Source: Utricularia gibba (lineage: Eukaryota > Plantae > Magnoliophyta). From it: a stretch of 64,000 nt of DNA. Made by a program: the position numbers and the translations under genes. The stretch is taken from NCBI GenBank assembly GCA_002189035.1, contig NEEC01000009.1:744001-808000 (forward strand). Reading direction: 5' to 3'. The notes below the pieces were generated by a model, which was given only the letters and a program-made list of their open reading frames with translations, was not told the DNA's origin and did no database searches. Below are positions 1 through 64,000 of this stretch, piece by piece. Within the stretch, counting starts at the first letter, position 1. Every line of letters begins with the position of its first letter.

Positions 1-974
1 AACTGCACTAGAAAAGGATCAAACTTTGTGATTGTCCATGCCTATGAGTTTCTGTATAAAGTTCTATTGGACTATCTGTTTTTCCGATTTTTTGTTTGTC
101 GCCAGGAATTTTATATTCTATGGGCATTTCATGTTCATCCTACTGACCTCATAGTCTCTGAAGAAGCTCTCACCATATGATTTAAAGATTTCAGCAACTG
201 AATTTCCCCAGCAGCCTCCTCTATTAGTGTGTCACTGAGACATTCTCCAAAAGCGCAAGGGCTTAATTTTATGTTTATGTCTCACATTCACAAGATGTAA
301 GAGTGATATTTCCAGCTAACCAGTCACAAAATGAGTAACCAAGAGACTCTGACAAAACTTTTCCCACAGTTGTTTTCCCAGATCCCATCATCCCTGTTGT
401 GGATAAAAAAAGAAAAGATATGTATCCAACAAATAAAGAGAAAACTAATATAAAAAAGGAGCCTATGATTGTACTCACCAACAAGATACAGACATCTTCC
501 ATTTAAATATTCTTCAACTTCCTCAGATTTACGCAGTAATTGCATCTAAAATGAATATCAAGTTAGCTACAAGAGATTTCTGGTTCAGAGAATACTTTGC
601 ATATGAGAAAGATGTTGAATGTTTTAATACTTTTATGATCTTTGTTTCATCAGAAAGCGCCGGAGAGCAATCTGGTTTCAAGACTGAAGCTATAAAGAGA
701 AAACCAATGTAACTTTAGTGCCAGAAGCATCTCATGGATTTTTTTCCCATATTTGGTGCTAAAATATAAGTTCACCAGGAGCGCTTTCTGAAGAACATGA
801 TATATGCACCAACGGAGGTTCATATCTCCCCCTTCTTCTGCTAGTATTCAAAAAAACACTTAAACTGTGCTTATGCTGCACATGAAAACTGGAAAACTGC
901 ACAGAAACGCCATGTTTTGTTTCCAAAATCCTCGATGTATGCGGCCAAGTACAGTGGAGATATCCCACATCCAT
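1..974 (-). CDS. SK1: Shikimate kinase, plastid-targeted (5' part; gene runs off the left edge)
   Basis: Spliced exons read MDVGYLHCTW...SCSSESAP (ATG 974), LLRKSEEVEEYLNGRCLYLVG, P-loop GMMGSGKTTVGKVL and DTLIEEAAG...FFRDYE (234-148). That last exon is 87 nt where 88 restores the frame (C run 206-209). Confidence 0.9.
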
Positions 975-1789
975 ATTAGAAAGCTTCCTTTTCCCCCAGA
1001 AAACTCAAAACTACACGTATAGCAACAATCAAAATGGTGAAGATTAGCTAAAAGGCATCAATAAAAGAAAAACCACTCCATCGAAGGCCAGCTATGACTC
1101 AACTTAAAACAACCCGTAACGAAATTTCAATTGTATCGCAATAAAGACCCAATCTTTCGAGATCACCAGCAAACGGACGAGAACCCAGTTGCAATAAAGG
1201 AAAATTCAACCAAATCTACAGGAAAGGCAGACACCTACCTAACATAAGTCACATTTCCAAAGTGGGATTCTTCAAATCTAAATGAAGCACCATAGTCAGA
1301 ACCCTGACAATGTTCTCTTATCGTAGATGCGTGAGGACATGAACCACTATTGGCTTGGCGAAGCCAAACTCAGACCGGTGGTTGGTAGAATGTGCTTTAC
1401 TCGGTAAAAAGAAAGCGCGAGTTGTGTTAGGTATGCGCCTACCCGCCTTCGATCAGCTCGGTAGTGTAGCTTTCTTCCAGACGGATGGCATCATACCTTG
1501 GTAGGTACCGTGTCCCATAAAATATAGATTTCTGCCCAGACCAACAACGGATCTAGTCATCAATGCATTTCCAGGTTCTCCACCGGTTTACCGGTCCAAA
1601 TCCGTCGGTTTACAAGGCTTTTTAGATGGTTTACCTGTAACGGCCCAATGGGCCTATAATCTGGGTTTCTAAGAAACACAACTTTGTAGGGAGTGCTTCA
1701 AAGTTCCGTCCACGGCTCAGGTGTTCTCCGATTGGAGTCGACGCCGGCGGCAACCGTTTTACAGAGGGTAAACCCTTGATACCATCCAA

Positions 1790-4038
1790 ATGGCGACGGT
1801 TATGCAGAAAATAAAGGACATCGAAGATGAGGTAATCAACGAGTCGATTGATAGTGTGCGGTATGCCATTCGCTGAAATTAACGGCAGTTTTAGTTTTTT
1901 AGAGTTTCGTCCTTCAGGCATTCGGTTCAGAACAATTGGTAGTGTGCTTGTAAGATTTTGTTTCAGTGTCTTCGGATGCTACTGTTGGGGTTCCCATTTT
2001 CCCCTTCTGTATTGACTGGGGAAGTTTGAAATTGGCGCTTGATTGTTGAAGGGTTCCGCAGTGCTTACTCATACTAAGCTGCTTATTTTTTCTTCAATCT
2101 TGTTTCAGATGGCTAGAACTCAAAAAAACAAAGCAACAGCTCATCATCTGGGCTTGCTGAAGGTATGACGCTTCAATTTGCTGACTTTTGTTTTTTTCAG
2201 AGTGCCATTTCTTTATTTCTTGAAATGCTTTAGGCAAAACTAGCAAAACTACGGAGGGAAATCCTGACACCAGCATCAAAGGGTGGGGGTGGGGCTGGAG
2301 AAGGCTTTGATGTTACCAAGAGTGGTGATGCACGAGTTGGCCTTGTTGGTTTCCCTTCGGTTGGGAAGTCGACTCTCCTTAATAAATTGACAGGAACATT
2401 TTCTGAGGTTTGTTGCCCTCTGCATTTTGCAATCATCTTATTTTTAGTTGGAGACTGCATTATTCTTTTGTATCTTATCACCAACTACTGTGGAATTTTG
2501 GTAACCAGAAATTTTCTTTGCTGTAGGTTGCTTCATATGAATTTACTACCCTGACTTGCATCCCTGGTGTAATCACATATCGAGGGGCTAAAATTCAGGT
2601 ACTTGAAAATGATCATTGTGGATCATCACGCTCCTAGAGCTACGTATGTGCTTCATCATCTCAGGAAATGCAGGGTAGCTTGAATTCTCCGTGTTAATAA
2701 TAAATCCTTAAATTTCTACTGATTCACTTGTGGCATCGTGCATGTTTGTTACAGTTGTTGGATCTTCCCGGTATTATTGAGGGTGCCAAGGACGGGAAGG
2801 GTAGAGGTAGACAGGTACTACGTCTTTCTTTGTGTTTCTTTGAACCTCTGCGCCAGCCGTTTCTATTCATATGTGTTAGTCCTGTGTTTGATACATTTGA
2901 GTGTTGACTGTAATTCTCTTAATTGATACTTCGTATCTGGATCTTTAAACTATAGGTCATCAGTACAGCTCGGACTTGTAACTGCATCTTGATTGTACTG
3001 GATGCAATAAAACCCATCACTCATAAACGGCTCATAGAGAAGGAGCTTGAGGGGTTCGGCATAAGGTAGCTAGCACACTATTTCATGAGTTCGCTATGCT
3101 TGGTCATCTTTTTTGATTGCATGGTTAGAAAACATTCATTTTTTTCCATGTAGATACATGGAAAAAAGTATTTACGGTTCTTTTCCTTGGAGCACAGATT
3201 AAACAAGGAACCCCCAAATTTGACATTCCAGAGAAAAGATAAGGGCGGAATCAATCTGACATCTACCATTAGTAACCCGAGTCTTGATCTTGAAACCGTA
3301 AAGGCAATTTGTGGCGAATACCGGATAGTAAATGCAAATATCAATCTAAGATATGATGCAACTGCAGATGATCTTATAGATGTTATTGAGGGAAGCAGGG
3401 TGTACATGCCATGCATATATGCTGTTAACAAAATTGATCAAATTACACTCGAGGAGCTTGAGATTCTGGATAAACTTCCACATTATTGCCCTGTCAGGTG
3501 ACAATAGATCAGCAGCACTTCATCTTTTTATTATTGGCTTCTACTCTGCCTCTTCATGCTATCTTTTTCTATTTCAGCGCTCATTTAGAATGGAACCTTG
3601 ATGGGCTGCTGGAAAAAATATGGGAATACCTCAATTTAACTCGTATTTACACAAAGCCCAAGGGAATGAATCCAGACTATGAAGATCCTGTAATATTATC
3701 AGCAAAGAAGAGGACCGTGGAGGACTTCTGCACCCAAATTCACAAGGATATGCTTAAGCAATTCAAATAGTAAGTGCCAGAAAACCATCTCCACTTCTAA
3801 GCTTTCTTCAGATTCCTAGGCATGTTTACCCTTGTCCATGTCCCTGCAGCGCATTGGTATGGGGTTCAAGTGTAAAGCACACACCACAGCGTGTTGGAAG
3901 GGTAAGTTTTTCAAACTCTTTCTTCACCTCACTGAACACAATAACCCCTATTTCAACATACGGGCTGTGGCTTTTTTTCATCTGCAGGAGCATGAACTTG
4001 AAGACGAAGATGTTGTGCAAATCATAAAGAAGGTGTAA
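1790..4038 (+). CDS. DRG1: Developmentally regulated GTP-binding protein (DRG1-type OBG-family GTPase with TGS domain)
   Basis: Exon 1 [14 protein letters not shown] (1790-1831), exon 2 [18 protein letters not shown] (from 2109), G1 [19 protein letters not shown]4 NKID, C-terminus [15 protein letters not shown]. The introns checked are GT-AG and the frame looks intact. Confidence 0.96.
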
Positions 4039-4249
4039 CCCTTGTAAGAACCAACACGTGCTCCATCACATTGATCATCTAGGATTGTCCTAAGAGACTC
4101 CATTGCCGCAGTGTAACTGTAGAGTATGTGGTTTGGCTCGCTTTTTGATCCCCAGTCAGGTTTCTCAAGGTTCTTGTCTTCATATTTTTCATGCTCCTGT
4201 GAACCTTGTTTTTCTGCACATTATAAGTTAATTCATACCACCCACTACA

Positions 4250-4371
4250 GGCCCAACTACCAAATGCTCTCCCAGTAAATTAAATCATGGGCTTTACTCA
4301 TTTACGGCCCACAGAAAATATTCGTGGGCCCATATCCCACGTGGTTCGCCTTGCGCGCGCCAGAAGACGTG
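4250..4371. promoter_or_regulatory. Cluster of site II (TGGGCY/GGCCCA) motifs plus G-box/ACGT cores
   Basis: GGCCCA 4250 and 4306, TGGGCT 4288, TGGGCCCA 4325, CACGTG 4338, GACGTG 4366; lies between two convergent genes. Confidence 0.4.
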
Positions 4372-5126
4372 CCGTGGTGAGATGAAACTTTGCGACGCCA
4401 CCACCACAGATGGCGAAAATAACAACTAATACGCGTATTTAAGTATTTAAACACACGTGATTTGTGAATAATCCAAATTTGGAATACTATGTTTAACAAA
4501 ACACCATTTTTCAAAACATGGTATTTTGCAAAAACATACCTAAAACGCTTAGTAATGCTCGATAGAAGTATCTAATCATTTAAACATTCGTATATTAATA
4601 ATCATTCATACAAAAACATAGGAATATTTTGTAAAATCATAATAAAATACTTTTGAATTAAATATTTCAAAGCTTAACTCTCATGTGAATTTTATTAAAC
4701 AAGTCAAATTTAATAAAAATTACAGGTAAAATTATCTTTTATTACTAATTATTATAAATTATATCAAACGTAATATCATTTGCGTAAAATCTATATATCA
4801 AACAAAAGTTCAACCATAGTGTTTATCGAAATATACATAATTTAAATATATTATTAACTAAATTATAATACCAAATATCCCCTTATAATTATTATATTAA
4901 ATACATGCTCAATATTTTAAATACAAATTTATGAACCAAATAATGCTGCACTTTTGTCGGTTTAAATAGTATTGTCATCTGGAAGACATGGGAGAAATTT
5001 CAGAGCCAGCTTGTGGGGAAACTGGCGACTATACTACAGACCTGATTCTGCGTACACGGTGACTGGATTCATCAGAACGATGCCCTGATCATTCATCCTT
5101 TCTGCGCTGTCCTATTTCAGTGTTCA

Positions 5127-5971
5127 TCAACAATGGCTGCTGCCTGCTGCTGATGAGAAGTTGGCGTGATGGTCCTCCGGAGAAGGAGCCGTCGGATCGG
5201 AGCCGTGATTGTGGACCCGGTGATAGGTGGTGATGATGTACCGGGGGTCCTCCTTGTCCCTCTCCACCTTCTTCTTCACTCTGCACCCCTTCTCTGCGCA
5301 CCTGTAGTAATGTCTGCATACACGAACAGCAGCAAGGTACATCAGTTCAATGAAAAAAGAAACCCTAAAAGACGCCCTGAGTATTCTCCTGGTTTGATTT
5401 TTCGTTGCTTCTGTGGAGGGTACCTGTGAAAGTTCAAAATGGGTACGAGTTGTACGGTTGGTGACTATTGACTAGCAGACGACTATGGTGCATATCTATG
5501 GACGTGGGCATGTTTGGATCGGAATTCGAGCATCGATCGGCGACGTTTTGGTTTTCCTGTGGCTTTAGTCGGAGCTAAGGAATGAGGAGTTGGTTACCTT
5601 GGATATGGGGTGCTCTTCACCCTCTTCTTCCCGTACTTTCTCCATCTGAATCCATCGTTCATCACCTCGATCTGGGACTCAGTTTTGAACACGAACACGC
5701 GCTCCACTTCGTCTCCCTCTTCATGCAACCTGGATACCCAGAAGATCACGCAACAGCATCCATGTCAATCAGTTCAAGGAAGAAGAAGGATCGGAGGCCC
5801 ATATCTCACATGCCAAACGTGGAGAGCTCAGGGAGGCCGCCTCCGTGGTCGGAGAGGAGATGGTTGGCAACGTGTTGAAGGTACGGCGAGTTCAGATCAG
5901 GGTCTGGGTTGTGGACGCCGTGAAATTGGGGTACGGGGACCGCTATACACCGGAACGTAATGATTCTTCAT
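5127..5971 (-). CDS. Group IIc WRKY transcription factor with the WRKYGKK variant (WRKY50/51/59-like)
   Basis: Exon 2 FKTESQIEVMNDGFRWRKYGKKRVKSTPYPR is spliced to exon 3 HYYRCAEKGC-X23-HNH (C2H2 finger). Exon 1 from ATG 5971 needs one base removed near the G run 5935-5938, so the 5' end is less certain. Confidence 0.85.
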
Positions 5972-6362
5972 TTCGCCGTCTGGTGACTGGCGAGAAGACG
6001 AGTGAGAGGATTTTTATCAAGCAAAATTCTCTTGACCCGCAGCTTCCCGGCAACTACGCGTCGGAACCAACGGTTCAGATGAAGACACATGGCGCAAACT
6101 GAATGGATACCCCTCAGATTTTCAGTTCTCCAAAAATACCTTCTCACCAATTTCAGGGAAGCTTACTACATGTTTGTAAGAACTGACTGCATGTAAAGAA
6201 ATTAATGAGTGTTTGGTTGGTGTAAATAAGATAAAATGGAGTTTAATTTAATTAGGTTTAAATAAATATGATATAGAATGATTGATTTTTAGATATTATT
6301 TAGTTGATAGAATTAGAATTAATATTAAATAAAAGGGGGAAGTGGGTGAGTGTAAATAAAAC

Positions 6363-6382
6363 TATATATATATATATATATA
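6363..6382. repeat. (TA)10 microsatellite
   Basis: Directly visible perfect dinucleotide run. Confidence 0.9.
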
Positions 6383-7299
6383 ATTAAAAAAACTAGATCA
6401 CTAAAATTTATGAAGTAAAATTTTTTATAATTTATAATCCTATATTTATATTCAAGTAATACTATAAGTCAAATACGGTCTTAGGATTTGTATTTAACAA
6501 TGCTTGTGGATCAAGACTTTCAACAACCCTTGTCCCATTATTTTTGATATCAAATGTCACGACTTATATTTCATTTGCATAATATTATTTGCTTTACGTA
6601 TTACATATTCATGGTTTTCTGTTTTATATTTTTTTTTTGAAAAAAAGATTTCGTAGAAAATTTGGAGAATATCTCTATTTAATCATATTATCTATTTTGT
6701 TCATAACTAATATGGAATATCAACATCTATTTTAAATATCTTGAGTATTAACTTCTAAAATAATTTTGTTACCAACATTAGAGATTTATAGTTTGAAAAA
6801 CTTGAAAATCTAGAAGTATTTTTTTATTTTTAAGAAGCTATAGAATATTAGGACATGTTTGACGGAAGTTTTAGATAGTTTTAATATAATTTTATATAAA
6901 ATCACCTTCATTTTAAACCAAACAAATCTAATGACTTTATCTAAAGGTAAGAGATGAAATGATTTTATTTAAAAACGAATATTGATTTTAATTAAATCTT
7001 ACTTTAAAAACCTCATTAGGTATGTTAATTAACCAAGCAAACCCTAGATTGTATTTATTATAAATATTTTGAGGCGCTCCATTTTTGCTTTTGATGGGTC
7101 GGGTCGGGTTTAATGGATCTTTTTTGTGGCCCATAAAACCGGAGCCCGAAGAATCTGAAATCCCCACGTGGCTTACGTTCTCCGGTTATTTTAATATTTA
7201 AAATTTGTTTTTCAACTTGTTTGTGGTTGCTTGTACTTCTCGTCGCCCATTTGCTTGAATTTGAGACGGAAGCTGGTGTTTTTGTAGGCGATTCGATCA

Positions 7300-8396
7300 A
7301 TGGCTGCCTTTTCGCAGATCTTGAATTCTCCAGTCGCTTTTTGTGTTTCGCGAAACTCCTCAATTCAACATCGAGTTTTGCGCCCCTCTTCGCTTTCTCT
7401 GCGATCCCGTTCGTCGTTTACTGGATTCAAGAACTCTTCGTTGCCCCTGGGAGCGGCTTCAGTCGATGGTCTGATGGATTACACATTTGGTTTCTTAGTT
7501 TTGAATTATTTTCTCTGCTTCATTAGGGTACTCATTTATATGCCCAATTTGTTTTTTTTTTTGTTGCTTTCGTTTCATTGATTAGTGTGAAAAGTTTTGG
7601 AATGTTGATTTGGTAGAATATATGATGATCTTGAGTGAAGCTCAGGCTTTCTATGTACTTTTTTTTTGTTAAGTCCAATGACTAAAGGCTATGAGCCTGT
7701 AAAAGATCAGCTTTTTATAGTTTGGTGATGGCTAGGATAACCATATGAGCGAGTCTCTTTCTTGATTCAATTGCTTTTCTTGGTGGTGCTTATGAATTCT
7801 CGACGCACCGTGTCCAATCCCAGGTTTTGTGAGTTATAACATCTTCGTATTTGATCTGTTTCATATTTGGTTGCGTTCTTGAACTAGTAGTAAGTTACTC
7901 ATTTTGACTTCAGTTTTCTGGGTTTGTCAACTTTCAGCACCCCCTTTGGGTAGAGAGGTAGCCCCTGCAATTGCATTGACTGAAAATGCCCTTAAACACT
8001 TGAACAAAATGAGGTCCGAGAGAAGTGATGATATCTATCTGAGAATTGGGGTCAAACAAGGCGGTTGCTCTGGCATGTCTTATATCATGGAATTCGAAAG
8101 CAAAGACAACACTAGACCTGATGACTCGTTAATCGAATACGATGGCTTCGTTATCGGTAAAGCTTCACCATAAAATGCACTAGTTATTCCAGCAAGATCA
8201 CATTTTTGTCACCAGCATCTCACATATTCCATGTGTTTATTCATGGGGTGCAGTTTGTGATCCCAAAAGCTTGCTCTTTCTCTTCGGAATGCAACTTGAC
8301 TACAGCGATGCGCTCATCGGAGGAGGGTTCAACTTCAAGAATCCGAATGCAACTCAGACCTGTGGATGTGGTAAGTCTTTTGCTGCCGAAATGTAG
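7300..8396 (+). CDS. CPISCA: Plastid A-type Fe-S cluster carrier protein IscA/SufA
   Basis: Ser-rich transit-peptide exon, then [12 protein letters not shown]...[15 protein letters not shown] and [47 protein letters not shown] with the CGCGKSF signature; 3 exons. Confidence 0.95.
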
Positions 8397-8731
8397 CCCT
8401 TTGTTTCCTGATTTCAGGAATTCCCTGTATATGCAACGCACTTTCAAGCTGTACAAGAATACTGGTTTCAGAATGTAGAAATGGTGATTTAGATCAAGAA
8501 TTTGCAGATGTTTATAGCTTGCTCTTTGCAGCAAAAACTGTAGTGTTCGAGTGCCCACGGTATTTAAGATAATGTGGGCAGTTGTCGGAGGATGATGTCA
8601 AACCACGTCCCCGCCCACCCAACTCTGGAAATCATCGTGTAAACATTCCAGTTTCGCGTTAAGCCCCACTTCATCTCAGAGTTTTCGTCTCTTACATCCA
8701 AAATTCTTCAAGGAAAAGAAGGGGTAAAGCC

Positions 8732-10485
8732 ATGTCTTCTGCTGTGAACTACATGATGGCGACTTCGTTTTTTGCGGATCCAAAATTCGCTTGGGTGGAA
8801 GTGGATACCGGTTATCGAGAACGCATCTTCGGTTACAGCCCTTAAGCTGCAGGAAGTCCCCTAGCTACTCGTCACAAAACCGGCGGCTGGTTTGTTGCTG
8901 CACGAAATCTGGGTCTGCTGAGAACGGCGTCGCTGCAGCAGTTGATACTCCGGTGAGGATAGTGGCGGTTGTCGGTGGGGGAAGCGTGAGTCCGCTCAAG
9001 AGTGCGCCTTGGTATGAAGTCATGGTCCATACCGTAAGTAAAGAAGCTCATCTTCTTCCTAATCAATTTCTAGTTTTGAGATATTTTATAGGAGGATCAG
9101 GTGTTCGATGAATTTCCTCTGAAGATTTCCCCGCTTTGCCCAGCTTTTGAACTGGATTCGTGTTTTGAAATCCAGGCAACAAGACTGAAATGGGTTGATG
9201 AAGGGTATGAGATGCTGGTGTTCAAGGACAACTTCTATCAGGACGACAATCAAATTGTGCGCCTTAGAGAGGCCGTCAGCTCTGCTGACATTTTGATGAT
9301 CGTTGCTGTTACGGATCCAGAATCTGCCAAATGGATTCGGGCTAATCATCACAATGTCTCGAATGTGGTAGCTTTTGACTCCTCGCCGATGCTGGAAAAC
9401 AAATTAGGAGGATCCCTTGTCCAAACAACGGCATCCGGTAGTATACTCAGTAAATTGCCATTGCCACAGTCTACGAAGATGAAGGAATCTGAGGAAGTTG
9501 TTCAGTCTCTAAACGACGCTTGGGCCAGACACAACTCCGATGATATACGGTTCTGTTTGTTGGTCATAATAAATGCTTACATCAGACCAGTTCCTGTCTT
9601 GCAGAATCTAAGAGCAAAAGGTTTCTCCACCTTGAGCTGCATGGCCAAAAACTGTGGACGCCAGATCCTGAACTGCCTGTTGGATCCCAAGTGTAGGAAA
9701 GCTCTTCAATGCTTGAACAACTGCAGTCCTGTGGATCAAGTATGCAACTATCGGTGCATAGCTTCGTACGAAAGCCCGCAGCTGGAAGAATTCTCCTTGT
9801 GTGTATTGCAAAAGAACAACTGTCTCGAACTGGATGCACAGATTCCTGATACACCTCGTGTCGCCCAATGAAACATTTCCAAGGCCAGGTTTTGGATCAC
9901 GAAACTGCAGAGGATCTGTTTGTGGGTTGGCTGGGGCGCTTAGACTGGAGCTGGCGTGTTGTCGCCGGGCAGAACCCAGCTTACGATCAGTTTCCATGCC
10001 AATACCAGCTTTTCTACAGGGGGAAAGCAAAGGGATCATTTTGGTATGAGCCTGTTTTCCAGGTGAGAACACTAGAGGGTGATCTGGTGTGGAGACGAAG
10101 AAAGTACCGTGTCAAGAGAGGAAACACCCCAGGAACGTTTCACTTCAGTGTGCTAGATAACGGAGTAGTTTCAAATGAGTTTTGGACCATTGTAGATGTC
10201 TGTGATGATCTCGGCTGGGGCTTATTCCATTACCACGGTGCAGCTCGGGTTGCCGGGCAGTCGTATACAGGTGCTGTTCTCGTCAGCCCTGATGGATCAT
10301 TCCCGGGAGAGGGCCAGATGCAGAGACTGACAGCTGCATTGGATAGAAGCGGCATCAAGAGCTGGGAACTGTTTAATGTTGACAACTCTTGTTGCGCGAA
10401 CCCGCCTTTAGGTCTGCCTGAGGGTTCAGGGCTGCACTGCAAGATCAATGTTGTGGGTACGGAGACTAACTTGGCTCAGATGTAA
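8732..10485 (+). CDS. VDR: Violaxanthin de-epoxidase-related protein (Cys-rich domain plus lipocalin-like domain)
   Basis: RIVAVVGGGSVSPLKSAPWYEVMVHT, Cys-rich CLLDPKCRKALQCLNNCSPVDQVCNYRCIASYES, AGQNPAYDQFPCQYQLFY. One intron. Two apparent 1-nt deletions (T run 8768-8773, C run 9864-9866) split the ORF. Confidence 0.9.
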
Positions 10486-10545
10486 CTTTTCCGGCCATGC
10501 TTTGTGACCCGGAAACTACATTAAACCTTCAAAAACAACCGTCAG

Positions 10546-13441
10546 TCAGTTGCATGATTCTTCCAATATATCAGGATGCTGTACCCAGAAACTTGCGTCA
10601 ATGATATTGCAATGCCTCACTACAACCATCTTCTTTGGTTTCTCATCTCCACCTTCATTTTGCGCCATATTCCTCTCCTGCAAAGATATCAAAGCAGCTC
10701 TACCCTTTGTTTTCGTCACCCAAATCTTATCCATAAAGTCAGTAAATGGAGAGCAGACCTTGTCCCAGAAAACAGAGGATCCAAGGCGGAAAATGGATGG
10801 CAATGTGTTGTAGTAGTTGCGAATCCCTGAAAGCTGTTCGAGAAGTTCATTTTTCTCCTGAGTTTGTGTACCCTGTAAAGTTCACATCAATCTCAATGAA
10901 TGCGATGCATAAAATGTCAGTGAAGCAGGACATATTTACGCACCTTCAAGTAGTTCTGAGCTTCATTTTTGCTCCTTCCAGATTTCACGAGCATCCAGAA
11001 ACAGGTGTTGTACTGATTGTTGATATGGCCTATAAAACAAAAGGGTGAACAACTGAGCCAAGCACATGCAACATGGGCAACCAAGATCACAGGGATGTAG
11101 TTAATAGCTTACAATCAACTTGTCTCCATGCTAGATAATCCCTAAGAATCTCAGATGATGGGTAGCAGACGGCACGGCCGTCAAAATATGGGGGGTACTC
11201 CATATCTTTGTGTGGAAAGAATTCCTTCCACCGCAAAGCGAACACAGAAGTGAAGTAAGATACAACCGCAGAAACTATGTCACTGGGAAACAAACGAAAA
11301 TATCAACCACCATTTATTCAGTCAACATTTGCTACACATGATTGACATCTTTGAAATTATTGATTACCCGGGATGTCTTTTATAAAGGAGTGATTCCTTC
11401 TTCAGTATGAAGCTGAAAACACAAGAAAGCTGTCATGTAGAGAATACGGAGGCCAAAATAAAAAAAAAAAAAATTCCGACCTGTACTCATCGCTAACCCC
11501 ATAAGCAAACACAATGTCCTTAAATTCTTCTAGTGTGCTAGCTGCACATGAATTCATTAGGTTGAGAGCTGCTTCATCATTTGGCTTCTGGTAGTCATGA
11601 ATCTCAGAAAATCTGCCATAATACCCATAAAAATAAAAAGAAATGGGGCGTCACATCTTGTAATGGAGAAAACACCTACCAATGTTATGACAAAAACAGC
11701 ATATATTTTTCCATTAAACATGCAAGAATTTAGCATTGAAATAGGTGGAGTTCTGAAGTACTACTCAAAGAGACGAAACAGGAAAATCTGTGAAATGGGC
11801 TTACCGGTGAAAGTGACAACCATCGATGCGGATGACAATCCATGTGGATGGCATCAACCGGTTCGTATACTGGAAAAATCTTACATAATCAGGATTGACT
11901 TTATTTAAATCTTCACTAAATTGGCCGAGGTCCTTTGAAAGACAAAAGTAGTCATTCCAAAACTTTCTTGATGCAATATTTGCTGCACGGGTGGATATAA
12001 CCTTCCTCCTTGGTCGTTTGACAGGAGAGCCGTCAGCCTTGTACTTCACAATATCTTCAACCTTATCACAGAAAATGTGTTAAGTAATTACAGAGTTTGC
12101 TTTTCCATTGAAACAAAAAAGGGTGTTCATTCATCTCATCAGCAGCTCAAGTAAGACACTTCCTCAACAACATTTTTTAACAGCAATGCACAGTATCACC
12201 TCTATCTTGAGGATGCATGTGCCCTGGCGAAAAATATCTGGAACATCCTTTTTATAATTTACATTAAATCTCTCGAAAAGCAAATCATTTCTGTCCTGCT
12301 TTCGAGATCCCTGGAAAAGAAGGAAAAGATTTCAAAGGAATAGGAACATGGTAAATTGGATGAATGTTCATAGACAGATAACTTGGTGAAAATGGCACGA
12401 GCAAGCAACACATGCTCACCTGCAACACTTCCTTTGCATCCTTCTCGGATTCCCCACATCTAACTAGATTCCAAAGGCAGATATCATGCTGATTGATCAC
12501 ATGACCTGTTAAAAATAATCTTCATTCTTTAACTCCTGAATGCCGAAGCATTAACAGTGGATAGTTACTATACAAAAATAAAAAAAACTCAATCAAGAAA
12601 CTAATTTCTAGCTCCATAAAAATAATCTTCATAACAGACTCTTTTTATTATTTACACAAGAATTTTGAGTGGAGTACAACGCAGGCTTTAAAGTTTCAAC
12701 TCACATTCATGCTGCCTCCAGAATAGATATGCTTGAAGAACGTCTAGAGATGCACAGTTAATTACTCGTGTTCGAAACGAGGGAGCATATTTTAAGTCTT
12801 TCTGAGGAAAAACGGTCTTCCATTTGGTGACATATAAGGACGTGAAGAGAGAAACAACCAGGGAGCCTATCTTGCTGCAAATTATTTCACATTCAATAAC
12901 AAAAAAGGAGGGGATTTCAGACACCGAGGTGATTTCACACCACAAAAAGAAAACCACTAAAATCCTTGCGGCATCGATAGAAATGAGACAAACCTGGCAC
13001 GTCTCTGGTAAAACTTTGTGCTCCTTTTGAAAATTAAACTACATTAAATCATAAAAAGTGTCATTCAGAGAAACCCAGAGGTACAAGCTAAAAAAGAGAA
13101 CTTTTTTCCCTCTGTTACTAGTTGACCTGAACTCATCGCTGAAGCCATAAGCAAAGACAATATCTGGGAATTGCTCTGCCACAGCCTTCGCACATTCAAT
13201 CATTAATTCCAAAGCCTTTGCATCATTCGGCTTCTCAAACTCGTGCACTTGAGAAAATCTACTCATACGCAGGGAATAAACTCAGGATGGAAATCGACGG
13301 AGAGAAGAGTTTCAATCAACGACCAGCCACGAAATACCTGCGGAAGTCACGCCCGTCCACGCGAACAACAATTATATACGGCAACGGGATTTCATCTTCT
13401 TCTTCGAATGACTTTACGTACTCATATTTGCTGTTTGCCAT
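10546..13441 (-). CDS. THG1: tRNA(His) guanylyltransferase, plant tandem two-domain form (THG1/ICA1-like)
   Basis: MANSKYEYVKSFE...VVRVDGRDF, YGFSDEF, second domain IVIRIDGCHFHR, YGVSDEY, FDGRAVCYP, HINNQYNTCFWMLVKSG; multi-exon. Confidence 0.93.
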
Positions 13442-13954
13442 TCCACCGGAAACGCAGTATTTTCCACTTGGGTTTCCTCCACCAAATCACTCCTGAACTG
13501 CTGATTGCTAAGAAACTCTTCGATTCCATGCTGCTTCCTGGAGGAGCTTCCTTCATTTCATCTGTAAGGTGGGCCGGGGCCCGTGGCACGCACAGTTCCT
13601 AATATTCAGGAATTTGAGGCCCAAACTGATTATATTTATATAAATATATTTTATAGAATAATTTATATTCTAAAAAAACAAAAATTTTAAGTGTTTCTTA
13701 TCTTAAAAATCTACAAACACACAATGTGAATTTTATTAGAATAAAAACAATTATTTATTTCAATTATCATAAATGAAATTTAATAATCTCATTTTTATTG
13801 AAATATTATAGAAAATAATTTTTATTTTATATTTTTAGTAAAATACTCAAATCCTATTTTATAATTTTTATTCAGAATATCATTTAAAAGTGAATTATTA
13901 TCATATGTAAATATCAATGAAATCAAGTATATTTTACATTTGTAAAAGTGGAGT

Positions 13955-14245
13955 AGAAATGAGCACGATTACGGGTTGACCCGTTACTCGTATTCATGGA
14001 AAACGGCTATGAATCGGGTCCATATTGCGTATGGATTCAGCTCATGGGTGACAAGAATTCATTAATAAAATATATTAATTTATACTTGATTCAAATAAAT
14101 GAATATATTCAAATATTGTTACAAAATAATAATATTATTAAATAAATTGAATAATGTTATTAAATATTTAAAATAAATTATATTTTAATTACTCGCGTCA
14201 AACTATGACTCGAGATGAATCGAGATACTCAACCGTTGACGGCCA
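13955..14245. mobile_element. Possible highly decayed MITE-like foldback element
   Basis: GC-richer ends (acgggttgacccgttactcgtattcat on the left; reverse complement of the right end reads acggttgagtatctcgattcat) flank a very AT-rich core. No target-site duplication found. Confidence 0.2.
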
Positions 14246-14609
14246 TGTTTTGAAAACCCGAGACATCGACCTGTGACCCGGCGGTCGAACCGGTACCGGC
14301 CGTTTCCTTTGTCCGTCTCCAGTCTGAAGCCTATTGTTGGGTTGGGCGTCAACGGATGCTAAAAATGTTGTACTTTTCAACTTTTGATTCGTCAGTGTAT
14401 GGATGCCCATGTTGTAGGGTGAAATGAGAAACCGCTGAACCCTAAAAAAGCTTAGGAATTTGAGTGCGTAGCCGGGCCTAGGGGAAGCAGGTTTCCTAGG
14501 GTTGTTGAATGAACAACAAATTCAGCGCATTCGTCTTTTTCTCATCGGAGTTGCCGAGTTTGGTCCGAAAGTCTAGTAATCTTTCAGTTGTCGTATTGTT
14601 GTTACCAGG

Positions 14610-16011
14610 ATGATCCGGGTGAATTTCTTCAACGCTTTCTCGTTCGTGCTGGCGTTTACATTGATCATCCTCGGCCTGATTGATTTTATTGAATTCCCAT
14701 ATGCGGATTCTGCTGCTCATATTAACGGGAATTCGGAAGTCGCAATTCTTGTTGGAAATGCCACTCCAGAGCCCTTCACGGACATGTTCAAGGCATTTGA
14801 GGAGTGGGATTCCCAAGTGGGATGTGCTCGATTCATTGAAAATCACAGGGATTTGGAGCGGGACGTTTCAAAAACATCACCTTTGCAGGATGCAGAGGGG
14901 GAAACCCAGTGTAGCTTATTGAAGATGAACCATGTGAGTGTGTTGGTCAAGGCGTGGACTTGGATTCCTGATGAGATGGACAATTTGTACAGTTGCAGAT
15001 GTGGGCTGACCTGCTTATGGACTAAATCTTCACTTCTTGCTGATAAGCCTGATGCTTTGTTGTTTGAAGGCGCTACGCCTCCATTGAAGGTATCTTCTTC
15101 CCCAAATCTCCGATCTCTGTTATATGCCTGGAAATCATACCTTGAAGAACAACAAATCACGGTCCATGAAGCTTGTTACTTGATGTTTTCTTTATAGAGA
15201 ACAACTGGAAATCCCCTATTCGTGTACATGGATCTTGAGGCCGGAAGGAAGAGAAGTGGCTATGAAAATCTTTTCGTCAGTTATCATGCAGGAGATGATG
15301 TCCAAGCTACTTACGCTGGAGGCCTCTTTCATAAAAACCGAAATTATCATTTGTCTTCCCACAAGAACAATGTAAGTATTGTTTCCTTGATGCCCATGCC
15401 CAACTTATGCCTGCTGAATTTGAAGTAGAATTCTCTTGTGATCCTCAAAGGACATTCTGGTGTACTGGTCTTCATCTCGTTGCCTGCCACAAAGAAACGA
15501 GTTGGCTCAGAAGGTTCTTAGTTTGCTGCCGCACCATTCATTCGGGAAGTGCTTGAATAATGTTGGAGGAATGGACAAAGCTATCTCCATGTACCCTGAC
15601 TGCAGGAAGGACCAGGATCATAAGCCAAAATGGTGGGATCATCTCCACTGTGCAATGTCCCATTACAAGTTCGTCCTTGCAATTGAGAACACCATGACTG
15701 AGAGCTATGTGACTGAAAAGCTCTTCTATGCTCTAGACTCTGGATCAGTTCCCATCTACTTTGGTGCACCCAATGTATGGGATTTTGTGCCTCCAGGGTC
15801 GATAATAGATGGGTCAAAATTCAGTTCCATGGAGGAATTAGCCTCCTATGTGAAGACCCTGGCTAATGATCCTGTTGCATATGCTGAGTATCATGCCTGG
15901 AGGAGATGCGGAGTGACTGGTGTGTACAGAGAGACTCGTGCCGCTAGCCTCGATACGTTGCCGTGCCGTCTGTGCGAAGCTGTGAGCAGGAGGAATGGGA
16001 GAGATGCATAA
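14610..16011 (+). CDS. FUT13: Alpha-(1,4)-fucosyltransferase (GT10, Lewis-a type)
   Basis: N-terminal transmembrane anchor, LVKAWTWIPD..YSCRCG, YMDLEAGRKRSG, GT10 motif YKFVLAIENT...YVTEKLFYALDSGSVPIYFGAPN. Exons about 14610-15089, 15199-15371, 15451-16011. Confidence 0.95.
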
Positions 16012-16605
16012 GCTTGGTGAACTGGTTTCATTTGAGAGGACAGCATAGTAGGCAGCAGCAGCAGTAACTCATTGTACCCATGGTGTCAACATATATGATT
16101 CCCAAAATTTTGAGGTTGGGTGGAATACCAACTTTTTGTACAAGATTCAAGTGATTTCACCGTTCCTTTCACACTGTTCTAGAAGGCAATGGACTCCAAC
16201 CAATCCAGCCTCTTGTCAAGCGCAAAATGAGAAACAACAATGAGCCACACCACAGCACTTGTAGTAAAAAATGCACTGGATCTGTAGTGTAGGAACTTGA
16301 AGGCAAACAGAGGTCTACAGGGATGTATCTGTACACGTTCCACTCGTTGTACAGTTTCCTTTTCACAAACAAGAGCCAAAACTTCACTTACCCTCGAGCT
16401 GAAAAATGAGAACTGATCTCAAGCTCACTTGTAGTTCAGTTCACCATTTGTGGTAACAACCACAATCTGCCCTGGTTTTGAACTCGAATCAGCAAGGATT
16501 CCTGTCGAACTATGGCACGATGCACCTATGTGAAGGCTCGGTTCGCTGTTTCAATGGATTTGGATGTGATAGGAGAGGAAGTCGGAGGTCATATGGTAGT
16601 GAAGG

Positions 16606-19600
16606 CTACATCAGAGGGAGATATGCACCTCCATGTCCCTTCCTCAAGATTAGGGGACCAGCATTTTCTGGAACCTTATCCAACACCTTGTTGCAGGCAG
16701 TGATTATATCATCGAAGCCGGTGGCAGCAATGGCCATTTGAAGTTTTAGCCTGAAGTCTCTGGTCCGTTTCAGTAAGGATCTGAATGATCTGTTAAGGTA
16801 CTTTGCCCAATCAGCTGGCAACCCACCTCCACTCAGCCACACTGAGAAGTGGGATTGACCGCCCCTAGCTTGCATCTCGAGCTTGTAAAATCGTGCTAGC
16901 TCGAGAAGCATTGATGGCTGTAGAGGCAGGACAGCAACAAACTCATCTAGAAATAGCTCGGTACTTTCTGGATGGAGCATTCGTTCCCACAGCACCAGCG
17001 CCCATTCCGTTGGCTGGTTTAGACCATAGGCTTCAGCAACAATGACTGCTTCTGGAAACCGGGTCTGCTGTACTAGCACCCTGCGTGCATTAGTAGGAGA
17101 GAGGTGAAGCCATTTCATGTCGGGCATTCTTATCTGCAGGGACACGAGTGATGCCTGAGCACATGCCGAGCGAGTTCTACGACCAGCATCGATTGAGGAG
17201 TAGAACTCAGCAGCTTCAGTGAAGTAACGTAGCGACTCCAAAAGGTCAAACGTTTGATACTTGTCATAGAACCAATATTGAGAGTATTGATTCCCTCGAA
17301 ACTCCAAAAGAGAAGCAGTGTCATACTTCATGTCAAAGTGGCTATAGACCTGAAGAAGCAGTCAAATAAAAAAAACGCATTAGGATACTTTTGCATTTTC
17401 CAGCGAAATGGGGATTCAGACAGAATGAGAATGGCCATACCAAAGCAAAAGAATCAAAATCAGTAGGATTCAACTGCTTGAGCGATGTGAGCACGGCCAT
17501 TCGAAATCCTCGAATGGCATCGGCTGTGCTGTTATTAGCATTGGCGGCAGCTGAGTATTTTTGCAGTAGGAGCTCCACTTGGCCATTCTCAATGAGAATC
17601 CCGAGTATGAAATTGAGAGCATGGAAGTTTCCCACTCCTGTTATCAAGCGAGCAAGACATGAGAAATCGTTGTCCCGTACATATGCATCTACCCTGGTGG
17701 CAGCAAGAGTGACGAGCACGTCAACTCCATCTAGGCAAGATGACAACTTATAGAAGTGGTGGGACAATATAAGCAGTTCAACCTGCATAAAATGAGCAAA
17801 TTTTTGTGATTCCACTGAAAATGAATAAGAAAGATTTGAATATGGACATTATTTGCATATTGCGACAGTTTAGATAAATGATACAAATAAGAATATCACG
17901 AGAAAGGTGTTCAATTTGTGATCGCTTTAAATCCAAGTTCTCAAGTTCTAAGGGTCGGATTACACAATCAAAGCGTGCTGTTAGAAAATTGACAGTTACC
18001 TCACACGCATGTGGTACTTCTTGTCCAGTTATAATTAATTTCATTAATGCGTGCCCTATTTCAGACTGAGAAGGACAAAGCTCAGCCCATTTTAAGAAGT
18101 CCGAAAATCTCCACAGCAGGGGGGCTGGCCCTTCTTCCTTCTGCAAATCAATGTATCCCCCACGATGTGCAGCTAATAGACCCTGAAAGACGGACAGGGA
18201 GGGCTGTGAATGCATATTGACAAAAAAAATATTGTTCAGATAGATTTAGGGAAATATTCTGTCTCAAAACCATAATCAGTTTCACCCCACATTACTAGTG
18301 CAAAAAGTTTCAAGTAGAGGTCACCAATCACCTTCAGAAATGATTCTGCTAGAATTTGTGCAATACTAGCTGCCGGCATTGGGTGTGTTTGAACTAAAAG
18401 TTTGGCCTCCTCAAAGGATTCCTGTGCTTTCAGGGAAAGTAATCGCAGCAATTCAATAGGCTGCTTTTCAAATGCCTCCGAAAAAACAAGGCCAAGGACA
18501 TTGGCAGCTCTCACGACAGATACTATTCTCTTGCATAGTCCACGCCCTTTTCCTTCCCTTGGAATAATAGCCAAACTCTCTAACACCTGCATTGATGACG
18601 ATAGAAAATGTGCACTCATTGCAGCTAACAGTAAAAGAATGGTTCCATGTACAAAACTCGAAATACATTTTTACTGGATTTCACGGCATGTCAATGATTT
18701 TCCATTCTAACCCAACAGCGTCAGGATAGGATTACCCGTTAAAAAGAGGAGAAAAAAAGGACCAAATGCAAATAGGATGTACAAATTGGCTAAAATCGAA
18801 AATGCTTATTGTCACCTTGTTAAAAAAACGCAGGAATAATTGTTACCTTCACTGGATCAATTTCTTGATCATTAGTGGGAATATTCCATGATTCAATGAC
18901 TAACCGCACACTGTTTTCTAACATTGATATGCGAAAATCAATGTTGGGAGTTGAAGCAGCAGCCAGTTTCAGAGCAGCATCTATAAGTAAAAATTCAGAT
19001 GGAGTACTTTCAAGAGATAACTTGGCTTGCAACTGTCTTGCAGCAGTTATTTGACCAAAATCCAACAATGACAAAACAGCCTTCTCTAACTCAGCGTGCC
19101 CAACTCTTTCCTCCCACTTCCATGATGATGCATCTACTTTGAAAAATTCATCTACAATCTGAGGGTCATCTCTGAGATTTGTGCCAACAGATTCAGAATA
19201 AGTCTTTTTATCCATTGCATCACTGACAGGTTTTCTTGACAATCCAATTCCTTTGGCTCTCCTCTTTGTCCTTGATGCCCCAGGAGCACTAGAGAAGCCA
19301 GGATCAGCAGCCTGTGGAATTCTAGAATATTCATTGTCATGTTCATTCTCCAATGATTTCATCCGCCAGGCACTTAGATGTTTATCAATGTTTGCAATAA
19401 TACTTGCAGTTTGATCTATTAAGTTAGAATCATTGCTGGCGCCAAGTTCCCTGTCAGGGCAGTTGAAAGCATATTCAGTCTCACTCTTGACTTGAGATTC
19501 TGCTTCTACAGCCAAGAGCCACACCCTCGTCTCAATATCTCGAAGTAATTGCAATGGACAACACCTGAACATATCTATTTAATGTTACTTTTCAGGAACC

Positions 19601-22600
19601 AAAATGTTCAACACCTAAAGCAAGAGTCTCACATGTTTGTCTGAGTAATCATTCCACTCAGCCATTGCAGAGCGAGCAGCAACATTTTATGAAGTTCTCT
19701 CGCTGGAGTACCGCTTTCAGCTGTATCTGCGTGCTTAAGAAAAAATTGCCCAGCCTATAGGCAGGCATGGAACTGATCAGCTGATAGGATAGAAAAAAGG
19801 TAATTTTCAATAAAGCAGTAAAACAACGTGCTATCTTGAAAGGGGTCATATGTCCCTTTTCTTTCAACCACCAAAAACCATAAAGAAGTGAAAAATAGTG
19901 GCAATTATATATCAAAAACTTGAACAGCTAAACGATTTCTGAACCCAATACTTGATAAAGCATCACCTTTAATGCAGGATACGAAAATCTCATAAAAAGT
20001 GTTTGACAGTGGTGCCACAGAGCAATTCTCTCTTCTGGAACGTCCCATAAAAATTCCTTCCATTCAGCCACCATAGCTTCAGCCTGCGAGTACATATAAG
20101 AAATGAAACCAAATTCAAAATCCTTGTCATGGGCTAAACACCAGACGATGGCCAAGCAAATGAATAAAAACCACATAGTGGGCTTGAGTATTCATATTTC
20201 CAAGTGTCAGGATATTAACTGTGGTTTTTGTTGTTGTAGATACTAAAATACATGTAATTCAGGAAAAGGACAGGTTGAGGGATTATCTCATGAATCATCA
20301 TGAAGAAAATGGATATTTTTTGTCCAGGTAATGTCAACTCATTCACATTCAAAATACAGAGTTTGTAGCAATGGAGATTCATATCCATAAAGTACAATTC
20401 CAGGAAACTAACTCAGAAATGAATATGAGAAGAAAATAGAAAAATACCTGCATTTCAGTTACATGATCAGTTACAAAATTCCAAGATGGTTCCCCACTAG
20501 TCTCCAGCTTCTTTGCCCAACCGCGTGCTTGCTCCCAATATCCATTCTTTTCTAATGCGCTCAAAAGTGAAGCATCATCAAAAGTTTTATTGCCAAGAAG
20601 GGGGAAGCCATCACCCCGCAAATTAGGTTCTCCCACATCTAATTTCCAAGACTGTTGCTGATATCTCATTGCAATTGACCCTGCATCACCGAAGTCAGTA
20701 TTTGCAAGAAGCTTTAACAAGCATTTTTTTTCGTATACAGATGGGCAATTCAGAAGCATGGCATCAGCAGCTTTGACAGCAGTGGAAATAGTCCATGAAA
20801 CACCTAATTGCACTTCCGCATCCCAGCTTGCATGTGCAAGGGATCCCTCTTCCTTAATTCTGATGGAAAAAAATCCAAGATGGGCTGTAGCATCAGGAAG
20901 TCGCATTTGTGAGAAGGCCTAGGAATGAAAATGAAATCCAGTCTGTCAACTGTTTATTTTCCAAAATGCCATCCAAAGAAACATGCACAAAAAGCATACA
21001 CAGGCACCATAAAATGGCCGTGGTAGTAAAATAAAATCAACATAATAATCAAGAAAAACAGGCATGGAATATTAGCCAAATGAAGCCATAAACACCGCCA
21101 TCAAAATAATCCAAACAAATCAAACATACTCATTTTTCTCAAAACGAAAAAAGAAAAATTCAAATTTATTCATTTTCTCCCAACAAATGTTTGTGTAAGG
21201 CACTCATCAACTAATTATACTTCAAAATTCCAAATCATTAAATCAGACACTCCCCGCAAGAAGCGGGACTGAAGCACATTGTGTTCCTAGACAGAAATCT
21301 GGGAGTCCTTTAGAACCAGAACTGAATGCATGCATGTAAGATCTAAATCCACCTATACGAGAATCAAGTCACTAGCTCATTTCAGTTCTACCAAACCAAC
21401 CTGAAGACCACGAATAAAAGGTAGCACTGAGCATGAGGGAAGAAATATTTCAAACGCTTGAAGCAGAGGGAGGAACAAGTTTTGTTCACAGAGAACAGCA
21501 ATCATTCTTGACAAGGAACTCTTCAAGGTATTTGAATCCATAGAGAATATTGTATCCTCAGCATTTGGATTATTCTCTTTCCCTTGAGATACAGGAACTT
21601 GCAGTTCTGGAGCAGCATAATCTTGAGAAGGATGACAAGCTTTAGAAACAAGCGATTCTAGAAGTATGGGTTCAACAAGACGCCTGCGTTTTGATTTTTT
21701 CCGGTTGTGACGGAGAATTACAGTTCTAGAATTAGCAGGAAGTGAATTAGTAGCCTCCACAGCAGCTCCAATATTTTTCGCTATCTGGGATGCTATGTCA
21801 TTAACCTTGATTGTAGATGTCTCCCTGAAGAGCAAGTTTTCCATTTATATTCCCTCAAATGTCAGATAAAGCAGCAGAAGACAAAACAAGAACTCTTTGG
21901 GCAAAGAAAAGCCTTCAGAAAAAAAGAATGAAGAGAGACTGCCCAAATCAAGCAAAACCTCTTTTCTCCCCGATGGGATTTTAGAATAAATAATAAAAAT
22001 AATAAAAATTCAAGACACTGAATCGGAGTTAAGAAACACAACCTTGCAGTAGTTATTTCCAGCCAAACTGTTAGGCAGGACAACAAAGAGACATCATGAA
22101 AGCAAGATGCTATTACGGCCAAAATTGACCAGCTCAAATGCTTTGCTTTCTGAAGAAGAGCTTCCCCAGGTCTTTCCTGCTTTTCACATTCCGCTATTAT
22201 ACCAAATAATTCATTTGGAATGCATAGGTTTTGGTCTTCAGCTTCTCCTCTAACACTGCTCTTAGCAGTATCCAAGTTTGGAATACTAATTTTTCTTTTT
22301 AACTGCATATTCTTCAGAACTGTCAATATGTGAGTCTTCAAACGTGGATCACCAAACTCTTTTGAAGCCTGTCAAGTCACAGAGAATGCATCAGCAACCA
22401 TTAACTTGGTTTTTCCTTGCTTTTTTATTAAAAAAGGTGCAAGAAGATATTTTTTTCTGCAAGATAGTATTTCTCCATACCACTTGGATCACTATTTCAA
22501 GAGGAAACCTTCCAACTTGCGCCTCAGACAAGAACCCAACCTAGTAGAAGGTTCATGAATGAAAACGTATTTCAATCAATGATAAGAAAAATTGAGATTC

Positions 22601-25600
22601 ACGTGGCACAAATATTATAAAAAAAATTAAATAAAAAAATCATACCCAATCGTTATCCCTTGCTAAAACAGCAAGGTACTTAGTGCTTGGGGAATGCCAT
22701 GCACCTTACAAAAAGCTGTGACCAATTTCCAGCGCTCACTTGCGGCTTTCTGATCAGACCTCAGCAAAACTCCATTCCCATTTCCATCCATTAACCAAGA
22801 ACCACATGTCAGTTCACTGACTGACGCTGGAAGGCTTGCTTTTTCCAGGTGCTGCAAAACGAGCTGCAGAGTTTGGGATGGCGTGTTGGAGATCCCAGTG
22901 TCACCCTCAGCTTTATTCATGACGCTAACTACACCTTCATGAAGATAATAATCTGAAAGTGCTTGAGCAAGAGATATCATCACATCAGTTTCAACAGATG
23001 GATCCAAAATAGGGATGCTATTATGTTTCCTGTACTGATCACTGGCAGCAGATTTATAGAAATCAGATATTCTTTTCAACGTGGCAACATCAACTTGAAG
23101 AGTGCTAGCAGATACACCACATAGCCCCAGTACAAACACGCATGATGAAACCAATACATTGTCATCAAAATGCTCAATGGCAAGAGGCATGACCTGAAAG
23201 TCAGATTGGGCAAAAACACGATGAGAAATGGATTTTCATACAATCTATAGTTTGAAAACATTGGTTGCTGGATGAAAAGTCAAGACGGATATCTTCATAT
23301 CTAGAATACAACCATTTCAGAAAAATGTAGAATTCACTGTGCCAGGGATGCCAGAGCAAATTGGCTGAGAAAGAAAAACCCAAAATGATTTGCTTTTGTG
23401 GCCAAATTGTGCTGTGTTGATTAAGTAAATAATTCGGGTATCTATAATAGTAGAATTTGCAGACAACACGTCAAAAAATGACTACTCCCATCCCAAACAA
23501 CATAATGACTCCACACTTACGGATGAAAGAAGTGAGACTTCAATCTCTGACAGTGGCTTCAGGATATTCTGTACATCCATATGGACATTAGGTTGGCCTG
23601 TTAACGGCGCTTCAGATTTCACACTCTCATCACTGGACTTCAAATTATGAACCCTGGCTGAAAGGAGATGACTGAAAGCACTAAATGCACGGCCACGATG
23701 CAGATGATGTTGAAGTCCAACCTCAGCTCCCTGATTGCAGTGAATAAAAAAAATAATGTAAATTAATTACCCATGAAAGGAATATATAAATCCCAAATCA
23801 AAAGAAATTAAAGGAACGGAAATTAAAATTTACAGATATATGAGTTTTCGCCAGAAAAAAATAAATACCTCTAGAGAAGAAGCATAGAGCTCCTCCTCTA
23901 TATGTTTCTGGATTGCAGCTTCCCAGGACGATGCACTGATCTCTGCATGACCACTGGAATTAATGACATAGTAAATGTCTCTCAGCATTGATAGTTCATC
24001 AGTCCCCAAGTCAGCCATGCGCCAGCAAATTGGACCCTGCTCGCATAGAAAATATAGGTAACAATGAAAAGCTCACTTTGTACATGCGATGCTTCCTCAG
24101 GATGTCAGTTTCAGTCTAACCTGAACATAGAGCTGAATCAATCTGCGGACTCCCTTAGGAAACCAGTATGGAACCATCTGCAGGATTGAAGTATCCTGCG
24201 TGGAGGAGAAGAAAACACCTTCCCGCCAGTGCATGTATTCCAATAAATCAGAATACCCTGACACTGCATATCATGAAAAAAAAAACATAATAAAACAAGA
24301 TGACAAAATGAGAGGGTTATTACACGAACTAAATTGTCAGATTAGGGTTTAAGAAATTTTGCCTTTTGTCTTAATGGCCACACTGATGCCAGCAAAACAT
24401 GCAGTTACTAGTGTCTTCCACAAAGTAGGGAACCCATGAAGGGCTGGTCTGAGGTTTTCCAAGGTGCACTGAGCAGAGCTATACCACCTATTCACACTTC
24501 CACTGCTTAGGCATTCTTGTGGAGGAATCGGAGCAAACATCAAGGTGGCTAGGGATGCCATTTCCCCAGCTACTTCTGCTATGTCATCAACGGCATGAAT
24601 GGTGCCACCATCCCCCAGATCAGTATTTTTATGTCCAGGTACTATGTTATGGGAAGCAATTGCACGTGCATTTGAGAATGATGCATCATATTCTTTTCCC
24701 TCAACCCTCAGCAAGAGTAAACATTTCACCCACTCATTATCACCCTATGCAATGAGTGAATGATAAGCTCATGCACGCGAGGAAAGATACTATCATAAGC
24801 CAACCCATGTTTCTAAAAGCATGCAATAAATGATGCATAAATTTTATATAACAACAACCTTAAAGTAAAAATCAAGATAGGAACTGCCAACCAATTGTAC
24901 TTACAGCTGCATCCAGGAAAAATGATAGAGAATCCTGGTCAAGTGCCAACTGATGAGCATCAAGATAAATGTCCAGGAGACGAAGCAAATTATTCTGGGA
25001 ACTGAAGCTTATCACAACCTTATGCAATGCACGGATAGCCTCCAGACTAAGTGAACTATCATCATTAACAACTATTACTGAATCAAAGGTATCACCACCA
25101 CCCTTGTTCGTGGGAAATGTATCATGCGTTTCAATCAAAAAGCCAGATTGGGCCAGCAAAGCAGAAATCTCTGCGGTATCAGGCCAGTAATCAGTTAAAA
25201 AGATCAATCTTTGTGCAAGCTGCTGTTCCATAAGTGTCCTCAACCACACAGAGGCCATTCTATTTGCACCAATCCTGAAAAGCTTTATAGATGGGACATT
25301 TATAGATGCTTCAACTCCATCTAATTCTTCGAGATAACTCATATTGAGATTGTCACCCAAGCAAACGTGTAAACTTCCACGTGATAGTGCATACGGTGGA
25401 AGTATCTCCAGCAGCCTAGAAACTTCTAACCAATCATTGTGGCACATGGAGAACTCAAGTTGTGATTCCCAAAGTAAATGGACTCCCATGAGGAGAGGTT
25501 GGCCCAGCAATATCTGAGGAAGGGCAAAATTGGTGAGCAGTTTATTTGATAAAAACACCTACGGGACTCCTGAAAAGCAATGCAAGCCAGTTTCATGAAA

Positions 25601-28600
25601 TAAATTACAGGTCTGCAGCCTTTATACACCAAAGATACTGGAAGCGAGGTTATGGAAACTTCAAATGTTCGCAAGTGCCCATGAAAAAGGCTAAGTAGCA
25701 TCCATACCCCAGTTAAAAAATGGTCAGTTAGTTTCTTTTTCGTCCAGAAAACTATTATCTGCTTCATGGAGCGTCAAATGGGATTTCCATGTAGCTTAAG
25801 CTGCTCTCTATACACAGCATGTGAAGCATGTTAACGAATAGGGTTTTTCAATCCACAAAAGGCGTTTTCACCTCTGGAGAGTTAAGAAAATCAGGGCAAT
25901 CATTGATCTATAAGTTGCTCAACTCAACCCCGTTCATAGATCCAACAGCACTATAATATCTCTCCAGAAAGCCATGTTGAGCATGTTAACGAACAGGGTT
26001 TTTCAATCCACAAAAGGAGTGCCACCTCACTGGAGAGTTAAGAAACTTTCGACAATCATTGATCTAAGTTTGCCTAATTCATCCCCGTTCTTCAGGTCCC
26101 ACAGCATTATAATATCTATCCAGAAAATTCTGAAAGATAAATCGAATGATTGAAAGTTCACTTGTACCCATATACAGATCAAGACACTACCATCGTACAA
26201 ATAAGAGTCAATGCAATGTTGTATACAAAGACATGAAAAGCCATTTTTGTAATAAAGACCAGGAAGCATAAAACTCACTCGATCAATGACTCTTCGATCC
26301 CAGGCATCTGCCCATGCTACAGCTGCAGTCCAATATGCAGAATGACTGCTGTCGTCATCAGGTTCAAAAGACGTACCATGTTTATCCAGATTCGTCCAGG
26401 GCCCCAAAACAACACCATCCACATCACCACACGTGATGTTGATATTCATTTGTGGGTGCAAAAGATGTAGAACCAACTCTTTCCCCACTTCTGCATTAGA
26501 TGTTCTATTGAGCTCTGCATTCCGTGTCACTAGTGCACTGAAGAAGCTGCTGCAAGGATATATCCTCTAGTGGAAGAAAACAGCACTGTTAGCTCAAAGG
26601 TGTTCTTTTAGAAGCATATATTTTACATTTCCAGAACGTATGTGATGCAGCTCAGTACCTCTATCAATGCCATCGTATCCAATATTTTCAATTCATGTGG
26701 TTCAAGGCATACATATCTTGACATCCCTTCAGCAATGAACTTCCGAAGTGATCTTCTTAATGTGCCAAAAACCAGGTTTTTAAGGACAATTTCAACATCT
26801 TCCCCAAGCTTTTGCAATGTAGTCACAGCAAGCCCAAACTCACCCTATACAATGTGGAATATATCAACCAGAAAATTAAAGCACGCATTCTTATCACATT
26901 TAAAACTAACCAACCTTCAGGAAAAGATCATATGCAATTGCTCTTCCCACAGTCCGAATATCACTAAAAGTATCGTGTGTTTCTGTGTCTGGTAATGCAT
27001 TGTGTAAACGATGAAGATGCAGTGTAAGAACAGCCAATGGAAGCCTACCGGAAAGCAATGCATCTTTAACAACAGTATTAAGGTCCATATAACTTAAATC
27101 CCAACGTGCTATCATGTCCTTCGGATTCTCCACTTTTACAGTCCTTTCACCAATGCCATTCCCTTCAGCAAGTACGACTGCATGGTCAAAACTCAGCAAA
27201 TCCGTGCACTCGGAACCATCTGTTCCTGAAGATACGAAAGCACGTTTGTCACCAGTTTGAAGTTCTGTTCCAACTGCAGGCCCTCCAGTAAGAGCTGAAC
27301 CATCCAAAAACAAGTCACTTCCTGCAACAATTGGGTTTTCCAAACCACCCTCAGGCAAATCCGCAGGAGCCAGGTTTGGCAAACCTATATTGTCCATCTA
27401 AAGAACAAAGGAATTTAGTCATATATGCTAGGTTGCTTAATTTAAGTAGGTGTGTTGAACAGCCTACCAGTATCAGGCCAAGCTTTCCATGTCTATCATT
27501 AAGCTTCCTGCACAAACAGCGAATGACAACTAAAAGCTTAGCCATATCCCAAAGGTTGTTTGAACCTCCTGATTTACCATATTCCTTGTCAACCAACTCA
27601 TATGGCTGAGAAATACTATTGTAACTCCAAGCATCCCATGACCTTAGAGCAACATTGGTAAGATGAAACATGCCATATTCATGAATGGCCGTAGTTGCAT
27701 AGCTGGTGGCTAATGCTAGAAGCCTGTTGACATTTACTGCACTCTAGTTATTATACATCAGCAAAATCTCAGAAAAGAGAAAAAAAAAAGACAGAAAAAG
27801 TGCCAAGATACTTAAGCACATACGATGTTATCATTATCAGAATGATCAGAATTGCACTGACATGAAAACAATAAACTATGGCTCTCTAAGACAAGCGTTT
27901 AGATGATTCTTGAAAGATCAGGTTTGAAAAAACTGAATACTCGACTCTAAATCCAATCCTAATCCATATAGATATTAAGATGTATAATCACCTGAAGAAT
28001 AAGAATTCAAAACATCGTCATCAATGCATTTTTTATTGACCCACACAATAGTAATTAAAACAAACATATGCTAATCATAACGCTCAAAAGAAGTATATGA
28101 ACGATAATAAGAGCATCCTCTAGACATTAAATATGCATCAACTACAAAAACGATGTGTTCCATACCTTGATGCGGAAAAAACCTCACTGTCATTCCTTAC
28201 ATGGTAAAGCATCAAATATACTGTTGTAAACAGCAATTGTAAAACACCCTCCACTGCTAAATTGACCTCCATGAGCATTTCTAGAGAACTGTTAATTAAA
28301 ACAAATGGCAAGTTAGATTATGAGCAAAGGAAAAAGAAAAAAAACAAACAGATGAATACAGATTTGGGTAAAGGAATGTGAATCATACTTCTGAATTTGG
28401 TCAAACTCCAGGTAATTTAGAGCCAACTGAAGGTGTCTGATCCGAGTGGCCCCCAAATTCCATCCTGAAAGCATTACAATCACTTCTTGTCTCTATTAAA
28501 TGTGTACAGATTTGTACACGAAAGAGAAAAAGTGCATGGCATGGTTAGAGGAAAGTAAATGCATTCACCATGGAAAACAAGAATGTATTATCACATTAAA

Positions 28601-31451
28601 TGTATAGAAGATATTTGACAAAGAATTCATTGAAAAAAAGTGGCTTTAGACATAAAAAGTCATTCTTTTTGATAGCCTACACCTTTTTGGATGCAAAAGA
28701 GAAGTAGTTTGGGTGGTGTTTCTGTTAATGATTGGTCTATGAAACCATTACTGGCATCATATAAATAGAAGTAGAAAGGCAAAAGGAAGTATGGAGAGTT
28801 TGTGCACTTCTGTGCACATAAATAGCTTTACATTGTCTCACCAAAAATGGGCTGGCCACCAGTCATACAAATCAAATTGGTTCACATCAAAGGGAAGCAC
28901 AAGAACCACAAATTGCACTTACTACACACCAAGTTCAATGATTTACAGAATGAAGTACATGAAATGATAAGCTAGATTTCCATCTAAGAGTAATCACACG
29001 TGAACATATATTATCTTAATCTGTAATCACATGTCCCATTAATGACACATAGATGTTCTCATCAGAGATGAAGTCGATGCATTTAAAGAGCTAGAGAACC
29101 AGGGCTAAGAATATACTGCATGAAGAAAAAAAACATCAGAAAAACATCATGTTGAAATACTAGGAAGTAGAAGCACAGACCAGATGAGCACACAATCAAG
29201 AAGATGTAAGCAACTCCTACCATTAACCAAGGATAAATTTTCTGCCACATTGGGTCCTTCAAATAAAAATACTTTATCCAAAACTTCCATTTTCCATGGA
29301 GATGCTAATTGTCTTTTTTTAGACATCACAGTAAGATCACCAGCACAAGAATGCAAGATGCCATGGTTACATATGGCGCCTTCAACTTGACGTGATTCTT
29401 GAGCAACTGATATTGAAGGAAGAACAACTGAAATGCCCATTTTGGTAACCAAGTATAGAAACCCATAATAATTGCAGCCAACAGCTTCACTTGTAAAGGT
29501 TTCCCACCCTGAAATTGGTAGTTCTTTTCATCTTTTACATTCAAATTCAACTGAAGATTAGCATGAACAACTTCACAAGGTTTCTCTTTGTAAGCACGCC
29601 ACTTAATGAGGCGAGTGATTCCGAAGGGAGAAAAACAGATATTGTCATCCTCACTAAATCCGGATAGGGGTAAAAAGACTTCCCTTTTCAATTTCAATGC
29701 TTTACCAGAAACCATATGTTTCTGATATACTTCATCGGTCTCAGAAGGCCTTCTGTACTGCAGCACTAAACCCTTTATGCCCTGAAGCACTGAGTCAGTA
29801 GGAAGTACTCTCGGAAAACCAATGTCAGTACCACCTACATCCCAACCACTCAAAAGACCAAGCTCCATACTGGAAGGATAAGGAAAGGTATTTTCAAACA
29901 AAAATTGCTCATCGGGGAGATGATCATCGGTTGGCAAAACATAAATCACACCACATTCGTCCATCACACCTAACAAAGAAGAATGAGGAAACGTATACAG
30001 CCTTCTGAGCCTTTTTCTGTGTAACTGCCGAGATGCATCATCAAGATAATCATCATCATTTTCTGGTCGATCACTTGGATGAGAACCAAGTGAAAAAATG
30101 TTAGAGACGTCAACAAGCCCTACATAAGCACCACTCATGGAACCATAAAGCGAGATAAGACCATATTTGCTGAGACAGACTAGAAAACTGTAAGAAAAAG
30201 CAAAATCTGTCCACTCCGATTGACTGTCAAGGACTGCAGAATATAGCCACTTTAATCCCAAGCCAATTGTTCTGGAAACAGCAACCACAACCTTACAACC
30301 ACTTTGATTGTTTACAAAGCTAGGACTGGCACATGTAGAGCTAACCGTTGACAGAGAAAACCCAATCAATTGCGATGAACTGTCAGAAAAAACTTTGACA
30401 CATTTAGACAAGCTGCTAACTGCACCAACTCTTAATTTTGAAGTATCACCTTCCGCACATGTTGGTGACATATTTTTGGGTTCTATAAATGGTTTGTGTA
30501 CATCACATGATGTGATACCACTGCAAGAGAGGAAGTCTGGAAACTGTGAATTGGACTCGAACAGTCTAAATGATGTAACTGAATTTTTAGGAAATGATGA
30601 ATTCTTTGAAAATTTGGTATACATGGTGCCATCAATATTCAAACATTCGGCTTCAGCTAAAAACGTCTTCATCCATATCTTTGGACTTTCTGATCGACGT
30701 CCATCCATATCTTCTGCATAAAGACAATCTGAACCCTCCTCCTTCACAAAGGGCTCGGGTTCTCCGTGGGTCTCCCGAGGAAAAAAGTTTGCCTTAGGTC
30801 CCCACTCAACCCACGTCCCATGCTCAACACGACTATCCCCAGCTGAATTTGAAGCTTTCCTGAATTCATAAGATTTAGAAAAGGTATGAACAACCACACC
30901 ATCTTTCCCAGACACAAAAAGTAGCTCCTGGAATGAAGCATCATCATGAGGAGCATCTGTAGATTCAGTTGCATCTGTAAGACCCCATGCAACAGAATCT
31001 ACATCCGATAAAAATGCATGCGCAGATCCTGAATATGTACCATCATTATCCATCTGTTCAACCTCATCTAAGCTAGAAATGTTCTTCCTAGAAATAAAGT
31101 CACTCATCAAATCAGTGCCAAATGGATCAGAAATGCTTCCATTGAAAGCAGTTTCAGAGTGATCATAAATTTTCAACTGTCCTGCAAAGAAAGGATAAAG
31201 ATCCAAATCCCTTTCGGTCAATAACAAACTATTCCACCAGCGCAAATATATCACACAGTAAGAAAACCACCTTTATCTAGGGATATCAACAATCCGTCAG
31301 AATCATACGAAAGCAACAACAAGTGCCTTCTCGCTGGCGAGATAAATCCTTCTTTAAAAGACGAAGGACTGTATGGAAACTCAGAAGCACCCCATTTTCT
31401 CAAATGCAGTACTGGAGCGTCCTCCTCATGAAGAACGCTATTGCAACCCAT
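16606..31451 (-). CDS. SPG11: Spatacsin (SPG11 homolog, AP-5 associated), large multi-exon gene
   Basis: N-terminus MGCNSVLHEEDAPVLHLRKWG; long exons at 31254-29150, 25515-24890, 19572-18840; C-terminal spatacsin-type region FPEAVIVAEAYGLNQPTEWALVLW...RKGHGGAYLPLM*. Apparent 1-nt deletions at 29507-29509 and 22689-22692. Confidence 0.88.
25818..26126. repeat. Diverged tandem duplication, two copies of about 155 bp, in a spatacsin intron
   Basis: agcatgttaacga-[at]/[ac]-agggtttttcaatccacaaaagg at 25825 and 25980, with shared ctggagagttaagaaa, caatcattgatcta and tataatatct.tccagaaa. Confidence 0.85.
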
Positions 31452-32255
31452 AAAAATCTCTGTATATTATCAAAATGATCAACAAAAATAAAAGGAACAG
31501 ATACATAAATCTTGAAATATCATGAAATCATACAGAAACGAAACACCATAAACTGAACCGAACCGAACTGACGGTTCCGGCTGTGTGATTGAACCAACCA
31601 AATTTTTGAAAATTCCAGTTCTGGCTTGTACGAACCAGCCAATTGCATCGCAGGTTGAAAAACAAATCAATATACTAAAAACCAAAAGCAAATGCTCGAA
31701 TGAAAGCTAAACACCAACACCAAACGCTTACTATAAAGTGTTATCCCAGAACTTCCCTGTCATCACAAACAGTCCCTACATCTGCATATACTCCCACATA
31801 AACAACAGCACCAACTCAAATCATCAAACCTGGAGAAAAACACACGGCGCTTCAGATGATCGGTTCCGTATAGAAGCTACAACTTCACTTTCTCGTCAAT
31901 CGAACCATTCACGGAACTGCGAGGATGTGAGGCGACGCCATCACCGGAATCATGGGAGCTCCGTTTTATTATTTTACGACGACGACGACGACGCAAAACG
32001 CGATCCACTGTTTCTGCAGTGGTTGGCAATTGTGGTTTAACGCCTCGACAAATAAAGTTTTCCAGATTAGCCCTTGCACGTTTACTCCAGATTGGGCCAC
32101 GTCAATATACAAAGGCCCAATACTGAAATCCAAAAACAGGGGCAATAAAATTAATAGAGCTTTTTATTAATATTGTAAAATATATTAAAATGTAAATCAA
32201 CATAATTCTAATAATTTAAATATATTATATATCACTAAATTACTATATTACCAAG

Positions 32256-32657
32256 GATCCTATGATTCACAGATTATCTTGTTTTATACAAATTCACATA
32301 TTCAATATATGGATTCACAGATACATACGTATTCATATACGTGTATCCAATAAATTTTTATTAAAAAAACAGAAAAAAAAATATATATATAATATTTTTT
32401 AATAACCTTATTCAATTCTATAACAATCATTTTATTTTATTTTACTAGTGATGATGTGGATTACCATTTACATATCTATTTATTATTTTATAATTAATAA
32501 TTAAATTTAAAAATTTATGTAAAGTTAATTATTTGTTATTAAAATAATTTTATTTTTAAAAATTTATGTATTTTTAATAAATAAGGTTTTGTGAATCCTT
32601 GTACTCGTATCCGTGTACTCCCAAATTTGTGAACTTGCACTTGTGGATCATAGGATC
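32256..32657. mobile_element. Putative non-autonomous MITE-like element (about 400 bp)
   Basis: Terminal inverted repeats gatcctatgattcaca (32256-32271) and tgtggatcataggatc (32642-32657) match 15/16. Subterminal ggattcaca / tgtgaatcc inverted motifs; AT-rich non-coding interior; no clear TSD. Confidence 0.45.
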
Positions 32658-33276
32658 ACAATTAATCCATAATTTTAAAATCAATTTTTAAAAATATTTT
32701 TGCGAGAGATAATATACATCTTTGCGTGTTAATAAATATTATTTTATATCTTATATTATTTATATCTAAATATACATATTGTGTATCTATAATTGAAAAC
32801 ATGTTTTATAGACATATTTTACAAACATCGATTTAAAATATTATTATAATTAAGAAAAATCACATGAAAATTTTGAAAAACATGATGGTAAAAATTAAGT
32901 ATTTTATATTAAATAGATGCATGTATTTAGAAAAAAATTTTATGTGTATTATAAAATATTTTCTGAGAATAATTTTGCTGAAATAGTTTATTAAAAAGCG
33001 TAAAAAATAAAGTATGGAGATTAAAATGGAATAGCGGGTATTTGGAAATGGAATTTTGCTGACGCAGGCTGGAGATGTCTCTTTCTCAGCCCCTCTTCTC
33101 TATAAAAGGCCTACATCTCCAAAGCTCCTCTTCCATGACGGAGAGGACGGCATCGCTAGGTGGCATTGTCAACCACTGTATATGCATCTGGAGAATAAAT
33201 AATCTAGGGTTTCTGGTTAATCCAGGATCAAACTCAATTGTTTGTTTTTTTTTCTTCAATCGGTGGGAGTTTTGGT

Positions 33277-34547
33277 ATGGCGAAGAAGCGAAAATCCGAT
33301 TCGACGCGTCTGGATGAGGTTGATAGAGGCATGTATTCTTCTTTCTGCAGCGCAGCTAACTCCCTTTCTCAGCTTTATTCGCAAGCCATGCACCAGCAAC
33401 GGCTCTCCTTCCAGGCTGGAGAACGTCATGCCATGGTATTTTTTTTGTGTGCAAATTTTTTGTGCTTTGGTTTGGTTTACTGAGTTTTTGTTGTGTTTCG
33501 GATGATTGAGATGTAATTGGTATGGGCGTTTTGTATTGTGGTGGTGAACTGTTGAGTTTAAATGATGTAGTGAAAAGATTGGTTTTTTATATGCATTGTG
33601 GTCGATGCTAGTGTGGGCTTTGATTGAATCTTCCCCCTGTTGATAGAAGAGTGAAATTGCTGGTGTTTCATTGAATCCAGTTAATGAATATAATTATCCG
33701 TGGTTCTATCAGCTTGTGGATCTTCAATATCAACTCTCCTTTTAGTGATGATTAGAATTCATTTCGAGTTTCTTTTAATTGCAGGAAAGGCTCTATGGCT
33801 GGATTTTGAGGAAGCAGGAAGAAGGGGTTAGAGTGACGTCTGGTGACATAATTGCATATGTGCTGGTAAATGCTTCTGAAATTTCTGTTCTTGAGTCTTG
33901 GCTTATAAACCTGTTAGCACTATCCTTTGCCGTTATCTTAAAAAGTTCTTTTAAATTCGTGGTTTTTTCATACATGTGAAAGAAAGAATATAGTGTGTAA
34001 GTAGTTGGCGTGTTGGTTCAGCTCTGGTCTAAGAACGATCTGTGTATCATCAGCCTCATTACTTAAAGCACTTGGAGCAAATATTAAAGTTCACAGAATC
34101 GGATTGGAGACATCAAGCTCTTATATTCATCAGGGACATGCCCCATTAGCCTTCTAACTGTGCAGTTGTTTCACGCAGAATGAACTTGATCATGTCAATG
34201 AGGAGCCTTCACAGCCCTCTAGAATTCCATTCCAACAAAGCCAGAGCCAAGCTCCACAACATGGAATCCCTGTAACTTCCAATTCTTTTGGCCCAACAGC
34301 TCTTGGACAAGGGCTGCGGTCTGGCCAATCTGATCAATCCAAGAACTCTGTTTTCTCAAATGCTCTCTCGAGTCCGGTGAGACGCAGCCTTCAGAACTAT
34401 CACTTGTCACAGGGAGCTCATTATGCCAATGATGTTTCACGGGTAAATGACAACAACAACCCACTCCGTGATCCTAATCAACCAAGCTCAAATGATTCGT
34501 CCATGGATATGCATGCTGATAGCCCTGGCCATGATTCACCTTACTGA
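33277..34547 (+). CDS. Conserved plant protein of unknown function (MAKKRKS...FCSAANSLSQLY family; possibly HAPSTR1/DUF4588-like)
   Basis: Three in-frame exons (33277-33435, 33785-33865, 34179-34547): MAKKRKSDSTRLDEVDRGMYSSFCSAANSLSQLYSQAMHQQRLSFQAGERHAM / ERLYGWIL...DIIAYVL / NELD...SVFSNALSSPVRRSLQNY...SMDMHADSPGHDSPY*. Confidence 0.85.
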
Positions 34548-34903
34548 AACCCTTTCTGCACTCCTGAGCTGATTGCAGAAGGAGATGGCTGTTTATAGAA
34601 ACATGAACTAACAGAAAATGATCTGATTGCTGTGCTAAAAGTTATTGCTTCTGGTTGGATTGAAGTTTTGAATGGCTTAAAAAGATAGAGCCAGTCATTT
34701 CTTGTTCAATGGCATTGTTCATGACTATACTCTATCTTCTGAATGTTTATGTAATCGCTCCAAATGTCATTCCTGCATTCTCCTTCTAATGCTTAACATA
34801 CTCCAATATGAACGTTCGTTTTTCTTTTTTGTAACATCAACAGGTTGGTTCCTCGGACTCGCTCTCCTTGTATTAAACAAATAGATCAAGTATTTTCACT
34901 ATA

Positions 34904-37340
34904 TCAAAAGTTTTCAATTTTCTCATAGAACAGCATACTGGCATTTGCCTGTCTTACATCTTCCTCTGAGACACACACCACATCAGAATCTGAAATGCAA
35001 AACCACTGCTCAGTGCCTGAGTCAAGCAAAGCATCAGAGGGAATTTCAGAGCCATCTCCAGTCATTAGTCTTCGATAAACGATGTAATGTCCACTGTTGC
35101 CAGTACCGAAATGTTCCACCACTGAAATGAGCCGGTAAAATTGCCGCTTGGCAGTAGGTTGAGAGTCAGCTTTCACCTAAATAATATACTTTTAAAGAAC
35201 AAACGACCAAGAATATCTGATTGGGGCGAACATAAGCGTTTTATCAATTTGATAACTTCCTGGAAAAGAAAGCAGCAATTCTCACCTCTGAACCAGACCA
35301 AAAAGGAGCATTCTCATCAAGAAGTTCATTTTGTTTTTCTTCCTCCACCTTTGAGGAAGTGCTTTCTACGTAGCTAGGATATCCAGTTAGCATTTGTAGA
35401 TCATGTTGCGTATGATAACTATTGGAAACTCGTTTTCTGTAATCCAATCTCGCTCCACATCCCATGTACGAAGATAAATCCAAGATCAATGGGAAGGAGA
35501 TATGACCCTGGAAAGCAATGAATCCTGTGAAAACCAATCTCAATAGTGATTTTATGACGCAGGACAGAAAATATATACCAGAAGTTTTACAGGTTCACCA
35601 AACATGTTATATGAAGCTCGTTGCAAGTGCAAGCACAGAATCTGCATATCAGAATAATTCTGAAATGTGCTTCAAGAACCAAATATCATAAAAATTGCAC
35701 AAAGAGAAAATTTTGATGTTGAGACCCCCTCACCTCAGGGCTTCTTGTGATACTTAAATGCTTGTATACATAAGAGAAGCTATTTGACCAACGAAATTCT
35801 TCCATGGAGAAAAGCGTTTTGCAGTCACAAGCATCATTCTTATCACATAGTTGAACCCTTTCAGCGTGTGTCTGCAAGACTAATGGTGATGTTACATGAT
35901 GCAGCAGTACTCGTGAAAAAATCAAGGTCAACCAGTTTTAAGATGTGATTCACAAATGCAGATTACCTTATCTTCTGCAAACTTTAACAGATAGCTGACA
36001 GCTGCATTGTGCCAACAATGGCGACAATGGTAGTTCTCCATCCGGTCAGCAACAAAAAACTGTTTAAGGCATTCTTTGAGGAGGCAGCCAGTCTTCTGTA
36101 TTTTCAAAATACAGGAATTTCTATGATATAGAGTCTAATTAAGCACACAACAAACTATACTGGCTTTCATCTTAACGTACAATTTTACCACCATTTATCT
36201 GTGGTGGTTGAAGGTGTAAACTGGAGAAAATTTCGTAATCTTGGGAAATCTGCAGAAGATTAAAATAAGTAAGAAAATTTCGTTGTGAAGAATTCAGACA
36301 TGCTGGACCCTAACAAGCACTGGTCAACCTGAAGAGAGCAGCTTTGGCAAATCAACGTGCTGGAAAGAATCCCATCAAATGGCTTCAAGAAACAACGCCT
36401 CCACCTCTGCCAGTCACTCTCTCCTTCAATATTATTTGGAACAACAAACCGGCCACTCTTGAGCCTAGGCAGATCTGCTAACCACTTTAAGTGTGGAGCA
36501 AACTTGCTAGATATCTCCTCTCTCACAGAGGACAAAAGATAACAAAATGCTTCCTCTGCATCCTAAGTTGGAGGACGATGAATACTAGAAAAGTGATATA
36601 GAAAGAAGATAAAATATTAATCAAAGTAAACCTGTTGCCTTCCAAAATCGAAACTCGGACTGTAAAGATCCATTGCGACCATCAACTCCCGAGGGCTTAC
36701 CACTGTTCGTTCATGATGAGCAGTACATAATTCTGCAAAAAATGCTACATAAACCACTGCAATCATCCAATTCTAATGTCTAAATGTGCTGCATAACTAA
36801 TACTGAAGTCATGTTCAAAACATACAGACCTTCCACCAGCAAACTTAAACAGCTAACAAGAGGCATGTCTTCATCTCCATACTCCTCTAACATCTCCTTC
36901 AAATGCTTTCTGAACATTGAACAGCTTGCCAGAGCCTGGAATCACCGATCAATCAACCAGCGCATCACAAAGAACTTTCTACACAAGAGCAACTACAGGG
37001 CAATTTATATGAACAACCACCAATACTTACTCAGCTTCAAGATGCAATACACACAAAAATTGTGCAAAATGAAACATCTTAATCATCTAAAAGAAGCAAC
37101 TTTTACCTGCAAAACTGCATTCAAGAAACAATTATTTCCAAGATTTTTTATTCCAGGAACAACCCATGAACTTGGGAGCTCATCCGAGTGATCAAAGAAA
37201 AGATGTCTTCTGAATTTTATCACCGCGACTAACCCAAGAAAACCCAGGATACCAACAGATGTTGAAACTCTCGTCCCACAACTCAAAACATAATCTAGGT
37301 TGAAGCCACCCCATTTTCCATTCAGAGAAATGAACTTCAT
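34904..37340 (-). CDS. UBP27: Ubiquitin-specific protease with N-terminal hydrophobic anchor (UBP27-like)
   Basis: Cys box GIKNLGNNCFLNAVLQ, QQDAEEAF, PFDGILSSTLICQSC, His box LISVVEHFGTGNSGHYIVYRR, terminal ASMLFYEKI; ATG at 37340. Confidence 0.9.
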
Positions 37341-37656
37341 GATTTCGCACAGACGTCTCAAGAGTACAATACACCTAGGATTCAGCTTCAGACAACCGTT
37401 AGCGTCCAGCAGAAGGGAGGCGTTCAGCCTTCAGGGGTTGAAAGTTTTCGGTTCCAAAAAAAAACCCTTCGGCTTCCTCGACGAGCCGTAAGCTTGCTGC
37501 ATTTGTAATGCAGCCCCAACAAAATGATTGTATTTTAATGGTCTTTTATCATATATGTTATAAGAGAAGCTTCTACGCACGCTCCTCACTGTTCCAGGGT
37601 TCCGTTTTCTTCATTGTTATAGTTAAAGATCGTTTGGACTGCAGTCCGTAAGCGAT

Positions 37657-39973
37657 ATGGTAAGATTTTGAGTCTCTTAGTTGTTTTTTGAGTCACCGAA
37701 TTCGGTGTTTTGCGCATAATTTTGGTTGTATCTTTCTGATTTGTTTAAGTTGGTTGAGTAGGAAGACGAATCTTGAACTTTGGAAGAGAGGATTGATGCC
37801 CTACTCTGTACGGAGAAGTAGATAATGCAGTTGAGCGACGCGACTGCGACATAGAAGGCCGTGACTGAAATTCTGGAGCTTTGCTTCCAAGCAGCAAGAG
37901 TGGAAGATTCTCAATGAGCAGATGGTGTTAATATCCAAGCGCCGTGGGCAATTGAAACAGGTTTTCTGAGTTTCTGACTAAATGTAGATGAAGTCATTTT
38001 TTGTTGGTGCCGGAGGTTATGCGCATAATGGGGTTTGATAGGATTCGATTGGGGCACTCTTCATAGTATAAAGAATGCCTCCCTGGGATATTTTAAGTCC
38101 AGGGCTTGTGTTATTTTTCCATGGGGGTGCTTCAATAGTTTTAAGTTTTAAAATATTTATTGAACTCTTTGATATCTTGATGTAGGTAGTGCAAGCTATG
38201 ATTCAACAAGCCATGCAATATATTGATCGGACTCCCGGCGATGATACTAAAATAGAGCTGATTAAGACACTGAACAATGTATCTGCTGGGAAGGCAAGTT
38301 TGGCACTTTCAGTAGCCTGTTGGATTTGAATTGAGGATTCGGATCTCTACGATTGCTTAAATTTTTTGTAGATATATGTTGAGATAGAGAAGGCTCCGTT
38401 GATAAAAAAACTTGCAAAGATTAAGGAAGAAAAAGGACGTATAGCTGAGGCTGCTGAGTTGATGCAAGAGATTGCTCTGAGTTGTCTGGCTTACATCGGA
38501 GTAGTTTGGATCTTGTTGGCTTGCTTGAAGTTCAGGCATTCATGTGGCGTTTGACCTTTTTTTTCCTGACTTGTTTGTGTAACAAATTGAAACCTATGGT
38601 GCTTTGGCAAAAAGCGGGAAAATAGCTTTCATTCTTGAGCAAGTATGTGTTTTCTTCTTTTCCTATTCTGGTGAAGTCATTGGGAATATAGCAGTATCTC
38701 ATTTTCTTTGTATCCCATGTTCGCTTGTGTTTGGACCATCAACATTATGTTCGTGCCCAAATACTCTCAAGAAAGATAAGTCCCAGAGTTTTTGAAGCTA
38801 AAGGAAGGTGAAAGTATTGTGGAAGAGGCTCCTGCTGATATTCCTTCATTGTTGGAGTTGAAGCGCATCTACTACAAACTTATGATTGGTCACTTGATCA
38901 GCCAACAAGGTTTCAAGGCACAGTTGTATTCCTTGTGGTGACCTTAACATGACTGTTTTGCATCCTCTGTTGTAGGTACCACTCTCATAATAGTGATTAT
39001 CTTGAAATATGCCGATGCTGCAAGTCAATCTATGAAATTCCCTGGCTGAAATTGGACCAGACTCAATGGATTCCGGTATAATACTTTGACCTCACTTTCT
39101 GGTGTAATTCTTTTCTCGTATTATTTGCCATTTGATTGTGTTTTCTTGTTTTGCCACAGATTCTATGAAAAAATATGCTGGTATTTGGTTTTATCGCCTC
39201 ATGCTCCTATGCAATCTAGCCTTCTCAACGCAACTCTGGAGGATAAGGATCTTTCAGAAATTTCTCATTCCAAGTTAGCTGTCATGATAAATGAAGTTTT
39301 TCCTTGCAATTATTTTAAGGTTACAGATTACCATACCATACTTGCTTTTGTAACCAGAGTGCTTTTGAAACAACTGGGTACAATGGAGGTTATTCAGTAG
39401 ACTGCTCTTTAGGCCATGTTTAAAGATGAATTTGACAATGCAGAGTTATTTTCTTGGAGGTTATTTGGGTGTGTTTAAACTCAGTATCTTTTTTACTGCT
39501 ATTTTTACTTGGTTTTGTTATTTGCTATTTTCATGGTTATGGCTATGCAAGATTATTTTTCTGCTTGCAGAATAACCTTGAAGAGACTTGCGGATCTCCT
39601 ATCCCTCCACTGCACAGGTCCATTCACCTGCCTCTCTGAAATTTTGCCTTGGTGCAAGCTTATAAAACCCTCAGAGCCGTAGATTTGTCCTCCACACTAA
39701 TTTTCTTGTTTCAAAAGAGACATTCCATGTACACCATCTGCTCTGCTTGATAGCCATGGGCCTGAAGGCCATGCTTTTTTTTCTTCACAGGAAGCGGAGA
39801 AGCATCTCTCTGTGATGGTAGTCTCAAAAGCTCTCGTTCCCAAGCGCCAAGGACAGCAATGAGATCCTAAACTCATGCTCAACCAACTAGGAGAAGCTCC
39901 TTGATCTCCTGGAGAAAAGTTGCCACAAAATTCAAAAGGAGACATGGTTCACAAACCCGCACTGAAAGCTTAA
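37657..39973 (+). pseudogene. RPN5: Unprocessed pseudogene of 26S proteasome lid subunit RPN5 (PSMD12)
   Basis: Recognisable RPN5 peptides ([44 protein letters not shown]...[64 protein letters not shown]). Lesions: in-frame TAG at 37819, 37852 and 39398, donor mutated to ctgagt (38477), frameshifts and internal deletions. Introns retained. Confidence 0.92.
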
Positions 39974-40641
39974 ACAGGTGAGAGTATCCCCTATACAGCT
40001 TACACTTCTGCTCTCAGTTTCACATTACAGGAACCATGTAGGAAAAAAAAAACAATTTTTTCCCTAGTTTGTGAGGAGACTGCCATGGAAATCACGTCCA
40101 GGTCTTCTTCCCCTTTTTCAAAGTCCAAGCTTGACATGATATGATTCATCACATTGTCCTGGGAGAGCTGAGCCCTTCCCTTGTGTTATCACAAGGGATA
40201 GAGTTTCCAGGTGAAACTTGCGCACACTGAATTTACAGATGCTTTTCCTCTGATCAGTTTCCTTTCCCCTACTGTATCCTGGTGCAGAACCGCAGAGCAG
40301 TACCTGGAGTCAGCTCGGTCCAGTGCACCCGATTCCTGTGTGGTGAAAGGAAAACATGGACAAAAGAAAAGGTGTTTCTAATAAAATGAAGCAATTTTTT
40401 TAAAATAGAAATTATTTTTATTTAATAATAAATTATGTTTAATATGAATTGTTCTAAATATATGCAGTTGGCGATATTTAATATCAGAATCCAATAATGT
40501 ATTTTTTTTGCACATATTTTCATCATAAACAAATAAATATTTAAATTCACGCCGCCTTCCAAAAACGCAGAGGAGACGTGTCTTTCTTTTTCCCCGCGGT
40601 TACGTGATGCGTGAGGTGTGCTCGGGATCCATGGCGGAACC

Positions 40642-41408
40642 CTAGAAATCTCCGGGCCAATGAATCGCGGCGAACTCGCTCATTTCCGGCCATAATTCGG
40701 CCGGCAGCGGAGACGACGCCGTGTAATCAGTAACCGATGGGTAGAACATCATCGTTTCATCCAGCGTACTCCACGCGTTGTACTGATTGTCGTATTCGGA
40801 GTAGCATCCCTGAACCTGAGGGTGCGTATCAACTGTCGGAGGCGGAGGATTGGATGATCGGTGTTGATCGGGGGGAGGATTCGAGGGTTCTCGATTCGCG
40901 AGCTTCACGTTTTCAGGGAAATTGAGTTTCGCTTTGTTCCCCGAAACCTAAGCGCCTCCATGTCGTAGGCCATCGCCGCCGCCTCCGCCGTATCGAAAGT
41001 CCCTAGCCACACTCTCGCCGCCTTAACGGGATCTCTGATCTCCGCAGCCCATTTCCCCCAGGGCCGTTGCCTCACTCCCCTGTACTTCCTAGGCGACGAA
41101 TCCCGATTCAGCGTCACCACGGTGCTGTATGCATACACCGCCGGTCCTTTCACTATCGTCACAATACTCCCCGATTGCGAGCAGACTCCCCCGCCTCCAC
41201 CTACTTCTCCGGCGTTTGTCAAAGTGGACATCATTGTTGACACCCCCATCTCTCTGCTGTAACCAGGTAACATTGAGTAATTACCATTCTCGCTGTGAAA
41301 GAATTGTCTGTGGGTTGTTTCGATTTCGATTCCTCCTCCCCATGAATGGAACTGGAAAGCTTCTGGTGAACTGTTCTCCACTTTGAAGTCACGCATATGC
41401 AGAGTCAT
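40642..41408 (-). CDS. AP2/ERF transcription factor, probably group X (ABR1/ERF110-like)
   Basis: AP2 domain [42 protein letters not shown]; N-terminal [13 protein letters not shown] resembles the group X MSAMVSAL motif. One extra G at 40939-40942 gives [15 protein letters not shown] and joins the 40642-40908 ORF. TATATATA upstream near 41500; start codon 41408 or 41396. Confidence 0.85.
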
Positions 41409-42782
41409 TGAATCCAGAGGTGAGACTCCAGAAAAGCGAGATTCTTCTGGTGAGTCAAAGCAGAGAGGAGATGAGTGATCGTTGAAGCCAGCCAAGTCTA
41501 TATATATACACGCACACACAGCTGGGTATGAACCCATCGGAGTCGCAGGGAATGTTCGGGGGAGGTGGTTGCCTTTGACAATTTCATGGAAATGGGAGAC
41601 GTTGGCCTTTTTAAAAATGACAAAAAAAAAAAAAAACCAATCCAATACGACGTCGCTCAGTCAGCCATAGCCGGTGCCCAAACCGATAGAAGTAACCACT
41701 GCTACTGTAAGGGGGAGACCTTGTAATTTTCATCTCATTTTATTTAACTTAATAACTAAATAGAGAAAACAAACATATTGAATATTTTTATTCTATTTTT
41801 AAACGAAAGTCAAACCAAAAAAATAAAAAAATTGTATAGATATATCAAAATTTCACGTTAGTTAAGGGAAATAAAATTTACGAAACATTTGGATTAGAAT
41901 TTGATATCTCCATTTCGATATATTATTTTATATTTTTATTTGTAATTCCTTATTTTTTATTTATATTAAAAACCAATGAAATTATAATTATGTTTTTCGT
42001 ATAAATAAAACATTTTTATTCTTTATCCATATATTACTATTAAAATATTTTCACTATGTTCAAATCTAGTAAATAAATAAATCCTTAAAAAAATCTAAAA
42101 AAAGCAGGTGACAGGTGTAGTCAACGCCGATGTCAATCGGCGTGCGGGGTGGGTGTTCACACCTCCCTGCGAATGGACGGAATCCTTTGTTCCCTTTGTG
42201 CCGACGAAATATTATTGTTTAAGCTCTTTTTTATCCATGTGATGATTTAATAATATAATAATATAATAAAAAAGAATTTCCCTTTCTTCTCCATCCAGCA
42301 AAAGATAAGGGCATCTGGCAACCAAATATATATTCCTTTTCACTGAAAAGGATTCACATGCCTGAAAATAATTAATACTTTTTGTTTTTAAGTGACTTAG
42401 TTGTCTTTAATAGACAGTAATTGCAATGATTTGAATAAAACGGTAAATAAAATTGCTTGTTTTAATATAACAAGGGAATTATTTCAACACACGGGAGTGT
42501 TCGTTGCCTTTTTCGCAGGTGGGGACACTGGCTGCCGCAGATTCATTCAACGCAGGGGCCGGGGCCAGGGCCAGGGGAGTTGGTTAGAACATTCTTTTTA
42601 ACACGATCCCTATAGTAAGTTAGTTTTAAATGATACAACAAAGTTTGGATTCCACGCGCTTTGCTAAATGGAAGAGCAGGATCACTCACAGTTTAGAAGC
42701 ACAAATAGGCATCTCCCAAATGGATTGATTCCACAAGCAGGCTGCGGCGCGGTGCTGCTATTCGTGTCTGGTCTTGGAGTCA

Positions 42783-45700
42783 TCAGCTCCCACAGGCCAG
42801 ACACTCGTCACGGTTCTCTAGAGAGCATGCTATCTGTGCCATCTTCTTCAACTCATCCTCGCTCTCGGCTTCTCTCAGGTTCTCTCGCAGGCCCTGCAAC
42901 CAGGCCAGCCATTCATTCATCATTAGGAATGAATGAGATGGGGAATGTGCAGAAGCTGATAAACACCTACATTTTGTTTTAGCATGGTGGTGTCCACTGT
43001 GAACTTGACGGCGTCCGCTGCAGCGCGTGTTCGTAGATAGTACATTCCTGTTTTCAAGCCCTTCCGTGCGCAAAAACACAGCCATCAGTAACAGAAAAGG
43101 GAAGCAGTGCGGACATTTCAGATGATCGATAGGACTCGGTTAAGAGGTGCAGCAACAATTCAGCCAGGCTTACATACCTTGGACCATGCGTAGAAGTGCA
43201 AGGAGGTTAGCTTTCCGGTTGTGGGTTCATCCATATGAATGTTGAGGCTCTGGCTCTGGTCTATGTAGCTGCCCCGATCGGCCGCCATGTCCACCAGCGC
43301 CCTTTGCTTGATCTCCCAAACAGTCCTGGATACACAGAATTGAATGAGTGATAACCCCAAGATGCACATGGCGCCAGCACGCTTTCAGAAACCATACTTG
43401 TAAATTGCCTTTAGCTCTGAAGGAATCTCGGGAATGTTTTGCACGGAACCATTCTGGTAAATTATGCGGTTCTTGAGAACTGGAGACCAGAGTCCCAGCT
43501 CTGTCAAATCATGTAGGAGATGCTTATTCACCACTACGAACTCCCCACTACAAACAAAAAAATAAATAAAAGATCAAATTTAGAATGGAGCATACGCAGA
43601 AGAAAAATAAAGCAAAACAAATGAGTACTCAAGGAAATCATACCTTAGAACCCTGCGGTTATATATATTAGATGTATACGGCTCAAAGCATTCATTGTTC
43701 CCAAGAATCTGGCTTGTGGAAGCAGTTGGCATTGGGGACACCAGAAGTGAATTCCTCACTCCATTGCTTGCAATGTCGGCTCTAAGAGTAGGCCAATCCC
43801 ACCTTTCAGAAGGTTTTACCCCCCACATATCGGGCTGAAGAATACCCTAAACGAGTGAAAGAAGCAATGTCAATGCATGGTAGAGTCTAACATTTCCATA
43901 AAAGGAAAAATCGCAAAGGCTCTAAAAGCTACCTTGCTGACTGGACTGCCAGTGTATGTTTCATATGGACCTTGAATTTTAGCAAGATCACAAGATGCTC
44001 TTAAAGCGTGGTAGTAAATTGTCTCAAAAATATCCTTGTTGAGCTGCTGGGCCTGCATCATTTCAATAACACGTTAAAGAAACGCAGGCAATACAAGCGA
44101 ACATGAAAGAATGAATAAATGAAAAAGAATTTATACCTCTGGAGATTCAAAGGGCATGCCAAGTAAAATAAAAGTATCTGCCAACCCTTGCACACCAATT
44201 CCGATTGGCCTGTGGCGCATGTTAGAACGCCTAGCAGTTTCAACAGGGTAATAGTTGGTATCTATTATCTTGTTGAGGTTTCTAGTAACAATCGAAGTCA
44301 CCTGCACTGACAAGATGGGGTGAGAATGACAACTACAAGCATCATCAAATGCTACATATCCGGCACAAGACAAGGGAAGAAAATGAGCAAGACCTCTGCC
44401 AATTTTTTAAAGTCAAAATATCTGCTCTTGAAACCTAGACTCCCCACAGGCTTGGCAGGCTGCGAATCTGGAAGCATTCCCTGCTTGAAAGGGAATTAAA
44501 AGGACATTAGCACATTTGATACCATAATTGCAAATCCGTGTCATTTATAAGCTAAAGTACCTGTTCTCTAACACATCGAGGCAGGGCAATGGATGCAAGA
44601 TTACACACTGCTGTTTCCGTGGGACTTGAATACTCGATAATTTCAGTACACAAGTTGGAAGATTTAATGGTGCCAAGATTCTGCTGGTTGCTTTTTCTAT
44701 TGCAAGCATCCTGAAATTCATGTACATCATGTCACATCACCATAATAGATGATACATGTCAAATAGAGATCATGGCAGGATGACTACCTTGTACAACATG
44801 TACGGATTTCCTGTTTCAATCTGGGATTTCAATATCTCGGACCAAAGATCCCGCGCCTGAACAACCTTCTTTGCTTTCCCCTGATGCAAACCCAAAATCA
44901 CATGAAGCAACAATTCATTGAATCATGCCTTACAAAGATGACGCCTTTACCTCTGCTTCATATCGCGTGTACAATGCTTCAAACTCCTCACCCCAACAAT
45001 CAGCTAACCCTGGAGACTCATTTGGACAAAAAAGCGCCCACTTTTTATGTGCACGAACTCTTTCCATGAACAAATCTGGGATCCAAAGGCCCAAAAATAA
45101 ATCTCTTGCACGATGCTCTTCCTGAAAGTAGAAAAGAGAATGCCTCCGTCATGTGTCAAGATGTGCTCAAAACACAGACTTTACTTAAGCTGAGGACCGA
45201 TAAAGAAAGATTCACCATGTAATAATGACTAACAGCTATACCTTCCCGTGATTTTTTCTCAAGTCCAGAAACTCGAAGATATCTGCGTGCCATGGCTCCA
45301 AGTAAACAGCAAAAGCACCTGGTACATCGGCAAATTTTATTAGCTGCGCATTTGAGCCCTGCGTTTATGTACCAGAGTATTCACCTTTCCTCTTTCCACC
45401 TCCTTGATCCACATACCGGGCAGTGTCATTGAAAACTCTAAGCATAGGAATAATTCCATTCGATGTCCCATTTGTACCACGTATATAGCTTCCTGTGGCA
45501 CGGATGTTGTGGATCGAGAGACCGATGCCACCCGCTGATTTGCTAATCACAGCACATTCCTTCAGGGTATCATAAATGCCCTCAATACTATCTTCCTTCA
45601 TGCACACCAAGAAGCAGCTGCTCAACTGCATGTGATACAAGGAAAACCGATCATACACATATCTCTATCTGCCTAGTAAGAATTCTTTAGCATACTTGTG

Positions 45701-46597
45701 GCCTTGGTGTTCCAGCATTGAAAAGTGTGGGAGAAGCATGGGTAAACCATTGCTGAGACAACAGATGGTATGTATGAACAGCGGATTCAATATCATCCTT
45801 GTGGATGCCAACCGCAACCCTCATCAGCATATGTTGAGGTCTTTCAACAACCTGTCCGTTGATCTTTGAAAGGTAGGACTTTTCCAGAGTCTTGAAACCA
45901 AAGTAGTCATACCCAAAATCTCTGTCGTATATGATTTCACTATCAAGTCGACCAGAATTCTGTAGAGAATTTAAAAAAAAAAAAAAAAAGTGGGGGCAAT
46001 GCTCAGGTCAGGTTTGCTGAGCACAGTTACATGAGGCTGGACAAGGTGTGAGTATCGAGTACCTTCATGATCACATCATACACATCATCTGCAATCAAGG
46101 ACGCTTTGAGTCCTGACCTCTCATTAACATGGTTGTACATGTCCTTAATCCTTCAAGCGCATTCAAGAGCAGTTTATACGAAAAACCACAAATTTTGACG
46201 GATCCATAAAAACCGAACGCAAAAATGAATTCTTACGTTTCTGAAAACGATTTCTTGGTATTTTTATGCAGATTGGATACAGCAATCCTTGCAGCCAACT
46301 GAAATACAGTACCAAGAAAACGAGCACAGTCAGAAAACGAAAATCAGAATCAATTAAGACAAAACTCACCGACGCATAATCAGGATGATTGGCGGTCATG
46401 GCAGCAGCCGTCTCAGCAGCTAATTCATCAAGTTGGCTTGTAGTCACCCCTTTATAGACCCCTGCACAGACTTTCTGCGACACCAAAACAGGGTCACAGT
46501 GCTCGGTGCTGAGACCGTAACTCAATTTCTTGAGCCTCGCAGTGATCTTGTCGAAATGAACAGCCTCATACCGCCCATCCCTCTTAACCACGTACAT
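42783..46597 (-). CDS. RNR1: Ribonucleoside-diphosphate reductase large subunit, left copy (intact at the only site found to differ between copies)
   Basis: [12 protein letters not shown]-cone start, [15 protein letters not shown] catalytic motif, [31 protein letters not shown]-terminal ECLACGS*. Has six C at 43819-43824, keeping MWGVKP in frame. Confidence 0.96.
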
Positions 46598-46705
46598 CAT
46601 GTCCAGATCTCGCTCACAAATTTTCTCACACAAAGTGTTTGGAACCTTCCACGACCACGACAACCGAACCAAGACCTTATAGAACTTTTCCCTCTTAAAT
46701 TTGGG

Positions 46706-46713
46706 ATTCCCGC
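46706..46713 (+). promoter_or_regulatory. E2F-type element ATTCCCGC upstream of left RNR1 (mirror copy at 46902-46909 upstream of right RNR1)
   Basis: Matches the plant E2F consensus WTTSSCSS, about 110 bp from each ATG. Plant RNR genes are established E2F targets. Confidence 0.55.
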
Positions 46714-47017
46714 GCTTGATATGGGGTCGGCGGTTGGGGGAGGAGGTGGGGGGTCGGACTAGAGCAAAACCTTAGCCGGGAGACTATGAAAAGTCCAATA
46801 TACCCCTCGAAGAAGGTTGGACTTTTCATAGTCTCCCGGCTAAGGTTTTGCTCTAGTCCGACCCCCACCTCCTCCCCCAACCGCCGACCCCCATATCAAG
46901 CGCGGGAATCCCAAATTTAAGAGGGAAAAGTTCTATAAGGTCTTGGTTCGGTTGTCGTGGTCGTGGAAGGTTCCAAACACTTTGTGTGAGAAAATTTGTG
47001 AGCGAGATCTGGACATG

Positions 47018-50000
47018 ATGTACGTGGTTAAGAGGGATGGGCGGTATGAGGCTGTTCATTTCGACAAGATCACTGCGAGGCTCAAGAAATTGAGTTACGG
47101 TCTCAGCACCGAGCACTGTGACCCTGTTTTGGTGTCGCAGAAAGTCTGTGCAGGGGTCTATAAAGGGGTGACTACAAGCCAACTTGATGAATTAGCTGCT
47201 GAGACGGCTGCTGCCATGACCGCCAATCATCCTGATTATGCGTCGGTGAGTTTTGTCTTAATTGATTCTGATTTTCGTTTTCTGACTGTGCTCGTTTTCT
47301 TGGTACTGTATTTCAGTTGGCTGCAAGGATTGCTGTATCCAATCTGCATAAAAATACCAAGAAATCGTTTTCAGAAACGTAAGAATTCATTTTTGCGTTC
47401 GGTTTTTATGGATCCGTCAAAATTTGTGGTTTTTCGTATAAACTGCTCTTGAATGCGCTTGAAGGATTAAGGACATGTACAACCATGTTAATGAGAGGTC
47501 AGGACTCAAAGCGTCCTTGATTGCAGATGATGTGTATGATGTGATCATGAAGGTACTCGATACTCACACCTTGTCCAGCCTCATGTAACTGTGCTCAGCA
47601 AACCTGACCTGAGCATTGCCCCCACTTTTTTTTTTTTTTTTTAAATTCTCTACAGAATTCTGGTCGACTTGATAGTGAAATCATATACGACAGAGATTTT
47701 GGGTATGACTACTTTGGTTTCAAGACTCTGGAAAAGTCCTACCTTTCAAAGATCAACGGACAGGTTGTTGAAAGACCTCAACATATGCTGATGAGGGTTG
47801 CGGTTGGCATCCACAAGGATGATATTGAATCCGCTGTTCATACATACCATCTGTTGTCTCAGCAATGGTTTACCCATGCTTCTCCCACACTTTTCAATGC
47901 TGGAACACCAAGGCCACAAGTATGCTAAAGAATTCTTACTAGGCAGATAGAGATATGTGTATGATCGGTTTTCCTTGTATCACATGCAGTTGAGCAGCTG
48001 CTTCTTGGTGTGCATGAAGGAAGATAGTATTGAGGGCATTTATGATACCCTGAAGGAATGTGCTGTGATTAGCAAATCAGCGGGTGGCATCGGTCTCTCG
48101 ATCCACAACATCCGTGCCACAGGAAGCTATATACGTGGTACAAATGGGACATCGAATGGAATTATTCCTATGCTTAGAGTTTTCAATGACACTGCCCGGT
48201 ATGTGGATCAAGGAGGTGGAAAGAGGAAAGGTGAATACTCTGGTACATAAACGCAGGGCTCAAATGCGCAGCTAATAAAATTTGCCGATGTACCAGGTGC
48301 TTTTGCTGTTTACTTGGAGCCATGGCACGCAGATATCTTCGAGTTTCTGGACTTGAGAAAAAATCACGGGAAGGTATAGCTGTTAGTCATTATTACATGG
48401 TGAATCTTTCTTTATCGGTCCTCAGCTTAAGTAAAGTCTGTGTTTTGAGCACATCTTGACACATGACGGAGGCATTCTCTTTTCTACTTTCAGGAAGAGC
48501 ATCGTGCAAGAGATTTATTTTTGGGCCTTTGGATCCCAGATTTGTTCATGGAAAGAGTTCGTGCACATAAAAAGTGGGCGCTTTTTTGTCCAAATGAGTC
48601 TCCAGGGTTAGCTGATTGTTGGGGTGAGGAGTTTGAAGCATTGTACACGCGATATGAAGCAGAGGTAAAGGCGTCATCTTTGTAAGGCATGATTCAATGA
48701 ATTGTTGCTTCATGTGATTTTGGGTTTGCATCAGGGGAAAGCAAAGAAGGTTGTTCAGGCGCGGGATCTTTGGTCCGAGATATTGAAATCCCAGATTGAA
48801 ACAGGAAATCCGTACATGTTGTACAAGGTAGTCATCCTGCCATGATCTCTATTTGACATGTATCATCTATTATGGTGATGTGACATGATGTACATGAATT
48901 TCAGGATGCTTGCAATAGAAAAAGCAACCAGCAGAATCTTGGCACCATTAAATCTTCCAACTTGTGTACTGAAATTATCGAGTATTCAAGTCCCACGGAA
49001 ACAGCAGTGTGTAATCTTGCATCCATTGCCCTGCCTCGATGTGTTAGAGAACAGGTACTTTAGCTTATAAATGACACGGATTTGCAATTATGGTATCAAA
49101 TGTGCTAATGTCCTTTTAATTCCCTTTCAAGCAGGGAATGCTTCCAGATTCGCAGCCTGCCAAGCCTGTGGGGAGTCTAGGTTTCAAGAGCAGATATTTT
49201 GACTTTAAAAAATTGGCAGAGGTCTTGCTCATTTTCTTCCCTTGTCTTGTGCCGGATATGTAGCATTTGATGATGCTTGTAGTTGTCATTCTCACCCCAT
49301 CTTGTCAGTGCAGGTGACTTCGATTGTTACTAGAAACCTCAACAAGATAATAGATACCAACTATTACCCTGTTGAAACTGCTAGGCGTTCTAACATGCGC
49401 CACAGGCCAATCGGAATTGGTGTGCAAGGGTTGGCAGATACTTTTATTTTACTTGGCATGCCCTTTGAATCTCCAGAGGTATAAATTCTTTTTCATTTAT
49501 TCATTCTTTCATGTTCGCTTGTATTGCCTGCGTTTCTTTAACGTGTTATTGAAATGATGCAGGCCCAGCAGCTCAACAAGGATATTTTTGAGACAATTTA
49601 CTACCACGCTTTAAGAGCATCTTGTGATCTTGCTAAAATTCAAGGTCCATATGAAACATACACTGGCAGTCCAGTCAGCAAGGTAGCTTTTAGAGCCTTT
49701 GCGATTTTTCCTTTTATGGAAATGTTAGACTCTACCATGCATTGACATTGCTTCTTTCACTCGTTTAGGGTATTCTTCAGCCCGATATGTGGGGGTAAAA
49801 CCTTCTGAAAGGTGGGATTGGCCTACTCTTAGAGCCGACATTGCAAGCAATGGAGTGAGGAATTCACTTCTGGTGTCCCCAATGCCAACTGCTTCCACAA
49901 GCCAGATTCTTGGGAACAATGAATGCTTTGAGCCGTATACATCTAATATATATAACCGCAGGGTTCTAAGGTATGATTTCCTTGAGTACTCATTTGTTTT

Positions 50001-50831
50001 GCTTTATTTTTCTTCTGCGTATGCTCCATTCTAAATTTGATCTTTTATTTATTTTTTTGTTTGTAGTGGGGAGTTCGTAGTGGTGAATAAGCATCTCCTA
50101 CATGATTTGACAGAGCTGGGACTCTGGTCTCCAGTTCTCAAGAACCGCATAATTTACCAGAATGGTTCCGTGCAAAACATTCCCGAGATTCCTTCAGAGC
50201 TAAAGGCAATTTACAAGTATGGTTTCTGAAAGCGTGCTGGCGCCATGTGCATCTTGGGGTTATCACTCATTCAATTCTGTGTATCCAGGACTGTTTGGGA
50301 GATCAAGCAAAGGGCGCTGGTGGACATGGCGGCCGATCGGGGCAGCTACATAGACCAGAGCCAGAGCCTCAACATTCATATGGATGAACCCACAACCGGA
50401 AAGCTAACCTCCTTGCACTTCTACGCATGGTCCAAGGTATGTAAGCCTGGCTGAATTGTTGCTGCACCTCTTAACCGAGTCCTATCGATCATCTGAAATG
50501 TCCGCACTGCTTCCCTTTTCTGTTACTGATGGCTGTGTTTTTGCGCACGGAAGGGCTTGAAAACAGGAATGTACTATCTACGAACACGCGCTGCAGCGGA
50601 CGCCGTCAAGTTCACAGTGGACACCACCATGCTAAAACAAAATGTAGGTGTTTATCAGCTTCTGCACATTCCCCATCTCATTCATTCCTAATGATGAATG
50701 AATGGCTGGCCTGGTTGCAGGGCCTGCGAGAGAACCTGAGAGAAGCCGAGAGCGAGGATGAGTTGAAGAAGATGGCACAGATAGCATGCTCTCTAGAGAA
50801 CCGTGACGAGTGTCTGGCCTGTGGGAGCTGA
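47018..50831 (+). CDS. RNR1: Ribonucleoside-diphosphate reductase large subunit, right copy (apparent 1-nt deletion at 49791-49795)
   Basis: Mirror image of the left copy with the same motifs. Five G instead of six at 49791-49795 shifts the frame at DMWGVKP. Confidence 0.93.
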
Positions 50832-51890
50832 TGACTCCAAGACCAGACACGAATAGCAGCACCGCGCCGCAGCCTGCTTGTGGAATCAATCCATTTGGGA
50901 GATGCCTATTTGTGCTTCTAAACTGTGAGTGATCCTGCTCTTCCATTTAGCAAAGCGCGTGGAATCCAAACTTTGTTGTATCATTTAAAACTAACTTACT
51001 ATAGGGATCGTGTTAAAAAGAATGTTCTCATCAATAGAACTTAATTCCCTTGTGTTGAATGAATCAACAGCAGTCGGAGTTTCCACCTGGGAAAATGCCT
51101 CTCTTTGTGATGTCTCATATTGAGGAAGAATGGTGATTTAAAAAAGTGGTCATTGTCATCTCACTGTGATAAAAGTGATCACCTAACATGAAAAAAAAAT
51201 GTTAGTACGTGAGAGAATATTTTTCTAAATAACCCTAAATAAGGATTAAACGAATCATGTATATTGAAAATGATAAAATTAAATAGAATGATTACATAAA
51301 TATTATATGATGTTTTTTTCTCATACATGATTGAACATCTTTGATAATGATTTCAAAATTAAACATGTTTGAAATGAGGTAAAATAAATATAGATTACCT
51401 ATTGTTAATTCAATAATAATTTGGTAGTTTAAACATATAATATTATATAATACAAGCGTAAATTGTTACATCTTCTCGCGGAGTGTTGTCACCACCAACA
51501 ACTCCCTAACTTGCTCATTATGTTTGTTTTAATCATCATTTAATACTAATTTAATTTTTTATAATATAAGTATATGTTTCTTTAATCTGTAGATATAAAT
51601 GGAACACAATTGACTTTTAAAATATATACTTGATTAAAAATTATTTAAATGAAGTAACATTTAAATTTCAGTTCTCAGTAAACAATACTCTTTAAACCTT
51701 AATTTACATATTGAATAAGAAATTTAATTTTTCATTCTAGACATCATCATCACAGATCAAAGCATACTCAGACATCTTCCTGTCTTCCATTGAACATAAT
51801 TCTATACTTAAACCTAACTATTTGCAGATAATGAAAGAATAATAATGTTGAATAAAAAAAAAAGGAATGAATGGAAGGCAATGTTTGTTT

Positions 51891-54800
51891 CTAGGCAGAA
51901 GAAGTATAGTCGTCGTCACAGTTGAGACCGCAGACTTCGAGCACGGGCCCTTGTCTGGACACAAACGGGTCGACCCGGACCCAGACCAGGGTCAGAATGG
52001 ATGCCAGCAGAACAGACCAGATGAGGAGGACGGTGGGAACCCTCTCCTGCTTCCCGGTCAATCCCTTGAGGAAGGGATAGAGGTGCATGATGACCCAGAT
52101 GGCGAAGAATAGCCTGCCGAAGAGGGGGCCCCACGAGTCGTACCCGTTGTTGATCGCGTCGGCGGCGCCCACGACGACTCCGACGATGTTGAGGATCAGG
52201 AGGGTGGTGGGCGGGATCAGCAGGGTGGTCCATTTGAAGACGTACAGCTCCGAGAACTCTCCGTCGTCTCCGGATTTTGCGGTCACCGTGAAATTGGTGT
52301 TCACGCCGGCCAGGACCTTGAGGAGGCCTTGGAACAGGGCGAACAGGTGGGAGGAGACCCCTCCGATGACCCAAAACTGCTCGTTTCTCCACCAGTCGTC
52401 GAGGCCGACGCCGCCCCATTGCATTTCGAGTATGCTTGTCGCAGCAATGGAGATGAAAAGCGCCATGAATATGATGCTGGCAGCGTTGCTGATCTGCAAG
52501 AATGTTGCATGTCTGAAGATGCGCAAAAATGTGGATAAAATATGCTGGCTTCTGCGACACGTACCTCAGGTACAATGAACTTTCCGGTGAGAAGGCAGAT
52601 AGCCGGCAGCGTGCAGTATACCAGCAATGGAAGTGAAGTCCATGGATACACAACTGAGTTTATGTATGAGAATCGCTCCAACCATTTCAATCCTCCACCA
52701 TATCCGTACCAAATTGGGCAGTGCCGACTCAGAAAAATCTCCACTGATCCAAGAGCCCACCTAAGCACCTGGTGAAGACGATCAGACAGATTGATGGGAG
52801 CAGACCCTTTAAACGCAGGCCGCTTGGGCATGCAGTAAATAGAGCGCCATCCATGGCAGTGCATCTTGAAGCCTGTCAAGATATCTTCTGTCACCGATCC
52901 GTATATCCACCCCACCTGGTCAGCTTATTTCTGAATTAGAACAACACAAGAAACATGTGGATTGTGTAAGCTTAAGGTGATGATGAGGTTACCTCCTTTC
53001 CCCACTCCGTCTTATCTTCATAGCAACAGCTGATGACATGGAGAGCTTCCATCAAGCGTGCTGTGCTACCCAAACTCGAAGGAACTCCACCATTGGGCAG
53101 CAGTGTTGAAGCCACGAAAGAGGGAGATTGCCCAAACTTCTTCTCGAGTCTCCCTTGAGAGAGATGATCAGCCACAGTTTTCGGCTCTGTGAGCAAACAA
53201 AATCATTTTGCAGTTGAGTCCCAAGAGACTTGTCTCTTCTCTGCTTCTCTTTCTTTAGCATACTGCAAAATGAGAATGTTTTGTACCTTCAAGACGTTGT
53301 TCAATAGCTTCAAGGGCATGAATTTGCTTCGAGGCTTCTCTGTTCTTTAGTTTCTTATTTTCTTTCTTCTCTTTGCATTTCTTGCTTCTCCTAGAACGGA
53401 GACAGCAGCAACACCACTTGGGCCAGCAATTGCAGGTCTTACCAGGCTGTTTCTTCTTAGGAGGTGCATCGTTCCCGTAAAGTGCCTGCCTTCGGAAGAC
53501 GCATCCAGTCCCAACATAAATAGGTCCTTGAAGACCATCTAAACCTTTCATGTTGATCTGCATAAATTACAGAGATTCGTAGGCCACAATTTTTCATGGT
53601 ACTAGAAAACTGAGTAAGTGAAAGATGGGTTGTCAGAGGCATACATCGAAGAACACAACATTGCGATTGGAATATCTATCATGACGATCAATCCCATCAA
53701 ATCTTTGAGGAAACTGCACATAACACACTTTCTTCCCCACAGTAGGATCCATCATGAAGCACATGGCTTCTCTGAGAGCTTGGCTGTTGTTTATGTAGTG
53801 ATCACAGTCGACGTTTAGAATATAGGGAGCATTGGATAGAGATGCTGATACACGGATCTGAATATGCAGAAAGAAAATGAGAGTCACTAAGGTGGTAATA
53901 CGTTAAGAGCAAAACATCTTATGCCATTATCTGTACTCACCAGAGCATTCATTGCCCCAGCTTTCTTATGATGCTCAAAGCTAGGCCTTTTTTCACGGGA
54001 AACGTACACCAAGCGAGGCAGCATACCTTGATCCTCATCATTCCCGATTACCTTCAAAAAAACCATGACACTTGTTTGCTATTTCTATATACATTTGCAG
54101 TACATATAGTTCGCAGAATGAAAAGACTAACCTGTATCATGCTGGGATGGTCCCGGACATTGTTGGCCGGCCAGGTTGTGCCATCCCGCAATGTCCAGCC
54201 GCCCTCCGGAACCTTTTGTGATGTAGCTACCAATTTGTTGATATGAACTTTGAGCTCATCATATTCTCTCTGCACAGCATCAACAAAAATATTTGAGTCC
54301 AATGTGTTAAAATTATTGCCAGAGCTCAGCATCAGCAAAATATAAAGACCTTCAGAGCACGCCTCTCTCTCACAAATTCAGGATGAACTTTGTTTTTAAG
54401 ATAATCCATCTTCTGGCCAAAATACCACTCCGGAGCACGTGGTTCAATGTTAAACTTCTTGCAAAAGGGAACCCATCTTTTAGCAAATACTGATGTCTCG
54501 GAAAGAGCTTCAAACGTAAGCATGGATCCACCATCATCCGAGACATAGCAAGATACTTTGTCAACTGGATAATCCACAGCAAGAATGGAAAGTACAGTGT
54601 TGGCTGTAATCAATGGAGGCTCCTTCATCGGATCAACCGTGCTTACAAATACATCAATATCTGCCAACTCCGAGGGCTGCCCTTCTCGCTCGTATCTAGA
54701 AAATCAGAAATTGCCTAAGTCAGCACTTGCACCTATCCGAAAAGCCATGTTCATAATATAATCTACAGATACCTGAAAGATAGCCTGTCAAGGTATGTTT

Positions 54801-56384
54801 CTCTCTCAACGGGATACCATTTTGGAAACTGGTCAAGAATCCATGATACAGCAAACCATATTTCGCAAATAACTGATGTCAACCACAAGACATAGGCATC
54901 AGGTACTGGATTGAGTATTCTATAGTGAAAAAATAACCCCAGAACCACTAGACGAAGGATTATTATCATTCTGTAAGGGTTTATCTTGCTAGATGCAATC
55001 GGTAGTTTCCTTGATAATGGCTGCCTTCCTTCATCCACACTAGCAGTTATGATAAAAAAAAAAAAGGATGAGATTATGAAATTTTTCCAGGATCTTATTT
55101 GCTATCACAGAAACGTATTAGAAAACTACTCCATACTCACTTGGGAATTCCTGGGGCATATTCATCCTCATGCAAGTCCACATAGGCAGTATTGTCCTGA
55201 TGTTCCACCATTTGAAGTTTATCACTTTGTCTTTTTTTCCAGTCCTCAAGACGATCTTTCCAAGCAACACTTCCATAGCCATATAATGCAAGGTCTTTGT
55301 CGGGCACCATTGGGCGGAGTTTCACTAAAAGGTTAAAGAACACACCAACTTGATGCACAGGATACAGAATCTGCAGTACACTACGCTCATCTAGAAGAAA
55401 CAACTTACAATTTAGCGCAATTACAGGTGAAGCACAATTTTGGTTGCTAGCAAGAGGAGGAACTATTATTGCACTAGTGTTATAACTACTCTCAGCGTCC
55501 TATAAACAAATGGAAAATGATCCAGTTAGAAGTCATACAGAAACTGAATCCAAATGCATTGGATACAATCCGGGTTACCTCTTCCCATTAGTCAAAAGAG
55601 GGATTTCCGGATTCAGGGATGCTGACTCATGCACTGAATTCATGGATAATCCAGCTGAACCTGTATAGGCAGAATCTGTTGCAGCATAACCTGATGAAAA
55701 GCGCAAAGCCTCAATATTTCCATAATCAAACTCATGTTCCAGGTCATCTACACCATCCTCATCTTCATCGCCTTCAACTCTTGGGCTACCTACGACAGAT
55801 ATGAATATATCAAACCATATAGAATCAACGAAATATGACTCCAATTAGTCAGAAAACTCAGGTTAACAGCCCAAAACCTTTGATTCGCTTGAATCTAGTT
55901 TTGCACTGAGGGCAGCACTGGCTTCCTTCCCGTCTCTCATACTCGTAGCATGTCCTACAGATGGGGAAAGCACATTCATTGCAGGCGACAAAGAGCTCTC
56001 CCTCTACAGTTATCTCAATATCGTCACCACAGATTTTACAGGTCTGCCCGCTCAGTTCGTGAACGGATTTAATCTACAAGATCACAAAGCATGATTAGTG
56101 ACTCTCAATAGATCATGATACGGGGGAAACACGATCCTGTACAGAATATCAAACTAGAGAAAACCCAAGGAGAAAATATGGATACGTACATGCCATGAAA
56201 AAACCCATAGACGTGATATGAACAGCAAAAATTGCCCATTCAGGGGACGAATTCACAGCCCAATAGAAAACAGAACAGAAAAACATGTTCGATCAATACT
56301 TACCCTTCCAACGTCGTCTGCATTGATAAGAATAAACTCATTTCTATTGTGCGAGCCGGCGATGAGCCTTCCTCCGGTCTTCAT
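51891..56384 (-). CDS. CESA6: Cellulose synthase A catalytic subunit, CESA6-like clade (CESA2/5/6/9)
   Basis: [27 protein letters not shown]-type zinc finger exon, [43 protein letters not shown] motif, C-terminal transmembrane helices ending [10 protein letters not shown]. Clade-level symbol only. Confidence 0.95.
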
Positions 56385-57526
56385 CGCTAAGGAAAAACGC
56401 TAAAAAAGCTAACTGACTTCTAGAAACTATCCCAGGCGACAAACGAAGCTCTAGTCTGAATCCAAAAACAGGGATGGAATCTTCTCTGGCACCGAAGACG
56501 CGACCACCCTTGTGTTCGCAATCGCAAATCTTGAAAACCAAGAAACACCACTGAAGATTTTAGCTTCACAATGCAGTCATTAACTGCACTAGATTCCAAC
56601 TTCTCTTGCCAAAAGCGTGAGTCGTGAAAACCAAATCCCACAACGGTTGAAATTCATCGAACACAATGGCTTGCAAAAACGCCACCTTCCGCCCCAAACG
56701 AAGATCCTTGGTCGGTGAACTCCGCCATGAGCGAACCCGAATTCCCAGTCGGAAAAGCGTACCAGGAGGCCCCAGATCAAGAAAAAGGCGATGAATTGCT
56801 TTCACTAGAGCAAGTGGAGATGCCCCACTGAAAAGGAAATAATTTTAAACAACGCATTTGCTAAGGAATGATACAGGCATTAAATGCAGAGACAACAATC
56901 TTAAGAGAATTGTTTACTATTTCCTTCCCTGTACCACTGCAACATAGCTGGGCAGGACTGACAGATATTTCCCTACAACGCTAGACCCATCTCACACAAA
57001 CAAACGGAACACCAATCAAATCAAGAAACACAGAAAGAAAACGATAAGAAAGCTGTAGTGTGCCCGTATTCGACAAACAGAAACGTCCCGCAGAGAAAGC
57101 ACATCTGGGCCCAACCCCTAACCCCGCCTCAGGCGACGTATGTGGCCGCAAGCAAGCTCGTGAGCCCTTCCCAGGTGCGGAGTAATAAATACGGTACGTA
57201 CGATGAGAGAAAGAGACAGAAAGCCGAAAGGGAGGGCAAAGAAAGGAAAAGACAAACAAAATGGGCCCAAAAATCCTCTCCTCTGCCTTCACCTTCTACA
57301 GTGACTGATGTTACCCACCTGCATGCCCTTGCCCTTCACCAAAACGGAGAGATTTCCAGAAAGGAGGCCAACGCCTATCGGAGTATCCGATGCCCAAACC
57401 AGGGAAAACAAAACGCGTGGAAATCATTCAATATTTTTACCCGGAATTAGTTACCAGTCAAAAACGATTTTTACTGCTGGAGATCGGATTCCACTAACCG
57501 TTAATCAGAGTTCATGTAGATACACA

Positions 57527-57582
57527 TGATAGTTTTTTACCCATGGCATGCACATACGTGATAGTTTTTTTACCCATGGCAT
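57527..57582. repeat. Short direct repeat tgatagt(t)ttttacccatggcat x2
   Basis: Copies at 57527-57549 and 57559-57582 differ only in T-run length. Confidence 0.8.
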
Positions 57583-58588
57583 TCACATGATATAATATGT
57601 ATGATAATTTGTATTATTATATCATTTATATACACAAATCAAAACGGATTAATTATATTTATACCAATTGTATATAATTTTTTTATTATAGAATATCAAA
57701 TATTATATTATAATATACTAAAATATATTAATATGTTAGTATAAAACCAACTATTGCATTTTATATTCTCAACTTTTTAATTCATTTTCTATTTTTTAGT
57801 TTTAAATTTATTATATTATATTATAATTATTTATAAAACTGGAGTGATTTTGAAAGAAAAGCCCAACACAAGGAACAGAGTGTCGGTTTAATGGATTTGG
57901 CGGTAGATTGCGGCCGGCGGGAGGGGGGAGTGGAGTGGGGGGAAGTCTTCCCTGCGGAAGCTCTCGCATGTGTACGGGACCTGCTGCAAATAAATACAGG
58001 GCGAGACTCATTAATGGCGCCTTTATGTTGGAAGGAAAGTGTGGCAAGGAGAGAGTGCCCCACTGATTAGGTGGTGGCTTCGCAAGCAATAAATTGAAGG
58101 GTCACAGGGACCATTCTCCGCGCTGCCGCTGCGCCATCAATTCAAACCCAGTCCCCCTTACGTTTTGTGTTCGTATCTGAAGGAAAAATGGGGTTTTCAG
58201 TTCCGGGAACAAGCCACAAAATTTGACCCGCAATCACGTGGTGCTCCTTCCTGGAGCATGCCCATGGGGTCCGGGTATTGACTGGCTTTTGAACGGTGGG
58301 CGGCATCCGAGATTCCACTGGGGGTCTTTGTGTTTTCACTGTTAACGATTTTGTTGATTAAAAAAAAAGGGATACAAGTTTTTGGCTTTACACCATTACA
58401 GCTAGAGGAGTAGAAAGAGAAAACACGGTTCAACTAGCTGCATCCCCACCGTACCCGATTTACTGAGGGAGTTTTCCGATGATCACGCTAGCTCAATTTG
58501 GGGGCGGGCTTGCGGGGATATGGGTTATGATTGTTGATGGTGGTGTTTGAGTTTGTGGGGAAGCTTTGGGGATTGTTCTCTAGGGTTT

Positions 58589-61500
58589 ATGATGGAGAAT
58601 ATTGAGACTTTGTTGGCTGCAGTTGCGGCTTTTAACGACGATGAGGCTACTCTTTCTAATGGGTTAGATGTGGGGTCTCGAAATTCTGAATCTTCTCCGG
58701 GGATCCAGCAGGTTTCTGCTCCCTCGAAGCTGAATTCGGATGATAATCAGCTGACTTCGTCGATGGCGGCGCCTCCTCCAGCTCAAGCGGTGGTGCCTTC
58801 TGCTGCGGTGCCGGGGGCCGGAGCTCTAGCAAAGAAGAGGAGAGGGCGCCCCCCAAAAGGGCAGATGGCGGTGAATTCGCCACCGCCGAAAAGAGCAAAA
58901 GTTGAGGACGAGGGGAAGACGTCTGCTTCATCTGCTTTGATGGGGGTTCCTTGGTGCTTTGTGATCGCAAGTAAGCTTAGTGAAATCATTATTAATTGAA
59001 AATGATTTATGGCGATTTCTCCTGTTCCTCAATGCAACTGTTTCTCGATGTTGAACTTGCTTATTGTTGGCCCTTAGGGGTTGTCCGAAGGCATATCATC
59101 CAGCCTGCATTAAGCGAGATGAAGAGTTTTTCAAGTCCAAGGCAAGATGGAACTGCGGTAATTTTTTTCTGCCTGTTTATTTTCATGGCTATTGCAAGTA
59201 TGCCTTCGATTCACATCCACCTTTCTCGATTTATTTCGGTGAATGTCCTCATTTTGAGCAGGTGAATTTGCCCATGTGACTAAGATATTTTTTATCGATG
59301 AAGATTTAATGATATGCTGATGATTTTAGGATCACCAGTAAATGTCATTCATTCGAATGTGATTTGTGTAATCTGTCTGGATGTCATGACATATAATTCT
59401 GAATGCTGTCCGTGTATGCCGTGTGTTGCAGGTTGGCACATTTGCAGTGTCTGTCGTAAGGCCTCCCATTATATTTGCTACACTTGTCCGTATTCTCTGT
59501 GCAAAGGATGCACTAAAGATACAGACTACTTGTGTGTAAGAGGAAATAAGGGATTTTGCACGACGTGCATGAAAACCATTATGCTGATTGAGAAGAAAGA
59601 ACAAGCAAACGTTGAATCGGTAAGGGAAAATTTTGTTGGCATGCTATTACATGGAATTCTGTCATTGGAAAAAGTTTTCTTATGCTATTCTTGAGCGTGA
59701 GTGTAATTTAGCTATATGATGGCGTGCATTCCACCAATTATGCATTGACATATCCCTATCTGATATTCCGCTGGGTTTTTACATGTATCGGTTCAGCACA
59801 ATCACATAGTGAATTCTACATTTTCCTCTCTTTAGAATGACTTGCTTCAAATGTATCTGGAGTGTTTCTAGTTTGTTGCATCAGCTGTAATTTCTATTGC
59901 AGATTCAGGTTGATTTTGATGACAAGACTAGCTGGGAGTATTTGTTCAAAACGTACTGGGTGTGCTTGAAGGAAAAGTTGTCATTGTCACTGAACGAGCT
60001 AGAACATGCTAAAAAGCCTTGTGATCCTGTGGTTTCTTTGCCTTCTAGGTGGCAGTTAAGTCGTGTGCATCGTACTGCAATTGATGTAAGAAGTTCCGTT
60101 TCATATGGTAGTGGAGAACATTTGGAGTTGAATAAGCCTCCTGTGCAATCGATCCATAATGATGAAGAGTTGAGCATAAAACCATCAAGCACAGTTAATT
60201 GTGTTGAGAAACAAAGACTGCGTGGTGAATATGGCCCTGGTCATAATAGTGAATGTGGGAGCTCAATACAGTTGGAATTGTGTAAGCCCCATCTGGATTC
60301 TGATTTGCGGCAGATTGATGAGTCAAGGACAGTTATGTCTTCTTCCAGTAGTCATGTAGAGAAAGTAACTGATACAAAACTCAACAGGGAGAAAGAATCA
60401 GCTGAGCTAATGAAAAACAAGGGTGGTGAATGGGCTTCTAAAGAGCTATTGGAATTTGTTGGGCATGTGAAAGATGGAGATCTGTCACCTATGTCACAAT
60501 TTGATACTCAGACGATGGTGCTTGAGTATGTAAAAAGGAATCGCCTTCGGGATCCTCATCAGAAGAGTCAAATTATATGTGATGCAAAACTGAGAAATCT
60601 ATTTGGGAAACCACGTGTTGGGCACTTTGAAATGTTAAAGCTTTTAGAGTATCATATTCTCATTAAAGATGATTCTCTGAAGAACGGTGTTGTTCCTGCT
60701 GGAGTTGTTGGTTTGGGTGTTCACAATGAGGTTATTGAAAACGCACAGGACTCATCTTTCTCAGTTAACAGTAGAAAGCGGAAACCACTTCGAAAGAGTG
60801 GAGACAGGATTTCTCAGGCTGATTCAAATGAATATGCGGCAATTGACATTCATAACATCAATTTAATTTATCTGCGGCGCAGTTTGGTGGAGGATCTTAG
60901 CAAAAATCAGAATGATTTTGATAGTAAAGTCATCGATTCTGTTGTCAGAATTCGGGTTGCAACTAGTGATCAGAAGCAAGACGTTTATAGGCTAGTTCAA
61001 GTTGTAGGTATGGTGTATATGTTCGCAAAATTGCATGTTGTGGATTTGGTGTACATCATGTATTTAGATTCGCTTATCCCTACATATCAGGAACTAGTGA
61101 GGCATCTGAGCCGTATAAAATTGGAGACAGGACTGTTAATGTGATGCTCGAAGTGTTAAATTTAGATAAGAAAGAGCTGGTATCAATTGATGCAATCTCT
61201 AACCAGGACTTTACAGAGGTAACAGGACATGCTAAAATCTTCAACTTGTTGATGTTTGTAATTTATTTTTGTTCCCTGAAAAACAGCCTTGAGAACCCTT
61301 AACTGTCTAATCTAGCTAGTCTGTGCTTTGTCGACTGCAGAATTTTTTTTATTTGACTGCTGATACAGTCTGATTGTTAACTTTAAAATTCAGGATGAAT
61401 GCAAGCGACTACGCCAGAGTATCCGATGTGGGCTTGTGAAACGGTTGACTGTTGTAAGTCTTCATAGACCATTTTCCTAAAAGTTAACCTGAAGCTGCAA

Positions 61501-64000
61501 AAGGTGGTCACTTGTTTTTGGTATCTCTATCAGGGTGCGGTACAGAAGAAAGCTATGGCACTCCAGGAGATCAAAGTGAATGATGTAAGTTTCCCAGTTG
61601 TCATCGCAGCACTTCATTTTTGATGCTGCTACCATTCTGTATTTTTAGCCTCTTTTGCTCACATATGTTTTTTTTTTCTTTTCTTTTGACTGAACCTGTA
61701 AACATAATTCTTTTGCTCCATATTCTGAATGTAGGGGATGGATTCAGAGATACAACGGTTGAATCATCTTCGAGACCGAGCTAGTGAAAATGGGCGCAAG
61801 AAGGAATATCCTTTCTTTATAGTTTTTTTAATAATCGCTATTTTTTCCTTTTAGTTTGTTTTTTTTAATATTGCATATGATTGATTTCAGATTTCAAGGT
61901 CTGTGCTGATACGCACTGTATTTTTTATATTCATATTAGTTCTACTTGAGCCTTGAAATGTCACTGAATGTGGTCAAGCCAATGTATTTTTCTGAAAGTG
62001 TGCCCTGGATTTCCTTAATATGTTTCCACGCTCCGAGAATACGTTGAGAAACTACAGTTGCTGAACTCCCCCAAGGAGCGTCAACACAGAATCTCTCAAG
62101 TTCCAGATGTGCATTCTGATCGAACAATGGATCCTGATTACAAACCAGAAGAAGATAAAATTGGTCTCACAAGTAAAATAGGTACCGCGTCATTGATTAA
62201 GCTGTTTTACACCCTGATTGCCCATTTTTATTCTCTGGATATGATGTGCAATAAGCATCTGAATTTGCAGATGAGCATGGGCTAAGTTCTGATCCATATC
62301 AAAATGGTAGGAGGCGTGTCTCTCCAAGAGTAAAGGGTAACTTTCTGAGGAAATGCACAGTACTGCATATTTCACTTGCATTCCACTCGTGTGACCTTTT
62401 TTTTTTTTGGTGCATTGATCAGGCAAGGATTTGCCGAAACAGGTGGCAAATAGAACTAAATCAGAGAAGACACTTGCAAGTGGATCAAATAAGTTGGACA
62501 ACCATTTGACTCGCTCTGCTGTTTCTAACCCAGGAGATCAAATTAGTACTTGCCAATTGATGCAAGATTCTGGACAGGGCACAAATACTGCCACAAACTC
62601 TGGTTCTCCTGATCATATTGAGACAGAGCGGCTGTGGCATTATCGAGACCCTAATGGAAAGATTCAAGGACCATTTTCCATGATGTACCTACGAAAATGG
62701 AGCATGTCCGGATTCTTCCCAAGTGATATGAGGATATGGACTAATCATGAGCAGTATGACTCGTTGCGTCTTTCTGATGCACTCAATGGTAAATTTCATG
62801 CTGCTTCTGATCTCCGTGGAAAACCTTTAAAAGCCGAGGAGAATGTGTTGGCTGGTGGATGTAGAGCATCTGAGGTTAACAATCAAAATGGAGGGTATAG
62901 TGTGAAGGCATTGACCTCTTGCAGTAATGATGATGTTCTGCCAGAAAAGAGCAGTGGGGTTGTGGCAGCAGAGACGTCCTGGCCACAGTTTTGGGGCTTT
63001 CTGAAAGACAATAGTTCGAGTGATGCGCAGCAACGGAATATGGTACCCTCATGTAGCACTGAGCTTACCCATAATGCTCGAACAGACAGAGGGACAGTTT
63101 GTGGTGAGGTAGAGCATGTTTCTCCAGTGGAAGAAGGGAATGCTCCAAATGGGGTTGTAAACAACCTTGAAGGGCATGGACTCGCAAAGGTATCGAGTGT
63201 TGAGGATCGACGGGGGCAAACTGCTGAGGCAAGTGTAAGACCTTTGGACATCGACTTGGGCTCATGTGGTGTAGACCCAGTTTCGGTTCCGGAACCAATA
63301 TCAAAGACACCATCTTCAAGCAAGAACTTGGGAAATTCCTTTGTCTTTGATCTTCCTAGCCCAACACCAAGCACAGCAGCTGAAAATCAGCAGTCAGTTT
63401 CTTCAGTGTCGGCACAGAAAACTTGCTTTTTGGAGCTGTTGAGCCCTGCACCAAGGTCAAGCCCTGATGATCAAGGAGCTGAGGCTATCGATTCGAAGCC
63501 TTCTGGGACATCCAATGTTCCAGCGGAAACAAGTTGGAGCATGGCTTCAAACCTAGTGTTAGGAGGTGTCCAAATGCCAGCAGTGTCTGAAGAATGGTGT
63601 GGATACTCACCCACACCAGCAAAACCATCTAGCCATGAATGGGAGGATACGAGCATTGTCTATGCATCTTCATCGAAGCCTCCAGAAACATCTGGTGAGA
63701 GTACAGCCAATCCAAATTCAGGGGGTGTTCAGATTCCTCCTGCGCAAAGCCTGCCTAATTGGCTGACACATGAGATGATTGAGTTTGATGCCCTGGGTGA
63801 GGAGTCAGTATCGGATTTGCTCGCAGAAGTTGATGCAATGGAATCCCAAGGTGGCTTGGTTTCTTCACCTCTATCTGCATTAAAGTTTGCAAGAGAATAC
63901 TTTGATGACTGCAAAGATGATTGCTTCAGTTCCATGGATGAATTTAGCTCTGTTCATGGTCCTCTAGGGAGCGATGTCTTGAGTTCCACTGGAGAAATGC
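58589..64000 (+). CDS. PHD-SWIB-Plus3-GYF protein (NERD / zinc-finger CCCH 19/44 family); runs off the right edge
   Basis: PHD CFICFDGGSLVLCD...GCPKAYHPAC (needs one more G at 58912-58915), SWIB WASKELLEFV...QIICDAKLRNLFGK, Plus3 YAAIDIHNINLIYLRR, GYF LWHYRDPNGKIQGPFS..YLRKW. Confidence 0.92.
61806..62029 (+). other. U12-type (minor spliceosome) AT-AC intron
   Basis: 5' site ATATCCTTT at 61806, branch site TTCCTTAAT at 62011-62019, 3' end CAC at 62027-62029. Removal joins GRKKE to LREYVEKLQLLNSPKERQ in frame. Confidence 0.9.

Follow-up and report, generated by a model that had tools for sequence, protein, structure and literature searches.

A palindrome in which a whole ribonucleotide reductase large-subunit gene (RNR1), a gene of dNTP supply, is present twice, head to head, occupies 8.4 kb of the 64-kb stretch of DNA analysed here (the window). 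On balance, we favour the reading that a real inverted duplication of RNR1 sits in the chromosome here, that it is older than the identity of its arms suggests, and that gene conversion has homogenised the arms. The whole RNR1 transcription unit would have been duplicated in inverted orientation, head to head around an asymmetric 18-bp centre, after which ~90 bp at the outer margin of the duplication would have drifted to ~78% identity while the inner 4.2 kb was held identical via intrachromosomal gene conversion from arm to arm, as in sex-chromosome palindromes. The two copies would be transcribed divergently from a mirror-symmetric promoter region of 414 bp with one E2F-like site on each side. 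We infer the gene conversion, the age of the duplication, the expression of both copies and an effect on dosage; RNR1 dosage would then be doubled under identical regulation.

Geometry and identity of the arms

A repeat search, followed by our own extension and alignment, delimited two arms of 4213 and 4212 nt (42586-46798 and 46817-51028). This confirmed the near-perfect palindrome with an asymmetric 18-nt spacer that a first-pass annotation of this DNA had described. Its main features are as follows.

42586..46798, minus strand: left arm with RNR1 copy A, complete (CDS 42783-46600, 16 introns of 66-120 nt, intact 816-aa ORF)
46799..46816, no strand: palindrome-centre spacer, 18 nt, asymmetric, TATACCCCTCGAAGAAGG
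46817..51028, plus strand: right arm with RNR1 copy B (CDS 47015-50831, frameshifted as assembled at the G5 run 49791-49795)
46601..47014, no strand: palindromic intergenic stretch of 414 bp separating the two ATGs
43819..43824, minus strand: C6 run (G6 in gene sense) within a conserved RNR1 exon, in frame in copy A

The earlier annotation had reported a single difference between the arms. Full alignment of the mirror arms revealed 0 substitutions and three differences, each of them a 1-nt change in homopolymer length.

Arm difference 1: C6 at 43819-43824 vs G5 at 49791-49795
Arm difference 2: G4 at 46723-46726 vs C5 at 46888-46892, in the G-rich upstream region of RNR1
Arm difference 3: G6 at 46748-46753 vs C5 at 46862-46866, in the G-rich upstream region of RNR1

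The two arms are identical within assembly error, because the same class of 1-nt homopolymer error also frameshifts the neighbouring ERF gene and a VDE-like gene near position 9865 of the window, although polishing with multiply mapping reads could partly inflate arm identity. When the two halves of the window were compared by blastn, the arm pair was the sole match (99.88% over 4220 columns), and no further inverted or direct repeats of ≥80 nt were found in the 64 kb. On its left the palindrome is 42 kb away from the edge of the window, and on its right 13 kb; within the contig, too, it has an interior position, flanked on both sides by more than 12 kb. An origin as a transposon or foldback element was considered and rejected: neither further copies nor terminal repeats nor a target duplication was present, and the arms correspond to one transcription unit.

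The RNR1 genes and their shared upstream region

Each arm contains the whole gene, from an ATG that lies 198 nt inside the inner end of the arm to a stop codon 203 nt short of the outer end (intron joints were taken from spliced contigs of run X11). Pfam matches and the gene model agreed with the earlier description of a complete transcription unit per arm, comprising upstream region, introns and ~200 bp past the stop. Exon 1 matched the ATP-cone (PF03477, E 1.6e-11), which was also present in the homologues found, and four exons matched the RNR barrel (PF02867, Ribonuc_red_lgC; E 3e-29 to 1.5e-8, profile positions 1-466). The spliced translation included the active-site motif SSNLCTEI (NLCTE), and the C-terminus of copy A, whose ORF is uninterrupted over 816 aa, reads ECLACGS, corresponding to the CxxC shuttle cysteines. 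Judged from its translation, the arm gene is a class I ribonucleotide reductase large subunit (RNR1/R1), with all three of the features tested for being present. In copy B, the mirror run at 49791-49795 is one base shorter, which leads to a premature stop in a conserved exon; this frameshift is most likely a homopolymer assembly error. Both copies probably encode one and the same 816-aa large subunit, since each of the three arm differences reflects a homopolymer error in the long-read consensus. Exact products of ORFs in the window (the exon-1 ORF, the last-exon ORF and a 241-aa ORF) had no match in public assemblies, and a homologue search with the exon-1 ORF returned distant plants only, the best full-coverage match (L001) having 71% DNA identity. 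The 3′ flank sequence of the paralogue was absent from the 64-kb window.

A motif scan of the region between the two start codons identified an E2F-like site, ATTCCCGC, in each arm (46706-46713 and 46902-46909), in both cases 113 nt upstream of the ATG. Plant RNR genes are driven by E2F sites. At the centre of this region, the centroid structure predicted for 140 nt across the spacer is a hairpin whose loop measures 18 nt (MFE -77.5 kcal/mol, z -21).

Sequence from X8, a relative at ~97% identity, was informative about the spacer. A contig of depth 11 from X8 ran from the arm through the first 14 of the 18 spacer nucleotides (to 46812), continuing the RNR1 upstream region of the left arm, before passing into unrelated sequence for 779 nt. 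Because these 14 nt extend the relative's own RNR1 upstream region, the spacer is, on this comparison, native sequence and not an adapter; a SMRTbell adapter had already been discounted in the earlier annotation. The same contig leaves the spacer after 14 nt, and therefore at least one RNR1 copy in the relative lacks the palindrome centre at that point. In X8, RNR1 was recovered as a single unbroken 3.2-kb contig with a word depth of 90, vs 19-31 for flanking contigs; this would fit the presence of several copies, uniform within X8 yet differing by 3% from those in the window, as under concerted evolution. The upstream sequence of the relative was absent from the 64-kb window, its continuation past the spacer had 0 matches in metagenome scans, and metagenome scans for a word comprising arm plus spacer likewise gave 0 matches.

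Outer junctions, diverged edges and the palindrome centre

Outside the arms, both sides run into unique and different genes (Pfam, blastn), as had been noted before, and a short stretch of mirror homology adjoins each arm.

40645..41660, minus strand: left unique neighbour, ERF/AP2 gene (Pfam AP2), with a 1-nt frameshift near 40938 within the AP2 domain
51894..54499, minus strand: right unique neighbour, CESA 3′ exons (Pfam Cellulose_synt)
42510..42558, plus strand: diverged mirror homology at the left outer edge, partner 51047-51095, 38/49 identical
51047..51095, minus strand: diverged mirror homology at the right outer edge, partner 42510-42558

Both outer junctions were found in contigs from low-depth DNA runs of 2013, for which the technology differed from that of the assembly. 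A contig from X1 spanned the left junction (42566-42852) with 0 mismatches, and a contig from X7 joined 116 nt to 42586-42852, a 30-nt consensus of these 116 nt being the exact reverse complement of 51029-51058, as expected at the right junction. Because both outer junctions occur in these independent contigs, it is very likely that RNR1 really is present in two inverted copies, each with a unique flank of its own. Word depth in X1 was ~2-4.7 over the arms vs ~2.7-3.6 over the flank, not visibly a doubling; given low coverage and truncation at 2, this counts weakly against a 2:1 ratio.

These observations bear on whether the structure is purely an assembly artefact, in which a single RNR1 gene was doubled when a palindromic chimeric long read, arising from a missed adapter, a strand switch or amplified DNA, entered the consensus. 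The homopolymer-only differences do mark a noisy long-read assembly, other data gave no support for the centre, and palindromic chimeric reads are a known class of artefact (PMC6218980). However, a fold-back chimera mirrors into its own flank, whereas here the flanks are ERF and CESA and share no further similarity; the structure is also contig-interior by more than 12 kb either side and its centre contains no adapter-like sequence. Since the flanks differ, the outer junctions occur in 2013 contigs and the palindrome has a 78% mirror edge, we consider a pure fold-back artefact very improbable and near refuted.

The mirror homology beyond the arms extends over 49 bp at 78% identity, is colinear with the arms and lies 12-21 nt from the arm ends. 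Its local alignment score of 27 was reached by none of 5000 shuffles (maximum 17) and by none of 3000 genomic control pieces (maximum 16), and the 6 nt adjoining each arm boundary were alike at 4/6 positions (TTGGTT vs TTGATG). This edge homology is beyond the reach of any sequencing artefact. Comparison of the flanks by tblastx and blastn for a larger ancient duplication detected nothing past the 49-bp edge. The duplication would be older than its arm identity suggests because this colinear 78% homology flanks identical arms. It is apparently an old duplication that has been homogenised, and not simply a recent one, a point absent from the first-pass annotation. That annotation was upheld with respect to two inverted copies, distinct flanks and a spacer that is no adapter, but not with respect to a single difference.

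A real but young palindrome, produced by a single recent fold-back (by way of a hairpin-capped break or of template switching during replication in the region upstream of RNR1) and with no long history of gene conversion, is in our view unlikely. Such an event would fit the zero substitutions over 4.2 kb and a spacer of native upstream sequence, which is expected for a fold-back turn-around; by our own reading, if a 3-nt slip (AAG) is allowed for, 2 nt (TT) are shared between native sequence and inverted arm. In this scenario, the outer junction would have been mediated by a short inverted repeat, already present and diverged beforehand and now seen as the 49-bp edge. Against this, the diverged homology is colinear and reaches the boundary (TTGGTT vs TTGATG, then identity), which resembles the edge of a conversion tract and not an abrupt junction, and a repeat-mediated junction should fall inside the repeat rather than 12-21 nt from it. 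In X8, the 97% relative, RNR1 also seems to exist in more than one copy, with a uniform sequence within that genome.

The gene-bearing palindrome looks real, but its 18-bp centre was seen in the assembly and in none of the public runs listed. Four sampled junction-specific 31-mers of 46783-46846 were listed for no public run. Furthermore, no contig in X1, X2, X7 or X9 covered ~45963-46850, and this was also the case when placement was restricted to 45700-46850 so that contigs could fit one place only. The inner ~1 kb of the arms was therefore missing from four 2013 runs, in which same-strain depth was 2-4x; holes in Logan contigs, however, prove nothing about absence. One X1 contig joined 45786 to the reverse complement of 45280, equivalent to a deletion of 45787-48334 in palindrome coordinates; this joint (45786|48335) has 3 nt of microhomology, implies an asymmetric centre deletion of 2548 bp and was present at a depth of 2.3. 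The hole in X1, X2, X7 and X9, the junction words without runs, the centre-deletion joint and the departure of the X8 contig from the spacer all count against an old, homogenised palindrome as assembled.

These four observations instead favour an alternative that we hold to be rather doubtful, namely that the two inverted RNR1 copies are real but that the assembled centre is not the true or sole structure. There could be a longer unique spacer, as in the X8 contig that departs after 46812 into 779 nt of other sequence, or a polymorphic or unstable locus with centre-deleted derivatives, in which case the 18-bp centre would be one variant or a consensus error. Asymmetric centre deletion, as at the X1 joint, is the classical resolution route for long palindromes, and all four 2013 runs were empty over the inner ~1 kb. 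On the other hand, inverted arms do not dovetail, so overlap assemblers cannot skip a unique spacer, and a structure of merely 8.4 kb can be spanned by ordinary long reads. The holes carry no weight as evidence of absence, the X1 joint at a depth of 2.3 could be a duplicated library chimera, and X8 is a different genotype (~97%).

Relation to known palindromes and implications

Sex-chromosome palindromes maintained by arm-to-arm conversion have been described on the human, ape and macaque Y/X (PMC8981503) and on the willow W (PMC7023750). The RNR1 palindrome shares with these gene-bearing inverted arms of >99.9% identity, unique flanks and an identity that would best be explained by intrachromosomal gene conversion, a likeness that shows here as a sharp step from 100% to ~78% identity at the arm edges. 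In contrast, sex-chromosome palindromes have arms of tens to hundreds of kb and kilobase-sized spacers (2.6-3.6 kb for W.P1 of willow; PMC7023750), compared to 4.2 kb and 18 bp at RNR1, and they lie in non-recombining regions with genes for sex or reproduction, whereas we observed one housekeeping gene and no sign of a sex chromosome.

Fold-back events are the second point of comparison. The Tetrahymena rDNA palindrome (with its short non-palindromic centre), yeast ODIRA and breakage-fusion-bridge cycles represent fold-back inverted duplications or amplification. As in these systems, the RNR1 copies are head to head around a short, asymmetric, native centre, and a turn-around at small microhomology is plausible for both. 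Fold-back duplications are, however, usually terminal, extrachromosomal or amplifying, while the RNR1 palindrome is interstitial, has a clean outer junction on its second side too, and has edges whose divergence implies that it is old. From palindromic chimeric reads (PMC6218980), which it resembles in its exact mirror, tiny centre and occurrence in a long-read assembly with homopolymer errors, it differs in having non-matching flanks, outer junctions recovered by another technology, a contig-interior position, a native spacer and diverged homology outside the arms. A literature search for RNR1 palindromes in plants found none.

A long perfect palindrome with a very short spacer is a textbook case of a fragile site, and to our knowledge few natural ones persist in eukaryotic chromosomes. 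The inverted Alu repeats studied in yeast (PMC8053094) resemble the RNR1 palindrome in their perfect arms, short spacer, divergent transcription and potential to form hairpins or cruciforms. In that system, breakage was sharply lower with spacers of at least 9 bp, fragility being reduced by ~80% and fork pausing abolished at 9 bp (PMC8053094). An 18-bp spacer, being past this transition, need therefore not be lethal, although the RNR1 arms are more than 10x longer than those tested in yeast.

Taken at its fullest, an old, homogenised 8.4-kb palindrome with an 18-bp centre, stably inherited within a plant chromosome arm and with two working copies of RNR1, an essential S-phase gene, under a mirror-symmetric promoter, is a possibility that we advance tentatively. 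If this is true, the X1 joint 45786|48335 and the inner arms missing from the 2013 libraries would be traces of occasional instability by centre deletion, and the locus would serve as a natural model, in a plant, of the tolerance and repair of long palindromes by cells. Confirmation of the centre would mean that a plant is able to keep a long palindrome with a short spacer over a long time. The RNR1 locus would also represent compact, gene-sized concerted evolution through arm-to-arm conversion outside a sex chromosome, and would allow a bidirectional promoter of full symmetry to be studied in nature, on a replication gene that is sensitive to dosage. Systematic homopolymer deletions in the assembly break genes (RNR1 copy B, ERF and the VDE-like gene), which matters for annotation.

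Structure and gene content of the palindrome

Extension base by base from the centre, together with a global alignment of the arms, delineated arms of 4213 and 4212 nt around an asymmetric 18-nt spacer, as claimed in the first-pass annotation, which had described two head-to-head genes for RNR1, the large subunit of ribonucleotide reductase. A repeat search of the window returned two abutting inverted pairs that constitute one palindrome, with 42 kb of the window to its left and 13 kb to its right. Self-comparison revealed no other long repeat in the whole 64-kb window, and chance is therefore not an issue for the palindrome. Elsewhere, 25818-25970 and 25973-26126 are adjacent direct copies of ~153 bp with 83% identity, a small tandem duplication.

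Features of the palindrome and its neighbours
42586-46798: left arm, 4213 nt
46799-46816: spacer between the two arms, non-palindromic, 18 nt, TATACCCCTCGAAGAAGG
46817-51028: right arm, 4212 nt
42783-46600, minus strand: RNR1 copy A CDS, intact, 816 aa, with SSNLCTEI active-site motif and C-terminal CxxC
47015-50831, plus strand: RNR1 copy B CDS, same as copy A except for a G-run one base short
Left flank, minus strand: ERF/AP2 gene
Right flank, minus strand: cellulose synthase (CESA) gene
Arm difference 1: C6 at 43819-43824 vs G5 at 49791-49795
Arm difference 2: G4 at 46723-46726 vs C5 at 46888-46892
Arm difference 3: G6 at 46748-46753 vs C5 at 46862-46866

Pfam placed an ATP-cone and a ribonucleotide-reductase barrel on the arm exons. 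A total of 15 GT..AG introns of RNR1 were taken from the joints of spliced contigs in run X11, and the sixteenth was set by the reading frame. Although X11 is listed as 'DNA?', in its contigs on 42620-46542 all RNR1 introns are spliced out at CT..AC, which is GT..AG on the minus strand, and the run is thus really RNA. Each arm includes 198 nt ahead of the ATG and 203 nt beyond the stop, which, with the domains and gene model, bears out the proposal that each holds the entire gene. The outer arm end lies near the transcript end, as a spliced RNA contig extends to 42620. RNR1 sequence is transcribed, since 43–46% of sampled words of 41500-47200 were found in RNA runs, about the exonic share, the originating copy not being distinguishable from reads. 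A 414-bp stretch separates the two start codons, and a motif scan located one E2F-like ATTCCCGC site per side, 113 nt upstream of each ATG. Plant RNR genes are driven by E2F sites.

Only one difference between the arms had been reported initially; the alignment gave three, with 0 substitutions, and every one was a 1-nt length change in a C/G run. As assembled, the short G-run in a copy B exon leads to a premature stop. Similar defects were observed in two other genes of the window. The ERF reading frame (minus strand) shifts within the AP2 domain, after EALRFRG, near 40938 (40930-40945), where a G4/A2 run seems to be one base short, so that ERF is truncated by what appears to be a homopolymer error in the assembly. 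In a VDE-lipocalin gene (9101-10485, plus strand), a break at a C3 run near 9865 leaves two overlapping ORFs that match consecutive parts of the Pfam profile (positions 2-70 and 95-242); one extra C in GTCGCCCAATGAAA would give the reading ...VAPMKHF..., and this break is likely another 1-nt homopolymer deletion. Because like defects break both genes, the arms are identical within long-read consensus error. The three arm differences are assembly noise, and the copy B frameshift is most likely not biological.

Outer junctions and diverged edges

The different unique genes described on the two sides of the palindrome were recovered by Pfam, and comparison of the left and right flanks found no similarity between them beyond a diverged edge. 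Both outer junctions were present in low-depth 2013 DNA runs of the same strain. A contig of run X1 covers 42566-42852 with 0 mismatches, its first 20 nt being left flank and the rest arm, and a 383-nt contig of X7, another sample of the same study, has 116 nt joined to 42586-42852; a 30-nt consensus of these 116 nt matches the reverse complement of 51029-51058 exactly. Thus, the RNR1 3' end is joined to both flanks in DNA from another technology, with only 267 nt verified per copy, as both contigs end at 42852. Contigs of X1, X7 and X8 (a run from a ~97% relative) differ at 3 positions from 42783-42852, the final 70 coding nt of RNR1, and diverge beyond it (TTTAATCATTCTACATAATTG...), indicating that the genome has at least one more RNR1 paralogue at another site; all arm contigs break at 42852 because this paralogue shares words there.

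Beyond the arms, 42510-42558 and the reverse complement of 51047-51095 were identical at 38/49 positions and colinear with the arms, this diverged mirror homology being 21 nt and 12 nt away from the respective arm ends. The local score of 27 compared with maxima of 17 in 5000 shuffles and 16 in 3000 real 150-nt window pieces, and the six bases adjoining each arm boundary were 4/6 alike. Between the left arm and the edge homology is a GC-rich microsatellite-like stretch (42559-42579; GGGGCC/AGGGCC units), the right-side counterpart of which is an unrelated AT-rich 13 nt.

Palindromic chimeric reads are a known artefact class (PMC6218980). A pure artefact of this kind is highly improbable here, since a chimeric read would mirror into its own flank whereas these flanks are different genes, both outer junctions occur in the independent 2013 contigs, and diverged mirror edges are not produced by any sequencing artefact. 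No single mutation rate accounts for 11 mismatches in 49 nt beside 0 in 4213 nt. The simplest reading of this pattern is that, in an old inverted duplication of ~8.6 kb, gene conversion would have homogenised the interior as the edges eroded; that the palindrome is a real but young fold-back appears unlikely.

Evidence bearing on the centre

Public runs queried with 46783-46846, in which every 31-mer is junction-specific (4 sampled words), gave none listed. X1, X2, X7 and X9, all low-depth 2013 runs, had no contig on ~45963-46850 (X1 none past 45786), and such contig holes prove nothing. The missing inner ~1 kb comprises RNR1 exons 1-4, the promoter and the centre, the outer 3.2 kb being covered without mismatch in these four runs; index word shares were consistent with a hole over the inner arms. 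X1 word depth was 2–4.7 in the arms vs 2.7–3.6 in the flank, without a clear doubling, and coverage of 2–4x truncated at 2 makes either one or two copies fit.

One X1 contig (235 nt, depth 2.3) follows 45579-45786 and then inverted 45280-45254 via a 3-nt GAT overlap, the reverse complement of 45280-45254 being plus-strand 48335-48361. This joint is either an asymmetric 2548-bp centre deletion, in palindrome coordinates, or a fold-back library chimera, in single-copy coordinates. Long palindromes are classically resolved by asymmetric centre deletion.

In the relative sampled by X8, where the locus is ~97% identical to ours, a single 3.2-kb contig without breaks carries RNR1 at word depth 90, against 19–31 for left-flank contigs. 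Taken cautiously, as word depth in contigs is not equal to copy number, this agrees with several copies being uniform inside that genome and 3% off ours, i.e. concerted evolution. A depth-11 X8 contig spans 46742-46812 and then continues into 779 nt without a match in the window; thus at least one RNR1 copy in this relative lacks a palindrome centre here. As this contig carries 14 nt of the spacer, the latter is native upstream sequence and, as noted earlier, not an adapter. If a 3-nt AAG slip is allowed for, TT is common to the right-arm start (TTGGA...) and the native continuation (GTT...), resembling a junction made by fold-back or deletion with 2-nt microhomology.

The way assembly works speaks for the centre as given: the 8.4-kb structure is short enough for single long reads to cross, and reverse-complement arms give no dovetail overlap by which a unique spacer could be skipped. 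Two real RNR1 copies with a different or polymorphic centre are less likely. We lean modestly towards an inverted duplication of RNR1 that is real, probably old and homogenised, and has its centre as assembled.

Possible origin, maintenance and expression

The palindrome could have arisen by fold-back or template switch at the RNR1 upstream region, or by inverted duplication with later deletion of a larger spacer; either route would leave 18 nt of native sequence as the asymmetric centre. The edge pattern suggests maintenance by intrachromosomal arm-to-arm gene conversion. Yeast inverted repeats with spacers of at least 9 bp showed breakage reduced by about 80% and no fork pausing (PMC8053094). 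The 18-bp centre may therefore be what lets this palindrome persist, even with arms much longer than any assayed in that work.

A literature search for an RNR1 palindrome found no description of one. The nearest known kind are the gene-bearing primate X/Y palindromes, the identity of which is kept by gene conversion (PMC8981503), and a plant case exists in the gene-bearing willow W chromosome palindromes, also kept identical by gene conversion, with spacers of 2.6–3.6 kb (PMC7023750). Unlike these, the RNR1 palindrome combines 4.2-kb arms with a nearly absent spacer and one housekeeping gene, without sign of a sex-linked region. Transcription of the head-to-head genes would proceed outwards, with no hairpin RNA expected, and two identical genes on either side of a shared, symmetric promoter region whose E2F-like sites mirror each other would be predicted to double S-phase RNR1 output.

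Follow-up and report, generated by a model that had tools for sequence, protein, structure and literature searches.

How does a gene-bearing palindrome come to have two arms that differ by no substitution and, directly outside them, mirror homology that is ~25% diverged? This question is raised by a locus of Utricularia gibba, a species whose genome is known for extreme DNA turnover. In the window (i.e., the whole 64-kb stretch of DNA analysed here) two copies of RNR1 (ribonucleotide reductase large subunit), a plant DNA-precursor gene, stand head to head. The original prediction, made from the letters of the window, answered the question with an old palindrome kept up by recurrent conversion between the arms. 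Its older inverted homology was borne out. The great age of the palindrome itself is doubtful, because a single DNA run with the same species label and 3–4% divergence from the window (X4) leaves the palindrome at its centre, and the recurrence of the conversion is not supported. We consider it moderately probable that the locus has a history of two stages, in which an old inverted duplicate was followed by one recent re-synthesis or conversion of a whole arm.

Architecture of the palindrome

The two arms (Table 1) show 0 substitutions in 4213 nt, introns included, and differ only in the length of three G/C homopolymers; the 4.2-kb core had been predicted to be identical, which thus holds for substitutions and not for homopolymer length. 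One of the three differences is C6 at 43819–43824 in the left arm versus G5 at 49791–49795 in the right arm, and the other two are G-run differences that compensate each other within the G-rich tract near the centre as compared with its mirror image. All three could be long-read errors. It should be noted that zero substitutions over 4.2 kb in a single genome only prove that the last homogenising event spanned the whole arm.

At the outer edge, identity drops abruptly from 100% to ~70%. The arm alignment confirms the sharp end that had been placed at 42586/51028: strict identity begins at 42586, with mismatches at 42583 and 42585, and with looser edges the arms extend over 42580/42586–46798 and 46817–51028/51034. 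At the inner side the identity tract runs into the 18-nt hairpin centre, neither diverged homology nor a long spacer being found between the arms, and the tract therefore meets diverged homology on the outer side only. An 18-nt spacer between perfect arms of 4.2 kb is generally known as an unstable configuration, which argues for a young age of the present palindrome. Matches to miRNA models at 46699–46916 are below the gathering score and merely reflect the hairpin centre. A scan of the JGI metagenome contigs for a 23-nt sequence of the centre gave 0 matches.

Table 1. Features of the RNR1 palindrome and its surroundings (positions in the window)
Feature	Position	Strand	Remarks
Left neighbour, AP2/ERF gene	40642..41645	-	As assembled, 1-nt frameshift near 40935
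12-nt exact mirror match	42470..42481	.	To 51042–51053
Flank block, left copy	42506..42558	-	Just past the RNR1 3′ UTR; 40/53 versus right block
Left-only gap between block and arm	42559..42585	.	27 nt, G/C-rich, microsatellite-like (CCGGGG CCAGGG CCAGGGG ...)
Left arm	42586..46798	-	Complete RNR1 gene including introns; inverted repeat, Pfam, tblastn
G-rich tract near the centre	46723..46752	.	Mirrored at 46862–46891
Spacer at the symmetry centre	46799..46816	.	18 nt, TATACCCCTCGAAGAAGG
Right arm	46817..51028	+	Mirror RNR1 copy; inverted repeat
Right-only gap between arm and block	51029..51046	.	18 nt
Flank block, right copy	51047..51099	+	40/53 versus left block
Right neighbour, cellulose synthase (CesA) gene, 3′ part	51891..53563	-	

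The RNR1 copies and their neighbours

The left RNR1 copy has its start codon near 46597–46600 and its stop codon at 42783–42785, which is followed by ~200 nt of 3′ UTR. The exon ORFs match the Pfam families ATP-cone and Ribonuc_red_lgC, and in tblastn searches with RNR1 representatives the query residues 15–765 were covered over 46597–42992. A protein search with the exon-1 ORF found no near-identical protein, and the 50%-cluster protein library returned no full-length plant RNR1. As assembled, the right copy reads D-M-W-G-stop at its shortened homopolymer (G5, where the left copy has G6), a frameshift that is to be checked before this copy is called a pseudogene. Outside the arms, the 64-kb window contains no RNR1 relics.

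The AP2/ERF gene and the CesA gene on the two sides are unrelated to each other; the old duplication would therefore not have taken in neighbouring genes. The best broad-coverage protein match of the ERF neighbour is from Genlisea aurea (55% identity), and a 7.5-kb contig of this species has only the AP2 domain in common with the locus, RNR1 and CesA being absent nearby. For the overlapping CesA ORFs near 52500 an assembly frameshift was considered and rejected; they are due to a 71-nt GT...AG intron.

Diverged homology outside the arms

Re-alignment of the flanks gave the same result as had been predicted: the reverse complement of the left block matches the right block without gaps at 40 of 53 positions (~25% divergence; the matching block spans 49–53 nt) and is 9 nt off the mirror position. 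The offset arises because 27 nt part the block from the arm on the left versus 18 nt on the right; the two gaps cannot be aligned with each other, and 4 of the last 6 left nt match the right side. In the local alignment against a shuffled null, which had been proposed as a check, the flanks score 27 as compared to means of 10–17 for dinucleotide-shuffled sequences. When 200, 500, 1000, and 2000 nt of flank were taken, 0, 0, 1, and 0 out of 300 shuffles, respectively, attained this score. When the left arm plus flank was compared with the whole window by blastn, the block pair was found with E = 4.7e-4. The mirror match of 12 nt is also exact, as predicted, and was attained in 4 of 1000 shuffles.

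A second copy of the motif CCCxTGxGTTGAA at 42484–42496 adjoins this 12-mer and lies 62 nt outward of the first (42546–58). Together with the displaced 12-mer it points to a putative small-scale event in the left flank, either a local rearrangement or a duplication. In total, the mirror similarity outside the arms spans ~50–80 bp, and beyond 42506/51099 no homology was found in a local alignment of 42300–42509 with 51096–51305 (score 13 versus 13.5 for the null).

The orthologue of the left flank in X4 (42281–42560) carries the block and has the right-block state at 42515 and 42529, as is expected under true common descent of the blocks. Read from left to right, the 13 mismatches include five C>T and two G>A, i.e., the seven that the original prediction had described as changes in the right copy. 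The count is correct. The implied polarity is unproven; at the two sites for which X4 serves as outgroup (42515 and 42529), the derived state is that of the left copy. Hypermutation at the junction (clustered deamination), by which one recent event might have given rise to 25% divergence, was considered and rejected because changes are found on both strands, six are neither C>T nor G>A, and indels are present. The most economical reading of these alignments is that the 3′ ends of RNR1 were homologous in inverted orientation before the arms acquired their present identity.

Alternatively, the block could be a short element that by chance is inverted on both sides of a one-off recent inverted duplication, an older RNR1 duplicate never having existed. 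Such an element would be a dispersed repeat or a conserved 3′-end/terminator motif, which either provided the homology for the second junction or was irrelevant to it. A 3′-end motif is conceivable at a boundary ~200 nt past the stop codon and near likely poly(A) signals; the homology could not be extended beyond its 50–80 bp, and the second, partial CCCxTGxGTTGAA and the displaced 12-mer might point to a short motif in the left flank that is repetitive or mobile. However, neither blastn nor degenerate patterns for both halves, which match only two sites, revealed further copies of the block in the 64-kb window, to which the search was limited. The block has no Rfam match and no stable fold (folding z-scores of +0.84 and −0.20). 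Both blocks are found at near-equal distance and in the same orientation from the RNR1 3′ UTR, which is what a common RNR1 3′ flank predicts. In addition, the sequence of a third RNR1 paralog is diverged from the stop codon onward, from which it follows that conservation is not a general property of RNR1 3′ ends. All in all, a one-off duplication with a chance block appears quite unlikely.

Outer junctions and centre in independent DNA runs

The outer junctions of the palindrome were found in DNA runs independent of the assembly. For the left junction, a contig from X1 spans 42566–42852 with 0 differences, only 20 nt of it being left-specific. For the right junction, contigs from X3 and X7 match 42586–42852 and then continue with the exact right-flank sequence; X7 holds a fraction of 1.00 and X3 one of 0.54 of the right-junction words, and X4 is not among the holders. 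Because two different sequences follow the same 3′ end in short-read runs, at least two RNR1 copies with the assembled outer junctions exist. Neither the two RNR1 copies nor the two outer junctions are in doubt.

Among the window-like runs (X1, X3, and X7) not one reaches the centre, which is known from the assembly. That the palindrome was made by a mis-join, or by a long read that was chimeric or folded back, would agree with this, with the fact that every difference between the arms is one of homopolymer length, as is typical of long-read consensus errors, and with the 1-nt frameshift that the ERF neighbour likewise has. It would not agree with the left flank in X1 and the right flank in X3 and X7 following the same RNR1 3′ end, nor with the diverged flank homology, which is not created by an artefact, nor with the spacer, which according to X4 is genuine upstream sequence. 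Such an origin is highly improbable, and we do not regard the palindrome as an artefact of assembly. The original prediction was thus right in holding that a read artefact or a one-step recent duplication fails, given the diverged mirror homology at the boundary, to which the junctions in independent runs are now added.

The comparison with X4 bears on the centre. Record 23 of X4 matches 46742–46812, i.e., the left arm and the spacer up to 46812 (14 of the 18 spacer bases, from 46799 on), and past 46812 its upstream sequence is unlike the window for at least 779 nt. With up to 3 mismatches allowed, the first 30 nt of this continuation have no match in the 64-kb window. If an indel of 3 nt in a GAA repeat is allowed, X4 is collinear up to T46818, which leaves a TT/AA microhomology of 2 nt, too short for significance. 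Because collinearity with the palindrome ends within the spacer, there is at least one X4 copy or haplotype without the present centre, and from these sequence comparisons the centre looks young and of the fold-back type. The word depth of the X4 contigs is 74–130 in the gene body versus 9–23 in the flanks and the 868-nt upstream contig. Because of this excess, extra copies or haplotypes are possible in X4; the non-palindromic upstream sequence may be only one of several, and X4 may hold the palindrome too. No X4 contigs were found over the 3′ UTR (42561–42782), though a simple orthologue should cover it.

These data also have to be weighed against a long-lived palindrome of which the arms are kept identical by recurrent arm-to-arm conversion and of which the edges escaped and drifted to 25% divergence. 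Arm-to-arm conversion is established for sex-chromosome palindromes, one of them in a plant (PMC7023750, PMC8981503). In favour of such a history, the diverged homology lies exactly outside a sharp boundary, which could sustain itself once the edges had become too diverged for heteroduplex formation, and the several-fold higher depth of the X4 gene body would also be seen if several identical copies had been collapsed there. However, X4 exits inside the spacer into unrelated sequence and does not hold the words of the right junction. One event is enough to explain arms that lack substitutions and do not become more diverged toward the edge, and ordinary gene-conversion tracts are much shorter than 4.2 kb. 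The instability of perfect arms with so short a spacer likewise speaks against great age. We consider recurrent conversion of a long-lived palindrome unlikely.

A proposed history of two stages

The two-stage history that we prefer would have begun long ago, when a second RNR1 copy, comprising at least the 3′ end, arose at the locus in inverted orientation. The outermost 50–100 bp of this duplicate would survive on both sides as the diverged, indel-bearing mirror homology. In the second stage, to which the anatomy of the locus and the one comparison with X4 point, a recent break just upstream of the left copy would have been repaired by fold-back priming or long-tract synthesis, in which the left gene was copied outward for 4.2 kb. 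The homologous 3′ end of the old copy would have caught the new strand at the far side, whereby the intervening sequence was replaced and a zero-substitution palindrome with an 18-nt loop resulted. Fold-back re-synthesis fits better than ordinary conversion tracts because the identity is bounded by diverged homology on the outer side only.

The order of the events and the mechanism are inferred, and so is an old copy that comprised the whole gene; it could also have been a very short fragment, since homology is undetectable beyond ~80 bp. The second stage may have been a unique event or the latest of several resets. Old edges around a young core would also be found if RNR1 were a recurrent hotspot of fold-back and amplification, at which the palindrome was formed or reset more than once and the copy number varies between Utricularia gibba lineages, for which the higher word depth of the X4 gene body would speak. 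We regard such a hotspot as decidedly improbable; if it existed, the dosage of a rate-limiting enzyme of dNTP synthesis would be a variable trait.

Events in which an older inverted duplication is overwritten are known. A palindrome that bears a gene, has perfect arms, and lacks all but a minimal spacer is expected to persist only for a short time. A locus at which datable old edges surround a young core would therefore provide a natural time-stamp for the making and renewal of such palindromes in plants. If several lineages proved to carry a palindrome at this locus, it would represent a rare case of concerted evolution in a plant palindrome outside sex chromosomes; if they did not, it would be a clean natural case of fold-back repair that was resolved within a homeologous patch. 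In either case the locus bears on the reading of RNR1 copy number in the Utricularia gibba genome and of any hairpin RNA that may be formed there.

Comparison with known systems

The palindromes on primate X and Y chromosomes and on willow chromosome 15W have near-identical arms by virtue of arm-to-arm gene conversion (PMC8981503, PMC7023750). Like the RNR1 palindrome, they are gene-bearing inverted repeats with arms that are near-identical including the introns and with sharp outer boundaries. Their lengths, however, range from tens to hundreds of kb and their spacers measure kb or more, as compared to arms of 4.2 kb and a spacer of 18 nt, and they are located in non-recombining regions, whereas RNR1 lies in an apparently ordinary gene-dense region between the ERF and CesA genes. 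Sex-chromosome palindromes are common to species millions of years apart, whereas the centre of the RNR1 palindrome is not shown by the one diverged lineage that was compared.

Interlocus conversion between inverted paralogs resembles the RNR1 locus in that an identical tract, introns included, stops abruptly at diverged homology. A plain conversion tract has diverged homology on both sides and keeps the intergenic spacer, whereas at RNR1 such homology is present on the outer side and absent on the inner side, where the tract reaches the symmetry centre.

Fold-back (hairpin-primed) inverted duplications are known from "inv dup del" rearrangements and from palindromic amplification. The classical cases are associated with a terminal deletion or a healed chromosome end, whereas the new arm of RNR1 ends interstitially in an older diverged homologous patch. 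In other respects the two agree: the arms stand head to head around a short loop of original sequence, the new arm is an exact copy, and sequence distal to the break is lost, as are the first 30 nt of the X4 continuation from the 64-kb window. Moreover, a fold-back spacer is original sequence contiguous with one arm, and X4 is indeed collinear with the left arm through 46799–46812.

The locus and its arms

The window is plant DNA of high gene density, with the RNR1 pair lying between an ERF and a cellulose synthase gene.

Genes and palindrome at the RNR1 locus (window positions)
Feature	Position	Strand or arrangement	Remarks
AP2/ERF gene	40642–41645	minus strand	
RNR1 pair, ribonucleotide reductase large subunit		head-to-head	Pfam ATP-cone and barrel domain
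Palindrome from the RNR1 genes	arms 42586–46798 and 46817–51028		spacer 18 nt
Cellulose synthase (CesA) gene	from 51891	minus strand	

Strict identity of the arms ends abruptly at 42586/51028, as had been noticed at the outset. The original prediction of arms identical throughout, introns included, holds for substitutions (0 in 4213 nt), but three differences are present, each in the length of a G/C homopolymer, and there are no others. One of these runs falls within a coding exon, with G6 in the left copy (43819–43824), which reads P-D-M-W-G-V-K-P, and G5 in the right (49791–49795), which as assembled reads D-M-W-G-stop. The right copy would accordingly be a pseudogene of very recent origin, unless the consensus is in error at this homopolymer. 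Such errors are plausible in this assembly because the ERF neighbour is likewise frameshifted by 1 nt: at about 40930–40940, the end of the AP2 domain, the frame changes after RFRGTK, and homology to the ERF of Genlisea aurea, a broad-coverage match, carries on in the other frame. An apparent frameshift in CesA was rejected, being a 71-nt intron.

The identity boundary lies approximately 200 nt past the RNR1 stop codon, just beyond A-rich motifs resembling poly(A) signals; the arms thus correspond almost exactly to the transcription unit plus approximately 210 bp upstream. The promoter region of approximately 420 bp common to both copies is itself palindromic, sequence further upstream being lost, and each arm carries an E2F-like element (ATTCCCGC; 46706–46713 and 46902–46909) approximately 100 nt from the centre. 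On both strands 46699–46916 matches the Rfam MIR1858 model with 120–122 bits, below the gathering score of 137, and there are weak matches to several further miRNA precursor models; most likely these reflect only the perfect hairpin formed by the G-rich centre.

Junctions in independent reads

Over 41800–47000 the window was compared with four DNA runs, three window-like (X1, X3, X7) and one diverged (X4), whose contigs contain introns and are without splice joints. A contig of X1 (2013) spans 42566–42852 with 0 differences and includes 20 nt of left-specific junction sequence, which match exactly though they fall short of the 31 nt set as the bridging threshold. Contigs of X3 (2013, a different sample) and X7 (2016) match 42586–42852 and, past the boundary, agree exactly with the right flank over its first 30 nt. 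In a word index, the fraction of the words of 50990–51250 present is 0.54 for X3 and 1.00 for X7, which may be the source sample of the assembled DNA; X4 is not among the holders of right-junction words. Five RNA-labelled runs each contain 17–21% of these words.

Data beyond the assembled sequence thus show one and the same RNR1 3′ end leading into two different flanks, and therefore the duplication and both its outer junctions are real. That the palindrome is an assembly artefact is largely excluded, since the left junction occurs in X1 and the right in X3 and X7. The palindrome centre rests on the assembly, because 45976–47000 is uncovered by the window-like runs.

At the stop codon (42783), sequence from X1, X3, and X4 also departs into a third RNR1 paralog, which lies elsewhere in the genome. 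This paralog has the last 70 coding nt in common (3 mismatches), diverges completely from the stop codon on, and has a 3′ UTR unrelated to that of the palindrome copies.

The diverged flank block

Just outside the arms, 42506–42558 matches 51047–51099 in mirror orientation at 40 of 53 positions, the 13 mismatches including 5 C>T and 2 G>A, exactly as predicted. The 9-nt offset from the mirror position arises because the gaps between arm and block are unequal: the left one, G/C-rich and microsatellite-like, is 27 nt long, the right one 18 nt. The shuffled-sequence check proposed originally upheld the similarity, the local score being 27 versus null means of 10–17, with 0–1 of 300 dinucleotide shuffles reaching 27 or more; in blastn against the whole window the pair has E = 4.7e-4. 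The predicted 12-nt exact mirror match (42470–42481/51042–51053) is also present and was equalled in 4 of 1000 shuffles. Outward local alignment found no significant alignment beyond 42506/51099. No Rfam family matches the block, and its folding is unremarkable. In the left flank, two copies of the motif CCCxTGxGTTGAA (gene sense) bracket the block (42484–42496 and 42546–42558, 62 nt apart), and 51100–51113 in the right flank may be a degenerate second copy.

A dispersed element is a candidate explanation of the block, but within the 64-kb window blastn found no third copy, and degenerate patterns matched these two sites only. Since the similarity directly adjoins both ends of the identical tract, lies nearly equally far from the RNR1 stop codon in the two copies with its orientation preserved, and is unrepeated in the window, the simplest reading is that both blocks descend from one RNR1 3′ flank. 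The inverted homology would then predate the present identity. The raw difference of the blocks is 24.5% (approximately 0.30 corrected), about seven times the divergence between X4 and the window.

The diverged run

X4 (2019), which has the same species label as the window, is 3–4% diverged in RNR1, with 76 substitutions and 19 gaps over 2455 nt. The X4 orthologue of the left flank (42281–42560) carries the block; at 42515 and 42529, where it departs from the window, it has the state of the right block, as expected if the two blocks descend from a common ancestor. These two differences thus arose on the left. An upstream contig matches 46742–46812, i.e., the arm and 14 of the 18 spacer bases, and then runs on for 779 nt that do not resemble the window; the first 30 of these were not found in the 64 kb. 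Allowing a 3-nt GAA-repeat indel extends the collinearity to T46818, two bases inside the right arm. The spacer thus appears to be upstream sequence that belonged to the left copy from the start, and at least one copy in X4 appears to lack the palindrome centre. Such an anatomy is expected if the window's lineage underwent a fold-back event, although the X4 evidence is overall suggestive only. Word depth in X4 is 74–130 over the RNR1 body (42787–46724) versus 9–23 in the left-flank, upstream, and paralog contigs; contig depth is not copy number, and the excess could stem from RNR1 amplification in the X4 lineage or from sampling. X4 may have several RNR1 copies. It has no contig on 42561–42782, but such holes prove nothing.

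History of the palindrome

The original prediction was of an old palindrome with diverged edges whose core is kept identical by recurrent arm-to-arm conversion. Its first half stands in that the inverted homology appears older than the present identity. Recurrent conversion is possible, but a single event suffices for the present core: substitutions are absent, divergence does not rise toward the edge, the identity tract runs from the outer boundary straight to the 18-nt hairpin centre, and it is bounded by diverged homology on the outer side only. A spacer this short makes a perfect palindrome unstable, and ordinary conversion tracts are far shorter than 4.2 kb. Taken together, these points favour a history in two stages, in which an old inverted RNR1 duplicate, whole or of the 3′ end only, would recently have been overwritten by fold-back or long-tract synthesis with the left copy as template. 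The new strand would have been resolved in the old homologous patch adjoining CesA, and the sequence formerly upstream would have been deleted.

Three known systems come closest: sex-chromosome palindromes whose arms convert each other, that of the willow W among them (PMC7023750, PMC8981503); inverted duplications of fold-back type; and conversion between inverted paralogs. The RNR1 locus has features of each, and differs from a plain conversion tract in that diverged homology is found on one side only.
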